This document shows, piece after piece, positions 1-54,698 of a stretch of 54,698 bases of DNA. A model generated the notes under the pieces. The model ran no database searches. It worked only from the letters and a program-made list of their open reading frames with translations, and was not told the DNA's origin. This DNA is from a virus (lineage: Duplodnaviria > Caudoviricetes): IMG/VR virus record IMGVR_UViG_3300046714_000572, positions 1 to 54,698 of that record. The stretch is one strand, 5' to 3'. Made by a program: the position numbers and the translations under genes. Every line of letters starts with the position of its first letter. Position 1 is the first letter of the stretch.

Positions 1-1080
1 GCCGGCCGCGAGGTCGCCGCGCGCTACCCGCTGTGGACCGGCGAGGCGCCCACGATCGCCGAGGCAGCCAGCGCCGCGCGCGAGGCCCTCGCCCCGCATG
101 TCGCCGACGCGCGCGCTGACACGGCCGTCGTGCACGTCTCGGACAACAAGGGCGGGAAGGTCACCTTCACCGAGTACGCCTCGGACGTGCGCGAGGGAAA
201 CTTCGCCAGCGCGGACAAGTCGACGCTGATGGCCGACTGCGAGCAGGTCTCGGAGGCAGACCGCAAGCTGGCGATCGACGAGCTGCGCCGGCAGGCCGTG
301 GCCGCCATGCCCGAGCTGAGGGCCAAGGCCCAGGCGGCGAAGGTCGCCGAGGGCGGCGCGACCGCGCCCGTGGAGCGCGACCCGCTCGCGGATTTCTTCG
401 GCGAGGGCTGGTCGCCGACGGTGAAGTCCGAGGCGGAGCCGGAGCGCCGTCGCACCGGGCGTCCGCTGCCCGAGCCCGAGGCGTTCACCCCGCACGCGAT
501 GACCGCCGAGGAGCGCGCACGGCTGAACCAGGCGATCCTCGAGTCGCATCGCCGCAACTACCAGGTCCTGAAGCCTAGGATATTCGCCACCCCAGGCAGC
601 GTCGTCGGCGTGAGACAGCAAGCGGAACAGGGCCACGTGATGCACGCGATCGAGGTGTGCCGGCAGAGGATGATGGACGACGCGGGCGTGGAGATGGACG
701 AGATCCGCCTGGGCCACAGGGCAGCGGTGTCGCTCGCGGGGGAGCTGGGGCACACCCTTCCGCGAGTGCTCAGGGTCGACGTGCACGGCGCTACGATCTA
801 CGGCGCGCGGGTCGTGGTCGACGACTCGATCGACGACGACTTCGTGCGCGTGCGCCACAACGTGTCGGAGCGGCCGGGCTGCATCCCATTCGACGCGCGC
901 TTCGTCCCAGATCTGACCGTCCACAAGAGCGTGGACGACCACGTGGACAACAGCTACATCATCATGAACGGGATCGCCAACATCCCGGACTCGACGTGGG
1001 ACAGCCTGAAGGCGGGCGTCCTGCGCGGCGACGCAGCGAGTATCGAACAGTTCAAGAAGGCAGGAGGCCGAATCGTATGA
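1..1080 (+). CDS. hypothetical phage protein, 5'-truncated
   Basis: Frame 1 is open from base 1 (AGREVAARYPLW...) with GC3-rich codons; stop overlaps the next ATG (ATGA at 1077-1080). Confidence 0.75.
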   Translation, partial: AGREVAARYPLWTGEAPTIAEAASAAREALAPHVADARADTAVVHVSDNKGGKVTFTEYASDVREGNFASADKSTLMADCEQVSEADRKLAIDELRRQAVAAMPELRAKAQAAKVAEGGATAPVERDPLADFFGEGWSPTVKSEAEPERRRTGRPLPEPEAFTPHAMTAEERARLNQAILESHRRNYQVLKPRIFATPGSVVGVRQQAEQGHVMHAIEVCRQRMMDDAGVEMDEIRLGHRAAVSLAGELGHTLPRVLRVDVHGATIYGARVVVDDSIDDDFVRVRHNVSERPGCIPFDARFVPDLTVHKSVDDHVDNSYIIMNGIANIPDSTWDSLKAGVLRGDAASIEQFKKAGGRIV

Positions 1081-1430
1081 ACATCCACCGCACCTATCCG
1101 CAGCCCGACAGCCCCCGCCCGAACCTCGGCCCGCGCGAGCGCGCGATGGCCGTGTTCAAGTACCTGCTCGACCTCGAGCCCGGCGAGGCCATCGCGCATC
1201 CGCGCTTCGCGGTGATCGTGCACGCCTTCGAGCAGTCCGGTCGGCAGGGGTGGAACGCCCTGTTCCAGTTCCTCCGGGCGTCCAAGGAGGAGGGGAAGCG
1301 CGAGACCTACGGTGAGAAGGCTCTCGATCCGTCCTACTGCGACGAGCTGTCCGGCACGACCGACGTCGGCCCGACGCGCACTAGGCTCTTCGGCGAGGAG
1401 GCCGAGCAGCGTGGCGCAGCCGGCCTGTGA
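1077..1430 (+). CDS. hypothetical protein (MNIHRTYPQ...)
   Basis: GGAGG at 1063-1067; ATGA coupling to the upstream gene. Confidence 0.7.
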   Translation: MNIHRTYPQPDSPRPNLGPRERAMAVFKYLLDLEPGEAIAHPRFAVIVHAFEQSGRQGWNALFQFLRASKEEGKRETYGEKALDPSYCDELSGTTDVGPTRTRLFGEEAEQRGAAGL

Positions 1431-1626
1431 CCGCTGCGGCGTAGGGCCGCTCGACGGCTCGGCGCTGGAGCCACTGGATGGCACGGCCCCGCGCCGCGAG
1501 TTCTGCCCCGCCTGCGCCTCCGTGGTGCGCGCGCTGGCGGCCAACCTGGACAAGAACGGCGCGAGCGTCGAGGAGATCCTCCGGAATATTTCCTTGAGAT
1601 TTTCCCGACCTCCGCTCGATAGGTAG
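1411..1626 (+). CDS. small zinc-binding protein
   Basis: GAGGAGG before GTG 1411; CDRC...CPAC cysteine pairs. Confidence 0.55.
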   Translation: MAQPACDRCGVGPLDGSALEPLDGTAPRREFCPACASVVRALAANLDKNGASVEEILRNISLRFSRPPLDR

Positions 1627-1658
1627 CGTACACTCGGACAAAGGAGACCTGCACAAAC

Positions 1659-2300
1659 ATGGACCAGACAGTCATCGTTCGCTCACAGTTCAGCCGCGAG
1701 GAGGTGCTCGCCGCCCTGCGCGCCCAGCACCCCTGGATCCCCCCGAACGGGGAGGTCAGCCTGGAGGCCGAGTCGGCGAGCGTCAAGAATTGCAGCATCA
1801 GCAACGTCGGCCAGCTCGTCGTCGAGTACACGAAGAAGGGCGCGTTCCTGCTCTCCCTCGTCGTGCTCTGCGTCGCCGGCTGCGCCGCGCCGAACTCCGC
1901 GTGGGTGGCAGGAGGATACCGCTCGACCGAGCTGGGCGTGACCGCACCGACGGTGCTGGGCGCGTTCCAGGTGGAGGCCTCGGTCGAGCGGCGCGCCTAC
2001 GACGTCGAGCAGTCGCGCGGCGGGCACATGCGGCCGGCTGGTCTCCAGGGCGGCGGCTCCGGCCGCAGGCTCGAGGGCCGCGCCTACGAGACCCAGTCCG
2101 AGGACCACTACCTCGGACGCGCAGGCCTGCGATGGTCGCCGCTCGACTGGGCGCACCTCGCCGCGGGGCTCACCGAGGAGCTGGGCGCGTACGCGCGCGT
2201 GGGGCTCGAGCGACGGCTGACGGAGAACTGCTCGATCGGGGTCGACGTCGTGTCGGACCGCGGCGAGGTCGCCCTCTTCGGCATCTCGTGGAGGCGCTGA
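1659..2300 (+). CDS. putative envelope protein with an outer-membrane beta-barrel-like C-terminal part
   Basis: AAGGAG RBS; internal hydrophobic stretch ending VAGC; amphipathic beta-strand pattern; C-terminus GISWRR. Confidence 0.6.
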   Translation: MDQTVIVRSQFSREEVLAALRAQHPWIPPNGEVSLEAESASVKNCSISNVGQLVVEYTKKGAFLLSLVVLCVAGCAAPNSAWVAGGYRSTELGVTAPTVLGAFQVEASVERRAYDVEQSRGGHMRPAGLQGGGSGRRLEGRAYETQSEDHYLGRAGLRWSPLDWAHLAAGLTEELGAYARVGLERRLTENCSIGVDVVSDRGEVALFGISWRR

Positions 2301-2302
2301 TC

Positions 2303-2791
2303 ATGGCGAGCGAAGACTACGACGAGTACGACCTGGACAGCGACCGCCCGACCGTCGACCTGCGCTGGCTCGACGAGGCGCGGCGCAAGCGGAGCGAGGG
2401 GGCGGAGGCCTGCGCGGAGCCTGGACGCTTCGCGAAGGAGCAGACCTCGCGAGGCTTCCGCACAGTCGCCGAGAAGATGCGCGACGGGCAGCTCATCGTC
2501 GCGGCGAGGGGCGGCAACGGAGCGTACCGGGAGGGCTACGAGGACCCCGGCGCGAAGGCGATCTTCACCCTGGGGCGCGACGTGCACGGGCGCTGCCACG
2601 TGATCGAGGTCTCCCTGGCGCGACTGCCCGACGGGACGCTCGGCGTCCGCGTGGACGGAGGCGCGAGGAATCTCAGCATCTGTCCGAGCAGCTCCAACAG
2701 CTTCACGATGACGACTCACCGCCCGGACCGGATGCCGACGGCCTTCAAGGACGAGGGGCCGACGGTGGAGTCCTACGAGGGTCCCGTCTGA
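2303..2791 (+). CDS. hypothetical protein (MASEDYDEY...)
   Basis: GGAGG before ATG 2303; stop overlaps next start. Confidence 0.7.
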   Translation: MASEDYDEYDLDSDRPTVDLRWLDEARRKRSEGAEACAEPGRFAKEQTSRGFRTVAEKMRDGQLIVAARGGNGAYREGYEDPGAKAIFTLGRDVHGRCHVIEVSLARLPDGTLGVRVDGGARNLSICPSSSNSFTMTTHRPDRMPTAFKDEGPTVESYEGPV

Positions 2792-3363
2792 TGGAGCACC
2801 CCGCCACCAAGCACGGCTACATCACGACGGCCTCGGGGCGCCGGGTGTACTCGCTCTCCTCGATCGACGTGCACAAGCCGGACATCGCGCACAGCCTGGC
2901 GATGCAGTGCCGATACCTTGGCCACGTCAGCGAGTTCTACAGCGTGGCCGAGCACTCCGTGCTGGTGTCGGCGCTGGCGGACGAGGCCGGGGAGACGGTC
3001 GAGTTGCAGCAGCTCGCGCTCCTGCACGACGCGCACGAGTCGTACTGCGGCGACTTCCCGAGCCCCTACAAGCTCGACCTGCCCGAGCACGCCGAGTGGG
3101 AGGACCGCATCGAGAGGCGCGTCCGCGAGTCGCTAGGCGTCGCCGGTACGGACTACGACTGGACGCGCGTGAAGCTCTACGACACGCAGGCGCTGCACCT
3201 GGAGGCCAGCGTGCTGCTGCCCGAGTCGGTCGAGTGGGTGGACCGCGACCTCGTCGCGAGCCTGCCGCGTTCGTGCCACGTGTGGTGTCACCACTGGCGT
3301 ACGGCGAAGAGCATCTTCATCAGGCGGGCTGCTCAGCTCGGACTTACGGGGTACGGATCTTGA
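2791..3363 (+). CDS. HD-domain phosphohydrolase (YfbR/YfdR-like deoxynucleotidase)
   Basis: DIAHSLA..CRY.GH, YSVAEHS, LLHDAHE..GD motifs. Confidence 0.9.
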   Translation: MEHPATKHGYITTASGRRVYSLSSIDVHKPDIAHSLAMQCRYLGHVSEFYSVAEHSVLVSALADEAGETVELQQLALLHDAHESYCGDFPSPYKLDLPEHAEWEDRIERRVRESLGVAGTDYDWTRVKLYDTQALHLEASVLLPESVEWVDRDLVASLPRSCHVWCHHWRTAKSIFIRRAAQLGLTGYGS

Positions 3364-3387
3364 CTGAGGGCCGAATCGGGGTAGAAT
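3360..3387 (+). promoter_or_regulatory. sigma70-type promoter of the replication operon
   Basis: TTGACT-16 nt-TAGAAT upstream of the primase gene. Confidence 0.7.
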
Positions 3388-3476
3388 GAGGGGAACTACT
3401 CCTCGGCCGGGCAGAGATGCCCGAGGCGGCCGGCGCCCCGAGCAGGTGTCGGCCGCCGCCTTCTCGGCGTAGCATC

Positions 3477-6146
3477 ATGGAACCTGCACAGGAACCTGCA
3501 CCGGATCCGATCGTCGGCGTGATCCACGCCCGGGATAAGCACCCCGGCGCGTCGACCTTCGACGACATCGCCGACCCGAACCGCGCGTCGGTGGTGCTGT
3601 GCGACGACCACCTGCCGCTGTCGCAGGCGCTCGCGCGCGACTGGCCGCAGGACAGCCACCTCGTGATGTACCACCTCGCCGACGAGGACGGCGACCCCGT
3701 CTTCGCGCGCGCGAACAAGCGCTCGCCGCTCGCCGCGGACCTCGCGCGGCGCGGCTGCTCTATCAGGGTGCCGGTCCTGGTGTTCGACCACGACCTGCCC
3801 AAGAATCCGGACGGCTCCAAGGCCGTCTGGACGGAGGAAGGCCTCGGCGAGTTCGTGCAGGTCCTCGCCGGGGCCGACCTCCCTTCCCCCTCGCACTGGT
3901 ACACGACGCTGCACGGCAGCCGCTTCGTGTACGTGCTGGCGGCGCCGGTGTCGCACCTGCTGTGCGAGCCGCTCTGCGCCGCGATCGTGTCGCGCTTCGC
4001 CGCGGCCGGCGTGCAGCTCGACCCGGCGTGCAAGGACTGGACGCGCCTCTTCCGCCTGCCGCGCACGGTCCGCCAGGACACGGGCAGGACGTTCGCGACC
4101 GACCCCATGTTCGTCGCTCTGTCCGGCGGGCCTGCGCTCGACGCCTCCACGATCGACGTGTCCGAGGCGGCGCAGGAGAAGTTCGCCGAGGTGGTCCCCT
4201 ACAGCGCGGACATGCCGGACGCCGAGGCCTGCCGCGCGCTGACGCACCGTAAGGCGTCGAACGGCCGCGAGGTGCTCACCGACTGGGCGAAGGAGGCGAA
4301 GAAGTACCTGCAAGGCCGAGACGCCCACGGTCCGTGCTTCGAGGACGGCAAGGTCGACGTCTCCGCCGGCTGGAACAACGGCGTGGTCAAGCTCGTCGGC
4401 CAGGTCGTCGGCATGACGGCGCGCCTCGAGACCGCCACGCCCGAGGGCGTCTTCGCCCTGATCTACCCGGCGATCGAGCAGCTCCAGGCCGAGGAGGACG
4501 CCGGCCAGCGCGCGACGCAGTGGGCTCCGAAGGCCTGGGACATCGTCTGTCGCATCTGGGCCAACGAGCAGGCGCAGGTCTCCGCCGAGCTGGCGGAGCG
4601 CGAGCGCAGCGTGGAACGCGCCCGGGGCGTGCGCTCTGAGATCCTCGCGAAGGTCGCCGAGGACACGCCGCAGCTCGTGCCCTCCGACCCCGCCGACGCC
4701 GAGGAGTGGCTGCGCCAGCGCATGATCGCGAGCGACGGCCGCCACCACTACGTGATGCGCCCGGACTCCACGTACAACCTGCGCCCGGTGAGCGACTCCA
4801 TGCTCGTCCCGATGGTGAAGGAGCTGGGCATGGAGGACGTGATCGAGACGAACGAGCTGCGCGGCAAGCAGTGGGTCGCGCGAAGCTCACAGTCGATCCT
4901 GAACGACCACGCGACGCCGATCGCCTCTGTGACGTGCTCCTCGCTCGAGCAGTTCGCCTACATCGACGGCGAGCAGGGCGCGCGCACGCTGCACATCCCG
5001 GTGCACCGGCTGAACCCGCGCCTGGCGCGCGGCGGGGTGCGCGACGCGCAGTGCGAGGAGTGGCTGGCGGCGCTCGGCGGGGACAAGGCCGACCTGCTCC
5101 TCGAGTGGCTCGCGTGGTCGCCGGAGGTCAAGGCCCCGATCTGCGCGCTCAACCTGTTCGGCGCGTCGGGCGCCGGCAAGGGGATGCTCGCGCAGGGTCT
5201 CGCCGAGTGCTTCGACGGCGAGCGCGTGAACGACGGCCGCGCGCTCGGCAAGTACAACGAGGGACTGCTGCACTCGCCGATCATCAACTGCGACGAGGGC
5301 CTGCCGAACGTGCAGTCGGACGAGTCGCTCGCGATCGACCAGGCCTTCCGCTCGTTCGTGTCGGGCGGAAGGCTGACGATCCGCAGCATGTACCGCGACC
5401 CCTTCAACGCGCACGTCTACCCGCGCATCCTGTTCACCGGGAACGACCGCGACATCATGCGCTCGATCGTCGGGCAGCGCGACCTCACCGACGAGGACGT
5501 CCGCGCGATCGAGGTGCGGCTGCTCTCGCTGGAGGTCCCCGCCGCGGCTCGCGACCTGCTCACCTCGCGCGGCAACTACGCCTACACCGAGGGCTGGGTC
5601 GGCGGCAAGGTCCGCAGCACGTACCGCCTGGCGAACCACATCATGTGGCTGCACGCCAACCGCAAGCCGAGCCGCGGCGGCTCCGGCCGACTGCTCGTCG
5701 AGGGCGAAGTGCAGACGAGCCTCGTGCGCTCGATGCGCCTGCGCACCGCGGCGTCGCAGGCCGTGATGAAGGCGATCGTGAAGATGGTCGAGTCGCCCGG
5801 AGCGAAGAAGGGCCTGCACGTCGGGGCCGGTCGCGTGTGGGTGACGGCCAGCGGCGTGTGCGACTTCATCGCGAACGTGGCGTCGGGCATGACCGACCGC
5901 GTGACGCTGAGCAAGGCGGCGTCGGTGCTGCGCCAGTTCGCCGCGCCCGACGTCCCCGGCCAGAAGGCCGCGCGCCCGCCCGGCGAGCACAAGGGCCGCT
6001 GGGTCGAGGTGAACCTGCCGGTGATCTTCGAGGAGGGCCTGCGCTACGGCATGACGTGCGAGCGCATGGAGGGCCTGATCCGCCTCCAGCCCGGCGGCGT
6101 GAACGTCGTCGCCGCGATCCTGTCGCACGAGGGGGAGGAGTACTGA
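3477..6146 (+). CDS. primase-helicase (AEP/PrimPol N-terminus plus SF3/D5-like NTPase); start may be 3417
   Basis: VFDHD, YTTLHG, DPACKDWTRLFRLP primase motifs; Walker A GASGAGKG, Walker B INCDE, sensor FTGN. Confidence 0.85.
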   Translation: MEPAQEPAPDPIVGVIHARDKHPGASTFDDIADPNRASVVLCDDHLPLSQALARDWPQDSHLVMYHLADEDGDPVFARANKRSPLAADLARRGCSIRVPVLVFDHDLPKNPDGSKAVWTEEGLGEFVQVLAGADLPSPSHWYTTLHGSRFVYVLAAPVSHLLCEPLCAAIVSRFAAAGVQLDPACKDWTRLFRLPRTVRQDTGRTFATDPMFVALSGGPALDASTIDVSEAAQEKFAEVVPYSADMPDAEACRALTHRKASNGREVLTDWAKEAKKYLQGRDAHGPCFEDGKVDVSAGWNNGVVKLVGQVVGMTARLETATPEGVFALIYPAIEQLQAEEDAGQRATQWAPKAWDIVCRIWANEQAQVSAELAERERSVERARGVRSEILAKVAEDTPQLVPSDPADAEEWLRQRMIASDGRHHYVMRPDSTYNLRPVSDSMLVPMVKELGMEDVIETNELRGKQWVARSSQSILNDHATPIASVTCSSLEQFAYIDGEQGARTLHIPVHRLNPRLARGGVRDAQCEEWLAALGGDKADLLLEWLAWSPEVKAPICALNLFGASGAGKGMLAQGLAECFDGERVNDGRALGKYNEGLLHSPIINCDEGLPNVQSDESLAIDQAFRSFVSGGRLTIRSMYRDPFNAHVYPRILFTGNDRDIMRSIVGQRDLTDEDVRAIEVRLLSLEVPAAARDLLTSRGNYAYTEGWVGGKVRSTYRLANHIMWLHANRKPSRGGSGRLLVEGEVQTSLVRSMRLRTAASQAVMKAIVKMVESPGAKKGLHVGAGRVWVTASGVCDFIANVASGMTDRVTLSKAASVLRQFAAPDVPGQKAARPPGEHKGRWVEVNLPVIFEEGLRYGMTCERMEGLIRLQPGGVNVVAAILSHEGEEY

Positions 6147-8215
6147 TGACCGAGTCGACGAACATGGTCATCAGCGCGTCGCAGCTCGACGACTTCCTCG
6201 ACTGCCCGCGGCGCTGGTGGTTCAAGAAGGTCCTGCACCTACCCGAGGTGCAGCGCGACTACTTCACCTTCGGCACGGTGCTGCACGCCTGCATCGAGCG
6301 CTGGATGGCGGCCGACGAGCAGGGGCGAGTGCCCGGTACGCAGCCGAGACAGCGAGACCCGGACTACATCGAGGTCGCCACCATCGGCAGCGGCCCGCTA
6401 GAGGGGCAGAAGTGCGGCGCGCCAGTCGACGTCTTCCCTCCCGGCTGGGAGACCATCGACGAGCGCGGCGCGAAGGCGAGCGTGACGCCGAACGAAGCGA
6501 AGCTGATCCGCCGGCTCTTCGAGGACGCCGTCGAGAAGGGCATCCTCGTGCGGAGCCGCGGCGTGAAGATTGAGCACGAGATCAACCTGCCGGTGATCCC
6601 AGGCGTGGACTTGACGGGCTTCCTCGACTGGTATGTGCCGAGCAAGACGATTGACCACGTCTCCACGGACGACTCGTCAGGTGGCCGGAAGCAGACCGTT
6701 ACTCGCCACGCCCTCAGTCTGGCCGAGATCCACGACCACAAGTCGTTCGGCGAGTCCTCCCTGCGCTACCTGAAGCAGCCCGGGCCGAAGGACGAGGCCG
6801 GCAACGACGTCGCGATCGACGCGCCGTACCAGAAGGACGACGGCACGAGCCCCAACTGCGTCGGGCACAACCAGCAGGTCCTCACGTACGGCGCGGCGAC
6901 GTCCATCCTGCACGGATACGACGGTGCGGTGCTGGTGCGCCACAACCAGTTCCCCAAGTTCAAGGACCCCAAGGGAGTCCGTAAAGTCCAGGCCGTCGTC
7001 TCGTCGAAGAGGCTGAAGGCACACTGGATCTTTGTACAGGAGACGGCCGCGCGCATGCTGAAGGTGCGGCAGGTCAAGCTGTGGACGGATACCCCCGGCC
7101 CGGAGTCCACGGACTCCTGCGCCAGGTTCGGGGGCTGCCCGTTCCAGGGGATCTGCGGGAAGAGGGAGACCGTGGAGGGGTATACTTCCAGGGTACGGGG
7201 ACAGACACAACAGAGGGCCGAGCGAACTCGCCCGAACATACCGATCGAACCGAAGAGTAGGAAAGGCAACGGAGGCAGCAACATGACGATGGACATTTTC
7301 GCGAACGCAAAGAACAAGAAGATAGGCGGGGGACCGCCGCCCGCGGCGCTGGCCGCGGCGAAGGAGGCCGCGCAGGCTCCGGCCCCGCCGGCCGAGGCGC
7401 CCGCCCCGGTCGCGACGCCGGCACCGAGCGCCGTGAACGCCGGCCCGACCGCGCCGACCGTGACGGTCGTGGGCGGAGCGCCGTGGGCGAACCCGAGCTG
7501 CCCGCCCTGCAAGGGGCTCGGCATGAACAAGCAGGGCCGCCCGTGCAAGATCTGCGACATGGTCGCGGCGAAGCTGAAGCGGCCCACGAGCGAGATGTAC
7601 GACGTGCAGATCACCGAGGTCGGCGCCTACGCCGTCGCCCGCGAGCAGCACGTCGAGGCGCTCACCGCGCTCGGCGCCGAGCTGGAGTGGGTCCAGGCCG
7701 ACGCCAAGGTGGTCGAGGCTGCGCCGGCACCGGCGCCCGCCCCGGCCCCCGCGCCGAAGGCCGCTCCCAAGGCGGCACCGGCTCCCAAGCCCGCGCCCGT
7801 CGAGGCTCCGTCCGCGTCGGTCGTCGAGGCCGTCGTCACGGCCGACCCCGTCGGCGAGGTCGTGGCCGCCGAGGAACAGCCGGCGAAGGCCAAGAAGAAC
7901 GGACGCCCGAGCGTCGGGCTCACGCTGAACCTGGGCTGCATGCAGCTCAAGGGCGTGAACCGCCCGGTCGTGATCGCGCAGGACCTGATGAACCGCGTCG
8001 GCTCCGAGATGGCGCTCGACATGAACGCCGAGTCCTACTGGGTCCTCGACCAGCACAAGCGCAAGGACCGCCTGCGCCAGCGGGGCGAGGCCATCGCGCA
8101 GTCGCTCGGCCGCTGCGTGGTCGTGTTCCCCTCGGGGACGAACGACTTCGACCTGGTGGCGCTCTTCAACGCGCTCGAGCCCTTCGCCGACACCGTGAAC
8201 GAGCGGCTGGGCTAG
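6146..8215 (+). CDS. PD-(D/E)xK (RecB/Cas4-like) exonuclease fused to an Ala/Pro-rich region, Zn finger and C-terminal domain
   Basis: SASQL...CPRRW, GFLD, DHKS, QVLTYG, CARFGGCPFQGIC; downstream CPPC...CKIC. Confidence 0.85.
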   Translation: MTESTNMVISASQLDDFLDCPRRWWFKKVLHLPEVQRDYFTFGTVLHACIERWMAADEQGRVPGTQPRQRDPDYIEVATIGSGPLEGQKCGAPVDVFPPGWETIDERGAKASVTPNEAKLIRRLFEDAVEKGILVRSRGVKIEHEINLPVIPGVDLTGFLDWYVPSKTIDHVSTDDSSGGRKQTVTRHALSLAEIHDHKSFGESSLRYLKQPGPKDEAGNDVAIDAPYQKDDGTSPNCVGHNQQVLTYGAATSILHGYDGAVLVRHNQFPKFKDPKGVRKVQAVVSSKRLKAHWIFVQETAARMLKVRQVKLWTDTPGPESTDSCARFGGCPFQGICGKRETVEGYTSRVRGQTQQRAERTRPNIPIEPKSRKGNGGSNMTMDIFANAKNKKIGGGPPPAALAAAKEAAQAPAPPAEAPAPVATPAPSAVNAGPTAPTVTVVGGAPWANPSCPPCKGLGMNKQGRPCKICDMVAAKLKRPTSEMYDVQITEVGAYAVAREQHVEALTALGAELEWVQADAKVVEAAPAPAPAPAPAPKAAPKAAPAPKPAPVEAPSASVVEAVVTADPVGEVVAAEEQPAKAKKNGRPSVGLTLNLGCMQLKGVNRPVVIAQDLMNRVGSEMALDMNAESYWVLDQHKRKDRLRQRGEAIAQSLGRCVVVFPSGTNDFDLVALFNALEPFADTVNERLG

Positions 8216-8262
8216 CAAACCGACGGACGCCCGGTAGGCGACCACAACAAAGCGAGGCAACG

Positions 8263-8439
8263 ATGACCATGAAGGTGACGATGACGAAGCCGAGCCGGGC
8301 GAGAATCGCCAGGCTCTACCGGGAGGGTGCGACGCTGCGCGACCTCCAGGAGCAGTACGGACACAGCCTGACGACGCTCCTGCGCATCCTGCGCAGCCGG
8401 CGAGTCAAGATCCGCCCGCGCGGGAGGGTCCCGGCGTAG
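8263..8439 (+). CDS. small helix-turn-helix DNA-binding protein
   Basis: LYREGATLRDLQEQYGHSLTTLLRIL..RVKIRPRG HTH pattern; GAGG RBS. Confidence 0.75.
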   Translation: MTMKVTMTKPSRARIARLYREGATLRDLQEQYGHSLTTLLRILRSRRVKIRPRGRVPA

Positions 8440-10514
8440 TGAGCGACTCGGTCCTGGACCCCTTCGCTCGCGCGCGCAAGACGGCGAGGCACGATACGGC
8501 GCAGTCTCTCGAGATTGCCCGTATCGTGTCGCTGCCCATCGTGGAGCTGCCGACCGACGAGGAGGTCGAGGAGTTCTGCCGGTGCGAGGTCCAGGCCGAA
8601 TACTTCGAGGGCAAGGACGGCGAGCGACCGTTCCGGCTCTTCAACACCCAGGTCGGCGGCGTGCTGGCGTGGGACATGTACAAGGGGCTCTTCGGCTGCA
8701 TCGGCGTCGGCTGGGGCAAGACGCTCATCACGCTGATGATCGCCAACCGCGCGTACGAGTCCGGCGACTCGCAGCGCTCGCTCCTCCTCGTGCCGTCGCA
8801 GGTCTACGCGCAGCTCACTCAGCGCGACATCCCGTGGGCGCGCAAGCGCGTCGGCCTGCGCGTGCCGTTCGTGCTGATGGGCGGGCGCGACGCGGCCTCG
8901 CGGGCGTCCGCGGCGAAGTCGCAGAAGCGCGGCTGCTACGTAGCGCCGTACTCGCACCTCTCGACGAAGGACGCCGAGGCCGTGCTGCACGGCATCGCGC
9001 CCGACCTGCTGATCCTCGACGAGGCGCACAAGGTCAAGAACGCCAAGGCGGCGCGGACCGCGCGCGTGATGCGGTACCTGCGCGCCCGACAGCCCCGCGT
9101 GGTGGCGCTCTCCGGCACGATCACGTCGAAGTCGATCTCCGACTACCACCACCTGCTCACGTTCTCCCTCGGCGAGCGCAGCCCGCTGCCTCTCGAGGGC
9201 GCGCTGGCGCTGAACTGGTCCTACGTCCTCGACGCTAACGCCGACCCGAGCGACGCGCAGACCGGGCCGATCGCGCCGCTGATCGACTGGGCGCGGAAGG
9301 AGTTCCCGGCGGAGAAGCTGCCGAAGGGCGTGCCGGGATTCCGCAAGGCCTACCGCCTGCGGCTGAACACTTCGCCCGGCGTCGTCGCGACCGGCGACAA
9401 CGAGATCGGCGTGTCGCTGACGATCCAGAACAAGCCCGTCGACATGAGCGTCGTGGACGACAAGCCCGAGATGGTCCGCCTGCGCAAGCTGATGCAGGAC
9501 GTCGAGGAGCTGTGGCGCACGCCGTCGGGCGACGAGATCGAGTGGGGCTTCCAGAAATGGCGCTACCTCTACGAGCTGACGTCCGGCCTGTACAACAACC
9601 TGCGCTGGCCGACGACCGACGAGCTGATGCTGCGCGGCCGGCTCTCGCGCGACCAGGCCGTCGAGCACCTGATGCTCGCGAAGATGCACCACGAGGCGCT
9701 CCAGGAGTACCACAAGAAGCTGCGCCGGTGGATAGAGCGCGCCGGGCGCGCGAAGCTCGACACGCCGTTCCTGATCGCCGCGAACATGGCGAACCACGGC
9801 GCCGAGGACGTCGGCGAGGAGCTGTACGAGGCCTGGTGCGGCGCGAAGGACCTCGAGTTCGACGGCATGCCGTCGCGGCTCTCCGAGCCGATCCGCGTGT
9901 GCGACTACAAGATCCAGCACGCCGTCGCGTGGGCGCGCGAGCTGTCCGAGCGCAAGCCGGCGGAGGGCGGGCTCATCTGGTTCAAGCACGACGAGTCGGG
10001 CCGCTGGCTCGCCGAGGAGCTTCAGCGCCAGGGCCTCGGGGCGATCTGGGCGCCGGCCGAGTCGGTGCGCAAGGGGATGAACGAGCTGGTCGACTACAAG
10101 CCCGGCGAGACCCGCACGCTGGTCATCTCGATGGGCGGGCATGGCGAGGGCAAGAACCTCCAGCACGAGTTCTACAACCAGCTCTTCCTCGACTTCCCTC
10201 GCGACGCCAGCCTCGCCGAGCAGGTCCTCGGGCGCACGCACCGCAACGGTCAGAAGGCCGACGAGCTGGTGGCGCACACGATGAACACGCTCCAGTTCGA
10301 CCACCTGAACATGGCGGCGTGCCTGGTCGATGCGCTGTACAACCACCAGACGACGGGCTCGCGGCAGAAGCTCATCTACTGCTCGCACGACCCGCTGCCG
10401 AAGGTCTACCCGCTCGACTTCCTCCGCGAGCGGGGGTTCGTGGACGTCGCTCAGCTCGACGCAGAGGCCCGCGCCGCGCTGGAGGAGAAGTTCGGGCCGA
10501 TGACGAGGTCCTGA
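8439..10514 (+). CDS. SF2 (SNF2-like) DNA helicase
   Basis: GVGWGKT, ILDEAH, LSGT, EQVLGRTHRNGQ. Confidence 0.9.
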   Translation: MSDSVLDPFARARKTARHDTAQSLEIARIVSLPIVELPTDEEVEEFCRCEVQAEYFEGKDGERPFRLFNTQVGGVLAWDMYKGLFGCIGVGWGKTLITLMIANRAYESGDSQRSLLLVPSQVYAQLTQRDIPWARKRVGLRVPFVLMGGRDAASRASAAKSQKRGCYVAPYSHLSTKDAEAVLHGIAPDLLILDEAHKVKNAKAARTARVMRYLRARQPRVVALSGTITSKSISDYHHLLTFSLGERSPLPLEGALALNWSYVLDANADPSDAQTGPIAPLIDWARKEFPAEKLPKGVPGFRKAYRLRLNTSPGVVATGDNEIGVSLTIQNKPVDMSVVDDKPEMVRLRKLMQDVEELWRTPSGDEIEWGFQKWRYLYELTSGLYNNLRWPTTDELMLRGRLSRDQAVEHLMLAKMHHEALQEYHKKLRRWIERAGRAKLDTPFLIAANMANHGAEDVGEELYEAWCGAKDLEFDGMPSRLSEPIRVCDYKIQHAVAWARELSERKPAEGGLIWFKHDESGRWLAEELQRQGLGAIWAPAESVRKGMNELVDYKPGETRTLVISMGGHGEGKNLQHEFYNQLFLDFPRDASLAEQVLGRTHRNGQKADELVAHTMNTLQFDHLNMAACLVDALYNHQTTGSRQKLIYCSHDPLPKVYPLDFLRERGFVDVAQLDAEARAALEEKFGPMTRS

Positions 10515-10516
10515 CC

Positions 10517-10837
10517 ATGCTGACCATTCGCGAGCTAGTCTTCCTCAGCTACGAGACGATCTCCCCCAAGATAATCGAGGACGGCTGGCGCCCGCTATGT
10601 ACGCGCCCCGGGTCCATGATCGGAGACACCGTCCTAGCCGTCCTGGTCGACACCAAGAACGAGCAGCAGGCGGAGGTGTTCCACGCCGTGCGGCCGGGCG
10701 ACGCGCTGCCGGCGCCGGCTGGCAAGGAGCTGGCGTTCGTGGGGGCGTGCGGGGACAAGTACCTCTTCCTCGAGCTTCCCGTCGAGGCCGAGGCGGACCC
10801 CCGCGGAGAGCGCCGGATCGGCCGCCCCGAGTGGTAG
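10517..10837 (+). CDS. hypothetical protein (MLTIRELVF...)
   Basis: GAGG RBS; ATG 2 nt after the helicase stop. Confidence 0.65.
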   Translation: MLTIRELVFLSYETISPKIIEDGWRPLCTRPGSMIGDTVLAVLVDTKNEQQAEVFHAVRPGDALPAPAGKELAFVGACGDKYLFLELPVEAEADPRGERRIGRPEW

Positions 10838-10867
10838 CCGTCTACCTGGGTTTCCTCAAGATTCCCC

Positions 10868-10895
10868 TTGCCCGCGCCGAAGATGGATGTACACT
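10868..10895 (+). promoter_or_regulatory. sigma70-type promoter
   Basis: TTGCCC-16 nt-TACACT in the intergenic gap. Confidence 0.55.
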
Positions 10896-10944
10896 GTACG
10901 CGCCTGCAAGCAACACGGACAAGTACCAAGATAAGGACACTGAC

Positions 10945-11466
10945 ATGGGTGCATTCTCAGGGATGAAGGACGCGAAGCGCGGCTTCGCAAGCAACCCGCT
11001 CCGACCCGGCAAGTACGTCGTGCGCATCGACGCCTGCGACTTCTTCAAGTCGGACAACGGGGAGTACTGGAAGAACACGCTGACGATCCTGGCCGTCGAC
11101 CAGGGCGACCACAAGGTCGGGGAGGTGGTCAACACCTTCTTCAAGTTCAAGGACACCGCGGAGGGGCGGACGATCTTCCAGCAGAACCTCAAGTCCTTCA
11201 TGGCGGGTATCCTCGCCTGCGAGGACGAGCAGATCGACGAGTCCGCCGCGAAGCGCGCGAGCGGCGAGGAGCAGACGATGCGGGGGATGATCACCGTCGT
11301 CAGCGGCGTGATGCGCACGAGCAAGAACAAGGTCTACGAGGACGGCCCCCAGAAGGGGCAGCCCAAGCAGTACCCGGTCTTCTCGTGGGCGCCGTCGCTC
11401 GACGCCGAGGAGACCCTGGCCGCGATCGGCGCGGAGAACTACAAGAAGTTCTTCCCGAGCGGCTGA
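10945..11466 (+). CDS. putative single-stranded DNA-binding protein
   Basis: AAGGA RBS; PGKYVVRI beta-rich, aromatic-rich pattern; lies between helicase and polymerase (function inferred). Confidence 0.55.
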   Translation: MGAFSGMKDAKRGFASNPLRPGKYVVRIDACDFFKSDNGEYWKNTLTILAVDQGDHKVGEVVNTFFKFKDTAEGRTIFQQNLKSFMAGILACEDEQIDESAAKRASGEEQTMRGMITVVSGVMRTSKNKVYEDGPQKGQPKQYPVFSWAPSLDAEETLAAIGAENYKKFFPSG

Positions 11467-11659
11467 GACTTGATGCGATCGGTCCGCCCTTGAAGCCCTT
11501 CGGGTACACTTCGGGGTAGGAGCATGCGGAGGAGCAGACCGAGCTAACTTCGCTCCAAGACGAACTGGACAAAGGAACGTGAAAGCCGGCGGACGTTCGC
11601 CACCAGGCTTGACGAGGGAGAGACCTCACCAGCACACAAACCACAGAGAGGATCTGCAC

Positions 11660-12166
11660 ATGGCCGCACGTAAGGGAACGAAGAGGAAGTCGAGGGCTAG
11701 CCCGAAGACTCAGTTGACGACGGCGCAGAGCGTCGCTGCGCTCGAGCGCGTGGTGAGCGAGCTGCGCGGGGTCATCTGCTTCCAGCACGAGACGAGGCTG
11801 GAGGCGCTCGAGGAGAAGATGCGCCAGACGCAGGAGGGTCTGGGCGGCGCCGTCTGGCGCACGCAGCAGGGTCACGCGCGCTTCATTGCGCTGCTCTCGA
11901 CGCAGCACCTGAAGAACATCCTTGCGTGGCCGCGGGTCAGCGACCGGATCAAGAACCTGGTGGAGGCCGAGCTGGGCCGGCGCGAGGTCGACGCGCAGTT
12001 CCGCAAGGAGGAGTGCAGCAACACTTTCCAGGGGCCGTTGAAGGTGGCGCTCTTCTCGCATGGCATCCCGTGCGACCCGGCGCCTCTGAGCGTCTCGGAA
12101 CGCATCGACCTCCTGATGAAGCAGGTGGACAAGCTGACGCGGGCGATCGGACAGCTCCCGCGATGA
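11660..12166 (+). CDS. hypothetical protein with basic N-terminus and coiled coil
   Basis: AGAGGA RBS; ATGA coupling to next gene. Confidence 0.65.
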   Translation: MAARKGTKRKSRASPKTQLTTAQSVAALERVVSELRGVICFQHETRLEALEEKMRQTQEGLGGAVWRTQQGHARFIALLSTQHLKNILAWPRVSDRIKNLVEAELGRREVDAQFRKEECSNTFQGPLKVALFSHGIPCDPAPLSVSERIDLLMKQVDKLTRAIGQLPR

Positions 12167-12309
12167 CCACCTGCGCCGTCTGCGAGGTCCTCTCCCCGGC
12201 CGCGGTCAACTGCCCCGACTGCGCCCGCTGGCTCTGTACCGACTGCTGGGGCAGCATCGCGGACAACAGGAACTGCGGCCTGTGCCAGGCCGGGGTAGGA
12301 GCAGCATGA
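12163..12309 (+). CDS. small cysteine-rich zinc-finger protein
   Basis: Four CxxC pairs in 48 aa; coupled to both neighbours. Confidence 0.65.
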   Translation: MTTCAVCEVLSPAAVNCPDCARWLCTDCWGSIADNRNCGLCQAGVGAA

Positions 12310-14546
12310 CCCGCGTCGTCGCCTTCGACACAGAGACCCACCTCATCGGCCCCGGAGCCGTCGCCCCGCCGCTCGTGTGCGGCTCCTTCGCGTGGCGCAG
12401 CGCCGACGGCGCGATGGACTCCTCCCTGATGGGCAACCATCCCGACGACGGGCTAGAGGCCGCGATCGAGCGGATGTTGCTCGCCGACGAGGCCCTGATC
12501 GTCACGCACTCCGGCGGCTTCGACTGGACGGTCGTGTGCGCGAAGTATCCGCGTCTCTTGCCGCTGGTGTTCAAGGCGCTGCTCTCCGGTCACGCGACCG
12601 ACACGAAGTGGCGGGAGAAGCTCCTGAACCTGAGCACTACGGGGCGGCTCGACAAGGTCGCCCTGCCCGACGGCTCGTCGGCGGACATCAGCTACCACCT
12701 CGCCGACCTCACTCTCCAGTACACCGGCCAGGACCGCTCGCACCTCAAGGAGGGCGACGACATCTGGCGCCTCGCGTACGCCGCGCTCGACGGCTGGCGC
12801 GCCGCCGACTACCCGCAGGACGCCGCGGACTACGCCATCGGCGACGCGACGGACACCCTGCTCGTCTACGAGGCCCAGGAGCGACGCAAGGCCGAGTGGA
12901 AGATGGCCTCGACGGCGACCGAGGAGTTCCGCACCGCGGCCCACTTCGCCCTGTACTTGATGTCGGCGCACGGCGTCGAGGTCGACCCCGAGGAGACCGC
13001 TCGAGTGCGGGCGGAGGTCACCCGCCGCATCGACGAGGTCGAGGGATCGCTCGTGGCCGCGGGCTTCATCGAGCCGGCTGTCCCGATGCAGCCGTACAAG
13101 TCGCAGGGCAAGCGCCTCGACGCCTGGGCTAAGGCGAACTTCGGCGCCGTCGTCGAGCCGTCCTTCGACTGGTCGCCGTACCGGGAGGAGCTGGAGAAGG
13201 TCGGCGTCAAGTTCACCGAGGCGAAGAAGTCCAAGCGCAACACGAAGCCGATCCAGGAGTACGTCGCCGCGCTGTACAAGCAGCTCGGCGAGATTCCCAC
13301 GATGACCGACGGCGGGGAGAAGGCCGAGCCGCAGATCAAGCTCGACGGCGAGGTGCAGGAGTACCTCGCGTACAAGGACCCGCTAATGGAGGCCTACCAC
13401 GGGCGCCAGTCGCTCCAGAAGATCATCGAGCAGCTCGACGTCCTCGAGTCTGGTCCCGTGATCTACCCTCAGTACGACGTGCTGAAGGAGACCGGCCGCA
13501 CGTCGAGCTACGGCAACTCGAAGACCCGCGAGCCGCTGTACCCCTCGGCGAACATCCAGCAGGTCCCCGGGCCGCGCGACGGCCTCGACGTGCGCCGATG
13601 CTACCGACCGCGCGAGGGGCGCGTGTTCTTCGACGTGGACGTCACCGGCCTCGAGCTGGCGACGGTCGCGCAGGTCACCTACGACCTGTTCGGCACGTCG
13701 GTCCACATGGACCGGTACAACGCCGGGGTCGACCTGCACGGCTACCTCGGCGCGCAGCTCGGCCTACAGATCATGGACGACGAGCTGTCGCAGCACTTCC
13801 GCCAGCTCTGCAAGGCCGAGCGCATCGCGGACGACCCGATGGGCGTCTACGACGCCTTCATGCGCTGCAAGAAGCACGAAGACGAGCCCGTTCGGAAGTG
13901 GTTCAAGCACGTCCGCACGTTCGCGAAGCCGGTCGGCCTCGGCCTGCCCGGCGGCCTCGGGCCGGAGACTCTAGTGGACTTCGCCCGCAAGACGTACGGC
14001 GTGCTGATGACCGTGCAGCAGGCGAGCGACTTCCGCGAGGTCTGGCGCGCGACGTACCCGGAGATGCCTCGCTTCTTCGACTGGATCTCCGGCCAGACCG
14101 ACGAGCACAACGGCCAGAACGAGGCCGGCGAGAAGCTCTATTGGTACGAGACTCCGCTCGGCATGATCCGCCGCGGGGCGACGTACTGCGCCGCGGCGAA
14201 CGGGAAGTGCATGCAGTCGCCCGGCGCCGAGGTCGCGGAGACCTGGACCATCCTCGTGCAGCGCGAGTGCTACGACCCGACGCAGGAGTCCGTCCTGCTC
14301 GGAGCGCGGCCGGTCGCGTTCGTGCACGACCAGATCCTCGGCGAGACGACGCGCGAGGAGGCGCTGTGGCACGACCAGTGCATGCGCGTGAAGGCGATCC
14401 TCCAGGAGTGCTCGAAGCTGGTCCTGCCCGACGTGAACATCCGCTCCGACGAGGCGCACCTGACGCGCCGCTGGACGAAGGACTCCGTGCCGGTCTTCGG
14501 ACCGGACGGCCGGCTGATCCCGTGGGAACCCAAACAAACCGCTTGA
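12306..14546 (+). CDS. polA: DNA polymerase family A with 3'-5' exonuclease
   Basis: FDTET (ExoI), YAIGDA (ExoIII), TGRTSS..NIQQVP, motif A DVTGLEL, motif B RTFAKPVGLGLPGG, motif C FVHDQ; AGGAG RBS. Confidence 0.93.
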   Translation: MTRVVAFDTETHLIGPGAVAPPLVCGSFAWRSADGAMDSSLMGNHPDDGLEAAIERMLLADEALIVTHSGGFDWTVVCAKYPRLLPLVFKALLSGHATDTKWREKLLNLSTTGRLDKVALPDGSSADISYHLADLTLQYTGQDRSHLKEGDDIWRLAYAALDGWRAADYPQDAADYAIGDATDTLLVYEAQERRKAEWKMASTATEEFRTAAHFALYLMSAHGVEVDPEETARVRAEVTRRIDEVEGSLVAAGFIEPAVPMQPYKSQGKRLDAWAKANFGAVVEPSFDWSPYREELEKVGVKFTEAKKSKRNTKPIQEYVAALYKQLGEIPTMTDGGEKAEPQIKLDGEVQEYLAYKDPLMEAYHGRQSLQKIIEQLDVLESGPVIYPQYDVLKETGRTSSYGNSKTREPLYPSANIQQVPGPRDGLDVRRCYRPREGRVFFDVDVTGLELATVAQVTYDLFGTSVHMDRYNAGVDLHGYLGAQLGLQIMDDELSQHFRQLCKAERIADDPMGVYDAFMRCKKHEDEPVRKWFKHVRTFAKPVGLGLPGGLGPETLVDFARKTYGVLMTVQQASDFREVWRATYPEMPRFFDWISGQTDEHNGQNEAGEKLYWYETPLGMIRRGATYCAAANGKCMQSPGAEVAETWTILVQRECYDPTQESVLLGARPVAFVHDQILGETTREEALWHDQCMRVKAILQECSKLVLPDVNIRSDEAHLTRRWTKDSVPVFGPDGRLIPWEPKQTA

Positions 14547-14570
14547 CACATAACCAAACCGAGGTACACT
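14543..14570 (+). promoter_or_regulatory. sigma70-type promoter, probably leaderless transcript
   Basis: TTGACA-16 nt-TACACT; ATG at 14577 with no RBS in between. Confidence 0.7.
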
Positions 14571-14576
14571 GAACCC

Positions 14577-15245
14577 ATGAGCGAACAAGAGTCCGACTAC
14601 GACGCCTACTGCGACTCGCAGTGCTCGTTCACCCCTGCGCCAGCTCGGCCGGGCTCGCGGGACTACGACCTGAAGGACAGCGGCACCCGCCGCGAGTTCG
14701 ACACAGGCGCGAAGCGCGACGCGGCGACCGGCAAGGGGCGCTACGACCTGATCTCGCCGCTGGCGACGCGGCGCAAGGCGATCCTGCTCGAGAAGGGCGC
14801 GATCAAGTACGACGCCCGCAACTGGGAGAAGGGCATGCCACTGAGCGTGTTCCTCGACTGCGCGAAGCGCCACCTGGACAAGTACCTGGAGGGCCTGCGC
14901 GACGAGGACCACCTGGCCGCGGCGTCGTGGAACATCGACTGCATGATGCACTTCGAGGAGATGATCGCCCGCGGGCTGAAGCCGGCGGAGCTGGACGACA
15001 TGCCGAGCTACGTGCCGGCGCCGGTCGACCAGATCGAGATCACCGCTCCGCCGCCGGACGACCTCTTCCACGTCGAGGTGCTCGTGCCGGTCGAGGGAGA
15101 GGAGCCGCAGTGGGTCGAGCAGGGACACGGACGCGACAGCTTCCCAGTCGCGGTCGGTGCTGCGGAGCACCTGTTCGACACTCGCACGGATCACGCCATC
15201 CGCGTGAAGCACCGCGGGGTCATCCTCTGGACTTGCACCCGATGA
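14577..15245 (+). CDS. dATP/dGTP diphosphohydrolase-domain protein (DUF5664-like)
   Basis: KDSG.RREF.TGA.RD...KGRYDLI, GA.KY..RNWEKG, RHL, EDHLAA..WN. Confidence 0.85.
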   Translation: MSEQESDYDAYCDSQCSFTPAPARPGSRDYDLKDSGTRREFDTGAKRDAATGKGRYDLISPLATRRKAILLEKGAIKYDARNWEKGMPLSVFLDCAKRHLDKYLEGLRDEDHLAAASWNIDCMMHFEEMIARGLKPAELDDMPSYVPAPVDQIEITAPPPDDLFHVEVLVPVEGEEPQWVEQGHGRDSFPVAVGAAEHLFDTRTDHAIRVKHRGVILWTCTR

Positions 15246-15472
15246 GCCCGTCGCCGATCCCGCTGCGCGAGGGCGAGCCGCTCAGGAACGTCATCCTGAG
15301 ATTGCCGGTTCTCACCTTGCGCGAGGCGCGTCGGCAGTGTATTCTTACCGCGCTGAAGGTCAACGACGGGGACGCCACGGCCGCGGCCAAGCTCCTCGGG
15401 ATCAGCACGAGCAGCATCTTCCGACTGATCGGGGATCTGAACATAACTCGAGAGGAGCGCTACACGGGATGA
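15242..15472 (+). CDS. Fis-family helix-turn-helix protein
   Basis: TLREA.R..I..AL....GD...AAKLLGIS.SSI.R. Confidence 0.8.
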   Translation: MSPSPIPLREGEPLRNVILRLPVLTLREARRQCILTALKVNDGDATAAAKLLGISTSSIFRLIGDLNITREERYTG

Positions 15473-15569
15473 GGTCGGGGACGAGGACGGCACTGACGAA
15501 CACTCGCGCAGCTATGCTGCGCAACGAGGCGCCAGTCCAACTCCCCGACATCTCCTAACCGCGCGCACC

Positions 15570-16118
15570 ATGCTCACCATCGGCATCGACCCGGACCTTC
15601 ACGACCTCGCGGTCGGCTACTGGGACAATGGTCCTAGGACTGCGTACGTCACCCACGTCGCGCACCGCAAGGGGAGGATCGGACAGACGGCCGTGATGGA
15701 CATGATCCTCGCGATGCGCCTGGAGGTCCCGTTCATCGACCGCGACCATGATGTCGATGCCGTCGCCGTCGAGGCGCAGACCTTGATGCGTTCAGGCTCC
15801 AAGCAGCACAAGCGCCCTCAGGACATTGTGATCCTCGGGAACGTGGCCGGCGCCGTACTCGGGATGCTCGCTGGAGCTGGTTATCCCAGTATCCTCTTCC
15901 CGACGCCGGAGCAGTGGAAGGGCCAGCTCCCCAAGCACGTCATGCAGGCCCGCCTCTACGACGAGCTGGGCTGGGGCTACGAGATGTGCGCGTCGGACAG
16001 CTACGCCGTGCCGCTGCGCATCCCGAACACCTTCGAGCACATCACCAAGGGCCAGTGGAAACACGTGGGCGACGCGCTGCTCCTCGCGCGCTGGGCCTAC
16101 GAGAAGAGGACGAAGTGA
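15570..16118 (+). CDS. RuvC-like Holliday junction resolvase
   Basis: IGIDP, AVE, P.QWK, DALLLA catalytic pattern. Confidence 0.8.
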   Translation: MLTIGIDPDLHDLAVGYWDNGPRTAYVTHVAHRKGRIGQTAVMDMILAMRLEVPFIDRDHDVDAVAVEAQTLMRSGSKQHKRPQDIVILGNVAGAVLGMLAGAGYPSILFPTPEQWKGQLPKHVMQARLYDELGWGYEMCASDSYAVPLRIPNTFEHITKGQWKHVGDALLLARWAYEKRTK

Positions 16119-17470
16119 CCAAGAAGAACGAACGCATCCGTCGAGACCCTGCCACCGAGAAGACGCCGCGGCAGCAGATGCTCCAGCGCTACGAGGCCAG
16201 CCTCATCGAGGCCGACAAGAAGCGCCTCGCGAACGCCGACCTGCGCGAGTCCTACCGCTCGAACCGCGCCAAGCGCGAGAAGGTCCGGCAGCTCCTGATC
16301 GCCGACCTGATCCACGTCTACCAGCACCCGGACAATCCCTACGCCGGCTGGGCCGCGTCGCGCAAGCGCTACCGCGAGCTGGGGCACTTCCCCGAGATCA
16401 TGGTCGCCGACCTCTTCGGCACGCACGCCGAGTTCGAGCGCGCCGCCGGCCTGCGCGACCAGCGCGGCACGTCGAAGGTCGGGCTGCTCACCGCGCGACT
16501 CCACTCCGAGCGCGAGATCCGCGAGTACGCCGAGGAGTCGGTTCTCGGCTCCGTCGGGCGCTGGACGAAGAAGTACCGCGAGACGTCGGGCGTCAAGCAC
16601 GTCATCGTCGGCAGCGACTTCCACGGGCAGTTCGTGGACCCGCTCGCCCTGCGCGTGTGGCTCGACACCATCCAGGACGTGCAGCCCGACGTCGTGGTCC
16701 TGAACGGCGACGTCACGGACTTCCCGCAGGTCAGCCGCTTCACGCTGATGCCCGGCGCCGGCTCGCTGTCGCTCCAGGCCGAGATCGACTGGACGCGCGA
16801 GAACATCCTGGCCCGCACGAGGAAGGCCGCGCCGAAGGCCGCGATCCTCTACGTGATCGGGAACCACGAGCACCGCCTGATCCGCTATCTCGCCGACACC
16901 GCGCCCGAGCTGGCGTCGCTGCGCTGCCTGCGCTGGGACACCCTCTTCGGGATCGAGGACCTCGGCATCGAGATGGTCTTCGGCGGCAACTTCCTCGCGC
17001 CGCGCCAGCGCGACCGCGTCGACAACACGCGGCGCAAGACGCACGCCGTGCTGTTCGACTCCCTCGTGGTCACCCACGGCAAGTCGCTCGCGGACAACGC
17101 GCCGAAGGCAGAGCTGGAGCGCTGGGGGATGTCGGGCACCTCGGGCCACACGCACCGGCCCGGCATCCAGACGCGCCCGACGCACGCCAATCCGCACCTC
17201 TCGTGGACCAGCACGCCGATGATGGCGGGCTTCGCGGTCGGCAAGGACTACGTGGACGGACCGAGTAGCTGGACGATGGGCTTCGCGGCCTTCACGGTCG
17301 ACGCCCGCGCCGGCATCGTCGTCCCGCAACTCATCCCGATCTACGAGGACTTCGCCTCGTGGAACGGCCACGTCTGGCGCCCGAGCGACAAGGCTCGCGC
17401 TATCCGCCGCACAATGTGGGGGGAACATGGGGACATAACGGCCAGCGAGCGCGGCAAGGACGTGATGTGA
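16115..17470 (+). CDS. calcineurin-like metallophosphoesterase with N-terminal helical domain
   Basis: SDFH, NGDVTD, GNHE, THG, GHTH motifs. Confidence 0.9.
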   Translation: MTKKNERIRRDPATEKTPRQQMLQRYEASLIEADKKRLANADLRESYRSNRAKREKVRQLLIADLIHVYQHPDNPYAGWAASRKRYRELGHFPEIMVADLFGTHAEFERAAGLRDQRGTSKVGLLTARLHSEREIREYAEESVLGSVGRWTKKYRETSGVKHVIVGSDFHGQFVDPLALRVWLDTIQDVQPDVVVLNGDVTDFPQVSRFTLMPGAGSLSLQAEIDWTRENILARTRKAAPKAAILYVIGNHEHRLIRYLADTAPELASLRCLRWDTLFGIEDLGIEMVFGGNFLAPRQRDRVDNTRRKTHAVLFDSLVVTHGKSLADNAPKAELERWGMSGTSGHTHRPGIQTRPTHANPHLSWTSTPMMAGFAVGKDYVDGPSSWTMGFAAFTVDARAGIVVPQLIPIYEDFASWNGHVWRPSDKARAIRRTMWGEHGDITASERGKDVM

Positions 17471-17592
17471 GCGAGGTGCCCTTCGTCTGCCGGCGGTGCA
17501 AGTCGCAGGCGTGGTTCCTGTTCATCCTGGACAAGGCGAACCGGCCGGTCCTCGCCCGCTGCAAGGCGTGCGGGCACGAGGAGCTGCTGTGA
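17467..17592 (+). CDS. small zinc-ribbon protein
   Basis: CRRC...CKAC; GTGA coupling. Confidence 0.6.
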   Translation: MSEVPFVCRRCKSQAWFLFILDKANRPVLARCKACGHEELL

Positions 17593-17663
17593 ACATCCTG
17601 ATCCTCGGCTTCGTCGTGGCCTGTCTCTGCGCGGCGTGGAGCTGCGCTGGCGGCTGGCGGTGA
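17589..17663 (+). CDS. putative 24-aa hydrophobic peptide (MNILILGFVVACLCAAWSCAGGWR)
   Basis: GAGGAG RBS; GTGA overlaps on both ends. Confidence 0.4.
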   Translation: MNILILGFVVACLCAAWSCAGGWR

Positions 17664-17754
17664 AGCGCCTGGTGATAGTTCTCGGAGGCCTCGGGCTGGT
17701 GCTCGGGTACACGTTCATCTACGCGCTGCTCAGGGCAGCAGGAAGACAAAGACC

Positions 17755-18015
17755 ATGTGGCAGGACATCGTTCTCTCGACCGTCGGCACTCTCTTCTGCG
17801 CGGCGCTGGTCCCGGCGGTGACCAACAAGTACAGCCGGATCCCGCGCAAGACGTCAGTCCCTACGGCCATCGGCCTCGCGGCGACGGCGTGCGCCTACGC
17901 CTCGCTCGGCCTCTCGTACGCCGCCGTGGTGTCGGCCGTGTGCTGCGGCATGTGGGCGTACATCGCGGTCTTCCGCCCGGCCGGCTCGCAGTTGCCGCCG
18001 GCCGAACTGCGCTAG
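17755..18015 (+). CDS. small three-TM membrane protein (PQ-loop/SemiSWEET-like size and topology)
   Basis: AGGA RBS; three hydrophobic segments in 86 aa. Confidence 0.65.
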   Translation: MWQDIVLSTVGTLFCAALVPAVTNKYSRIPRKTSVPTAIGLAATACAYASLGLSYAAVVSAVCCGMWAYIAVFRPAGSQLPPAELR

Positions 18016-18019
18016 GAAC

Positions 18020-18053
18020 TTGACCTTCTCGATCCGAGCAGGTATACTGCTCG
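18020..18053 (+). promoter_or_regulatory. sigma70-type promoter with palindrome over the -10 box
   Basis: TTGACC-17 nt-TATACT; CGAGCAG-GTATA-CTGCTCG at 18035-18053. Confidence 0.65.
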
Positions 18054-18054
18054 C

Positions 18055-18160
18055 GAGAGAAGTTGTTGTGCAGGTACTGCCACAAGTAGCTGACAACATC
18101 TACGCCGAAGCGGCGTGAAACGAGCCGGCCGGGGGAGTCAAACCCTCCGGCCGGTCTACT
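18055..18160 (+). ncRNA. candidate small structured RNA
   Basis: Follows the promoter; no credible ORF; three successive hairpins at 18062-18097, 18102-18116, 18124-18155. Confidence 0.45.
18124..18155. terminator. GC-rich hairpin between convergent transcription units
   Basis: CCGGCCGGGGG-AGTCAAA-CCCTCCGGCCGG. Confidence 0.55.
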
Positions 18161-18715
18161 TCACACGACGAAGTCCGCGCTGCCGCGCTCCGGCTTCACC
18201 AGCGCGTCGTCGTCCACGAGCCCCTGGATCGCGTCGTCGAGCGCGCGCCTCACCGGCAGGTCGGCCCGGTTGGCCGCGTTGCTCGCGAGCTGGTCGAAGA
18301 AGGGGTGCGCCGCGGCCGGGCCGACGCTGTCGACCACGAGCATGAAGGGCGGCTGGCCGGCCTTGCGCCGCGCCGCGTTCTCCTCGAGCCCCGCCTCGTA
18401 CTCCTCGCGAGTCAGCGTGCGGATGTCGAAGTCTCGCTCCGGGTAGCCGCCCGCCAGGCGCGGGTCGTCGCGAGGGTCGGCGAAGAACACCAGCTTGCTC
18501 GCCAGGATCGGGCCGAACCCCCGGCGGCCGTCGTGGTAGTACACGGCCCAGTAGTGGGGTATGTACAGCTCGGCACGCCCCTCGTTCGAGTCGACGATTA
18601 GCCTGATGGCCTCGCGCAGCGTCTTCGAGCCGATGAGCGACTTGACGCGCAGCAGCTCGGCCCCGCCGATCTCGGTGAGGATTCGCTGGTACAGCGCTGA
18701 ACGGTCGAGCGGCAC
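18161..18715 (-). CDS. virion morphogenesis/neck protein (HK97 gp10-like)
   Basis: YWAVYYHDG and AAHPFF motifs; directly downstream of portal. Confidence 0.6.
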   Translation of the reverse strand: MPLDRSALYQRILTEIGGAELLRVKSLIGSKTLREAIRLIVDSNEGRAELYIPHYWAVYYHDGRRGFGPILASKLVFFADPRDDPRLAGGYPERDFDIRTLTREEYEAGLEENAARRKAGQPPFMLVVDSVGPAAAHPFFDQLASNAANRADLPVRRALDDAIQGLVDDDALVKPERGSADFVV

Positions 18716-18717
18716 GA

Positions 18718-20433
18718 CTACTGCGCTGCGGGGTCGCTCGCCTGCCGGTCGTGCGCGCTGCCGAGCAGTCCCTGGTTCGGGTCGCGCCCAGAGCCGGTGA
18801 TCGGCTGGCGCATGCTCGCCATCGTGTTGGCCGCTGCCGGCGTCATGCCGTCGAGCAGCGTCTTGAAGCCGTTGCCAGGCGTGACGTGGATCGGCATCCC
18901 GTTCTCGTCCGTCGGCCCGCCGCCCCCGGCTCCGCCCGCGGCCATCGCCGCGTTCGGGTCCGGCGCGGCCACCGAGGGGCCGGTCGTGGTCTGCGACGCC
19001 GTCGGGCCGAGCGCGCCCGCGGCCTTCGCGATCGGCGACGTCGGAGCCGGTGCTCCGGCCGCCTGAGGCCCGGGCAGCGCCGGCGAGCCAGGAGCGCCCG
19101 CGGGCGCGACCGGCGGCTTCGCCTTGACCGAGCCGCCGAGGAACTGCTCGGCCCTGAGCTTCTCCTTCGAGCCGTCCGGCTGCGCGAACTCCGTCTCCTT
19201 CGCGCCCAGCGTGCGCGCGAAGATCGTGCTGAAGTTCCGCTGCGCCGGACCGATCTTGCGCTTCTGGATCAGCATGAGCGCGTTCGGCCCCTCGTTCACC
19301 GCGCCGATCTTCGCCGGCAGAGCCACGTTCGCCAGCATAGGCGGGACGCCGTGCGCCGTGGTGATGAGCATCGCGAGCGTCATCGACTTGTCGCTGAAGC
19401 CGTCCTTGCCGCCGTCGTCCATCGCGAGGCGCTCGATCTGGACGGAGGTGTCCTGCGTCGAGCTGGGGATCTGCACCGCGCACGTCTTGTGGGAGTTCCC
19501 CGAGCCCTGGCTCGCGCGCAGCATGTTCTCGAACTTCTCCCACGTCTTCGTGGTGGCGTTCGGGCTGATGAGGAAGGCGATGAACTCGGGCACCGCGCGG
19601 TTGAAGTAGAAGTCGAACTCGTGCTGCGTCATGCACTGCACCAGCTCGATCGACGGCACCGCGGACATGTAGTCGGGAAAGCCGTACCAACGCGAGCGGT
19701 TGCGCGACTGCCGGATGTGGATGACCTCCGAGTTGGTGATCGTGCCGCTCGGCGAGCTGCGCCGCGAGCGCTGCGCGTCGTTCGCGTTCACCGTGTTCGG
19801 GTCGACGCCGCCGTCGGTCTGCACGCCGAAGCGCTTCTTCAGCTCCGCGAGGTCTCCCCACTTCGCCATCACGGTCGTCATGCCGGAGGCCGTCTCGCCC
19901 TCGACGACGTAGTGGTACAGCTCGGAGTTGTTCTCCTCCTCGACCTCGACGCGACACTGGCGGGACTCGATGTGTCCGAGGCCCGTCACCAGGTTCGGGT
20001 TCGACTCGTCGTTGCGCACCACCTCGAGGAAGCACTCGCCGGTCTCCCAGTAGTCGTCGGCCATCGCGTCGAGCGTGTCCTGCCAGGAGAACTGGCACAG
20101 CGGGTCGAGGATCTCGTGGATCGTCTCGTCGCGGTGGCCGAGGCCCACCGTCGCCGACGCCTTCGCGTCGATGCACGCGGCGTGCGTGGTGTTCGCGTCG
20201 CGCAGCTCGCGCGCCACGTCCTTGTCGATCAGCGGCGTGCGCGCGCCGACGGCGATGCCCTGGTTCGTCTTGTCCTTCGGGTCGACCGGCTTCACCGCCT
20301 GCCCGTCGGCGGTGGACTTGCGCAGCAGGCGCCAGGTGAGGCCCTCGGCGCCGTAGATGTCCCGCGTCTTCCTCTCCGACCGGATGAGCTTGAAGTCGGG
20401 CTGGGCGGGGGCGGACGGCGTCTCGTCGCTCAT
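18718..20433 (-). CDS. portal protein (PBSX/P2 Q-like) with Pro/Ala/Gly-rich C-terminal extension
   Basis: NTTHAACIDAKA, WETGECFLEV, EVIHI...YGFPDY, AHGVPPML. Confidence 0.88.
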   Translation of the reverse strand: MSDETPSAPAQPDFKLIRSERKTRDIYGAEGLTWRLLRKSTADGQAVKPVDPKDKTNQGIAVGARTPLIDKDVARELRDANTTHAACIDAKASATVGLGHRDETIHEILDPLCQFSWQDTLDAMADDYWETGECFLEVVRNDESNPNLVTGLGHIESRQCRVEVEEENNSELYHYVVEGETASGMTTVMAKWGDLAELKKRFGVQTDGGVDPNTVNANDAQRSRRSSPSGTITNSEVIHIRQSRNRSRWYGFPDYMSAVPSIELVQCMTQHEFDFYFNRAVPEFIAFLISPNATTKTWEKFENMLRASQGSGNSHKTCAVQIPSSTQDTSVQIERLAMDDGGKDGFSDKSMTLAMLITTAHGVPPMLANVALPAKIGAVNEGPNALMLIQKRKIGPAQRNFSTIFARTLGAKETEFAQPDGSKEKLRAEQFLGGSVKAKPPVAPAGAPGSPALPGPQAAGAPAPTSPIAKAAGALGPTASQTTTGPSVAAPDPNAAMAAGGAGGGGPTDENGMPIHVTPGNGFKTLLDGMTPAAANTMASMRQPITGSGRDPNQGLLGSAHDRQASDPAAQ

Positions 20434-20486
20434 GTGTCGATCCTGGGGATAGTGCTACCCCCTCGAAAGAGATTCTCGGTTTTCCC

Positions 20487-20541
20487 TTGGCGGGCCTGCC
20501 ACATCGGCAGTATTCTACAGGCTTGGCTGCCAGGATGGCAG
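20487..20541. promoter_or_regulatory. divergent late promoters with two CTGCC-N5-GGCAG boxes
   Basis: + strand TTGGCG-18-TATTCT; - strand -10 TAGAAT (20512-20517); boxes at 20496-20510 and 20527-20541. Confidence 0.6.
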
Positions 20542-20607
20542 TCCTTTCTCGGATTCCTGTCGCAGATGCCCACAGAACACGCCGCAGGCGCCGTCCCGGA
20601 GGCCTCC

Positions 20608-21915
20608 ATGCCGATCTCCAAGTCCGTCCTCGACGCCGCCGCCCGCAAGAAGATCCCCCACGGGGACTTCGCCGGCCCCGACGAGTCCTACCCCATCGAG
20701 GACGAGGCCCACGCCCGCAACGCGCTGGCGCGCGCGGCGCAGAACGGCGACCCGGCGCTGATCGCCCGCGTCAAGGCGGCCGTGCGGAAGAAGTACCCGC
20801 ACATCGCGGTCGACGGCGAGCCGACGTCGAAGGCGCGCCGCATCAAGGCCGCGGCCATCACCAGCATCGCGCTCTGCAAGCGCGGCGTCAACGGCTTCCG
20901 CACGCTGCTCAAGGCCGACGGCTCGCTCTGCTGGGAGACGCTCACCAAGACGGCCGGGGAGAACGAGCTGCTCAACGTGGTGTACGCGCCGGACCGCGAG
21001 GACGGCGACGGCGAGTTCGCCTCGGCCGAGGTCATCAAGGCCGCGGCCCACGCCTACAACCGCGACCACCGCGAGCTGGACATCGAGCACGACGGGAAGC
21101 CCCTCTCCAACGAGGACGCCTACGTCGCCGAATCCTTCATCGTGGCGAAGGGCGACGAGCGCTTCGCGGACTGGAAGGGCTACGACGGCCAGCCGGTCGG
21201 CGACCTCACGGGCGCCTGGGCCACGGTCATCAAGCTCGAGAGTCCGGTGCTCCAGAAGGCGTACCGCGACGGAGAACTCGACGGAGTAAGCATGTTCGGG
21301 CAAGCAGCCCTCGAGCGTGTCGATACCACGGCTGCCTCGAAGCGCGTCGCCGACAGGCTCGGCAAGTCGCGCGACGCACAACAGGAACAGGAGATCGAGA
21401 TGGACGAGAAGCAACTGAAGGAGATCCTCTCCGGCTTCAAGGCGGAGATGGTCGAGGTCGTGAAGAGCACCGTCGCCACGCTGTCGAAGCCGGCGGAGAA
21501 GACCGAAGAGAAGGCGACCGACGAGACCCCGGTCTTCAGCGGCGACGCGACGAAGCCGGCGGACCTCGAGGCCTTCGCGGGCGTCCTCAAGGCCCACGAG
21601 ATCAACAAGTCGCTCAAGAGCGGCAAGATGACCGCCGAGCAGATCGTCGCGCTGGCGAAGTCGCTCTCGGCCGTCGAGCCGTCCGACGAGGACGCGGGCG
21701 TCGTGGCCGGCGACTCGCCGGAGGTGATCGGCCTGAAGCGCCAGCTCTTCAAGGCGCAGCGCACGCGCAACGCGCCCGAGGGCGGAGCGTCCGCCGACGA
21801 GGGCGTCGAGTCGATCGCGAAGGCCGCGGCCGACGAGGGCCGCTCCATCGCGGCAGTCTACAACGAGCAGCGTGGGTCCCGGACCGAATCCGGCATGCGT
21901 CTCGTCAAGAGCTGA
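20608..21915 (+). CDS. prohead protease (XkdF-like) with extra N-terminal domain and C-terminal scaffold
   Basis: GGAGG RBS; YAPD..D..GE, DIEHDG, VAESFI, GAW, LDGVSMFG; upstream of decoration and capsid genes. Confidence 0.8.
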   Translation: MPISKSVLDAAARKKIPHGDFAGPDESYPIEDEAHARNALARAAQNGDPALIARVKAAVRKKYPHIAVDGEPTSKARRIKAAAITSIALCKRGVNGFRTLLKADGSLCWETLTKTAGENELLNVVYAPDREDGDGEFASAEVIKAAAHAYNRDHRELDIEHDGKPLSNEDAYVAESFIVAKGDERFADWKGYDGQPVGDLTGAWATVIKLESPVLQKAYRDGELDGVSMFGQAALERVDTTAASKRVADRLGKSRDAQQEQEIEMDEKQLKEILSGFKAEMVEVVKSTVATLSKPAEKTEEKATDETPVFSGDATKPADLEAFAGVLKAHEINKSLKSGKMTAEQIVALAKSLSAVEPSDEDAGVVAGDSPEVIGLKRQLFKAQRTRNAPEGGASADEGVESIAKAAADEGRSIAAVYNEQRGSRTESGMRLVKS

Positions 21916-21964
21916 GCCACAGCTTCCACCGAACCAACTCAGACAACTCTAGGAGCAGAACAAA

Positions 21965-22711
21965 ATGGCACTGCAAAACGAACAGCTCGGCGGAGACGTG
22001 GTCAGTCAGACCCCGAACCTGCGAGCCTTCCCGTACCAGGACGGCATCCAGCCGGGCAAGCTGGCGTCCTACTCGCCCGACCGCGAGCTTCCGAACCTCA
22101 CTCCGCTGTTCTACGACGACGCGAACAGCCAGTGGGCCGTGTGGCTGGGACAGGGCAGCGAGGTCAACACCATCACGTCGAACGCCACCCCGGCCACCGC
22201 CGGCACGTTCACGCTGACGGTCAACGGCCAGACCACGGCCGGCATCGCGTTCAACGCGACCGCCGCGATCGTGCAGGCCGCCCTCGAGGCCCTCTCGAAC
22301 GTCGCCCCCGGCGACGTGGTCGCCGTCGCGACCTCGGGCGCGAACCTCGGCGTCGCCAGCGCGGTCGTCACCCTGAACTGGGGCGGCGCCTACGCTGGTC
22401 AGAACGTCACCATCACCGCCAACATGGCGGGCCTGACCGGCAACCCGCACGTCTTCGCGACGAGCACTCAGGGCGGCATCGCGCCGGCCGACGGCTCGAT
22501 CATCGACGGCTTCCTGTGGGCGCCGGAAGTCCCGCACACGGCCCTCGCGGCCGGCGAGACGCTGATCCAGGTCTTCAAGATGGGCGTCATCCACGCTGCC
22601 GACGTCCCCGTTCCGGACGGTGAGTCGCAGCTCGACCTCAACGAGGCCCTCCTGGGCTCGAGCCTTCGCGAGAAGGGCATCAACCTCCAGGGCCTTCCCG
22701 GAATCCACTGA
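21965..22711 (+). CDS. head decoration protein with inserted beta-rich domain
   Basis: Between protease and capsid; insert GTFTLTVNGQTTAGIAFNATAA.VQAALEAL. Confidence 0.65.
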   Translation: MALQNEQLGGDVVSQTPNLRAFPYQDGIQPGKLASYSPDRELPNLTPLFYDDANSQWAVWLGQGSEVNTITSNATPATAGTFTLTVNGQTTAGIAFNATAAIVQAALEALSNVAPGDVVAVATSGANLGVASAVVTLNWGGAYAGQNVTITANMAGLTGNPHVFATSTQGGIAPADGSIIDGFLWAPEVPHTALAAGETLIQVFKMGVIHAADVPVPDGESQLDLNEALLGSSLREKGINLQGLPGIH

Positions 22712-22758
22712 TCGTGCTGAGCTGAACAAAGCACACAAGAAAGAACTAGGAGAATCAC

Positions 22759-23820
22759 ATGCCCACCAGTGCAGACGTTCTCAGTTACAGCACGCTCACC
22801 CCGGCTGTCAACGAGATGAAGAGCCCGAACTCCATGCTGAAGAACATGTTCTTCAGCAGGAACGTTCCGGTTGCCACCCGCAACATCGAACTGAGCTTCC
22901 TCCGGCGCGGCCGGAAGATCGCCCCGTTCGTCAAGCGCAACGGCGCGGGGATCATGACGAGCGGCCGGAACGAGGAGTTCCGCGTCGTGTCGCCGGCCCA
23001 CATCCGCGTCAAGCGCCCGATGACGCCGACCGAGCTGCTCAACAAGCGCCGCCCGGGTTCGGTCATCCACATCGACGCGGGCGGGATCGCCGCCGCAGCC
23101 CGTCAGTACATGGCCGACGAACTCGGCATGCTGATGGACGACGTGGACAACTCCGAGGAGTACCTGTGTGCGCTGGCCCTCCGCGGCTCGCTCAGCTACG
23201 TCGCGGAAGACGAAGCGGCCTTCGAGATCGACTTCCTCCGCAGCGCGACGCACGACGTCACGCTGACGGGAGCCGACCTCTGGTCCGCCACCACGTCCAG
23301 CCCGCGGGCTGACTTCCTCACCGCGCTCCAGCTCGTGAACGACGACGTGTCGCTCAACGTGACGGACGTGGTCCTCGGCGCCGACGCCGCGGATGCCTTC
23401 ATCTCGCACGCTCAGGTCCAGACCCAGCTCAACATCAACACCGGTGTCGCGCTTCGCATGGGCCTGATCGACATGACGAACCAGTTCCAGGAGTCGGGCG
23501 CGATGCTGCTCGGCGAGTTCGTCCACGGGATCCGCGTCTGGCGCTACGCGCGCCAGGTCGAGGTCGCCGGGGTCGCCGTCGACCTGATCCGTCCCGACCA
23601 CGCGGAGTTCATCGCCCGCACCCCGGCCGCGCAGATGGTCACGTACTACGGCGCGATCGAGGACATGAAGGCGATCGGCGCGGGCCAGGTCCTCCAGTCC
23701 AAGCGCTTCTCGAAGAGCTGGGAAGAGGAAGATCCGTCCGCTCGCATGCTGCTCGTCGAGTCGAACCCGCTGCCCTGCATGCGGCGTCCCGACGCGACGG
23801 TCTCGATGAAGGTCGTCTGA
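22759..23820 (+). CDS. major capsid protein (lambda gpE-like)
   Basis: IAPFV, P.HIR.K, SKSWEEEDPS...L..ESNPLP; 353 aa; AGGAG RBS. Confidence 0.9.
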   Translation: MPTSADVLSYSTLTPAVNEMKSPNSMLKNMFFSRNVPVATRNIELSFLRRGRKIAPFVKRNGAGIMTSGRNEEFRVVSPAHIRVKRPMTPTELLNKRRPGSVIHIDAGGIAAAARQYMADELGMLMDDVDNSEEYLCALALRGSLSYVAEDEAAFEIDFLRSATHDVTLTGADLWSATTSSPRADFLTALQLVNDDVSLNVTDVVLGADAADAFISHAQVQTQLNINTGVALRMGLIDMTNQFQESGAMLLGEFVHGIRVWRYARQVEVAGVAVDLIRPDHAEFIARTPAAQMVTYYGAIEDMKAIGAGQVLQSKRFSKSWEEEDPSARMLLVESNPLPCMRRPDATVSMKVV

Positions 23821-23840
23821 TCTTCGCGAGCTGAACCTAC

Positions 23841-23877
23841 CAGGGGCCGGGCGCGCCCGGCGAGTGCCCGGCCCCTG
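23841..23877 (+). terminator. hairpin after the capsid gene
   Basis: CAGGGGCCGGGC...GCCCGGCCCCTG inverted repeat. Confidence 0.6.
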
Positions 23878-23924
23878 CATTCTCTCCCCGCCGGAGGCAG
23901 ACCATACAGACAATCGGAGGCAAC

Positions 23925-24509
23925 GTGAGTCAGTACAGGGTAGCAAGAGGGGTCATCAGGAAGCCCCGCGATCCGCTCTCCGCGCGCAAGGTCGCGACGG
24001 CGGCCGACTACATCGGCCAGGGCGAGGCGATCCCCGAGGGGATGCTGAGCGAGGCGGAGATCGCGAATCTCCTGGCGACGGGCTACATCGAACCGATCGG
24101 CCTGATCGCTCCGGGCGTGCTCGAGCCGACGGTGAAGCGCGGCAAGTGGAGCGTGGACCCGGCGGCGCTCGTGGCGAAGAGCCTCGAGGACATGCTCGTC
24201 ATGGTGCTCGAGATCGACCCGGACTACGACGTCGCGGCGCTCGAGACGGTGACGGCCGCGGCTACGCAGCTCACCGCCGACTGGAACCCGGCCTTCCGCG
24301 AGGCCGTGGCGCTGTCGAACGACCGCACGCGCCCGGCACCACTGCGCTCCACCGCGAAGGTGAACCGTGACGGCAAGGTCGTCGAGGTCCGCGGCGCGCG
24401 CGACGTGGCCGAGATCCCCATGAGCGACTCGTCGAAGGAGATCCTCGACCGCGCCAGGGCGCAGGCGGCCCAGCAGGCCCCCGGCAAGGGAGACCAGCCG
24501 CAGGGCTGA
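23925..24509 (+). CDS. hypothetical head-associated protein
   Basis: GGAGG RBS; follows the capsid gene. Confidence 0.65.
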   Translation: MSQYRVARGVIRKPRDPLSARKVATAADYIGQGEAIPEGMLSEAEIANLLATGYIEPIGLIAPGVLEPTVKRGKWSVDPAALVAKSLEDMLVMVLEIDPDYDVAALETVTAAATQLTADWNPAFREAVALSNDRTRPAPLRSTAKVNRDGKVVEVRGARDVAEIPMSDSSKEILDRARAQAAQQAPGKGDQPQG

Positions 24510-24520
24510 GGAGCAGTGAC

Positions 24521-25072
24521 GTGACCGACCCGCTGTTTGTCCAGGACCTCGATACCCTGAAGAAGTTGGTGCGGCTCTCAGGAGTGCCCGCCAGCCGCGA
24601 GGACACCCTCGCGATCCTCGACGAGGCGATTCTCAACGCCCGCCTGGAGTTCTATCGCAGGCTGGGCAGACAGCGGGTCACCAACTTGGTCGGCATGGCG
24701 TTCGTCTCGAACCCGACCACGGAGGACGAGGTCGTGCGCGCGCTGGCGAACGTCGTCGAGACCGACCTCGTCTACGTGCAGCTCCTGCGCAAGCTCCCGA
24801 ACCTCTTCCAGGACGCCTCGGGCGACGCGCAGCGGCGCTGGAACGAGGAGGCGCCCTTCCGCGAGCGCGGCGGTACGCCGCTCCAGAAGGAGATCCAGAC
24901 CCGCCTCGACAAGATCGAGGAGAACATGGAGCTGCTCGCCGAGGAGGAGTCGATCCCCGACGAGACCCAGATCAAGACCTTCGACGGGACGCGCCTCACG
25001 CGGGCGCCTCGACCCGGCGACTCACTTCGACCTTTCCATCGTCGCTGCGGCGGCGTCTTTCCACAGGACTGA
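24521..25072 (+). CDS. putative head-tail adaptor
   Basis: GAGGAG RBS; helical 183 aa; position only. Confidence 0.5.
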   Translation: MTDPLFVQDLDTLKKLVRLSGVPASREDTLAILDEAILNARLEFYRRLGRQRVTNLVGMAFVSNPTTEDEVVRALANVVETDLVYVQLLRKLPNLFQDASGDAQRRWNEEAPFRERGGTPLQKEIQTRLDKIEENMELLAEEESIPDETQIKTFDGTRLTRAPRPGDSLRPFHRRCGGVFPQD

Positions 25073-25077
25073 TTCAC

Positions 25078-25479
25078 ATGGCAAACGCTCTCTACGGGCT
25101 CGGCCGAGCCGCCTTCGGCAACGCCGGCATCAACTGGACCTCGGACAACATCAAGGTCGCGCTGGTCGACTCGGCCGTGTACACGCCGAGCATCAACGTG
25201 GACGACTTCCTCAACGACATCGCCTCGGTCGTGGCGACGTCGGGCAACCTCGCGAGCAAGACCAACACGCTCGGCGTGATGGACGCCGCGGACATCACGT
25301 TCACGGCCGTCACCGGCGCGCAGAGCGAGTACCTCGTGATCTACAAGGACACGGGCACAGCCTCCACCAGCGCGCTGATCGCTCTGATCGACACAGCGAC
25401 GAACCTCCCGATCACCCCCAACGGCGGCGACATCACCGTGCAGTGGGACAACGGGGCGAACAAAATCTTCAAGCTCTGA
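25078..25479 (+). CDS. small beta-rich virion protein
   Basis: AGGA RBS; MANALY...IKVALVD...DAADITF...PNGGDITVQW. Confidence 0.75.
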   Translation: MANALYGLGRAAFGNAGINWTSDNIKVALVDSAVYTPSINVDDFLNDIASVVATSGNLASKTNTLGVMDAADITFTAVTGAQSEYLVIYKDTGTASTSALIALIDTATNLPITPNGGDITVQWDNGANKIFKL

Positions 25480-25511
25480 TCGCGAGCTGAGGACCAAGGA
25501 GCCCAGAGACA

Positions 25512-28259
25512 GTGCAGTCCGTCATCCAGACCGTCCGCGCCACCGCTAATACCGGCGCGACGACTCAGGACGTCACGGTCTCTGGGTTCGGTACCGTCGT
25601 CGCGTGCTTCGGCAAGATCAGCCTGGCGACGGCCGACAACACGAACGTCGCGCACGGCTTCATCTCGGTCGGCATCTGGGACGGCACGAATACGCGCGGG
25701 AAGTCGACGTTCTCCGAGAACAACCGCACTGCCGTCACCGACACGAATCAGATGAAGCGCACCGACCGCTTCTTCATCGTGATGGCCGCGGCCGGCGTGG
25801 TCACGCGCTACGTCACCCTGTCGGCCGTCACCAACGGGGTGAAGCTGAGCTGGTTCGACTCCGCCGGCACGCCGACAGCACCGGGCGTGGCGTACAAGCT
25901 CGACCTGACGTTCGTCGGCGGGTCCGGAGCGCTGGCGGCCATCGTGGACGTCGCCGGGGCGATCACCTCTCGGGTCATCAGCTCGCTCAGCTTCCAGAGC
26001 GACTCCCTCGTCTGCCTCGGGCCGGGCGTGTTCGGTACGGCTGCTGCCGCGGCGCCGGGCCAGATGATCCTCGGGTTCGCCACGCGCGCGCCGTCGATCT
26101 CCCAGTGCTCGCTGAACTGGACGGACACGGACAACGTGTCGACGTCCGCCGCGATCTCGCTGCTGTCGGCGACGTCGGTCGCGGTGTTGACCGGCGCGAG
26201 CCAGGACAACGCGCGCGTCAGCGCCTTCTCGTCGACAGGCTTCACGTTCACGAACGACGTCCAGAACAACGCCTTCCCCGACTTCGCCGTCCTGGCACTT
26301 CAGCTCCCTGGCCTGTCGGTCCTCGCCGAGGTGATCTCCTCGCCGACCGGGACAGGCGTGCAGTCCTACACGAACCTCGGCATGCGCGGCCAGGCCGGCA
26401 TCCTGGCGATCTCCGGCGCGAGCGCGGTCGACACCGTCACGAACGACGACAAGGCGAGCACGTTCGCGCTGAGCTTCCTCGGAACGCCGACCGGCACGCC
26501 CGTCGAGAACGTCACGCACGTCCGCTCGAAGGACGCCGTCGTCATCAGCGGCCCGAGCCCGACGATCGCAGGCGCCATCGCCGACGCCAAGTTCGTGCGC
26601 CTGCACAACGGCGGCAACACCGCGCTGCTGGTCGCCAACTGGAACGCCTGGCAGGCGAGCGGGGTCGACGTCAACTGGACCACGGTCGACGGCACCGCGC
26701 GCAAGATCGCCGCGCTGTGGTTCAGCGCCGAGGTCGTGCAGCCCAGCGGCATCGCCTCCGAGGAGGCGTTCGGCTCGGCCACCATCGCCGCTACGATCGC
26801 GGTCAGCCCGAGCGGCATCGCCAGCGCCGAGGCCTTCGGCACGCCGACTCTGGCGGCCACCGTCACGCTGTTCCCCGGCGGCATCGCCAGCGACGAGGCC
26901 TTCGGCACGCCGACGCTCGCCCCAGGGGCGGTCGCGATCAGCCCGAGCGGGATCGCCAGCGCCGAGGCCCTCGGGAACCCCACGTTGTCTCCCGGCGCAG
27001 TCACGCTGTCGCCCGGCGGAATTGCCAGCGACGAGGCCTTCGGCACTCCGACTCTGGCGGCCGGCGAGGTCGTCGTGTCCCCGAGCGGCGTCGCCAGCGA
27101 CGAGGCCTTCGGCACGCCGACGCTCGCGGCCACCGCCACCGTCGACCTGAATGGCGAGGGCATCGCAAGCGCCGAGGCCTTCGGAACGCCGATGGTCGTC
27201 ACCGGCGCCGACATCTTCCCCAGTGGCATCGACAGCGAGGAAGCCTTCGGCACGCCCGACGTGCTGGCGCAGCCCGTGTTCCTCTCGCCGACCAGCATCG
27301 CGAGCGCCGAGGCCTTCGGCGACCCGCTGCTGAGCCAGGAGCAGCTCGTTCTGCCGGCGAGCATCGACAGCGAGGAGACCTTCGGCACGCCGTCGCTCTT
27401 CACAGGCCTGACGATCCTGCCCGACGGGATCGTCAGCGAGGAGGCCGTCGGCACGCCCGACGTGCTGGCTGGCGCGGTAGCGATCAGCCCGAGCGGCATC
27501 GCGAGCGCCGAGGCCCTCGGGAACCCCACGTTGTCCCCCGGCGCGGTCACGCTGTCGCCCGGCGGAATTGCCAGCGACGAGGCCTTCGGCCTGCCGGCGA
27601 TCTCGCCCGGCGCGCTCGTCCTCCTGGTCGACGCCATCGCCAGCGACGAGGCCTTCGGCACGCCCACGCTGCTCCAGGCCGGCGCGCAGATCATCGACCT
27701 CGACACCCAGGGCATCGCCTCGGGCGAGGCCTTCGGAACGCCGCTCGTCCTGTCCGATCAGCAGCTTGTCCAGCCCAGCGGCATCGCTAGCGGCGAGGCC
27801 TTCGGCCTGCCGTTCCTGCGCGGAGGATACATCCCCGTGACTCTGAAGAAGAAGGTCCACGACGCGCTCTGCCAGGCGGCGGAGCTGGGTACGTTCATCG
27901 AGGCGACCTACGACTCCGACGCCTGCGAGCTGGAGCAGGGCCTACAGGTCCGCCCTGGCTCGATCGAGGTGAACGAGCTGGACGCCAACTACGCCGTCAC
28001 CAGTCGCTACGGGCGCAAGTTCGCGCTCGATCCGACCGCGTGGAACTGGTTGCTCATCCTCCAGTTCAACGAAGAAGTCATCTGCGAGCCGTTCGTGCGG
28101 AGGCTGCTCGGAGATCCCATCTGTATTCCGCGCGGACAAGACGACCGTCAGGTTACCCTGAAGCTCGTCGACACCAAGTACGAGCACCCTCCTCGCGAAG
28201 GTGCGTCGAACGGGACGAAAGCATTCTTCCGCATCCAAGCGGAGCTGAGTCCTCGGTAA
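25512..28259 (+). CDS. virion fibre-like protein: beta-rich N-domain, 16 repeats, putative tail-terminator C-domain
   Basis: AAGGAG RBS; PSGIASxEAFGTP repeats; ~140-aa C-terminal domain directly before the tail tube gene. Confidence 0.75.
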   Translation: MQSVIQTVRATANTGATTQDVTVSGFGTVVACFGKISLATADNTNVAHGFISVGIWDGTNTRGKSTFSENNRTAVTDTNQMKRTDRFFIVMAAAGVVTRYVTLSAVTNGVKLSWFDSAGTPTAPGVAYKLDLTFVGGSGALAAIVDVAGAITSRVISSLSFQSDSLVCLGPGVFGTAAAAAPGQMILGFATRAPSISQCSLNWTDTDNVSTSAAISLLSATSVAVLTGASQDNARVSAFSSTGFTFTNDVQNNAFPDFAVLALQLPGLSVLAEVISSPTGTGVQSYTNLGMRGQAGILAISGASAVDTVTNDDKASTFALSFLGTPTGTPVENVTHVRSKDAVVISGPSPTIAGAIADAKFVRLHNGGNTALLVANWNAWQASGVDVNWTTVDGTARKIAALWFSAEVVQPSGIASEEAFGSATIAATIAVSPSGIASAEAFGTPTLAATVTLFPGGIASDEAFGTPTLAPGAVAISPSGIASAEALGNPTLSPGAVTLSPGGIASDEAFGTPTLAAGEVVVSPSGVASDEAFGTPTLAATATVDLNGEGIASAEAFGTPMVVTGADIFPSGIDSEEAFGTPDVLAQPVFLSPTSIASAEAFGDPLLSQEQLVLPASIDSEETFGTPSLFTGLTILPDGIVSEEAVGTPDVLAGAVAISPSGIASAEALGNPTLSPGAVTLSPGGIASDEAFGLPAISPGALVLLVDAIASDEAFGTPTLLQAGAQIIDLDTQGIASGEAFGTPLVLSDQQLVQPSGIASGEAFGLPFLRGGYIPVTLKKKVHDALCQAAELGTFIEATYDSDACELEQGLQVRPGSIEVNELDANYAVTSRYGRKFALDPTAWNWLLILQFNEEVICEPFVRRLLGDPICIPRGQDDRQVTLKLVDTKYEHPPREGASNGTKAFFRIQAELSPR
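26733..27818 (+). repeat. 16 coding repeats of about 22-25 aa, consensus PSGIASxEAFGTPTL
   Basis: Counted in the translation; one 40-aa block occurs twice (26925-27044, 27471-27590). Confidence 0.9.
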
Positions 28260-28281
28260 CCAACCTCTAGGAGAAACACAC

Positions 28282-29145
28282 ATGCCCGGAATCAATCTGA
28301 CCGGCGCGCCGAACGAACGCGACTATGTTCTCGGGCGTGGCAAGGTCTATCTCGCCAAGATCGACACGACGACGGGGCTTCCCGACGTGAACGGCTTTCG
28401 TGACGTGGGCAACGCCCCCGAGTTCACGATCTCCGTCGCCGTCGAGGACCTCCGCCACAAGAACTCGCGCGACTGCATCAAGTTCACGGACAAGCGGTTC
28501 GTGATCTCGCAGGAGATCGGCGTCGGCTTCAAGCTGGACGAGACCCGCAACTTCCAGAATCTCGCCGACTTCTTCAGCGGCGAGACCTCGGTCTACGACA
28601 ACCCGCACGACACGACCCACACCGACACCGTCATCTCGGCCGACGTCCACCTGGGCGCCTGGTACGAGCTGCGGAACGGCTCGGGCCTGCGCGTCTACAA
28701 TCTGGACGCGGCCGGCGTGGTCTACACGATCGAGATGGACGACACGATCGACGTCCTCTTGGTCGAGGGGACCGACTACGAGATCGACGAGCAGCTCGGC
28801 CTCGTGCGCTTCCTGCCCACGGCGACGAACATCGACGAGGGCGACCAGGCTCAGTGGAGCATCACGACCGGCGCTACGACCGCGAAGGACGTCGATGAAG
28901 TCGACGCGCTCACGAAGTCGGAAGTCACCGGCGCGCTCCTGTTCCTTCAGGACAACGCGGGTGACTGCGGCCAGCTCGTCGAGTTCCGGTTCCACCGGGT
29001 CTCGCTGTCGGCCGACGGCGACCTGGGCCTGATCGGCGACGAGGTCGCGACGATGTCCTTCAAGGGCGTCGCCGAGATCAACAACCTGGTGCCCGACGTG
29101 TCCAAGGTGCTCACCGTGCGCACCTACGACCCGATGGTCCCCTGA
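28282..29145 (+). CDS. major tail tube protein
   Basis: YVLGRGKVY, DVGNAPEFTISV, GDLGLIGDE; upstream of chaperones and tape measure. Confidence 0.85.
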   Translation: MPGINLTGAPNERDYVLGRGKVYLAKIDTTTGLPDVNGFRDVGNAPEFTISVAVEDLRHKNSRDCIKFTDKRFVISQEIGVGFKLDETRNFQNLADFFSGETSVYDNPHDTTHTDTVISADVHLGAWYELRNGSGLRVYNLDAAGVVYTIEMDDTIDVLLVEGTDYEIDEQLGLVRFLPTATNIDEGDQAQWSITTGATTAKDVDEVDALTKSEVTGALLFLQDNAGDCGQLVEFRFHRVSLSADGDLGLIGDEVATMSFKGVAEINNLVPDVSKVLTVRTYDPMVP

Positions 29146-29164
29146 TCTGAGACGGTCGAGAGGC

Positions 29165-29192
29165 GGCCCGGGGGCGACAGCGCTCCCGGGCC
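29165..29192 (+). terminator. hairpin after the tail tube gene
   Basis: GGCCCGGGGGCG-ACAG-CGCTCCCGGGCC. Confidence 0.55.
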
Positions 29193-29225
29193 ACGACCAC
29201 CAACAACAAGAGAGGCAAGGCAGAC

Positions 29226-29957
29226 ATGGCGAACAAGAACTGGAAGGCTCGCTTCACGTACAAGAGCAAGGTGTTCGTGGAGAAGACGATCGACGACAAG
29301 ACGTTCCGCTTCTACCCGAACCGGATCGCGCTGCTCGAGGAGCTGGCGGACGTCAGCAAGCCCATCGGGCACGCCGTCGCGACGCTCTTCGGCAAGGGCG
29401 GCGACGCCTCGAACTCCACGCACGAGACCTTCCGCGACAAGGTCCGTAAGGACGTCAAGTCCGGGATCGAGACCGCCGACTCCGCAGTCGACAAGATCAC
29501 CGTCAGCGCGCCGACGCCGGAGGTGTCCGAGTACCACCGCAAGGCGCGCGACCAGGCGATCGACGAGCTGATCGGCGCGTTCACCGACAAGCGCAACCGC
29601 ATCCTGTTCGGCAAGCTCCTGATGGACTCGCTCCGCGAGGAGTTCGAGTTCTCGAAGGAGCGCGACCCCGCCGAAGTCGAGGAGTTCCTCTTCGGCGACG
29701 GCACTGAGGCCTGGCAGGGCCTCGACCTGCCGATGACGGTGCAGCTCTGCACCGGCTGGCTCGCGGCGAACGCGAAGGTCTTCGGCGACGTGGGGGAGAA
29801 GGTGATCGCGCTCGTTCGGGGCAGGCTGGAACTCCCCCTGAGTCCCTCGCCCTCGGAGGAGACGCCGAGCACGGTCGATGGATCCAGCTCCAAGACTCCA
29901 TCGTCGCAGCCGTCCGAAGTGGATTCGACCTCGGTTTTGTCGAGCAGCTCGACCTGA
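29226..29957 (+). CDS. tail assembly chaperone (G-like)
   Basis: Between tube and tape measure; overlapped by an open -1 frame. Confidence 0.75.
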   Translation: MANKNWKARFTYKSKVFVEKTIDDKTFRFYPNRIALLEELADVSKPIGHAVATLFGKGGDASNSTHETFRDKVRKDVKSGIETADSAVDKITVSAPTPEVSEYHRKARDQAIDELIGAFTDKRNRILFGKLLMDSLREEFEFSKERDPAEVEEFLFGDGTEAWQGLDLPMTVQLCTGWLAANAKVFGDVGEKVIALVRGRLELPLSPSPSEETPSTVDGSSSKTPSSQPSEVDSTSVLSSSST

Positions 29958-30163
29958 TCCAGTTCAACGGCCTCATGGACTCCATCAACCGGCAGACCGT
30001 GGAAGAGAGGGTGGGCCTCGTGTTCGACACGATGGCCGGCGCCCAGCTCACCAGCAAGGGCATCCGCTCGTACGTGAAGGCGATGCGCGAGGTGGTCGGG
30101 GTCGAGGAAGAAGTGAAGAGCCAGACGAACGAGTTCATCAAGGACTTCGGGAAGGGTATCTGA
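29792..30163 (+). CDS. tail assembly chaperone -1 frameshift extension (T-like)
   Basis: -1 frame open from GGGGGAG (29792) to 30163: ...WIQLQDSIVAAVRSGFDL...DFGKGI. Confidence 0.65.
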   Translation, partial: GGEGDRARSGQAGTPPESLALGGDAEHGRWIQLQDSIVAAVRSGFDLGFVEQLDLIQFNGLMDSINRQTVEERVGLVFDTMAGAQLTSKGIRSYVKAMREVVGVEEEVKSQTNEFIKDFGKGI

Positions 30164-30164
30164 C

Positions 30165-33100
30165 GTGGCAGTCGACCGCGGTGGCCTCCAGTACACGATC
30201 ACTCTCCGAGACCAGTTCTCGAAGACGACGGCGAAGTTCCGTCAGGAACTGGGGGCCACCAAGGCGGCGTTCGCGGAATTCCAGCGCGGCGCGTCCGTGC
30301 AGAAGCAGTCCGCGGACGGCTTCAAGAAGACGGCCGCTGCGATCGACGAGCAGCAGGCGGCGCTGCGACGCCTCCAGGCCGAGTCTCGCCGGCAGCAGGC
30401 CGTCGAGCGCACGGCGTTCCGCACGAACCAGGCTGCGCAGAAGGACGTCGCGAAGGCGCTCGCGCAGGAGGCCGCGCTCCGCAAGCAGGCCGCCACCGAC
30501 GCCGCCAGGGCGCAGCGCGACGAGCAGCGCGCGATCAAGGAGAAGGTCGACGCGCAGAACCGCGCCGCGAAGCAGGCGCAGGCCCTGAACGCCGCGCGCA
30601 TCAAGGACGAGAAGACCCTCCAGGCCCAGCAGGAGAAGGAGGCCCGCGCCAAGCAGGCCGCCGATCCCGGCTTCCTCGCGCAGAAGCGGATCAACGACGC
30701 TCTCAAGGAGGAGCAGGTCGTCCGCCAGCAGATCACGCAGCTCCGCGCCCGCGCGCAGCAGCAGTTCGCGGCCGGCGACCTCCTCGGCGGCGCGCGGTCG
30801 ATCAACCAGGCGAAGGGCCTCAAGGAGAGCCTCGACCAGATCGGCTCGAGCGCGAGCCGCACCTTCTTCACCTTCCGCCGGCTCGTCGGCATCCTCGCGG
30901 TGTTCACGATCGCCCGCCAGGCGGTGCAGAGCTTCAAGGACCTCGTCACGACGGCGCTCGCGTTCAACAACACGATCGAGTCGGCCCGCATCGGCATCGC
31001 CGGCCTGATCGTCACGAGCGCCGAGGTGCGCGACCAGTTCGGCCAGAACCTCACCGGCGCCGACGCCTTCAACCAGGCCCTCGCGGTCGCGCGCGTGCAG
31101 GTGAAGGCGCTGACGCAGGACGCCATCAAGCTCGGCGTCCCGTTCCAGACGCTCGTCGAGACGTTCCAGATCGCCGTCGCGCCCGGCTTCGGCGCCGGCC
31201 TGAACCTCGACCAGATCCGCCAGCTCACCGGCTCGATCGCGGCTGCCGCGAAGGCCATCGGCCTGCCGCAGAACCAGCTCGCCGAGGAGATCCGGTCTCT
31301 GCTCGCCGGCACGATTCAGGCGCGCACGACCCGCATCGCGACCGCGCTCGGCATCACCAACGCCGACGTCCGCCGCCTGAAGGAGACGGGACAGCTCTTC
31401 GACTTCCTCGAGAACAAGTTCAAGTCGTTCAACGTGGCCGCCCAGCGCGCCGCGCGCGGCACCCTCTCGGGCGTGCAGGAGGTCGTGCAGGGGATCCTCC
31501 AGCAGGTCCTCGGCCAGGCCGCCGGCCCACTGTTCCAGACGCTCATCGACCTCGGCAACGAGCTGCTGGACAAGGTCCTGACCATCCAGGACGCCACCGG
31601 GGAGATCAAGATCAACCCGAAGGTGGTGCAGTCGTTCCAGGTCATCTTCGACGCGCTGCGCGACGGCGTGCTCGCGATCCGTGCGGCCTTCGCCGACCTC
31701 GGCTTCAACGGGCTGAAGGACGCCTTCCAAGCCGCGGGCTCCGCGCTGGTCGCGTCGCTGCGCTTCGCGATCGGCTTCGCGCAGACGCTCTTCAAGGTCC
31801 TCACGACCGTCGTCGAGCTGATCCGCGGCATCGCCGGGGCCTTCGGCCTCACCGAGAAGGGACTCGGACAGATCGCCGGCCTGTTCGGCGGCATCATCGC
31901 GCTCACCGTGGTCTGGGACCACACGCTCGGGCTCACCGGCCTGAAGATCGGCACGATCCTCACCGGCCTGAAGGATGCCCTCGGGGCGCTGCTGAAGATC
32001 GACGGACCGGCGCTCACCGGCATCCTCACGAAGATGGGCATCTGGGCCGCGATCCTCGCGACCGTGGTGGCCGGGGCTGACCTCTTCCTGAGCAGCGTCT
32101 TCGACGTCAACCTGAACCTGCTCGAGACGATCCGCCTCCTGAAGATCGGGCTGCTCGGCGGCATCAAGGACGCCGCGCTCGCGCTGAAGACGACGGCCAT
32201 CCAGTTCAAGGGGGCCTTCACCTTCCAGACGCAGGAGGCGATCGACGCCGAGAAGATGCAGGCGGTCACCGACAGCCTCAGGGAGCAGAAGAAGCTCGAC
32301 GAGGAGATCGCCGCGATCACTACGAAGGCCGCGGAGCGCTCGAACCGCGGTCCCGGCTTCGATCCCGCGGCGCAGGCGAAGAAGAGCGCGCAGGACTTCG
32401 CCGGGATCATCTCCGGCGTCGCTCGTCAGGTGCGTGACCTCGACGCCCTCATCAAGACGATCGACGACGACCTGTTCAAGACCGGGCAGGAGTTCCGCCA
32501 GGCGTTCAACACCCAGGACATCCAGGGCTCCGCCGGCAAGATCCAGAACATCTTCAGCGAGCAGGCGACCACGCTCGCGGTGAACCTGAAGAAGATCCGC
32601 AGCGAGCAGGCGCTCGTCGAGAAGCAGATCGCCGAGATCATCAAGGGCCAGAACGTCACCGCAGAGCGCCGCGTCCAGCTCGAGGACGCCGCGTCGGGGA
32701 ACCTCGACGCCCGCCAGCTCGCGGCCCTGAAGGTCACCGCGGCCGAGGGTCAGCTCGTCTCGCTGTTCCAGGACGAGGCGGAGATCAACGACGCGATCAA
32801 CGGGATCCAGCAGAAGTCGGTCGACCTCGCGATCAAGAAGGCCGCGATCGTCGCCCTCGAGTCGTCGCGCGACCTGAACCGCGAGGCCGTCGTGTTGCGC
32901 GCGCAGGCGCAGGCCGAGCAGAAGATCAGCGAGGTCATCGTGGGCCGGCTCGGCGCGCGCCGACAGGCAACCGTCGAGGCCGAGAACGCGCTGCTCATCG
33001 CGCAGACCGAGAACCACCAGCAGGAGGAGTCCCTACAGCGCCAGATCCAGCTCACCCAGGAGAAGATCACGCTCGCCAACCGGACCGGCCCGGGCGGCCC

Positions 33101-34160
33101 GACCGCCGCGGAGCGCGCGGCCCTCGCCGGCCTGCTGACGTCGCTCCAGGATCGCCTCGCGATCGAGCAGCAGATCGCCACCGCGAAGGAGGCCCAGCTC
33201 GAGGCCGCCCGCAAGGAGGCCGCGCTCGTCGAGTCAGGCACGATCGGCCAGGGCATCAGCCGCGGCTTCGAGGACCTCGCGAAGGACCTGCCGACCGCCT
33301 TCGAGGCCGGCGTGGCGATCGTGAAGCAGAGCACGCAGCAGCTCGCCGACTTCATCTCGACGTCGATCGTGCAGGCGTTCGACCCCACGGTCGACCAGTC
33401 GCTCCAGGAGCGCTTCGCTCGCTTCCTCCAGAGCATCGCGCAGATCATCCTCCAGCAGATCGTGCAGCTCGCCATCGCGAGCGCGCTCCAGCAGGTGCTC
33501 GGGCAGACGAGCGCCGGTACGGTTCAGGTCGCGGCTGCCACGACCGCCGCGGCGATCACCACCACGGCCGCGACGACCGCCGCGAGCATCGAGATCGCCG
33601 CGGCCCAGACCGCTGCCGCGATCCGCGCCGCCAGCGGGGGGTTCGGTCTCCACGAGGGCGGGCTCGTGCCGCGCGGCTTCGCGGTCGGCGGTCTCGTCGG
33701 CCGGTCGCAGCGGGCCGCGGCCACGGCCGCCCACGCTGGAGCGCAGGGCCTGGCGATCGGCGGGCTCCCGCGCCCGTCGAACGTGCACCCGGCCGACACC
33801 ATCCCCGCCTGGCTCACCCCCGGCGAGTTCGTGGTGCGCAAGTCGGTCGTGGACAACCTCGGCCTCGGCTTCTTCAACCGGGTGAACGCTGGCGGCTTCT
33901 CCGCCCCGTCGGCGCCGCCCTCGGGCGCGCAGGCCGGCGAAGCGGCCGGCATGGCGCGCGGCGGGCTAGTCTCCGAGCGCGTGGCGCGGGCCGGCGTGTC
34001 TAGCGACGGCAACGGGAACGGCGAGATGGTGGTGCTGCCCACTCTCGTCGCCGGGGAGAAGGAGCTGGACCGTCTGCACGCGGGCGGCAAGAACGCCTTC
34101 ATCAAGACGATCAGGGACAACGCGACTACGATCAGGGGAATCCTCCAGGGAGGGAAGTGA
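30165..34160 (+). CDS. tape measure protein
   Basis: 1331 aa, Ala/Gln-rich helical, central hydrophobic segments, C-terminal GGLV and DTIPAWLTPGEFVV motifs. Confidence 0.92.
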   Translation: MAVDRGGLQYTITLRDQFSKTTAKFRQELGATKAAFAEFQRGASVQKQSADGFKKTAAAIDEQQAALRRLQAESRRQQAVERTAFRTNQAAQKDVAKALAQEAALRKQAATDAARAQRDEQRAIKEKVDAQNRAAKQAQALNAARIKDEKTLQAQQEKEARAKQAADPGFLAQKRINDALKEEQVVRQQITQLRARAQQQFAAGDLLGGARSINQAKGLKESLDQIGSSASRTFFTFRRLVGILAVFTIARQAVQSFKDLVTTALAFNNTIESARIGIAGLIVTSAEVRDQFGQNLTGADAFNQALAVARVQVKALTQDAIKLGVPFQTLVETFQIAVAPGFGAGLNLDQIRQLTGSIAAAAKAIGLPQNQLAEEIRSLLAGTIQARTTRIATALGITNADVRRLKETGQLFDFLENKFKSFNVAAQRAARGTLSGVQEVVQGILQQVLGQAAGPLFQTLIDLGNELLDKVLTIQDATGEIKINPKVVQSFQVIFDALRDGVLAIRAAFADLGFNGLKDAFQAAGSALVASLRFAIGFAQTLFKVLTTVVELIRGIAGAFGLTEKGLGQIAGLFGGIIALTVVWDHTLGLTGLKIGTILTGLKDALGALLKIDGPALTGILTKMGIWAAILATVVAGADLFLSSVFDVNLNLLETIRLLKIGLLGGIKDAALALKTTAIQFKGAFTFQTQEAIDAEKMQAVTDSLREQKKLDEEIAAITTKAAERSNRGPGFDPAAQAKKSAQDFAGIISGVARQVRDLDALIKTIDDDLFKTGQEFRQAFNTQDIQGSAGKIQNIFSEQATTLAVNLKKIRSEQALVEKQIAEIIKGQNVTAERRVQLEDAASGNLDARQLAALKVTAAEGQLVSLFQDEAEINDAINGIQQKSVDLAIKKAAIVALESSRDLNREAVVLRAQAQAEQKISEVIVGRLGARRQATVEAENALLIAQTENHQQEESLQRQIQLTQEKITLANRTGPGGPTAAERAALAGLLTSLQDRLAIEQQIATAKEAQLEAARKEAALVESGTIGQGISRGFEDLAKDLPTAFEAGVAIVKQSTQQLADFISTSIVQAFDPTVDQSLQERFARFLQSIAQIILQQIVQLAIASALQQVLGQTSAGTVQVAAATTAAAITTTAATTAASIEIAAAQTAAAIRAASGGFGLHEGGLVPRGFAVGGLVGRSQRAAATAAHAGAQGLAIGGLPRPSNVHPADTIPAWLTPGEFVVRKSVVDNLGLGFFNRVNAGGFSAPSAPPSGAQAGEAAGMARGGLVSERVARAGVSSDGNGNGEMVVLPTLVAGEKELDRLHAGGKNAFIKTIRDNATTIRGILQGGK

Positions 34161-35203
34161 TGGCTGGAAAGTGGCTTGAGGGTTTCGAGTCCCACACGAA
34201 CTCGTCGCAGCTCGCGCGAAAGTACGCGACGTTCACCGGCTCGGTCAGCGTCCAGTCGGGGCGAGTGTTCGGCAACGCGGGGGGCATGGCCTCCACGGTC
34301 GCGGTGAGCGACAGCCTCGGGCTCGCCGACACCTGGATCGTCGGGTTCGGCGTGCGGATCACGTCGCGCCAGACGGCGCTGAACTCCGGCGCGCAGGGCA
34401 TCTACATCGAGAAGGCCAGCACCGAGCAGTTCCACCTCGAGTTCGTGAACAACGTCGGTAGCTTCGAGGTCCGCCTGATGCGCGGCGCGACGCAGCTCGC
34501 GATCACGACCGGCCTCTACGCCTACGGCAACTGGCACCACTTCGAGGTGAAGGTGCTCGTGAACACGGCGACCGGCACCTACGAGATCCGGCACGACGAG
34601 GTGCTCGCGGTCTCCGGCACCGGCGTCAACACGGCGAACGCGGGCTCGAACCAGGCCGACATCTTCGCGCTTCGATTCACGTCGAACGTCGGCACCACGT
34701 TCATGTTCGACGACATGAACGTCAAGGACGGCACCGGCGCGACCAACAACGACTTCCTCGGCGACTTCATCGTCGAGGCCTGCACCGTGAACGGCGCTGG
34801 CGCATCGACCCAGTGGACGAACGACGCCGGCAGCGGCTCGAACTTCAACAACGTCCAGGATCCCGGCAACGCGGCTCCGGACGAGTCCGGCGCTGGCGGC
34901 ACGAACAGCTCCGATACCTCCGGGCAGAAGGACCTCTACGCGCTGACCGACCTCGCGCACATCGACGGTTCGATCGCCTTCGTGCAGATCGGTGCGCAGC
35001 TCGGCATGCTCGCGGCCGGCTCGCGCAACGTGCTCGTGAAGTACCGCGACGACGGCGGGACCGACGCCACGGCCGCCACGGTGACGGTGGCCTCGACGAC
35101 CTTCGACGAGTTCCCGGTCGTGCTCGACCAGAACCCCGTGACCGCGACGCCCTGGGACGTCAGCGACATCAACGGCGGCCAGATCGGCGTGGAGGTGGCC
35201 TGA
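34160..35203 (+). CDS. tail-associated beta-sandwich (lectin/LamG-like) protein, paralog 1
   Basis: WLEGFE start, WHHFEVKV, FDD..V.DGTG..NNDFLG. Confidence 0.7.
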   Translation: MAGKWLEGFESHTNSSQLARKYATFTGSVSVQSGRVFGNAGGMASTVAVSDSLGLADTWIVGFGVRITSRQTALNSGAQGIYIEKASTEQFHLEFVNNVGSFEVRLMRGATQLAITTGLYAYGNWHHFEVKVLVNTATGTYEIRHDEVLAVSGTGVNTANAGSNQADIFALRFTSNVGTTFMFDDMNVKDGTGATNNDFLGDFIVEACTVNGAGASTQWTNDAGSGSNFNNVQDPGNAAPDESGAGGTNSSDTSGQKDLYALTDLAHIDGSIAFVQIGAQLGMLAAGSRNVLVKYRDDGGTDATAATVTVASTTFDEFPVVLDQNPVTATPWDVSDINGGQIGVEVA

Positions 35204-36339
35204 TGGCTCTCCGCTGGCTCGAGGCGGGTCAGGCCTGCCAGAACACCACGATCTTCTCCCGGCTCTACCCGACGCAGTCGGGGACTGTCGGCACCACCTA
35301 CACCGACGAGTTCGGTCGAACGGTGTTCGACTCGGCCTCCCTCCTGCTCCGCACCCCGGCGCTGGTCGGGTCGCCGAACAACACGTGGGTCATCGGCTTC
35401 GGCTTCCAGCTCACGCAGGACAGCACGCTGGACTCCTCGCCGTCGGCGTCGCCCTACATGTCGCTGCGCATCGCGGGCGGCGAGCAGCTCCGCATCGAGG
35501 CGATCGACGCCAGCGACTCTGGCAAGCCGGGCGGCAACTACTACAAGCTGCGCGTGATGCGCGGCGCGACCCTGCTCGCCACCACGAACGAGCGCTTCAA
35601 TGGCCTGACCGGCGCGCTGAACCTGTACCGCACGTACTTCCAGTTCAAGGCGGTGGTGCGCACCTCCACGAACGGCTCCTTCGAGCTGAAGTACCGCACT
35701 CGCAGGGGCACGACGCAGACCGCCACCTGGACGGCCGCCAACACCGGGATCAACACCGCGAACCAGGGCTCGGACGGCGCCGACCGCGCGGAATTCTCGT
35801 GGACGACGGGCGGCTCCGACACGCTGTCGCTCACGGACATCTACGTGCTCGACAGCACCGGCTCGGTCAACAACGACTACCTCGGCGTCCTCTACATGGA
35901 GGCCATGAAGCCGGACGGGACCGGGACCACGATGAACTGGACCCTCGCGGGCGGGGCCAGCGACATCGAGGACGCGCTCGACGAGGCCGCCGGCACGCAG
36001 AGCGGCACCGAGGACGACAAGCGCCTCACGTCCAGCACGGTCGGCCAGATCGCGCTCGCGACGATGTCGAACCTCTCCGGGAAGTTCGGAACGACGCCGA
36101 TCGTCGGGGTGCAGGTCAGAATGTACGGCAAGATGGACAGCACCGGCACGCGCGACGTGCAGTTCTTCTACCGCAAGACGACCGGCTCGCCCGCGCAGAC
36201 GAACGGCGGCACGCTGACGATGAACTCGACGGCGTTCGTGGGCCAGGCCGACACGACCGAACTCGACCCCAACACGAGCGCCGCCTGGGTGCTCGCCGAC
36301 ATCCAGGCCGAGCAGCTCGGCTGCAAGCTGAACGCCTGA
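35203..36339 (+). CDS. tail-associated beta-sandwich protein, paralog 2
   Basis: GGAGG RBS; shares WLE, TW.IGFG, VMRGAT.LA, NTAN.GS..AD, NNDYLG with paralog 1. Confidence 0.75.
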   Translation: MALRWLEAGQACQNTTIFSRLYPTQSGTVGTTYTDEFGRTVFDSASLLLRTPALVGSPNNTWVIGFGFQLTQDSTLDSSPSASPYMSLRIAGGEQLRIEAIDASDSGKPGGNYYKLRVMRGATLLATTNERFNGLTGALNLYRTYFQFKAVVRTSTNGSFELKYRTRRGTTQTATWTAANTGINTANQGSDGADRAEFSWTTGGSDTLSLTDIYVLDSTGSVNNDYLGVLYMEAMKPDGTGTTMNWTLAGGASDIEDALDEAAGTQSGTEDDKRLTSSTVGQIALATMSNLSGKFGTTPIVGVQVRMYGKMDSTGTRDVQFFYRKTTGSPAQTNGGTLTMNSTAFVGQADTTELDPNTSAAWVLADIQAEQLGCKLNA

Positions 36340-36357
36340 TCGGAGCCCGGAGGCACA

Positions 36358-36750
36358 GTGGTCGCAGTACGGATCTCGCGCGAGGTGGTGGAGGTCGGGG
36401 CGCTCGCCCCGGCGGTCGCCGACGTCGGCAGGATCGACGCCGAGGTCGCGACCCCTCTCCAGGACACCACCACCGGCAGGACCGAGGTCAGCCGCATGGT
36501 CGTCGAGGTCTGCGGCCGGAACCCCGGCACGGCCCGCGTGACCCGGCTCGACGCGGAGGTCGCTACGCCGCTCCAGGCCACGACCACAGGTCGCGCGGAG
36601 GTCAGCAGGCTCTCGATGGAGGTCGGCGCCCGCAACCTGAAGACCGCCGCCATGAGCCGCCTCGACGCCGAGGTCGCCACCCCCCTCCAGGCCGCCACCA
36701 CAGGGCGCGTGCGCGTCAGCCGGCTCGTCGGCGAGGTCACCGCCCACCGC
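36358..36750 (+). repeat. three ~38-aa coding repeats with alternating SRxxxEV and R(L/I)DAEV strands
   Basis: ATPLQxxTTGR occurs three times in the translation. Confidence 0.85.
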
Positions 36751-38037
36751 GGCTCGAGCGGCCCCGTCGAGCCCCTGGCGGTCCCCGCCGGCTGGGAGCT
36801 GTTCCTGCACGACTGGGCCGACGACGCCGTGCTGCGCAGCTCGTACTCGACGGACGTCTCCAGCGCGCCGGCCACCGGCGCCGAGTCCCGCCGCGGACTG
36901 GTCTCCAAGCCCGACCGCACCATCAGCCTGCGCTGGCACCTCCACGCCGACGACGACGCCCAGCGCGCCAGGATCGACCGCCTGCTGGTGATGCTGCGGA
37001 AGATCACCGACGAGCGCGGCCCGATCCCGCTGTACATGGACCAGAAGGAGATCCCGCTCAGCTACCTGACGAGCGACGACACGGTCTTCTTCGACACGTC
37101 GAAGGGTCGCTACTTCATCGGCGGGCGCGTCGCGATCGTGCAGATGGACTACCGCGGCGTCTACGCCTCGCACACGTTCCACCTCATCAGCACGGTGCAG
37201 GACGATCGCCTGGTCTTCACGACCACGCTCGGAGTCGCGGTGCCGGCCGGCTCCATCATCATCCCGATGATGGACTGCGAGGTCACGCTCGAGGCGACGT
37301 CGAAGAGCCCGACGGCGCGCAACATGTCGGTGCAGATCGAGATGTCCGAGGTCGCCGGGCCGTCGCAGCTCCCGCCGGTCAAGACGGACTTCCCGACCAA
37401 CGCGCAGAGCCACGCCGACGCGCCCATCTTCGACTTCCAGCCCGACTGGCTCGAGGGCATCGAGAAGGGCCGCAACCGTCAGGGTCAATCGTACAAGCAG
37501 GGGCGCGCGAACCGCGTGTACAAGGCCGCCGCGCGCTCGCGCGAGACGCACAAGCTGAAGCTGACTGGACTGCGCGGCGACTGCGCCGACAGGCCGCTCG
37601 AGGACATCTGGCGCGTCGTGGAGTTCTGGGACACCCGTCGCGGGCGCCTGCGCTCCTTCTGGCTCGTCGACCAGGAGCAGGTCTGGGAGATGGAGTCGAT
37701 CGACGCGAGCGGGAACTTCCTCGGCATCAGCGAGTTCGGCGACTTCGCGGACTTCCAGGCCGAGCTTCAGGGCGGCTGGATCGGCCTGGTGATGGACGAC
37801 GGCACGGTCTACGTGCGCGACGCCGTCACGGTGCAGCAGGTGCTGACCGTCTACCGCGTTACGCTCAGTCCGGTCCTCCCGCCGAACCTCGACTTCCGCC
37901 GCGTCGTGCGCGTGGCCCGAGCCCGCCGCACCCGCTTCCTCAGCGACGAGCTGGAGGAGCGCTGGTCCAACGCGGGATTCCTCAGTGTAACCCTTGACTT
38001 CCTCGAGGTCCTCGAGGAGAAGAACGTGTCGACCTAG
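36358..38037 (+). CDS. distal tail-like protein with N-terminal repeats
   Basis: GAESRRGL..KP.R and RGRLRSFW patterns; precedes the hub/NlpC/tip trio. Confidence 0.65.
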   Translation: MVAVRISREVVEVGALAPAVADVGRIDAEVATPLQDTTTGRTEVSRMVVEVCGRNPGTARVTRLDAEVATPLQATTTGRAEVSRLSMEVGARNLKTAAMSRLDAEVATPLQAATTGRVRVSRLVGEVTAHRGSSGPVEPLAVPAGWELFLHDWADDAVLRSSYSTDVSSAPATGAESRRGLVSKPDRTISLRWHLHADDDAQRARIDRLLVMLRKITDERGPIPLYMDQKEIPLSYLTSDDTVFFDTSKGRYFIGGRVAIVQMDYRGVYASHTFHLISTVQDDRLVFTTTLGVAVPAGSIIIPMMDCEVTLEATSKSPTARNMSVQIEMSEVAGPSQLPPVKTDFPTNAQSHADAPIFDFQPDWLEGIEKGRNRQGQSYKQGRANRVYKAAARSRETHKLKLTGLRGDCADRPLEDIWRVVEFWDTRRGRLRSFWLVDQEQVWEMESIDASGNFLGISEFGDFADFQAELQGGWIGLVMDDGTVYVRDAVTVQQVLTVYRVTLSPVLPPNLDFRRVVRVARARRTRFLSDELEERWSNAGFLSVTLDFLEVLEEKNVST

Positions 38038-38045
38038 GAGGCAAC

Positions 38046-38894
38046 TTGGTCAACGCCAGCGAGAGCCCGGAAAAATCAAGTCACCTCCTGGTGACCATCA
38101 AGCACGGAGACCCGATCTCTCCGACCTTCGAGCGCTACACCGACTTCGACAGCGACGTCGAGGGGTTCGCGAGCACCCCGGCGATGGAGGTCGAGATTCC
38201 GGACAACTCGGGGACCTTCGACCAGCAGGAGGCCCGAATCATCCTGCCGATCGACACCTTCACGACGATCCTCTCGAGCGGCCTGCCGCACTCGCCGATG
38301 TTCGTGACGATCGACGAGGTCACGCAGGCGACGTTCATCGGCCAGACCGGCGGCCGGCGCACGGTCTATCGCGGTCGCGTGAAGCGGTCGCTGCGCAACT
38401 ACCAGGGGCGCAACGACTCCGTCGCGCTCTTCTGCCTCTCGATCAAGTCTCGCCTCGACGTCCCGATGGGGCTCCAGTGCAATCACCACTGCTTCGCGCG
38501 CCTGTTCGGTCCGCTGTGCCAGCTCGACCAGAGCGCGTTCCAGCAGCAGGGTCAGATCACGGCGATGGACGGCAAGGAGGTCACCGTCTCCGGGATCGGC
38601 GTGGAGATCACCCCGGGCGGGCGCAACGACCGCCTCTGGGAGCGCGGCTACCTCGAGAAGGACGGCCTGAAGATCGGCGTGCACATCTGGTCCGACGCCG
38701 ACCCGACCGTGTTCGTGCTGCGCCGCCGACCGCCCGACAGTTGGCTGCTCGCGGGCGCCGGCTCGATCAACTTCGTGCCGGGCTGCCACAAGACGATCCA
38801 GGACTGCCGCGAGGTCTGGGACAACGAGCAGCACTTCGCAGGCTACGGCTTCGCGATGCTCCCGTACAATCCCCTGTTCGAGAATCCGCAGTGA
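38046..38894 (+). CDS. tail hub protein (DUF2163/BR0599-like)
   Basis: C...LFG..C and PGC.KT..DC....DN..HF.G cysteine motif. Confidence 0.85.
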   Translation: MVNASESPEKSSHLLVTIKHGDPISPTFERYTDFDSDVEGFASTPAMEVEIPDNSGTFDQQEARIILPIDTFTTILSSGLPHSPMFVTIDEVTQATFIGQTGGRRTVYRGRVKRSLRNYQGRNDSVALFCLSIKSRLDVPMGLQCNHHCFARLFGPLCQLDQSAFQQQGQITAMDGKEVTVSGIGVEITPGGRNDRLWERGYLEKDGLKIGVHIWSDADPTVFVLRRRPPDSWLLAGAGSINFVPGCHKTIQDCREVWDNEQHFAGYGFAMLPYNPLFENPQ

Positions 38895-38908
38895 GGACCC
38901 ACACGATC

Positions 38909-39406
38909 ATGGCGGCGACGTGGGAGCCCCTCCCGCCGGAGTTGCGCGCGGCGCAGGACCTCCTCGAGGCCGTCTGCGAGTCCTGGCGCGAGACCCCCTA
39001 CCGGAGCGGCGGATCGCTCCGCGGCGTCGAGGCCGACTGCCTCGGCTCCGTGTTCGGCGTGCTCGACGAGATGGACGGTCGCGGGCGACGCCGCGACTCC
39101 GACATGCCGCACGACACCTCCTTCCACAACCCGGCCGCGGCGTACCGCGCCCTGGTGCGCCTGCGCCGGCTCTACGCGCCCGTTCGTCGCCTGCGCGCCG
39201 CCGCGTATCAGCCGGGCGACGTCCTCGTCGTCGGCACCGGCGCCGGGGGTCCCGGGCACGTCATGCTCGTCGGCGCGCGCGAGAACAACGTGTGGCACAG
39301 CACCGCGGCCTCGGGCTGGGCGCAGTGCGGCTGGGCGCTCGGCCAGGGCTTCGAACGCCTCTTCGGCGCGTACCGCCTCGACGACAGGCACAGGTGGCTC
39401 CGATGA
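38909..39406 (+). CDS. NlpC/P60 tail-tip peptidase
   Basis: W.ETPY..GG...GVEADC.G, PGD, GHVML. Confidence 0.85.
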   Translation: MAATWEPLPPELRAAQDLLEAVCESWRETPYRSGGSLRGVEADCLGSVFGVLDEMDGRGRRRDSDMPHDTSFHNPAAAYRALVRLRRLYAPVRRLRAAAYQPGDVLVVGTGAGGPGHVMLVGARENNVWHSTAASGWAQCGWALGQGFERLFGAYRLDDRHRWLR

Positions 39407-42159
39407 TGACCAACGTACTCGGCTGCCCCGTCCGCCGCCCGGACCACTCGAGCCCGCGCTGCGGCGAGGCCTCGATCGCGATCTTCCTGATCGGAGTCGC
39501 GCTGTCGGTCCTCGCCGGCATGCTGCTGAAGCCCAAGAGCAAGTCGCCCGTCCAGGACGACAAGCCCACCACGCTGACGATCCGCGGGTCCTACATGGCC
39601 TGGCTCGTGGGCATCCGCGAGGTCGGCCCGGTCTTCGCGTGGGCCGGCGACCGCGAGCTGCGCTCCGAGCGCTCCGGCGGCGGGAAGGGCACGCCCGCGC
39701 CGCGCACCGACGTCTGGTACGAGGCCGGCTGGCACCAGGTCGCCACGGGCACCTGCGACGCGCTGCACACGATCCGCGAGGGCGGCAAGATCATCTTCAA
39801 GGGGCCGATCACGCGCGTCTCGCACCCCAGCGGCTCGACGATCCAGCTCAGCACGAACGAGTCTTTCACGATCTACTGGGGCGAGCCGAACCAGCCCGTC
39901 AACACGTTCCTCGGCGACGCCGACCGCGTGGGCATCAGCTCGCGCTGGCCCTACTGCTGCTACGTCGTGTGGAACAAGAAGCGTCTCGGCTCGAGTCCGA
40001 ACTGGGGCCTCATCAACTACGAGATGGAGCGCCGGCCCTCGAACTCCGTGCTGACGCAATCGGACGCATGGTACGACCCGACCGCCACGCTCGACGGTCC
40101 GACGCTCACGCTGACCGGCTCGCTGTCGAGCAGCCTGCCCGACGTCGGCTACCTGGAGGTCGCGGGCGACTACTCGCGCGACGTCGAGCCCGGCCTGCCG
40201 ATCCGCCTGACCGGCAACGGCCTGCCGAACGGGGACTACATCGTGCGCCGCGCGACGACCCTGCTCGTCGTCACGGGGACCAATCCGATCACCGGACTGC
40301 CGATCTACGCCACGCGCACGCGCATCTTCCTCGAGACCGGCACCCTCGGAGCGAACAGCTCCGGCACGCTCCAGCTCTACAGCTTCTCGACCGACGACGG
40401 CGTCAACATCGCGCACGCGACGGCCGAGCTGCTCTACGCCGACTACCCGATGGGCCTCCAGCTCGACCCGAACGGCCCGGAGTCCTGGGACCTCGAGTCC
40501 CTCGAGGCCCTCGGCGTCGAGGCGGAGACCGACGCCTGGCGCTCGTCGCTCGTCGCGGTCGACGGCGAGGAGGCGAAGGCGCTGCTCGCGGCCGTCATGC
40601 AGGACCACGGTACGCTGCTGCCGTTCGACACCACGAGCGGCAACCTGACCTTCCGTCGCTGTCGCGCGCCCGTCGGTACGCTGCCGAACCTGACGACCGA
40701 CCTCGAGGCCGACAGCCTGCCCGAGGTCGAGTCGATGCACGACGAGAAGCGCGTGGACAAGATGGTCTTCGCCTTCACCGACCGCGACCACAGCTACGCC
40801 GACATGACCATCGCGGTCGACGACGACAGCCAGATGGCCTACCTCGAGTACGCCAAGGCGAAGAAGATCCCGATCTCGACTACTACCAACTTCGCCACGG
40901 CCGCCAAGCTCACCGAGCTGCGCTCGCAGGAGGAGCTGGCCGGCGCCGGCGTCATCACGATGAAGGCCAACCGCGAGGCCCGCGACCTCATCCCCGGCGA
41001 CGACATCGTGTCGGCTAGCTTCGACGAGGTGCTGCGCGTGCTCGAGCTGGCATGGGATCCGCTCTCGGAGACCGTCGTGCTCAAGGTCACGCCGGACTTC
41101 TACGGCGCGCGGAAGTCCGACTTCGTGAACCAGCCTGGCGGCGGCACCCCGAACACGCAGGACGCCGAGCAGGATCTCCAGTTCCGGTTCGTCGAGCTGC
41201 CCGAACAGCTCCTGAGCACCGAGGAGATGTTCATCGTCACGCCGCGGATCCGCGCCCACGCGCAGATCATCGAGGCCGCGATCCACCTCTCGCGCGACAA
41301 CATCAGCTACACGCCGATCGGAGTCGAGACCGGCGTTGCCACGGGCGGCCTGACCGACGTCGTGATGTCGGCCAGCGGCAAGAACTACCTGGCGCTCGGA
41401 CCGACGTTCACGCTGCGCGGCCCGGACGTCGCGACGGCGATCGACCTGTCGGCGGACCCGACGAACTTCGGCCTCGGCCGCCAGGTCGTCGCGATCGTGT
41501 CCCTGGCGGGCGTCGAGGTCTGCTACGTGCAGAAGATCACGGCGGTTAGCGGGTCGCAGTACCGGCTCGACGGCCTCCTGCGGGCACGCTACGACACCCG
41601 CAAGCTCGCGCACCCGGTGGGCGCGGAGGTCTACGTCTTCCAGGACACCACGTTCTCGCCCTTCGACGACATCCTCCTCGTCCCCGACGAGGACCTGTAC
41701 ATGAAGAGCCAGCCGTCCACCTCGGGCGGCATCGTGGCGCTCGACTCGATCCCTCCGGCCTCGGATCACCTACGCGGCAAGGGCCTCGTCCCGATCGACC
41801 CAGAGAATCCCTACGTCTCCGCGCCGCACAAGGGCTCGCCGACGTACCAGACTGGCGACGACGTCACGGTGAAGTGGAACTGGTCCACGTCCTCGTCGTC
41901 GAACACCGGCGCCGGCTTCCAGAACGCCGGCAAGCCGACGAGCGCGCCCACCATCAAGGGGGCGTTCATCGTCGAGCTGCTCACCCCGCTGGACGTCGTG
42001 GTGAGCACGCAGACGCTCACCGCAGCTCAGGTCACGTACCCTACGGCCGCGCTCGCCGCGGCCCCGATCAGCAACGGTAACTTCAAGGTCAGGATCACGC
42101 ACACCAACAACGGCTACTCTTCTGAGCCGGTGGTCCTGACCGTCACTCACGTCACGTAG
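39403..42159 (+). CDS. central tail tip/host specificity protein
   Basis: 918 aa after hub and NlpC genes; PGD.I, L.GLLRARYDT...AH..GA patterns. Confidence 0.8.
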   Translation: MMTNVLGCPVRRPDHSSPRCGEASIAIFLIGVALSVLAGMLLKPKSKSPVQDDKPTTLTIRGSYMAWLVGIREVGPVFAWAGDRELRSERSGGGKGTPAPRTDVWYEAGWHQVATGTCDALHTIREGGKIIFKGPITRVSHPSGSTIQLSTNESFTIYWGEPNQPVNTFLGDADRVGISSRWPYCCYVVWNKKRLGSSPNWGLINYEMERRPSNSVLTQSDAWYDPTATLDGPTLTLTGSLSSSLPDVGYLEVAGDYSRDVEPGLPIRLTGNGLPNGDYIVRRATTLLVVTGTNPITGLPIYATRTRIFLETGTLGANSSGTLQLYSFSTDDGVNIAHATAELLYADYPMGLQLDPNGPESWDLESLEALGVEAETDAWRSSLVAVDGEEAKALLAAVMQDHGTLLPFDTTSGNLTFRRCRAPVGTLPNLTTDLEADSLPEVESMHDEKRVDKMVFAFTDRDHSYADMTIAVDDDSQMAYLEYAKAKKIPISTTTNFATAAKLTELRSQEELAGAGVITMKANREARDLIPGDDIVSASFDEVLRVLELAWDPLSETVVLKVTPDFYGARKSDFVNQPGGGTPNTQDAEQDLQFRFVELPEQLLSTEEMFIVTPRIRAHAQIIEAAIHLSRDNISYTPIGVETGVATGGLTDVVMSASGKNYLALGPTFTLRGPDVATAIDLSADPTNFGLGRQVVAIVSLAGVEVCYVQKITAVSGSQYRLDGLLRARYDTRKLAHPVGAEVYVFQDTTFSPFDDILLVPDEDLYMKSQPSTSGGIVALDSIPPASDHLRGKGLVPIDPENPYVSAPHKGSPTYQTGDDVTVKWNWSTSSSSNTGAGFQNAGKPTSAPTIKGAFIVELLTPLDVVVSTQTLTAAQVTYPTAALAAAPISNGNFKVRITHTNNGYSSEPVVLTVTHVT

Positions 42160-42167
42160 GAGGCAAC

Positions 42168-42698
42168 ATGGCACGACCGACAATCACCCCGATCAACGCC
42201 GGCAACCAGGGCTGGGACGGCGTCATCGACGACGACTTCGACGTCCTGGCGAACGCGCCGATCCCCGTCTACGAGTCCGCCGCGCTCACCGAGGCGAACG
42301 TCGCCTCGACGTTCCCGCCGGCCAGCTACGACCGCTGCATGGTGTGGGTCAACCACACGACGCTCGGCTACACGCTGTACCGCTCGGACGGCACGAACTG
42401 GGCGCCGTTCGACGCGCAGCGCCGCGTGTCGCGCAACATCACCGGCGCGACGACGATCACGCTGGCCGAACAGGCCGCGCTCATCACGGCCAGCGGCACG
42501 CTGCCCTACTCGATCACGCTCGAGGCGGCCAGCCTCTTCCAGGGCCGCACGCTCATCTTCAAGACGCTCGTCGCCGGCACGCTGACCATCGCTCGCGCTG
42601 GAGGGGACACGATCGACGGCGCGACGACCCAGACGATCACGACCCAGTTCGGCGTGCTGAGGATCTACTGCAACGGCAGCACCTACTACGTCATCTGA
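42168..42698 (+). CDS. small tail fibre-type protein
   Basis: AGGAGG RBS; YRSDGTNW, TITL, GGDTIDG motifs. Confidence 0.7.
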   Translation: MARPTITPINAGNQGWDGVIDDDFDVLANAPIPVYESAALTEANVASTFPPASYDRCMVWVNHTTLGYTLYRSDGTNWAPFDAQRRVSRNITGATTITLAEQAALITASGTLPYSITLEAASLFQGRTLIFKTLVAGTLTIARAGGDTIDGATTQTITTQFGVLRIYCNGSTYYVI

Positions 42699-42808
42699 TC
42701 CAAGTGCAAGGGCGGCCTTCCAGCCGCCTGTCTGCCGCGGGCCTCGGGGGAATGCCTCCTCCTCCGGGGCCTGCACCTTCATCTGAGGGGCTTTCTGGAG
42801 ATTACCGC

Positions 42809-43105
42809 ATGGACACAAATCCGCTGGGCGCAATGTACACGCGCTACGACGCCCAAGTCATCGAGACCGAGGGCCACGCTGGCGACCCGACCTGGGCGCA
42901 GCGCCACGAGGACGAAGTCGTGGGCCGCTTCAAGGCGGTTCAGCCGGACCCCGCCAACCTGAACGAGATCAGCTCGAACTGGAACAGCGCGGACGGCCCC
43001 GAGGCGTTCGACTGCACGAAGACGAACGCGATGGACCAGATCCAGTGGGAGCGGCGCTGGGTGCGCCAGTTCCGTGCCATGAGCACGTCGTTCCCGCCGG
43101 TCTGA
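42809..43105 (+). CDS. hypothetical protein (MDTNPLGAM...)
   Basis: GGAG RBS; GC3-rich codons. Confidence 0.65.
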   Translation: MDTNPLGAMYTRYDAQVIETEGHAGDPTWAQRHEDEVVGRFKAVQPDPANLNEISSNWNSADGPEAFDCTKTNAMDQIQWERRWVRQFRAMSTSFPPV

Positions 43106-43115
43106 TCGGCTAGAA

Positions 43116-43139
43116 CCCGGGGGGCTGCACCCCTCCGGG
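43116..43139. terminator. hairpin between convergent late operons
   Basis: CCCGGGGGG-CTGCA-CCCCTCCGGG. Confidence 0.6.
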
Positions 43140-43140
43140 C

Positions 43141-43605
43141 TCAGTTCGTGCTCGGCCCCGTCGGCGGCGGGATCATCTCGGGCGGCGGCTCGACGACAGG
43201 CTGCGCTCCTCGGAACGGCAGCGTCGCACGGTAGGCGGTCGAGAACGCCACGCCCCAGATGTCGTCGTGGGAGTTGATCTGGCTCGCGCCCCACACCATG
43301 CAGTGAGCCCACTCGTGGATGAGCGTGTCGAGGATCCCGCTCATCGACTGCCGGGCCTCGATCTGGACGTCGTAGCCGTCCTGGGCCTTGCGAGTCAGCC
43401 CGAGGTACGGACCCTCGATGATGCAGAGTCGGATGTGGACAGAGCCGTTGACCGGCGCGTTCTGGGCGAGGCCTTCGACGCAGCGGACGAAGAGCGCCTG
43501 ATCGAAGCCGTCGGAGAACTGCTCCACGATCACCGCGGGGCGCGGGTAGAACAGCGCGCACGACGGCGCGAGGGCGAGGCAGGCCAGCAGCAGCAACTTC
43601 TTCAA
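43141..43605 (-). CDS. lipoprotein zinc metallopeptidase (SprT-like HExxH)
   Basis: TTG start with AGGAG; MKKLLLLACLALAPSC signal/lipobox; DTLIHEWAH...HDDIW. Confidence 0.75.
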   Translation of the reverse strand: MKKLLLLACLALAPSCALFYPRPAVIVEQFSDGFDQALFVRCVEGLAQNAPVNGSVHIRLCIIEGPYLGLTRKAQDGYDVQIEARQSMSGILDTLIHEWAHCMVWGASQINSHDDIWGVAFSTAYRATLPFRGAQPVVEPPPEMIPPPTGPSTN

Positions 43606-43793
43606 GGGGTCTTCTCCTGTGCCCGCTGCGCGCGGGCTCGAGCGCCGTCTCCCTTCGAGACGACTGGGGTGAGTAGCGTCTCGAGGCAGAACACGAGCCG
43701 GCACTTGTCGCAGTAGCCGCGCTGGAACTTCTGGTCCTTGAGGCCGTACGTGTGGGTGACGCGGATCGTTCCGCCGCAGCTCTTGTGCTTCAT
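43602..43793 (-). CDS. zinc-ribbon protein (Ogr/Delta-like), candidate late regulator
   Basis: HKSC...CDKC..VF; GGAGG RBS; coupled to terL stop. Confidence 0.6.
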   Translation of the reverse strand: MKHKSCGGTIRVTHTYGLKDQKFQRGYCDKCRLVFCLETLLTPVVSKGDGARARAQRAQEKTP

Positions 43794-45268
43794 CTGCTCC
43801 TCCGCACCTTCGAGCCCAGCTTGTAGGGCCGCCGGTTCATCCCGGCGATCTTGCCCTCGCGGCCGATGCGGCTGTAGAAGGACATGACGACCGCGTCGGC
43901 GCGGTCGGGCGACTCGTCGATCTCGGTGCGGTCGCGCCACTCGTCCTTCGTCTCGACCTTCAGCCTGCCCTTGCGGTCGGTGTAGTACTGGCGCGTCGAG
44001 AGCTGCTTGATGAGGCGCGGGTCGTTCGGGATGTGGACGATGTGCTCGACGACGAGGTTCCTGAAGTTCCACCACGCCTCGCTGTAGGCGTCGGCGTACA
44101 TCGAGCTGTCGCCCGCGACGCCCTGCGTGTGGAACTCGAACACCTGCTTGCCGCCCTCGTGGAACGAGTGCACGATGCCCTGGCCCATGCCGCCCGCGTC
44201 GGGGATGTACCAGCAGTCCTCGTTCTTCCAGCCCGCGTCGTACTGGAGGCGGAAGGCGTAGTCGGTCACCTCGCGCGGGTCGCACTTCACGAACACCTTG
44301 TAGTCGACGACCGCGAGGCCGCTGCGCCGCACGACGACCGACTCGTCGCTGCCGTAGCGCGCGTAGTCGATGCCGAACGCGCGGCTGATCGGCAGGATGT
44401 CCGTGATCGTCGCGCACCCGAACATCTGAGTCTTCGTGCACGCGATCAGGTCATCGATCGCCATCAGCGCGTTCGGGTCGCTGCGCGGGAACTCCCCGAG
44501 CACGCGCACGCGATATACGTCGCTGTCGCGGCCGTACTCCAGCTCGAGCGCCTTGTTGCGGCTGGGGTGCACGATGTGCGGGTAGTCGCGCGCGGTGTCC
44601 TCGGCGTTCCAGCCGAGCGTGTGCCACTGGTCCGCCTGCGTGGTGAAGAACTCGTGGAAGCCGCAGTCGGTGGTGTTCGGGTTGCCGATCGCGAGGAAGA
44701 GCGCGTCGGGGTTCGACAGCGTGCCCTTGATCGTCTCGATGATCGGCCGCGCGACGCCGGACGCCTCGTCGGCGATGAACGTCAGGCGCTTCTCGTGGAT
44801 CCCCTGGAGGTTCTGCGGGCGCGAGGCCGTCGCGGAGCGGATCCCCCAGATCGGGTTCTTGTTGATCTCCATCTTGGTGCCGTAGCACTCGACGAAGCCC
44901 TGGAGGAACGGGTGCGCGTCCTTCATTATGCGCCGCCCCTCGTCGATGAACTGCTTGCACTGCCGCATGTTCGGCGCCGTGACCACGCAGAGCGCGTCCG
45001 GGTAGCGGATGCAGCGCCACATCGCGACCGCGAAGCTGATCGCGGTCTTCCCCGGCCCCTGCCCCGAGCGCACGGCGATGCGCTTGCGCCGCTTGCCGAC
45101 CGGGAGCTGCGACTCGAGCTGCACGACGTCGAGGAGCTGCTTCTGCTGCCACGTCGGGCCGGTCCCGGGGTACTCCTGCCCGAAGTTGAGGCCCTCCTGG
45201 ACGAAGAAGTTGATGTCCTCGCGCCAGCGCTCGTACAGCGGCGTGAACTTTCGCTCGAACGCGGTCAT
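43790..45268 (-). CDS. terL: terminase large subunit
   Basis: Walker A SGQGPGKT, Walker B FIADEASG, IGNP, nuclease GIDYARYGSD and SPDRADA. Confidence 0.95.
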   Translation of the reverse strand: MTAFERKFTPLYERWREDINFFVQEGLNFGQEYPGTGPTWQQKQLLDVVQLESQLPVGKRRKRIAVRSGQGPGKTAISFAVAMWRCIRYPDALCVVTAPNMRQCKQFIDEGRRIMKDAHPFLQGFVECYGTKMEINKNPIWGIRSATASRPQNLQGIHEKRLTFIADEASGVARPIIETIKGTLSNPDALFLAIGNPNTTDCGFHEFFTTQADQWHTLGWNAEDTARDYPHIVHPSRNKALELEYGRDSDVYRVRVLGEFPRSDPNALMAIDDLIACTKTQMFGCATITDILPISRAFGIDYARYGSDESVVVRRSGLAVVDYKVFVKCDPREVTDYAFRLQYDAGWKNEDCWYIPDAGGMGQGIVHSFHEGGKQVFEFHTQGVAGDSSMYADAYSEAWWNFRNLVVEHIVHIPNDPRLIKQLSTRQYYTDRKGRLKVETKDEWRDRTEIDESPDRADAVVMSFYSRIGREGKIAGMNRRPYKLGSKVRRSR

Positions 45269-45441
45269 TTTCCCTGGCCGACGACCCGATCGACGCGATC
45301 GGCCATCAGCGAGGCGACTTCCGCGTGTCCGCGGGCCTCGGACGCGGATTTTTGGCTCTTCAGGGCCAGAATCGCGGCGACGACGGCCGCCAAGATGGCC
45401 GGAATGTTCACGAGGAGCGCGATCAGGACGTTTTCGTTCAT
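45265..45441 (-). CDS. 58-aa single-TM membrane protein (MNENVLIALLVNIPAILAAVVAAILAL...)
   Basis: Read from sequence; ATGA overlap with the terL start. Confidence 0.6.
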   Translation of the reverse strand: MNENVLIALLVNIPAILAAVVAAILALKSQKSASEARGHAEVASLMADRVDRVVGQGK

Positions 45442-45448
45442 TGTTTGA

Positions 45449-45991
45449 CTACCAGACGACGATTCGGGTGTGTTTCGGGTGCGTGGAGTGCTCCTCGAGC
45501 GCCTTGCAGGACTCGACGAAGGCCGGATCCGAGCCGCGGGCGCCGAAGACGACGCTCACGATGGCCTGCGGAGCCCTGTGCTGGACGATGTTCGCCACGT
45601 TCGCCATCATCCGCAGCTCCCAGATGGCCTGGCCGCTGAATCGGAGCACGTTCCAGCGCGGAAAACCCGTCACCGAGGCGAGCTGCGGGTTGATCCGCTG
45701 CGTCACGGACTCGAGGAACTCCATGATCTTGCCGTCTTGTCCGCGTCCCGAGGCCAGCATGATGCCCGAGGAGCACGGGACCGACAGCACGCGCCACATC
45801 GCGTAGACGAGGCACGCCCGGCCCATCTCGTTCCGGTCGTCGCCGACCGTCTGGTAGAAGGAGGGGTTCGTGCCGAGCACCCCGAGGACCTCCCGCTGCC
45901 GCGGCGTGGGCCGCAGCTCGAGCTGGTCGCACATCGTCAGGGGCGTCTTCAAGGCGTCTAGCCTCTCACGCAGGGCTGCGTCGGTCAGCAT
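45449..45991 (-). CDS. degenerate paralog of the terminase ATPase domain
   Basis: Manual near-gapless alignment to TerL: PT..Q..L, AMWR....P, A....Q, P.L, IW..R, A.G......E..K; Walker A and B residues absent. Confidence 0.75.
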   Translation of the reverse strand: MLTDAALRERLDALKTPLTMCDQLELRPTPRQREVLGVLGTNPSFYQTVGDDRNEMGRACLVYAMWRVLSVPCSSGIMLASGRGQDGKIMEFLESVTQRINPQLASVTGFPRWNVLRFSGQAIWELRMMANVANIVQHRAPQAIVSVVFGARGSDPAFVESCKALEEHSTHPKHTRIVVW

Positions 45992-46247
45992 GGAGCCTCT
46001 TGCACTCCTCGAGGTCGTCCTCGAGCGTGTTCACCTTGATCGCGAGGCGCGTGTTCGTCGCGTGCATCTCGTCGATCTTGTCCTCCAGCTCGCGGATGCG
46101 CCCGACGAGCGTGTCGCGGTAGTCGCTCTTCTCCAGGCGCTTGTTCTCGAGCCACACCGCGAGGAGCTTGGCGACGCCGGCACCGGCCAGCAGGGTGACT
46201 CCGCTCTTGAGCCAGGGCGGGAGTTCGTTGATGTCTGCGAAGATCAT
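45966..46247 (-). CDS. TM plus coiled-coil protein (holin/spanin-like architecture)
   Basis: GVTLLAGAGVAKLLAVWL followed by heptad-rich segment. Confidence 0.65.
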   Translation of the reverse strand: MIFADINELPPWLKSGVTLLAGAGVAKLLAVWLENKRLEKSDYRDTLVGRIRELEDKIDEMHATNTRLAIKVNTLEDDLEECKRLHADRRSPA

Positions 46248-46294
46248 GTGAGGGGTTCTCGGGGAGGGGCGGCCGGAGGCCGCTCCAAAAAAGC

Positions 46295-46423
46295 CTACTC
46301 GAAGTGGGCGTTCACGTCCTCGGGAAAGACGGGACACGCCTGGTCCTCGGACTCGTCCTCCTCGAGGTCGAAGACGTCCTCCTCGGGGTCCATGCCGTCG
46401 ATGCCGTGGCGGTTGGGCCTCAT
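46295..46423 (-). CDS. 42-aa acidic peptide
   Basis: GGAGG RBS; ATGA overlap; 15 of 42 residues Asp/Glu. Confidence 0.55.
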   Translation of the reverse strand: MRPNRHGIDGMDPEEDVFDLEEDESEDQACPVFPEDVNAHFE

Positions 46424-46902
46424 CGCGGGATCCTCCCCCCGAGCAGCCCGCGGGCCGTCGTCCTCGCGGTGCCGAGCGCGCTCTTGGTCACGGACTTCGC
46501 GGTCTCCCACGCCGACCCGAAGATCGCCGGGTAGTGGCCCCACGCGCGGAAGAGCGCGTACAGCAGCGCGCCGAGCAGCAGGCCCTTCCAGTCGAGCCAG
46601 CTCCCGCCCGAGCCGGCGACGGGGTTCCCGTGCGCGTCCACCTGCACCACTGGGCGCGGCGCCATCAGCGCGGCCCAGAGGGCGCCGGTGCCGGCGGCGA
46701 GCATCGCGCCGAGGAAGCCGATCGGGTAGAAGAGCCACGAGAGGCCCCCGACCACCGCGCCACCGCCGAGCTGGATGACGCGCTCACCCAGGTACTTCAG
46801 GCCCTGGCCGATCGCGAGGCAGCTCGGCAGCGCCAGGAGCAGGACCGTCCACGCCGCGAGCACCGCGCTCGTCCGCCTCAGCAGCCAACCTCGCACGCTC
46901 AT
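46420..46902 (-). CDS. multi-pass membrane protein or lipoprotein
   Basis: AAGGAAGG RBS; LLLALPSC; several hydrophobic segments. Confidence 0.7.
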   Translation of the reverse strand: MSVRGWLLRRTSAVLAAWTVLLLALPSCLAIGQGLKYLGERVIQLGGGAVVGGLSWLFYPIGFLGAMLAAGTGALWAALMAPRPVVQVDAHGNPVAGSGGSWLDWKGLLLGALLYALFRAWGHYPAIFGSAWETAKSVTKSALGTARTTARGLLGGRIPR

Positions 46903-47099
46903 CGAATACCTTCCTTCGCTCCGCCGCGCGCTCGGCACGCGAGCGCTCCCTGTCGGGGCAGTGGCCTCAACCCTTCCACCTGATGTCGCCCATCGTACTT
47001 CGATCCTCGGTTCTTGCGCCACGTCAGCCCCTCGCTCCGGTGGTGCGTGTACCGCGGGTCCATCTTGAACTTCTTGAGACTGCCGTCGTGGGTGCGCAT
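46899..47099 (-). CDS. possible small basic protein (MRTHDGSLKK...)
   Basis: Stop overlaps next start; a competing short ORF at 47024-47146 makes the call uncertain. Confidence 0.3.
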   Translation of the reverse strand: MRTHDGSLKKFKMDPRYTHHRSEGLTWRKNRGSKYDGRHQVEGLRPLPRQGALACRARGGAKEGIR

Positions 47100-47142
47100 G
47101 AGGTCACGCGCACGCCTCCCACGGTCAGCAGCCACAGGTACC

Positions 47143-48210
47143 TCATGAGTTCTCCCTCTCGAACTCCGCGATCACCGCGGGGTCCTCGTCGTCCTCGCCG
47201 GTCGGCTCGAGCCTCGCCGGCAGCGCGGTGTACGTGCTCGGCTCGGCGCGCCCCGCGGTCGGCACTACCGTCGCCTGGACCTCCAGCATCTTCCTGTCCT
47301 GGCGCTGCGCGACGCCCGCGATGATCCCGGCGAAGGCGCGGCCGAGGTCCTCGGGGTCGGTGCGCGTCAGGCCCTGCACGCGGGCCAGCTCCTTCAGCGC
47401 GCGCAGCTCCTTGTCCGTGTTCATCTCCTCCTTCGCGCGGGCGACGAGGTCCTTGAGCTGCGCGACCATCAGCGCGCGGTCCTCCTCCACACTGCTCGAG
47501 CCCATCCGCATCGCGTCCGCGCGGGCCAGGCGGATCAGGCCCACGGCCTCCTTCCGCGCCAGGCCGTAGCGGTCGCGGAAGTGGTCGAGCGTCGGGCGCT
47601 CGCCGCACTCCAGGATCGAGCGGCCCGCCTCGTCGATCAGCATGTCCTCTAGGGCCAGCACCTGGCGCTCGGTCACGCCGGCGTGCACGCAGGTCCGATA
47701 GTCGAGCAGGCCGCGCAGGCCCGCGGCGCCACCCTCGGTGCGGGCGATCTTCAGCTCGTCGGCGAGCAGCGCCGCCACGCGGCACCAGGTGCGCGCCAGG
47801 TACAGCTCGGCCGGCGGGAGCAGCGCCACGCCGTCGCGGGCCAGGCGGTGCACCTCGGTCGCCTCGCCGAGGCGCACGAGCTGCTGCTGACTCGGGCTGA
47901 GCTTGGGCCTGGTCGGGAAGTGCCAGGGCGACTCGACCGCCTGGCCGTCGGCGTCCGTCGCGTGGTCCAGGGACTCGTCCTCCGCGCACAGCCCGAGCAC
48001 CAGGGCGATCGAGCGCGCCAGGCGCCAGCACACCATGATGCGCTGGGAGTGGTCCTCGGGCGCCGGCACCACGAGGTCGGGTCCGGGCGGCGCGAAGACG
48101 CGCTCGAGCGCGAAGCGCAGCTCCCCATCCACCAGCCGACGCGGAGCACCGGCGCTGAGGAAGGCCTCGAGCGCGGGCGTGGAGACGTCGACACGGTGCT
48201 GCTGGCTCAT
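47143..48210 (-). CDS. putative terminase small subunit with long N-terminal region
   Basis: First gene of the packaging operon; HTH-like RYGLARKEA..LI and ALKELARVQGL helices; acidic tail. Confidence 0.55.
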   Translation of the reverse strand: MSQQHRVDVSTPALEAFLSAGAPRRLVDGELRFALERVFAPPGPDLVVPAPEDHSQRIMVCWRLARSIALVLGLCAEDESLDHATDADGQAVESPWHFPTRPKLSPSQQQLVRLGEATEVHRLARDGVALLPPAELYLARTWCRVAALLADELKIARTEGGAAGLRGLLDYRTCVHAGVTERQVLALEDMLIDEAGRSILECGERPTLDHFRDRYGLARKEAVGLIRLARADAMRMGSSSVEEDRALMVAQLKDLVARAKEEMNTDKELRALKELARVQGLTRTDPEDLGRAFAGIIAGVAQRQDRKMLEVQATVVPTAGRAEPSTYTALPARLEPTGEDDEDPAVIAEFERENS

Positions 48211-48235
48211 CCGGGCGGGGTGTCCCGCAACTAGA

Positions 48236-48264
48236 AGAGTACGCCTGCCGATATGGCAGGGCAA
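48236..48264 (-). promoter_or_regulatory. promoter of the packaging operon with CTGCC-N5-GGCAG box in the spacer
   Basis: - strand TTGCCC-17 nt-TACTCT; box at 48245-48259. Confidence 0.65.
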
Positions 48265-48532
48265 GAGGAATCCCGGAATCTGCAACTGGGCGCGCTCGAG
48301 CCGGGTCCGCGGAGCACGCACGCGGCGTCGTCGACTTTCCGCACGACAACCTCTAGCCCCAGATTTTTCACCCCGGGTTTTTCTCCCGGAAAATACCCCG
48401 CGCGATATAAGGGGGTGCACTTGGCCCGCTCAGAATCTCGCACGTGAAGGAACGTTCATGAAATATATTCCCCACAAGCCCCCGGGCAGGCCCTAGAGGG
48501 GTTGTTTTGCGTATATGTATGGTAATAATAGC

Positions 48533-48567
48533 CTGCCAATATGGCAGGTAGGCTGCCACTTGGGCAG
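48533..48567. promoter_or_regulatory. tandem CTGCC-N5-GGCAG boxes
   Basis: 48533-48547 and 48553-48567, 20-bp period. Confidence 0.7.
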
Positions 48568-48927
48568 GTACCCCTACAGGTTGGGGGCTAACGGATACCT
48601 ACCACTATAAGGGCATTGTAATTTTACAATGTTAGCATCTCATTTTCGAGAGTGACATTGTAAAGTGCCTCTCTAACTCCTTTATCCACAGTGGCCAAGA
48701 ATTCGGTACTTTTTACAATAGCTCATTTCCAGGATGCCCCGGCACGTTCTCGGATTATGAACCCGGACACCATACTGATTCCAGGAATGGCCTCGGCGAT
48801 AGTGCCACGAGGGGTAAATCTAGTCGCGACCACAAGCGGTAGTGGGGGTAGGTAGGAATTTCACACAATGTAAAGGGTCACTTTCGGTGTTGCTATGCTG
48901 CGGGATAGCAGAAGTGGCTCTATTCCT

Positions 48928-48966
48928 AGAAATGCGATAGCGCAGAAATGCGATAGCGCAGAAATG
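48928..48966. repeat. 16-bp tandem repeat AGAAATGCGATAGCGC, two copies plus a partial third
   Basis: Seen directly. Confidence 0.9.
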
Positions 48967-49162
48967 ATATATGAGGTCTGCTATACCCCATCATGCGCAA
49001 GGGCGTATTCCAGGGCACCTACCGGCCCTAACCCTTGTCCTCTAGCGGGTTAGCGCATTTCCTAACTTCGTAGTTACCTCCCACTCTTCTAGCAACCGTC
49101 GCAGGAATAGGAATCCTGATGGTTGATTCTCGGGCAACCCACCGAAATATCGGGTTTCTCTC

Positions 49163-49191
49163 TTGCCAACCTCGGGGCCGACCGATATACT
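49163..49191 (+). promoter_or_regulatory. early sigma70-type promoter
   Basis: TTGCCA-17 nt-TATACT. Confidence 0.75.
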
Positions 49192-49250
49192 GGGTTGTCA
49201 GCCTGAAACCCAGACCGCGAACCTACCCGAACCGACAAGGAAGCCAAGCC

Positions 49251-49382
49251 ATGAAGAACGCCCTCCAGACCCTGAGCCAAGCCAACCTCACCCCCGCCAG
49301 CCTGAAGCTCCTCGGCGCCGTCCCCTTCGTCGCCTTGGTCGCCTTCGTCGTCCTGAAGCTCGCGGAAGTCGTCCCGAGCTGA
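49251..49382 (+). CDS. 43-aa membrane peptide, first early gene
   Basis: AAGGAAG RBS; LLGAVPFVALVAFVVLKL hydrophobic helix. Confidence 0.65.
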   Translation: MKNALQTLSQANLTPASLKLLGAVPFVALVAFVVLKLAEVVPS

Positions 49383-49567
49383 TCAGGCGACCGCAGACCA
49401 CGAGCGGGGCCGGCTCGCGACTTGAGCCGGACGACCGACGGGCCGGATGGTCCAAGCTACCCGGCCGGCCCCGCTCGCCTCAACCAACCCGACCGATCTA
49501 CCGATAATGTCCACGTTCTAGAAACCAGACTGCCCCGCCAAGGGCAAGAGAGACAAGGAAGCCAACC

Positions 49568-50500
49568 ATGAACCACGCACAAGTCGCGCACCGATGGGCG
49601 CAGCAGGACCCCAAGCGCACGAGCGGCAGGGGCTCGCGCATGTTCTACGAAGATGAGACGATCTACTCGCACGGTCGCCACTGGCCCATCGCGCGGTTCG
49701 TGAAGAACAAGCGCGGGCAGACGGCAGTAGTGGTGAACGTCCAGTCGCGATCGGTGAGCACGCGGCAGCATACCGGACACGTGCTGGATGCTCTGCGCGG
49801 GCTCGGCGTGCCTGTATTCGAGGTCCACTCGGACATTTCCTCGCACGTGCCCCCGGGGGAGGAAAAGGTCCTCAGCGACGCGCGCCACATGCTGAAGCTG
49901 GCGGGACTCGCCAACGCCACGGCGGCGCGCGCGAGGAAGGACTGGAACCGCGACCACTACGCCGCACAGTCTCTGGACCTATTCGAGCGCGCGCGAGCCT
50001 ACGCGCGCTTCTTCGGGTGCTCGTCCAAGCTCCGCCTCGGAGCCGACGCGCGCGCGGAGCTGGACAAGCTGGCGCTGAGGGAGAAGGCGATACGCAAGTC
50101 CGAGCTGAAGCGAGCCAAGGCGCGCGAGGCCGAGGCGCGGAGGCGCGACGCTGAGGACTTCGCGAGCTGGCGCGCTGGCACGCTGAACCAGTGCCCTAGC
50201 TCCTACATGGAGGACTCGCACGGTTCGGCGTACCTGAGAGTGAGCCTCGACGGTTCGGTAGTGAAGACCTCGCGAGGCGCCGAGGTGCCCCGCGACCACG
50301 CCGAACGCGCGGTGCGGTTCGTCCTCGCGGTGCGTGCCAATGGCTCGCCTTGGGTACGGAACGGACATACGCTGCACGTAGGAGTCTTCCAGGTGGATCG
50401 GATCGAGGCTACCGGAGCGGTCCGCGCGGGATGCCACTTCTTCACTTTCGAGCGGGTCGCGGAGCTGGCGAAGGCTCTGGGGATCGAGGTGACATCGTGA
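49568..50500 (+). CDS. hypothetical early protein
   Basis: AAGGAAG RBS; 310-aa ORF coupled to next gene. Confidence 0.8.
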   Translation: MNHAQVAHRWAQQDPKRTSGRGSRMFYEDETIYSHGRHWPIARFVKNKRGQTAVVVNVQSRSVSTRQHTGHVLDALRGLGVPVFEVHSDISSHVPPGEEKVLSDARHMLKLAGLANATAARARKDWNRDHYAAQSLDLFERARAYARFFGCSSKLRLGADARAELDKLALREKAIRKSELKRAKAREAEARRRDAEDFASWRAGTLNQCPSSYMEDSHGSAYLRVSLDGSVVKTSRGAEVPRDHAERAVRFVLAVRANGSPWVRNGHTLHVGVFQVDRIEATGAVRAGCHFFTFERVAELAKALGIEVTS

Positions 50501-50865
50501 GCCTACTGGTATCCGAGGTGTTCGTGAACGCGGACAAGGGGTGCCAGTTTGGGGACTCCCCGCCCTACGAACCCTACACGCAGGATCGCGGGAGACTATT
50601 CCGCGACATGCAGAAGGAGTACGGTCGGTGCGTGTCTTCTCAGTACCTGGACAAGCCGGACGGGACCACGCAGCGGTGCGGGTGGGTCTTCTCCAAGCGA
50701 ATGGAGTACGAAGACTACAGGCCCTCGCGAGGCGGAGAGCGCTACTACACGCGGGAAGTGTGGGTGACCGTCCACACTGCCCCGGACGAGGTGAAGCGTA
50801 CGCGCCACATCGCGGACCTGGACTCTCCTGAGACTGCGGACGAGCCGTCGGAGGTGACCTCGTGA
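50497..50865 (+). CDS. hypothetical early protein (MSLLVSEVF...)
   Basis: GAGGTG RBS; GTGA overlap. Confidence 0.75.
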   Translation: MSLLVSEVFVNADKGCQFGDSPPYEPYTQDRGRLFRDMQKEYGRCVSSQYLDKPDGTTQRCGWVFSKRMEYEDYRPSRGGERYYTREVWVTVHTAPDEVKRTRHIADLDSPETADEPSEVTS

Positions 50866-51323
50866 GGTGCACCGACGTGATAGCCTACGCCGTCGACTGC
50901 GAGCTAGTGTGCGCGGACTGCGCTAGCGACGCGGACAAGCGAGACGGATATCCCGTGTTCGCGGACTCCGAGGCAGACTCTCCGAACCACTGCCCGGGGT
51001 GTCGCGAGCTGATCCTCGAGGCTCTGACCTCGGACGGGATAGACTATGTCGCGGGGCGAATCCTGGACCACTTCGCGGACCCGAAGAACGGGAGCGTGGA
51101 CGTGCTCCGCGCTTGGGCGGAGGCCTTCGACGTGCGCGACGCCATCGCGGACGCGGTGCTCGCCTCGATCGAGGATCCGAACGCGGTGAAGCCGAACAAG
51201 CGCGCGCCTCCGCGCTCCGGCTTCGTCGAGCCCTCGCCGTTCGCGCTCCCGAAGGCGCCGGAGCGATGCTATGCGTGCCAGTCCCTAGACCACGCGGCGG
51301 AGGACTGCGGACGCGACGACTAG
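50862..51323 (+). CDS. zinc-binding protein with C-terminal CCHC knuckle
   Basis: CADC, CPGC and CYACQSLDHAAEDC. Confidence 0.75.
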   Translation: MRCTDVIAYAVDCELVCADCASDADKRDGYPVFADSEADSPNHCPGCRELILEALTSDGIDYVAGRILDHFADPKNGSVDVLRAWAEAFDVRDAIADAVLASIEDPNAVKPNKRAPPRSGFVEPSPFALPKAPERCYACQSLDHAAEDCGRDD

Positions 51324-51375
51324 AACAACGCGAGCGCTCCTCGCGCACTGGATGCGCGCGGGGAGGGCTTCCTTA

Positions 51376-51401
51376 GGGGTGCCGGTTGGCGCCGGCACCC
51401 C
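51376..51401 (+). terminator. hairpin (terminator or processing site)
   Basis: GGGGTGCCGG-TTGGCG-CCGGCACCCC. Confidence 0.5.
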
Positions 51402-51446
51402 ATCCCACAACTGGACGAAACAACTACTAGCACTGAGGACCTGCAC

Positions 51447-51932
51447 ATGTCGACGCTGAAGAAATACGAGCACACCAATCTGGACGGATCGAAGGCGACC
51501 ATATACCTAGGGGCCGGCGCGCGCATCGGGGCCGGCGCGAGCATCGGGGCCGGCGCGAGCATCGGGGACTACGCGCGCATCGGGGACTACGCGCGCATCG
51601 GGGCCGGCGCGCGCATCGGGGCCGGCGCGAGCATCGGGGCCGGCGCGAGCATCGGGGACTACGCGCGCATCGGGGACTACGCGCGCATCGGGGCCGGCGC
51701 GAGCATCGGGGCCGGGCAGTCTCTCCACGGAAGTACCGGGAGCTACTACTGGGATGTATACCTCGCGAAGGGCGGGATACCGTTCCTGCGCTTCGGATGC
51801 GAGGGCCATCCGCTCGCGAAGTGGACGGAGTCCTTCCAGAAGTCGAAATGTGCGGAGCACGACTGCGACGCGGCGTCAGACTTGCTGCGGGTGGTGAGGG
51901 CTGCGCGCGCGTTCCTGAAGGGACTGAAGTAG
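51447..51932 (+). CDS. hexapeptide-repeat (left-handed beta-helix) protein
   Basis: IGAGAS/IGAGAR/IGDYAR repeats; C-terminal FGCEGH...W. Confidence 0.8.
   Translation: MSTLKKYEHTNLDGSKATIYLGAGARIGAGASIGAGASIGDYARIGDYARIGAGARIGAGASIGAGASIGDYARIGDYARIGAGASIGAGQSLHGSTGSYYWDVYLAKGGIPFLRFGCEGHPLAKWTESFQKSKCAEHDCDAASDLLRVVRAARAFLKGLK
51510..51716 (+). repeat. eleven 18-bp tandem units with a 90-bp higher-order duplication
   Basis: 51510-51599 is repeated at 51600-51689. Confidence 0.92.
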
Positions 51933-51944
51933 GGGACTCTCTAG

Positions 51945-52232
51945 GTGGACGCTATCCCTCCGCACCTCCGCGCTCGACTGGACGTGATCCTCGCGAGGCA
52001 CGCGAACAATCTAGCTACCCTCACCCTGATCATACGGGACCGCAACGCGCGAGCCTGCGCCCCGGACGTGCTGCGGGAGCGCATCGAGGCGCTCCGGCTG
52101 GAGGTGCGCAGGCTGAGCAGGGACTGGGAGCGCTTCCGCGCGGACGCGCTGGCGCTGGAGGACAAGGGGAAGATAGCGAAGGACTCATTCCGAGGACTTG
52201 AGATACCCGATACACTGCCGGAGGAACTGTGA
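51945..52232 (+). CDS. hypothetical coiled-coil protein
   Basis: Fills the gap; GTGA coupling. Confidence 0.6.
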   Translation: MDAIPPHLRARLDVILARHANNLATLTLIIRDRNARACAPDVLRERIEALRLEVRRLSRDWERFRADALALEDKGKIAKDSFRGLEIPDTLPEEL

Positions 52233-52579
52233 GCATGGACGCGGACAAGCCGATCACGTACAGGGCGAGGGTGACACTGGTCGACGGGACCTCCCGTAGC
52301 TGGACGCTGCGCGCGTCGGACGAGTTCTGCGCTCGCGTATCCGCTTGGGTGAACCTCGTCGACTGCGGCGTGCTCCAGGTACGATCCATCGAGGTAACTC
52401 CCGAGCCGGACGCTCCGCACATGGACGCGGACTACTTCGACCGACGCTCGCTCGCGCTGCGCGACATGGTGGGCAGTCACTCGGTATATCGTGGCAGCCG
52501 CAGCATCCACAGAGTCATGTGGGCGCAGCTCAGGGAGCTGTACGTGGTGCCCGACTCTCTACTGGGGGAACTTCAGTGA
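52229..52579 (+). CDS. hypothetical protein
   Basis: GGAGG RBS; coupled on both sides. Confidence 0.65.
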   Translation: MSMDADKPITYRARVTLVDGTSRSWTLRASDEFCARVSAWVNLVDCGVLQVRSIEVTPEPDAPHMDADYFDRRSLALRDMVGSHSVYRGSRSIHRVMWAQLRELYVVPDSLLGELQ

Positions 52580-52779
52580 CGGACGCGCGCATAACGCACC
52601 TCGCGCGCTGGACGGACGCGCGGTACGTGCTACAGTCCCTCGGACTTGCGTCCGCTGACGGCAAGTCATGGGGATCGGTGAGAGTGCCCAACTCTGCGCT
52701 CACGGACGGCAGGCTGTGGGTGCGCTTCGTGGGTGGGCCGAGGGGCGGACAGACGCAGGGGTTCGTGGCCGATGGCTGA
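52576..52779 (+). CDS. hypothetical protein (MTDARITHL...)
   Basis: GGGGG RBS; GTGA overlap. Confidence 0.6.
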   Translation: MTDARITHLARWTDARYVLQSLGLASADGKSWGSVRVPNSALTDGRLWVRFVGGPRGGQTQGFVADG

Positions 52780-53386
52780 TCTGTCTAGCGACGAGCACGA
52801 GCGCGCGCACGCGGAGCTGTCATTCGCCAGCGCGGATTCGACCGCCTACCGACGCTTCCTTGAGCGCCTCGCGCGGCTGCCCGAGGTCGAGCGCGAGGCG
52901 GAGCGCGCGGCGCGCGACGCGGAGGTGGACTCGCTCACCGGACTCTACAACCGGCGCGGACTGGTCCGCCGGACGCGCAGGCACGGCGGCGCGAGTTGGT
53001 TCGTGTTCTGCGACCTCGACGGCTTCAAGCGCGCGCAGGACGCGAACCCCGGCCACCACGCCTACGGCGACGACGTCCTGCGCGAGTTCGCGCACTTCCT
53101 GCGCGAGGGGACTCGCGGCGCGGACGTGACGCTGGCGCGCGAGGGCGGGGACGAGTTCGTGGTGCGCGTGGACAGCCGGGCAGGCGCCCGTCGGGTGCGC
53201 GACCTCGTGCGCGCGTGGCGCAGCGCCGACGGCGCGGTGAGCGCAAGCGCCGGGCTAGGCGCCGACGTGGACGCGGCAGACTGCGCCTGCCACCTGAACA
53301 AGGAAGACAGGCGGGCCGCGATGCTGCCGACATTTACGGCGGCGTGGTTCGAGCTGAGGAAGCAACTTCAACGGAGGATGTGGTAA
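52772..53386 (+). CDS. GGDEF-domain diguanylate cyclase
   Basis: DSLTGLYNRRG, FCDLDGFK, H..GD.VL, REGGDEFVV, SASAG. Confidence 0.9.
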   Translation: MADLSSDEHERAHAELSFASADSTAYRRFLERLARLPEVEREAERAARDAEVDSLTGLYNRRGLVRRTRRHGGASWFVFCDLDGFKRAQDANPGHHAYGDDVLREFAHFLREGTRGADVTLAREGGDEFVVRVDSRAGARRVRDLVRAWRSADGAVSASAGLGADVDAADCACHLNKEDRRAAMLPTFTAAWFELRKQLQRRMW

Positions 53387-53390
53387 CCCT

Positions 53391-53699
53391 ATGAACGACT
53401 GGCGTATGCTGCGCGTTGTGCTACTGTCCATCGTGGCCGGGCTCGTCCTGGCCGTGGCCGTCTCCTCCTGCGCCGCGCCCCCGCGCAGCGTCGTGACGCT
53501 GGGGACCTCGACCGAGGCCGACGTGCGCGCGGCCTTCCCGAGGGAGACCTTCTGCACGGTGCAGCGCCAGGACGGCACCGCGCTGCTGGTGGTGTTCTTG
53601 CGCCCGCGACCCGCTGCCCCTGGGGGCGGCAGCCTGAGCTACGTGCTGGACGCGCGGGGCGTGGTCGTGGCCCGCGGACCCATCGTCGTCCTGAATTGA
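53391..53699 (+). CDS. lipoprotein, possibly SmpA/OmlA(BamE)-like
   Basis: GGAGG RBS; hydrophobic signal ending VSSC; LGTSTEADVRAAFP. Confidence 0.65.
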   Translation: MNDWRMLRVVLLSIVAGLVLAVAVSSCAAPPRSVVTLGTSTEADVRAAFPRETFCTVQRQDGTALLVVFLRPRPAAPGGGSLSYVLDARGVVVARGPIVVLN

Positions 53700-53700
53700 C

Positions 53701-53728
53701 TTGACTGTCGGACCGGACGCTGTACAAT
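53701..53728 (+). promoter_or_regulatory. sigma70-type promoter
   Basis: TTGACT-16 nt-TACAAT. Confidence 0.7.
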
Positions 53729-53786
53729 GCTGGCGCGAGACTGATCGACTTCTGACTGGACTACCGGACGAAGGGACTGCACTCCT

Positions 53787-54107
53787 ATGCTGGGAATTTT
53801 CGGAGGGATGGAGCGCTGGCTGCGCGAGCGACTGTCGCGCGGGACGAGCGCAGACGCCGGCCAGGTCGGCGCGATGGCGCAGGCGAGCCGGCGCGGGGTG
53901 CAGATGCCCTCGCGCGAGGTGCAGCACGCGGCGCCGCCGACGCGGCGCGACGCGATGCGCCTGAGCATGGACGAGTTCGTCGTCAAGCGCAAGCTCGGAC
54001 CGAGCCACTTCACGCGACGCCAGACACCGGGCACGCGCTCGCGGCGGGTGTCGATGCTGAGCAAGGCCGAGCGCGCGATCGCGCGGGCGCGGGGATGGAT
54101 CTGGTGA
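53787..54107 (+). CDS. hypothetical basic protein
   Basis: Follows the promoter; GTGA coupling. Confidence 0.55.
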   Translation: MLGIFGGMERWLRERLSRGTSADAGQVGAMAQASRRGVQMPSREVQHAAPPTRRDAMRLSMDEFVVKRKLGPSHFTRRQTPGTRSRRVSMLSKAERAIARARGWIW

Positions 54108-54208
54108 GCAAGAAGCGCCGCAAGTACGTGAACGGCCGGCTGCTGCCGATGAGGCTCCGCAGCGGCTCGGCCGCCCGCAGGCGCAGGGCTCGGAGGCTCT
54201 GGCAGTGA
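54104..54208 (+). CDS. 34-aa Arg/Lys-rich peptide (MSKKRRKYVNG...)
   Basis: GTGA overlaps at both ends. Confidence 0.45.
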   Translation: MSKKRRKYVNGRLLPMRLRSGSAARRRRARRLWQ

Positions 54209-54698
54209 CCGCTCGCCTCCTCTTCGTCGGCGAGGCCCCGACGCCCGCCACGATCAGCCACCCGCTGCACCCGGACTACTGCGACAGCGGACGCAGGCTG
54301 CTCGAGTACACGGGCTGGTCGCGAGAGGAGTTCCTGCGACTGTCGGACCGGACGAACCTCATCGGCCATCCCTTGCCGCTGCTCAGGAGCGGCGCGACGA
54401 TCTGGGACACGGGGGAGGCGAGGCGATCGGCCGATCGGGTGTGCAGGCCGGAGCACTACCACGTCGTGCTTCTCGGCCGCAAGGTGTCCGCGGCCTTCGG
54501 CGCGCCGACGAGCCAGGCCTTCTTCCAGTGGTGCCCGCGACTGACGAAGGAGATGACCCACTTCGGCAAGATCGCTATCTGCCCGCACCCGAGCGGTCGC
54601 AACCGCTGGTGGAACGACGCGCACAACAGAGACCAGGCGAGGAAGTTCTTCAACCGCCTCGCGACCGACGTCTGGACGCCTCAGTCGAGCCCGGCGAT
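54205..54698 (+). CDS. uracil-DNA glycosylase superfamily protein, 3'-truncated
   Basis: Read from sequence: LLFVGEAP, SGRRL, VVLLGR, PHPSGRNRWWND; GGAGG RBS; no stop before window end. Confidence 0.8.
   Translation, partial: MTARLLFVGEAPTPATISHPLHPDYCDSGRRLLEYTGWSREEFLRLSDRTNLIGHPLPLLRSGATIWDTGEARRSADRVCRPEHYHVVLLGRKVSAAFGAPTSQAFFQWCPRLTKEMTHFGKIAICPHPSGRNRWWNDAHNRDQARKFFNRLATDVWTPQSSPA

Follow-up and report, generated by a model that had tools for sequence, protein, structure and literature searches.

A stand-alone paralogue of the TerL ATPase core, apparently catalytically dead, in the terminase operon of a phage lineage

Genes at the terL locus

The window, that is, the whole stretch of DNA that was analysed, is a virus record of 54,698 bases with an estimated completeness of 98% and a GC content of about 68%. 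No terminal repeats of 40 nt or more were found at its ends. The genes considered here form a leftward operon on the minus strand in the order p425, p200, p123, a gene for a 180-aa protein, p58, TerL and p187. Two overlapping sigma-70-like promoter matches (48615..48649, minus strand), recognised by consensus match only, lie ahead of p425 and possibly mark the start of this operon. The first gene, p425 (47143..48420, minus strand; conserved part 47143-48219), encodes an acidic protein (pI 5.1) for which we found no Pfam, PDB or named relative, and only a weak ESM Atlas lead to HTH_Tnp_1_2/HTH_23 clusters (0.86-0.87). Its family occurs upstream of TerL in loci with and without the 180-aa gene, at distances from 3 nt to 3.7 kb, and abuts TerL in loci L056, L064 and L065. 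The hydrophobic protein p200 (46420..47022, minus strand) has homologues only in L001-L005. The small protein p123 (45966..46337, minus strand) combines a hydrophobic helix with a coiled coil, and its homologues occupy the corresponding position in 26 loci with a member of the 180-aa family (L001-L006, L008-L016, L018-L024, L026-L028 and L031).

The 180-aa gene (45449..45991, minus strand) starts with an ATG that is preceded at 5 nt by the Shine-Dalgarno sequence AAGAGG, and its beginning is overlapped by the last 26 nt of p123. An earlier note, made from the window sequence, had described an intact reading frame of normal codon usage at this place, and this description was accurate: GC3 is 0.93, like that of the neighbouring genes and of the genome's genes in general. 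Between this gene and TerL lies p58 (45265..45441, minus strand), a 58-aa reading frame with one hydrophobic helix, whose stop overlaps the TerL start (ATGA). No homologue of p58 was detected in the 83 related loci searched, and it is therefore either specific to the window genome or not a gene. TerL itself (492 aa; 43790..45268, minus strand) was identified by phrog_2, 'terminase large subunit' (4.3e-36), and has its Walker A, Walker B and nuclease motifs intact; G69, G71, G73, K74 and E168 are invariant in 57 relatives. It is about 30% identical to the TerLs of phiCD27, CDKM9, B83 and others (tblastn; 249 matching phage records). Downstream of TerL, p187 (43141..43704, minus strand) carries a lipoprotein-like signal and an HExxH motif, and homologues of p187 are found likewise in relatives. 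In phiM5, a 'putative peptidase' follows TerL, which may be compared with p187.

Homology to the TerL ATPase domain

The earlier note had aligned the 180-aa protein by hand with the ATPase domain of the phage's own TerL. A pairwise BLASTP search between the two gave no significant match (13.9 bits, E 5.1, 20/109 identities), but nonetheless fell in the hand-drawn register (PTPRQ with PTWQQ, MWR with MWR). We then compared two alignments with hhalign, one of 70 members of the 180-aa family with no TerL included (A2) and one of 57 TerLs (A3). Excluded from A2 were P0074 and P0077, which are TerL-like, the fragments P0008, P0044, P0066 and P0070, and P0076, a 348-aa protein with tandem repeats that was rejected as a low-complexity false positive. 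The profiles matched with a probability of 99.1% (E 8.1e-19) over 183 columns, family columns 4-190 corresponding to TerL 1-196, and a MAFFT alignment of a mixed set, made without profiles, gave the same register. As negative controls, A2 was compared with the unrelated p425 family, which gave 0.19% (E 0.32), and with ORFs adjoining TerL in distant loci, which gave 1% or less for 31 of 35. A profile search of 1.84 billion proteins with the family also reached P0074 (E 1.7e-4), a protein of 199 aa in which Walker A and B are intact, and P0077 (E 7.7e-4), a full-length TerL of 496 aa; these were the two weakest informative matches of that search.

All blocks of the manual alignment were reproduced by hhalign and MAFFT, namely PTPRQREVL with PTWQQKQLL, AMWRVLSVP with AMWRCIRYP, IWELR with IWGIR and FGARGS...FVESCK with DEASGV...IIETIK, as were the pairings of the Walker A GKT with EMG and of the Walker B DE with FG. 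At an identity of about 14% to the ATPase domain of window-type TerLs, the protein shares with them the N-terminal helices, the PT..Q motif, the strand-loop-helix unit, the ..MWR helix, the IW.[IL]R strand, the Walker B strand and the next helix. Unlike these TerLs, the family is not basic, lacks Walker A and B, GNPN, the lid subdomain and the nuclease, and has its own conserved Arg58, FP.WN motif and C-terminal Trp. We identify the 180-aa protein as a paralogue, in stand-alone form, of the Rossmann core found in TerL's ATPase domain, and regard this identification as secure.

The predicted structure agrees with this assignment. An AF2 model computed from A2 (mean pLDDT 94.2, pTM 0.90) contains a unit of strand 45-48, loop and helix 55-70 at the position of TerL's Walker A and a strand 143-149 at that of Walker B. 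In a Foldseek search of the PDB, ranks 1-17 were all large terminases, from T4 gp17, Sf6 gp2, PhiV-1, HK97, P74-26 and T7 (TMq 0.50-0.76), and DEAD-box helicases came after them. The model has the same fold as T4 gp17 (3cpe, 2o0j), Sf6 gp2 (4ife), HK97 TerL (6z6d) and the ATPase domain of P74-26 TerL (4zni, 4znk, 7ks4): the solved large terminases matched with a Foldseek probability of 1.00 over 140-198 aligned columns, although their identity to the 180-aa protein is only 8-15%. Named matches in BFVD were large terminases or terminase-like, except for the generic labels AAA domain, DEXDc and HNHc. When the ESM Atlas was searched with its own model, 10 structure rows were obtained at TM 0.69-0.81. 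Eight of these were terminase-named, seven by a terminase Pfam on the aligned part and one as 'terminase B', while the other two were called 'hypothetical protein', one of them also with Terminase_6N. The terminase ATPase fold is thus the one that the earlier note had expected.

The same note had the protein end where the ATPase domain ends. This has to be corrected, as the chain stops earlier, on the strand that precedes GNPN in TerL (about residue 196), and so has no lid subdomain. The codon of the C-terminal Trp180 and the stop codon occupy 45449..45454 (minus strand); the column holds Trp in 67/70 members, and in 60 of the 70 the chain ends exactly there. The TerL profile positions 50-202 map onto residues 32-195 of the P74-26 ATPase-domain chain, and a study of that enzyme places R228-R245 in its lid subdomain (bioRxiv 10.1101/080440). 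This mapping indicates that the family is without the lid, as it is without the nuclease.

We next examined the residues on which catalysis would depend. The loop GDDRNEMG (residues 50-57; 45821..45844, minus strand) replaces the TerL Walker A SGQGPGKT, as judged from the alignment and the AF2 secondary structure; it lies between strand 45-48 and helix 55-70 and is directly followed by Arg58. Lysine is found at the Walker A column in none of the 70 family members, and the glycine-rich P-loop is missing from all of them. The strand VSVVFGAR (residues 145-152; 45536..45559, minus strand), which overlaps strand 143-149 of the model, replaces the TerL Walker B TFIADEAS. Its Asp column is hydrophobic in 70/70 members (L 50, I 8, F 6, V 4, M 1, A 1), and the Glu column holds G in 39, D in 17 and E in 4 of the 70. 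Also missing are motif III/C (GNPN here; TerL G195-N198) and the C-terminal nuclease, which is RNase H-like. With its catalytic motifs gone, the family appears to be catalytically dead throughout, which extends to all its members what had been claimed for the window copy.

Other positions have been retained or newly fixed. Gln32 (codon 45896..45898, minus strand) stands opposite Gln42 of TerL, an invariant residue of the PTWQQ motif that precedes Walker A. The column is Q in 65/70 family members, and this glutamine may represent an adenine-binding Q motif. The N-terminal helices with PT..Q are kept, as is the ..LWR motif of the helix after the former P-loop, with Trp66 present in 67/70; Arg67 and Trp124 are kept too. 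Within and behind the loop, the Asp51 column is D or E in 42/70, the Glu55 column E or D in 45/70 and the Arg58 column R or K in 60/70. The conserved glutamine, together with a D[DE] near the Walker B place in 4/70 members, all of them divergent, might suggest a protein that is still an NTPase, or a nucleotide sensor with a non-canonical site. We consider this very improbable, as no member has the P-loop lysine or the glycine-rich loop, and phosphate binding is disfavoured because the loop that stands in their place is acidic (Asp51, Glu55).

Residues involved in handling DNA have mostly been lost as well. A study of P74-26 TerL describes a P-loop residue R39, a basic patch of R101, R102, R104 and R128 and an arginine finger R139, and it has basic residues grip the DNA (bioRxiv 10.1101/080440). 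The 180-aa family differs from P74-26 in that it has neither the P-loop nor any of the lid region and has lost most of the basic residues at the aligned positions. Among the 57 TerLs, R113 is conserved in 55, R/K102 in 56 and R/K150 in 54, whereas in the 70 family members these columns hold R or K in 7 (all R), 15 and 25, respectively. The family has a median pI of 6.8, compared with 9.3 over residues 1-200 of TerL, and 40/70 family members are near-neutral or acidic.

Distribution, origin and selection of the family

To place the gene in its genomic setting, we fetched 80 TerL-anchored IMG/VR loci. The 180-aa gene lies directly upstream of TerL in 26/26 assessable loci whose TerL is at least 61% identical (L004-L028 and L031), assessable meaning that any upstream sequence was present; two of the 26 are cut by contig ends, and once several near-duplicates are set aside, 20 distinct carrier TerLs remain, that of the window among them. 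The gap between the two genes is 0-62 nt, mostly 7-8 nt. The position next to terL that the earlier note gave to the gene therefore holds for the upstream side in all close loci, although in the window itself p58 intervenes. At TerL identities of 47% or less, a divergent relative occupies the same slot only in L051, L075, L066 and L067 (hhalign 36-90%), and these copies are also without Walker A and B; L066 and L067 were the sole additions from an iterative HMM search of the small ORFs of the loci. More than 2.5 kb of sequence precede TerL in 49 loci; of these, a strong copy is present in 19 and a weak one in 4, and no copy is recognisable in the other 26. Because 26 of these 49 loci do without it, the gene appears to be dispensable for the packaging system as such and an accessory of some sublineages.

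The slot directly upstream of TerL is classically that of the small terminase, TerS, which the 180-aa protein also resembles in its small size. An inactivated duplicate of the TerL domain could have taken over DNA recognition and TerL activation, and no other TerS came to light: there was no TerS family among 36 of the window's ORFs searched with PHROGs, none in a Pfam scan of 16 of those 36, and none among 10 ORFs adjoining TerL in distant loci. However, the protein has an ASCE fold instead of an HTH with an oligomerisation core, the AF2 model contains no HTH, and no TerS profile matched. The loss of basic residues and the near-neutral or acidic character of so many members make it poorly suited to DNA recognition. 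Moreover, an unrelated conserved protein, p425, occurs together with TerL whether or not a locus carries the 180-aa gene. We therefore regard it as unlikely that the 180-aa protein is the TerS of this clade, since p425 is a better candidate for a TerS-like partner and many relatives have no 180-aa gene.

Beyond these loci, a collection of 5.8 billion proteins contained 11 relatives of the 180-aa protein, at 44-68% identity. The profile made from them recovered 66 clusters at 50% identity among 1.84 billion proteins, 50 of them at E<=1e-10. Of the cluster representatives, 64 are 91-202 aa long. A related-locus search of metagenomes with the family alignment A1 returned 1 locus. The family had previously been without annotation. 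A Pfam scan of the 70 members gave no Pfam match, and in particular no terminase model at E<=0.1; a PHROG scan of the 180-aa protein gave no TerL PHROG and no match to a known function; the protein had no match among 50,697 phage records or in a PDB sequence search, and a pattern scan of 185,579 species genomes revealed no prophage copy of the gene.

The origin of the family was approached with an HMM built without TerL sequences. It scored 36.7 bits on the window TerL and less on ever more distant TerLs (23.5 on ctjtQ328, 12.8 on phiM5, 6.2 on JUN5 and 3.3 on phiCD27), and -0.9 bits on a TerS. In a quick IQ-TREE search (66 rows, 201 columns, four outgroup TerLs), the 180-aa family formed one group (SH-aLRT 100) on a long stem of 1.99, and the family and the window-type TerLs grouped together against the four outgroup TerLs (SH-aLRT 100). 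An AU test did not reject a single group of all clade TerLs (p 0.52), so that a sister and a nested position are not told apart. These results suggest that the protein arose from a TerL of this phage lineage as an ancient copy.

The gene could be a functionless remnant of a tandem duplication of TerL, a reading to which the loss of all catalytic motifs and the L024 copy, which lies in two frames, would lend themselves. We examined selection in close pairs of loci. In the five closest independent pairs, omega (NG86) was 0.30 for the family and 0.12 for TerL (L008-L009), 0.40 and 0.13 (L018-L020), 0.49 and 0.34 (L001-window), 0.19 and 0.07 (L009-L011), and 0.21 and 0.11 (L020-L022). Distant pairs saturate, with values near or above 1. 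Over 290 retained pairs the median omega was 0.68 for the family versus 0.25 for TerL, about 2.7-fold, absolute values being rough because a GC3 near 0.95 compresses dS and inflates omega. In four soil and rhizosphere DNA runs, no indel was found within the gene, and the strain differences listed in it, at 45563 and 45587, are both synonymous third positions. Omega below 0.5 in close pairs, a frame intact in 25/26 close loci, a near-constant length across the 66 clusters, the common terminal Trp and a confidently predicted fold all speak against neutral decay, and the remnant reading, to which we give hardly any credence, appears already contradicted by the conservation data. The gene is real, conserved and under purifying selection, in agreement with the earlier view that it is retained.

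The amino-acid sequence of the family nevertheless changes about threefold faster than that of TerL. Such a rate, together with the patchy distribution, is typical of conflict genes and compatible with a part in counter-defence, the decoy role that the earlier note had proposed, in which a TerL look-alike would occupy or mislead the Avs1-3 STAND receptors or cover the ATPase face of TerL. A study of these receptors reports that Avs1-4 bind TerL and portal directly, recognising their folds (PMC13581612), and one of the terminases matched by the AF2 model is that of PhiV-1 as solved in complex with Avs3 (8dgc_E, TMq 0.62). On the other hand, nothing links the 180-aa gene to any defence system, and a look-alike that binds Avs would be expected to trigger the sensor rather than block it. 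In addition, translational coupling to TerL better suits a stoichiometric TerL partner, and in one paper from a literature search for Avs and large terminase the word 'decoy' was used only of mass-spectrometry databases. We thus consider a role in counter-defence improbable. As an accessory, fast-evolving and inactive version of an ATPase domain that oligomerises, the protein might also act as a dominant-negative poison subunit in competition between phages, directed at TerL in relatives that infect the same cell. The gene is, however, transcribed together with the TerL gene of its own phage and closely coupled to it, so that this TerL would be the first victim, and no immunity feature was found in the carrier TerLs; this is a quite improbable reading.

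Possible roles at the packaging motor

The interpretation that we prefer, at a probability of about one half, is that the 180-aa protein is a non-catalytic partner or regulator of TerL, an accessory subunit of the terminase whose function is read from its anatomy; a regulatory or adaptor subunit was also one of the two roles suggested in the earlier note. A protein-protein role with TerL is suggested because the catalytic site and the DNA-gripping residues are lost, the conserved C-terminal Trp is free and the gene is stoichiometrically coupled to TerL. Such a role fits better than that of an additional motor subunit with a grip on DNA or an arginine finger to contribute, and the data are less well explained by a motor, by a subunit for DNA recognition or by junk. 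The protein would be made from the same leftward operon as TerL, its stop lying a few bases from the TerL start in most relatives. Having lost its DNA grip, and hydrolysing no ATP, it would bind TerL with surfaces retained from the contacts that TerL makes with itself or with a partner. It might, for example, hold TerL inactive or monomeric until the motor assembles, or alternatively bridge TerL to another packaging protein.

If TerL had adapted to such a partner, traces might be visible in its sequence. When the TerLs of carriers and non-carriers were compared, no column separated the two groups, and there is thus no sign of adaptation of TerL to a partner. Position 100 (Ser versus Thr) was considered as a co-evolution signal and rejected, as Ser occurs in at least 5 of 39 non-carriers.

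A more specific form of the partner role can be proposed only tentatively, and we think it rather doubtful. The packaging system would be heteromeric, with the dead copy of the ATPase core as a dedicated subunit that docks on TerL by way of the subunit interface it has inherited; its acidic pseudo-P-loop would then gate the ring, or the docked subunit would hide the ATPase face of TerL from TerL-sensing immune receptors. Asp51 and Glu55, braced by Arg58, would stand in for the nucleotide and engage the trans-acting arginine of TerL. This engagement could gate the assembly or the firing of the ring, and the same docking could alternatively conceal TerL from the receptors.

A non-catalytic partner of TerL would have precedents. 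Clamp-loader delta/delta' and RAD51 paralogues are dead ATPase copies kept as structural or regulatory partners, the same concept as that proposed for the 180-aa protein, but in cellular systems. In herpesviruses, pUL33 and pUL28 are non-catalytic extra subunits that wrap or chaperone TerL, and pUL33 is described as 'thought to function as a chaperone or assembly factor' (PMC9611059). Unlike the 180-aa protein, these subunits are not derived from the packaging ATPase, and they are unrelated to it in sequence and fold. In the literature searched, we found no pseudo-ATPase or pseudo-enzyme paralogue of a terminase and no packaging-motor subunit of such a kind.

A previously unannotated protein family is now recognisable in the genomes of soil phages, probably phages of Planctomycetota, and the AF2 model is confident enough for the design of binding and ATPase-modulation experiments. 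The usual picture of a viral packaging ATPase is that of a homomeric ring assisted by a small terminase to which it is unrelated. If a conserved, dead paralogue of the motor domain works beside TerL, this picture would gain a further component, a pseudo-enzyme that acts as regulator, adaptor or shield. Should the proposal of a dedicated dead subunit be true in either form, a pseudo-enzyme would for the first time have been described as part of a viral genome-packaging motor.

Variants of the pseudo-ATPase family

The profile search of the pseudo-ATPase family (the 180-aa product of the gene at 45449-45991, minus strand, and its homologues) returned P0074, a protein of 199 aa in which the Walker A and Walker B motifs were both intact, and which resembled TerL as well as the catalytically dead family. 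P0074 is either a TerL cut short by the end of its contig, or the product of an active stand-alone ATPase-domain gene. In one of the TerL-anchored relative loci from IMG/VR (L024, positions 3308-3984), the family gene was found in two frames, covering HMM positions 2-146 and 133-181, respectively. This split reflects either a frameshift or a sequencing error.

GGDEF and repeat proteins

A GGDEF diguanylate-cyclase domain (Pfam, 1.5e-13) was detected in a 217-aa ORF (52733-53386, plus strand), which also matched several PHROGs of unknown function. By its domain content, this ORF would encode a phage-borne c-di-GMP enzyme. The 161-aa protein encoded at 51447-51932 (plus strand) is a hexapeptide-repeat (left-handed beta-helix) protein, whose coding sequence holds 11 near-perfect tandem units of 18 nt at 51492-51761. 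Many longer repeats, of 66-69 nt (22-23 aa), occupied positions 26731-27806 (plus strand) within the ORF of a minor-tail-like protein (25512-28259), which was matched by phrog_13352 in five stretches.

Gene order around TerL

The portal gene (18718-20433) and TerL (43790-45268) are both encoded on the minus strand and are separated by about 23 kb, a stretch in which the capsid and tail genes run on the plus strand; TerL is surrounded by small membrane, lysis-like genes. This arrangement is unusual for a packaging module. The product of the gene following TerL (43141-43704, minus strand) carries an HExxH motif, and its signal sequence resembles that of lipoproteins. Since a "putative peptidase" gene likewise stands right behind the distantly related TerL of phage phiM5, this suggests that the TerL-peptidase pairing is conserved. 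A hydrophobic ORF of 58 aa (45265-45441, minus strand) is wedged between the pseudo-ATPase gene and TerL in the window, unlike in relatives, where these two genes are directly adjacent; no homologue of this ORF was found in the 83 related loci searched.

The leftward operon holding both genes begins with p425 (47143-48420, minus strand), whose family, also present in loci L030-L083, comprises acidic proteins of about 300-360 aa without annotation. The family is conserved upstream of TerL throughout the whole TerL clade, and abuts TerL in some loci. The p425 family is a candidate for a non-canonical TerS or packaging partner.
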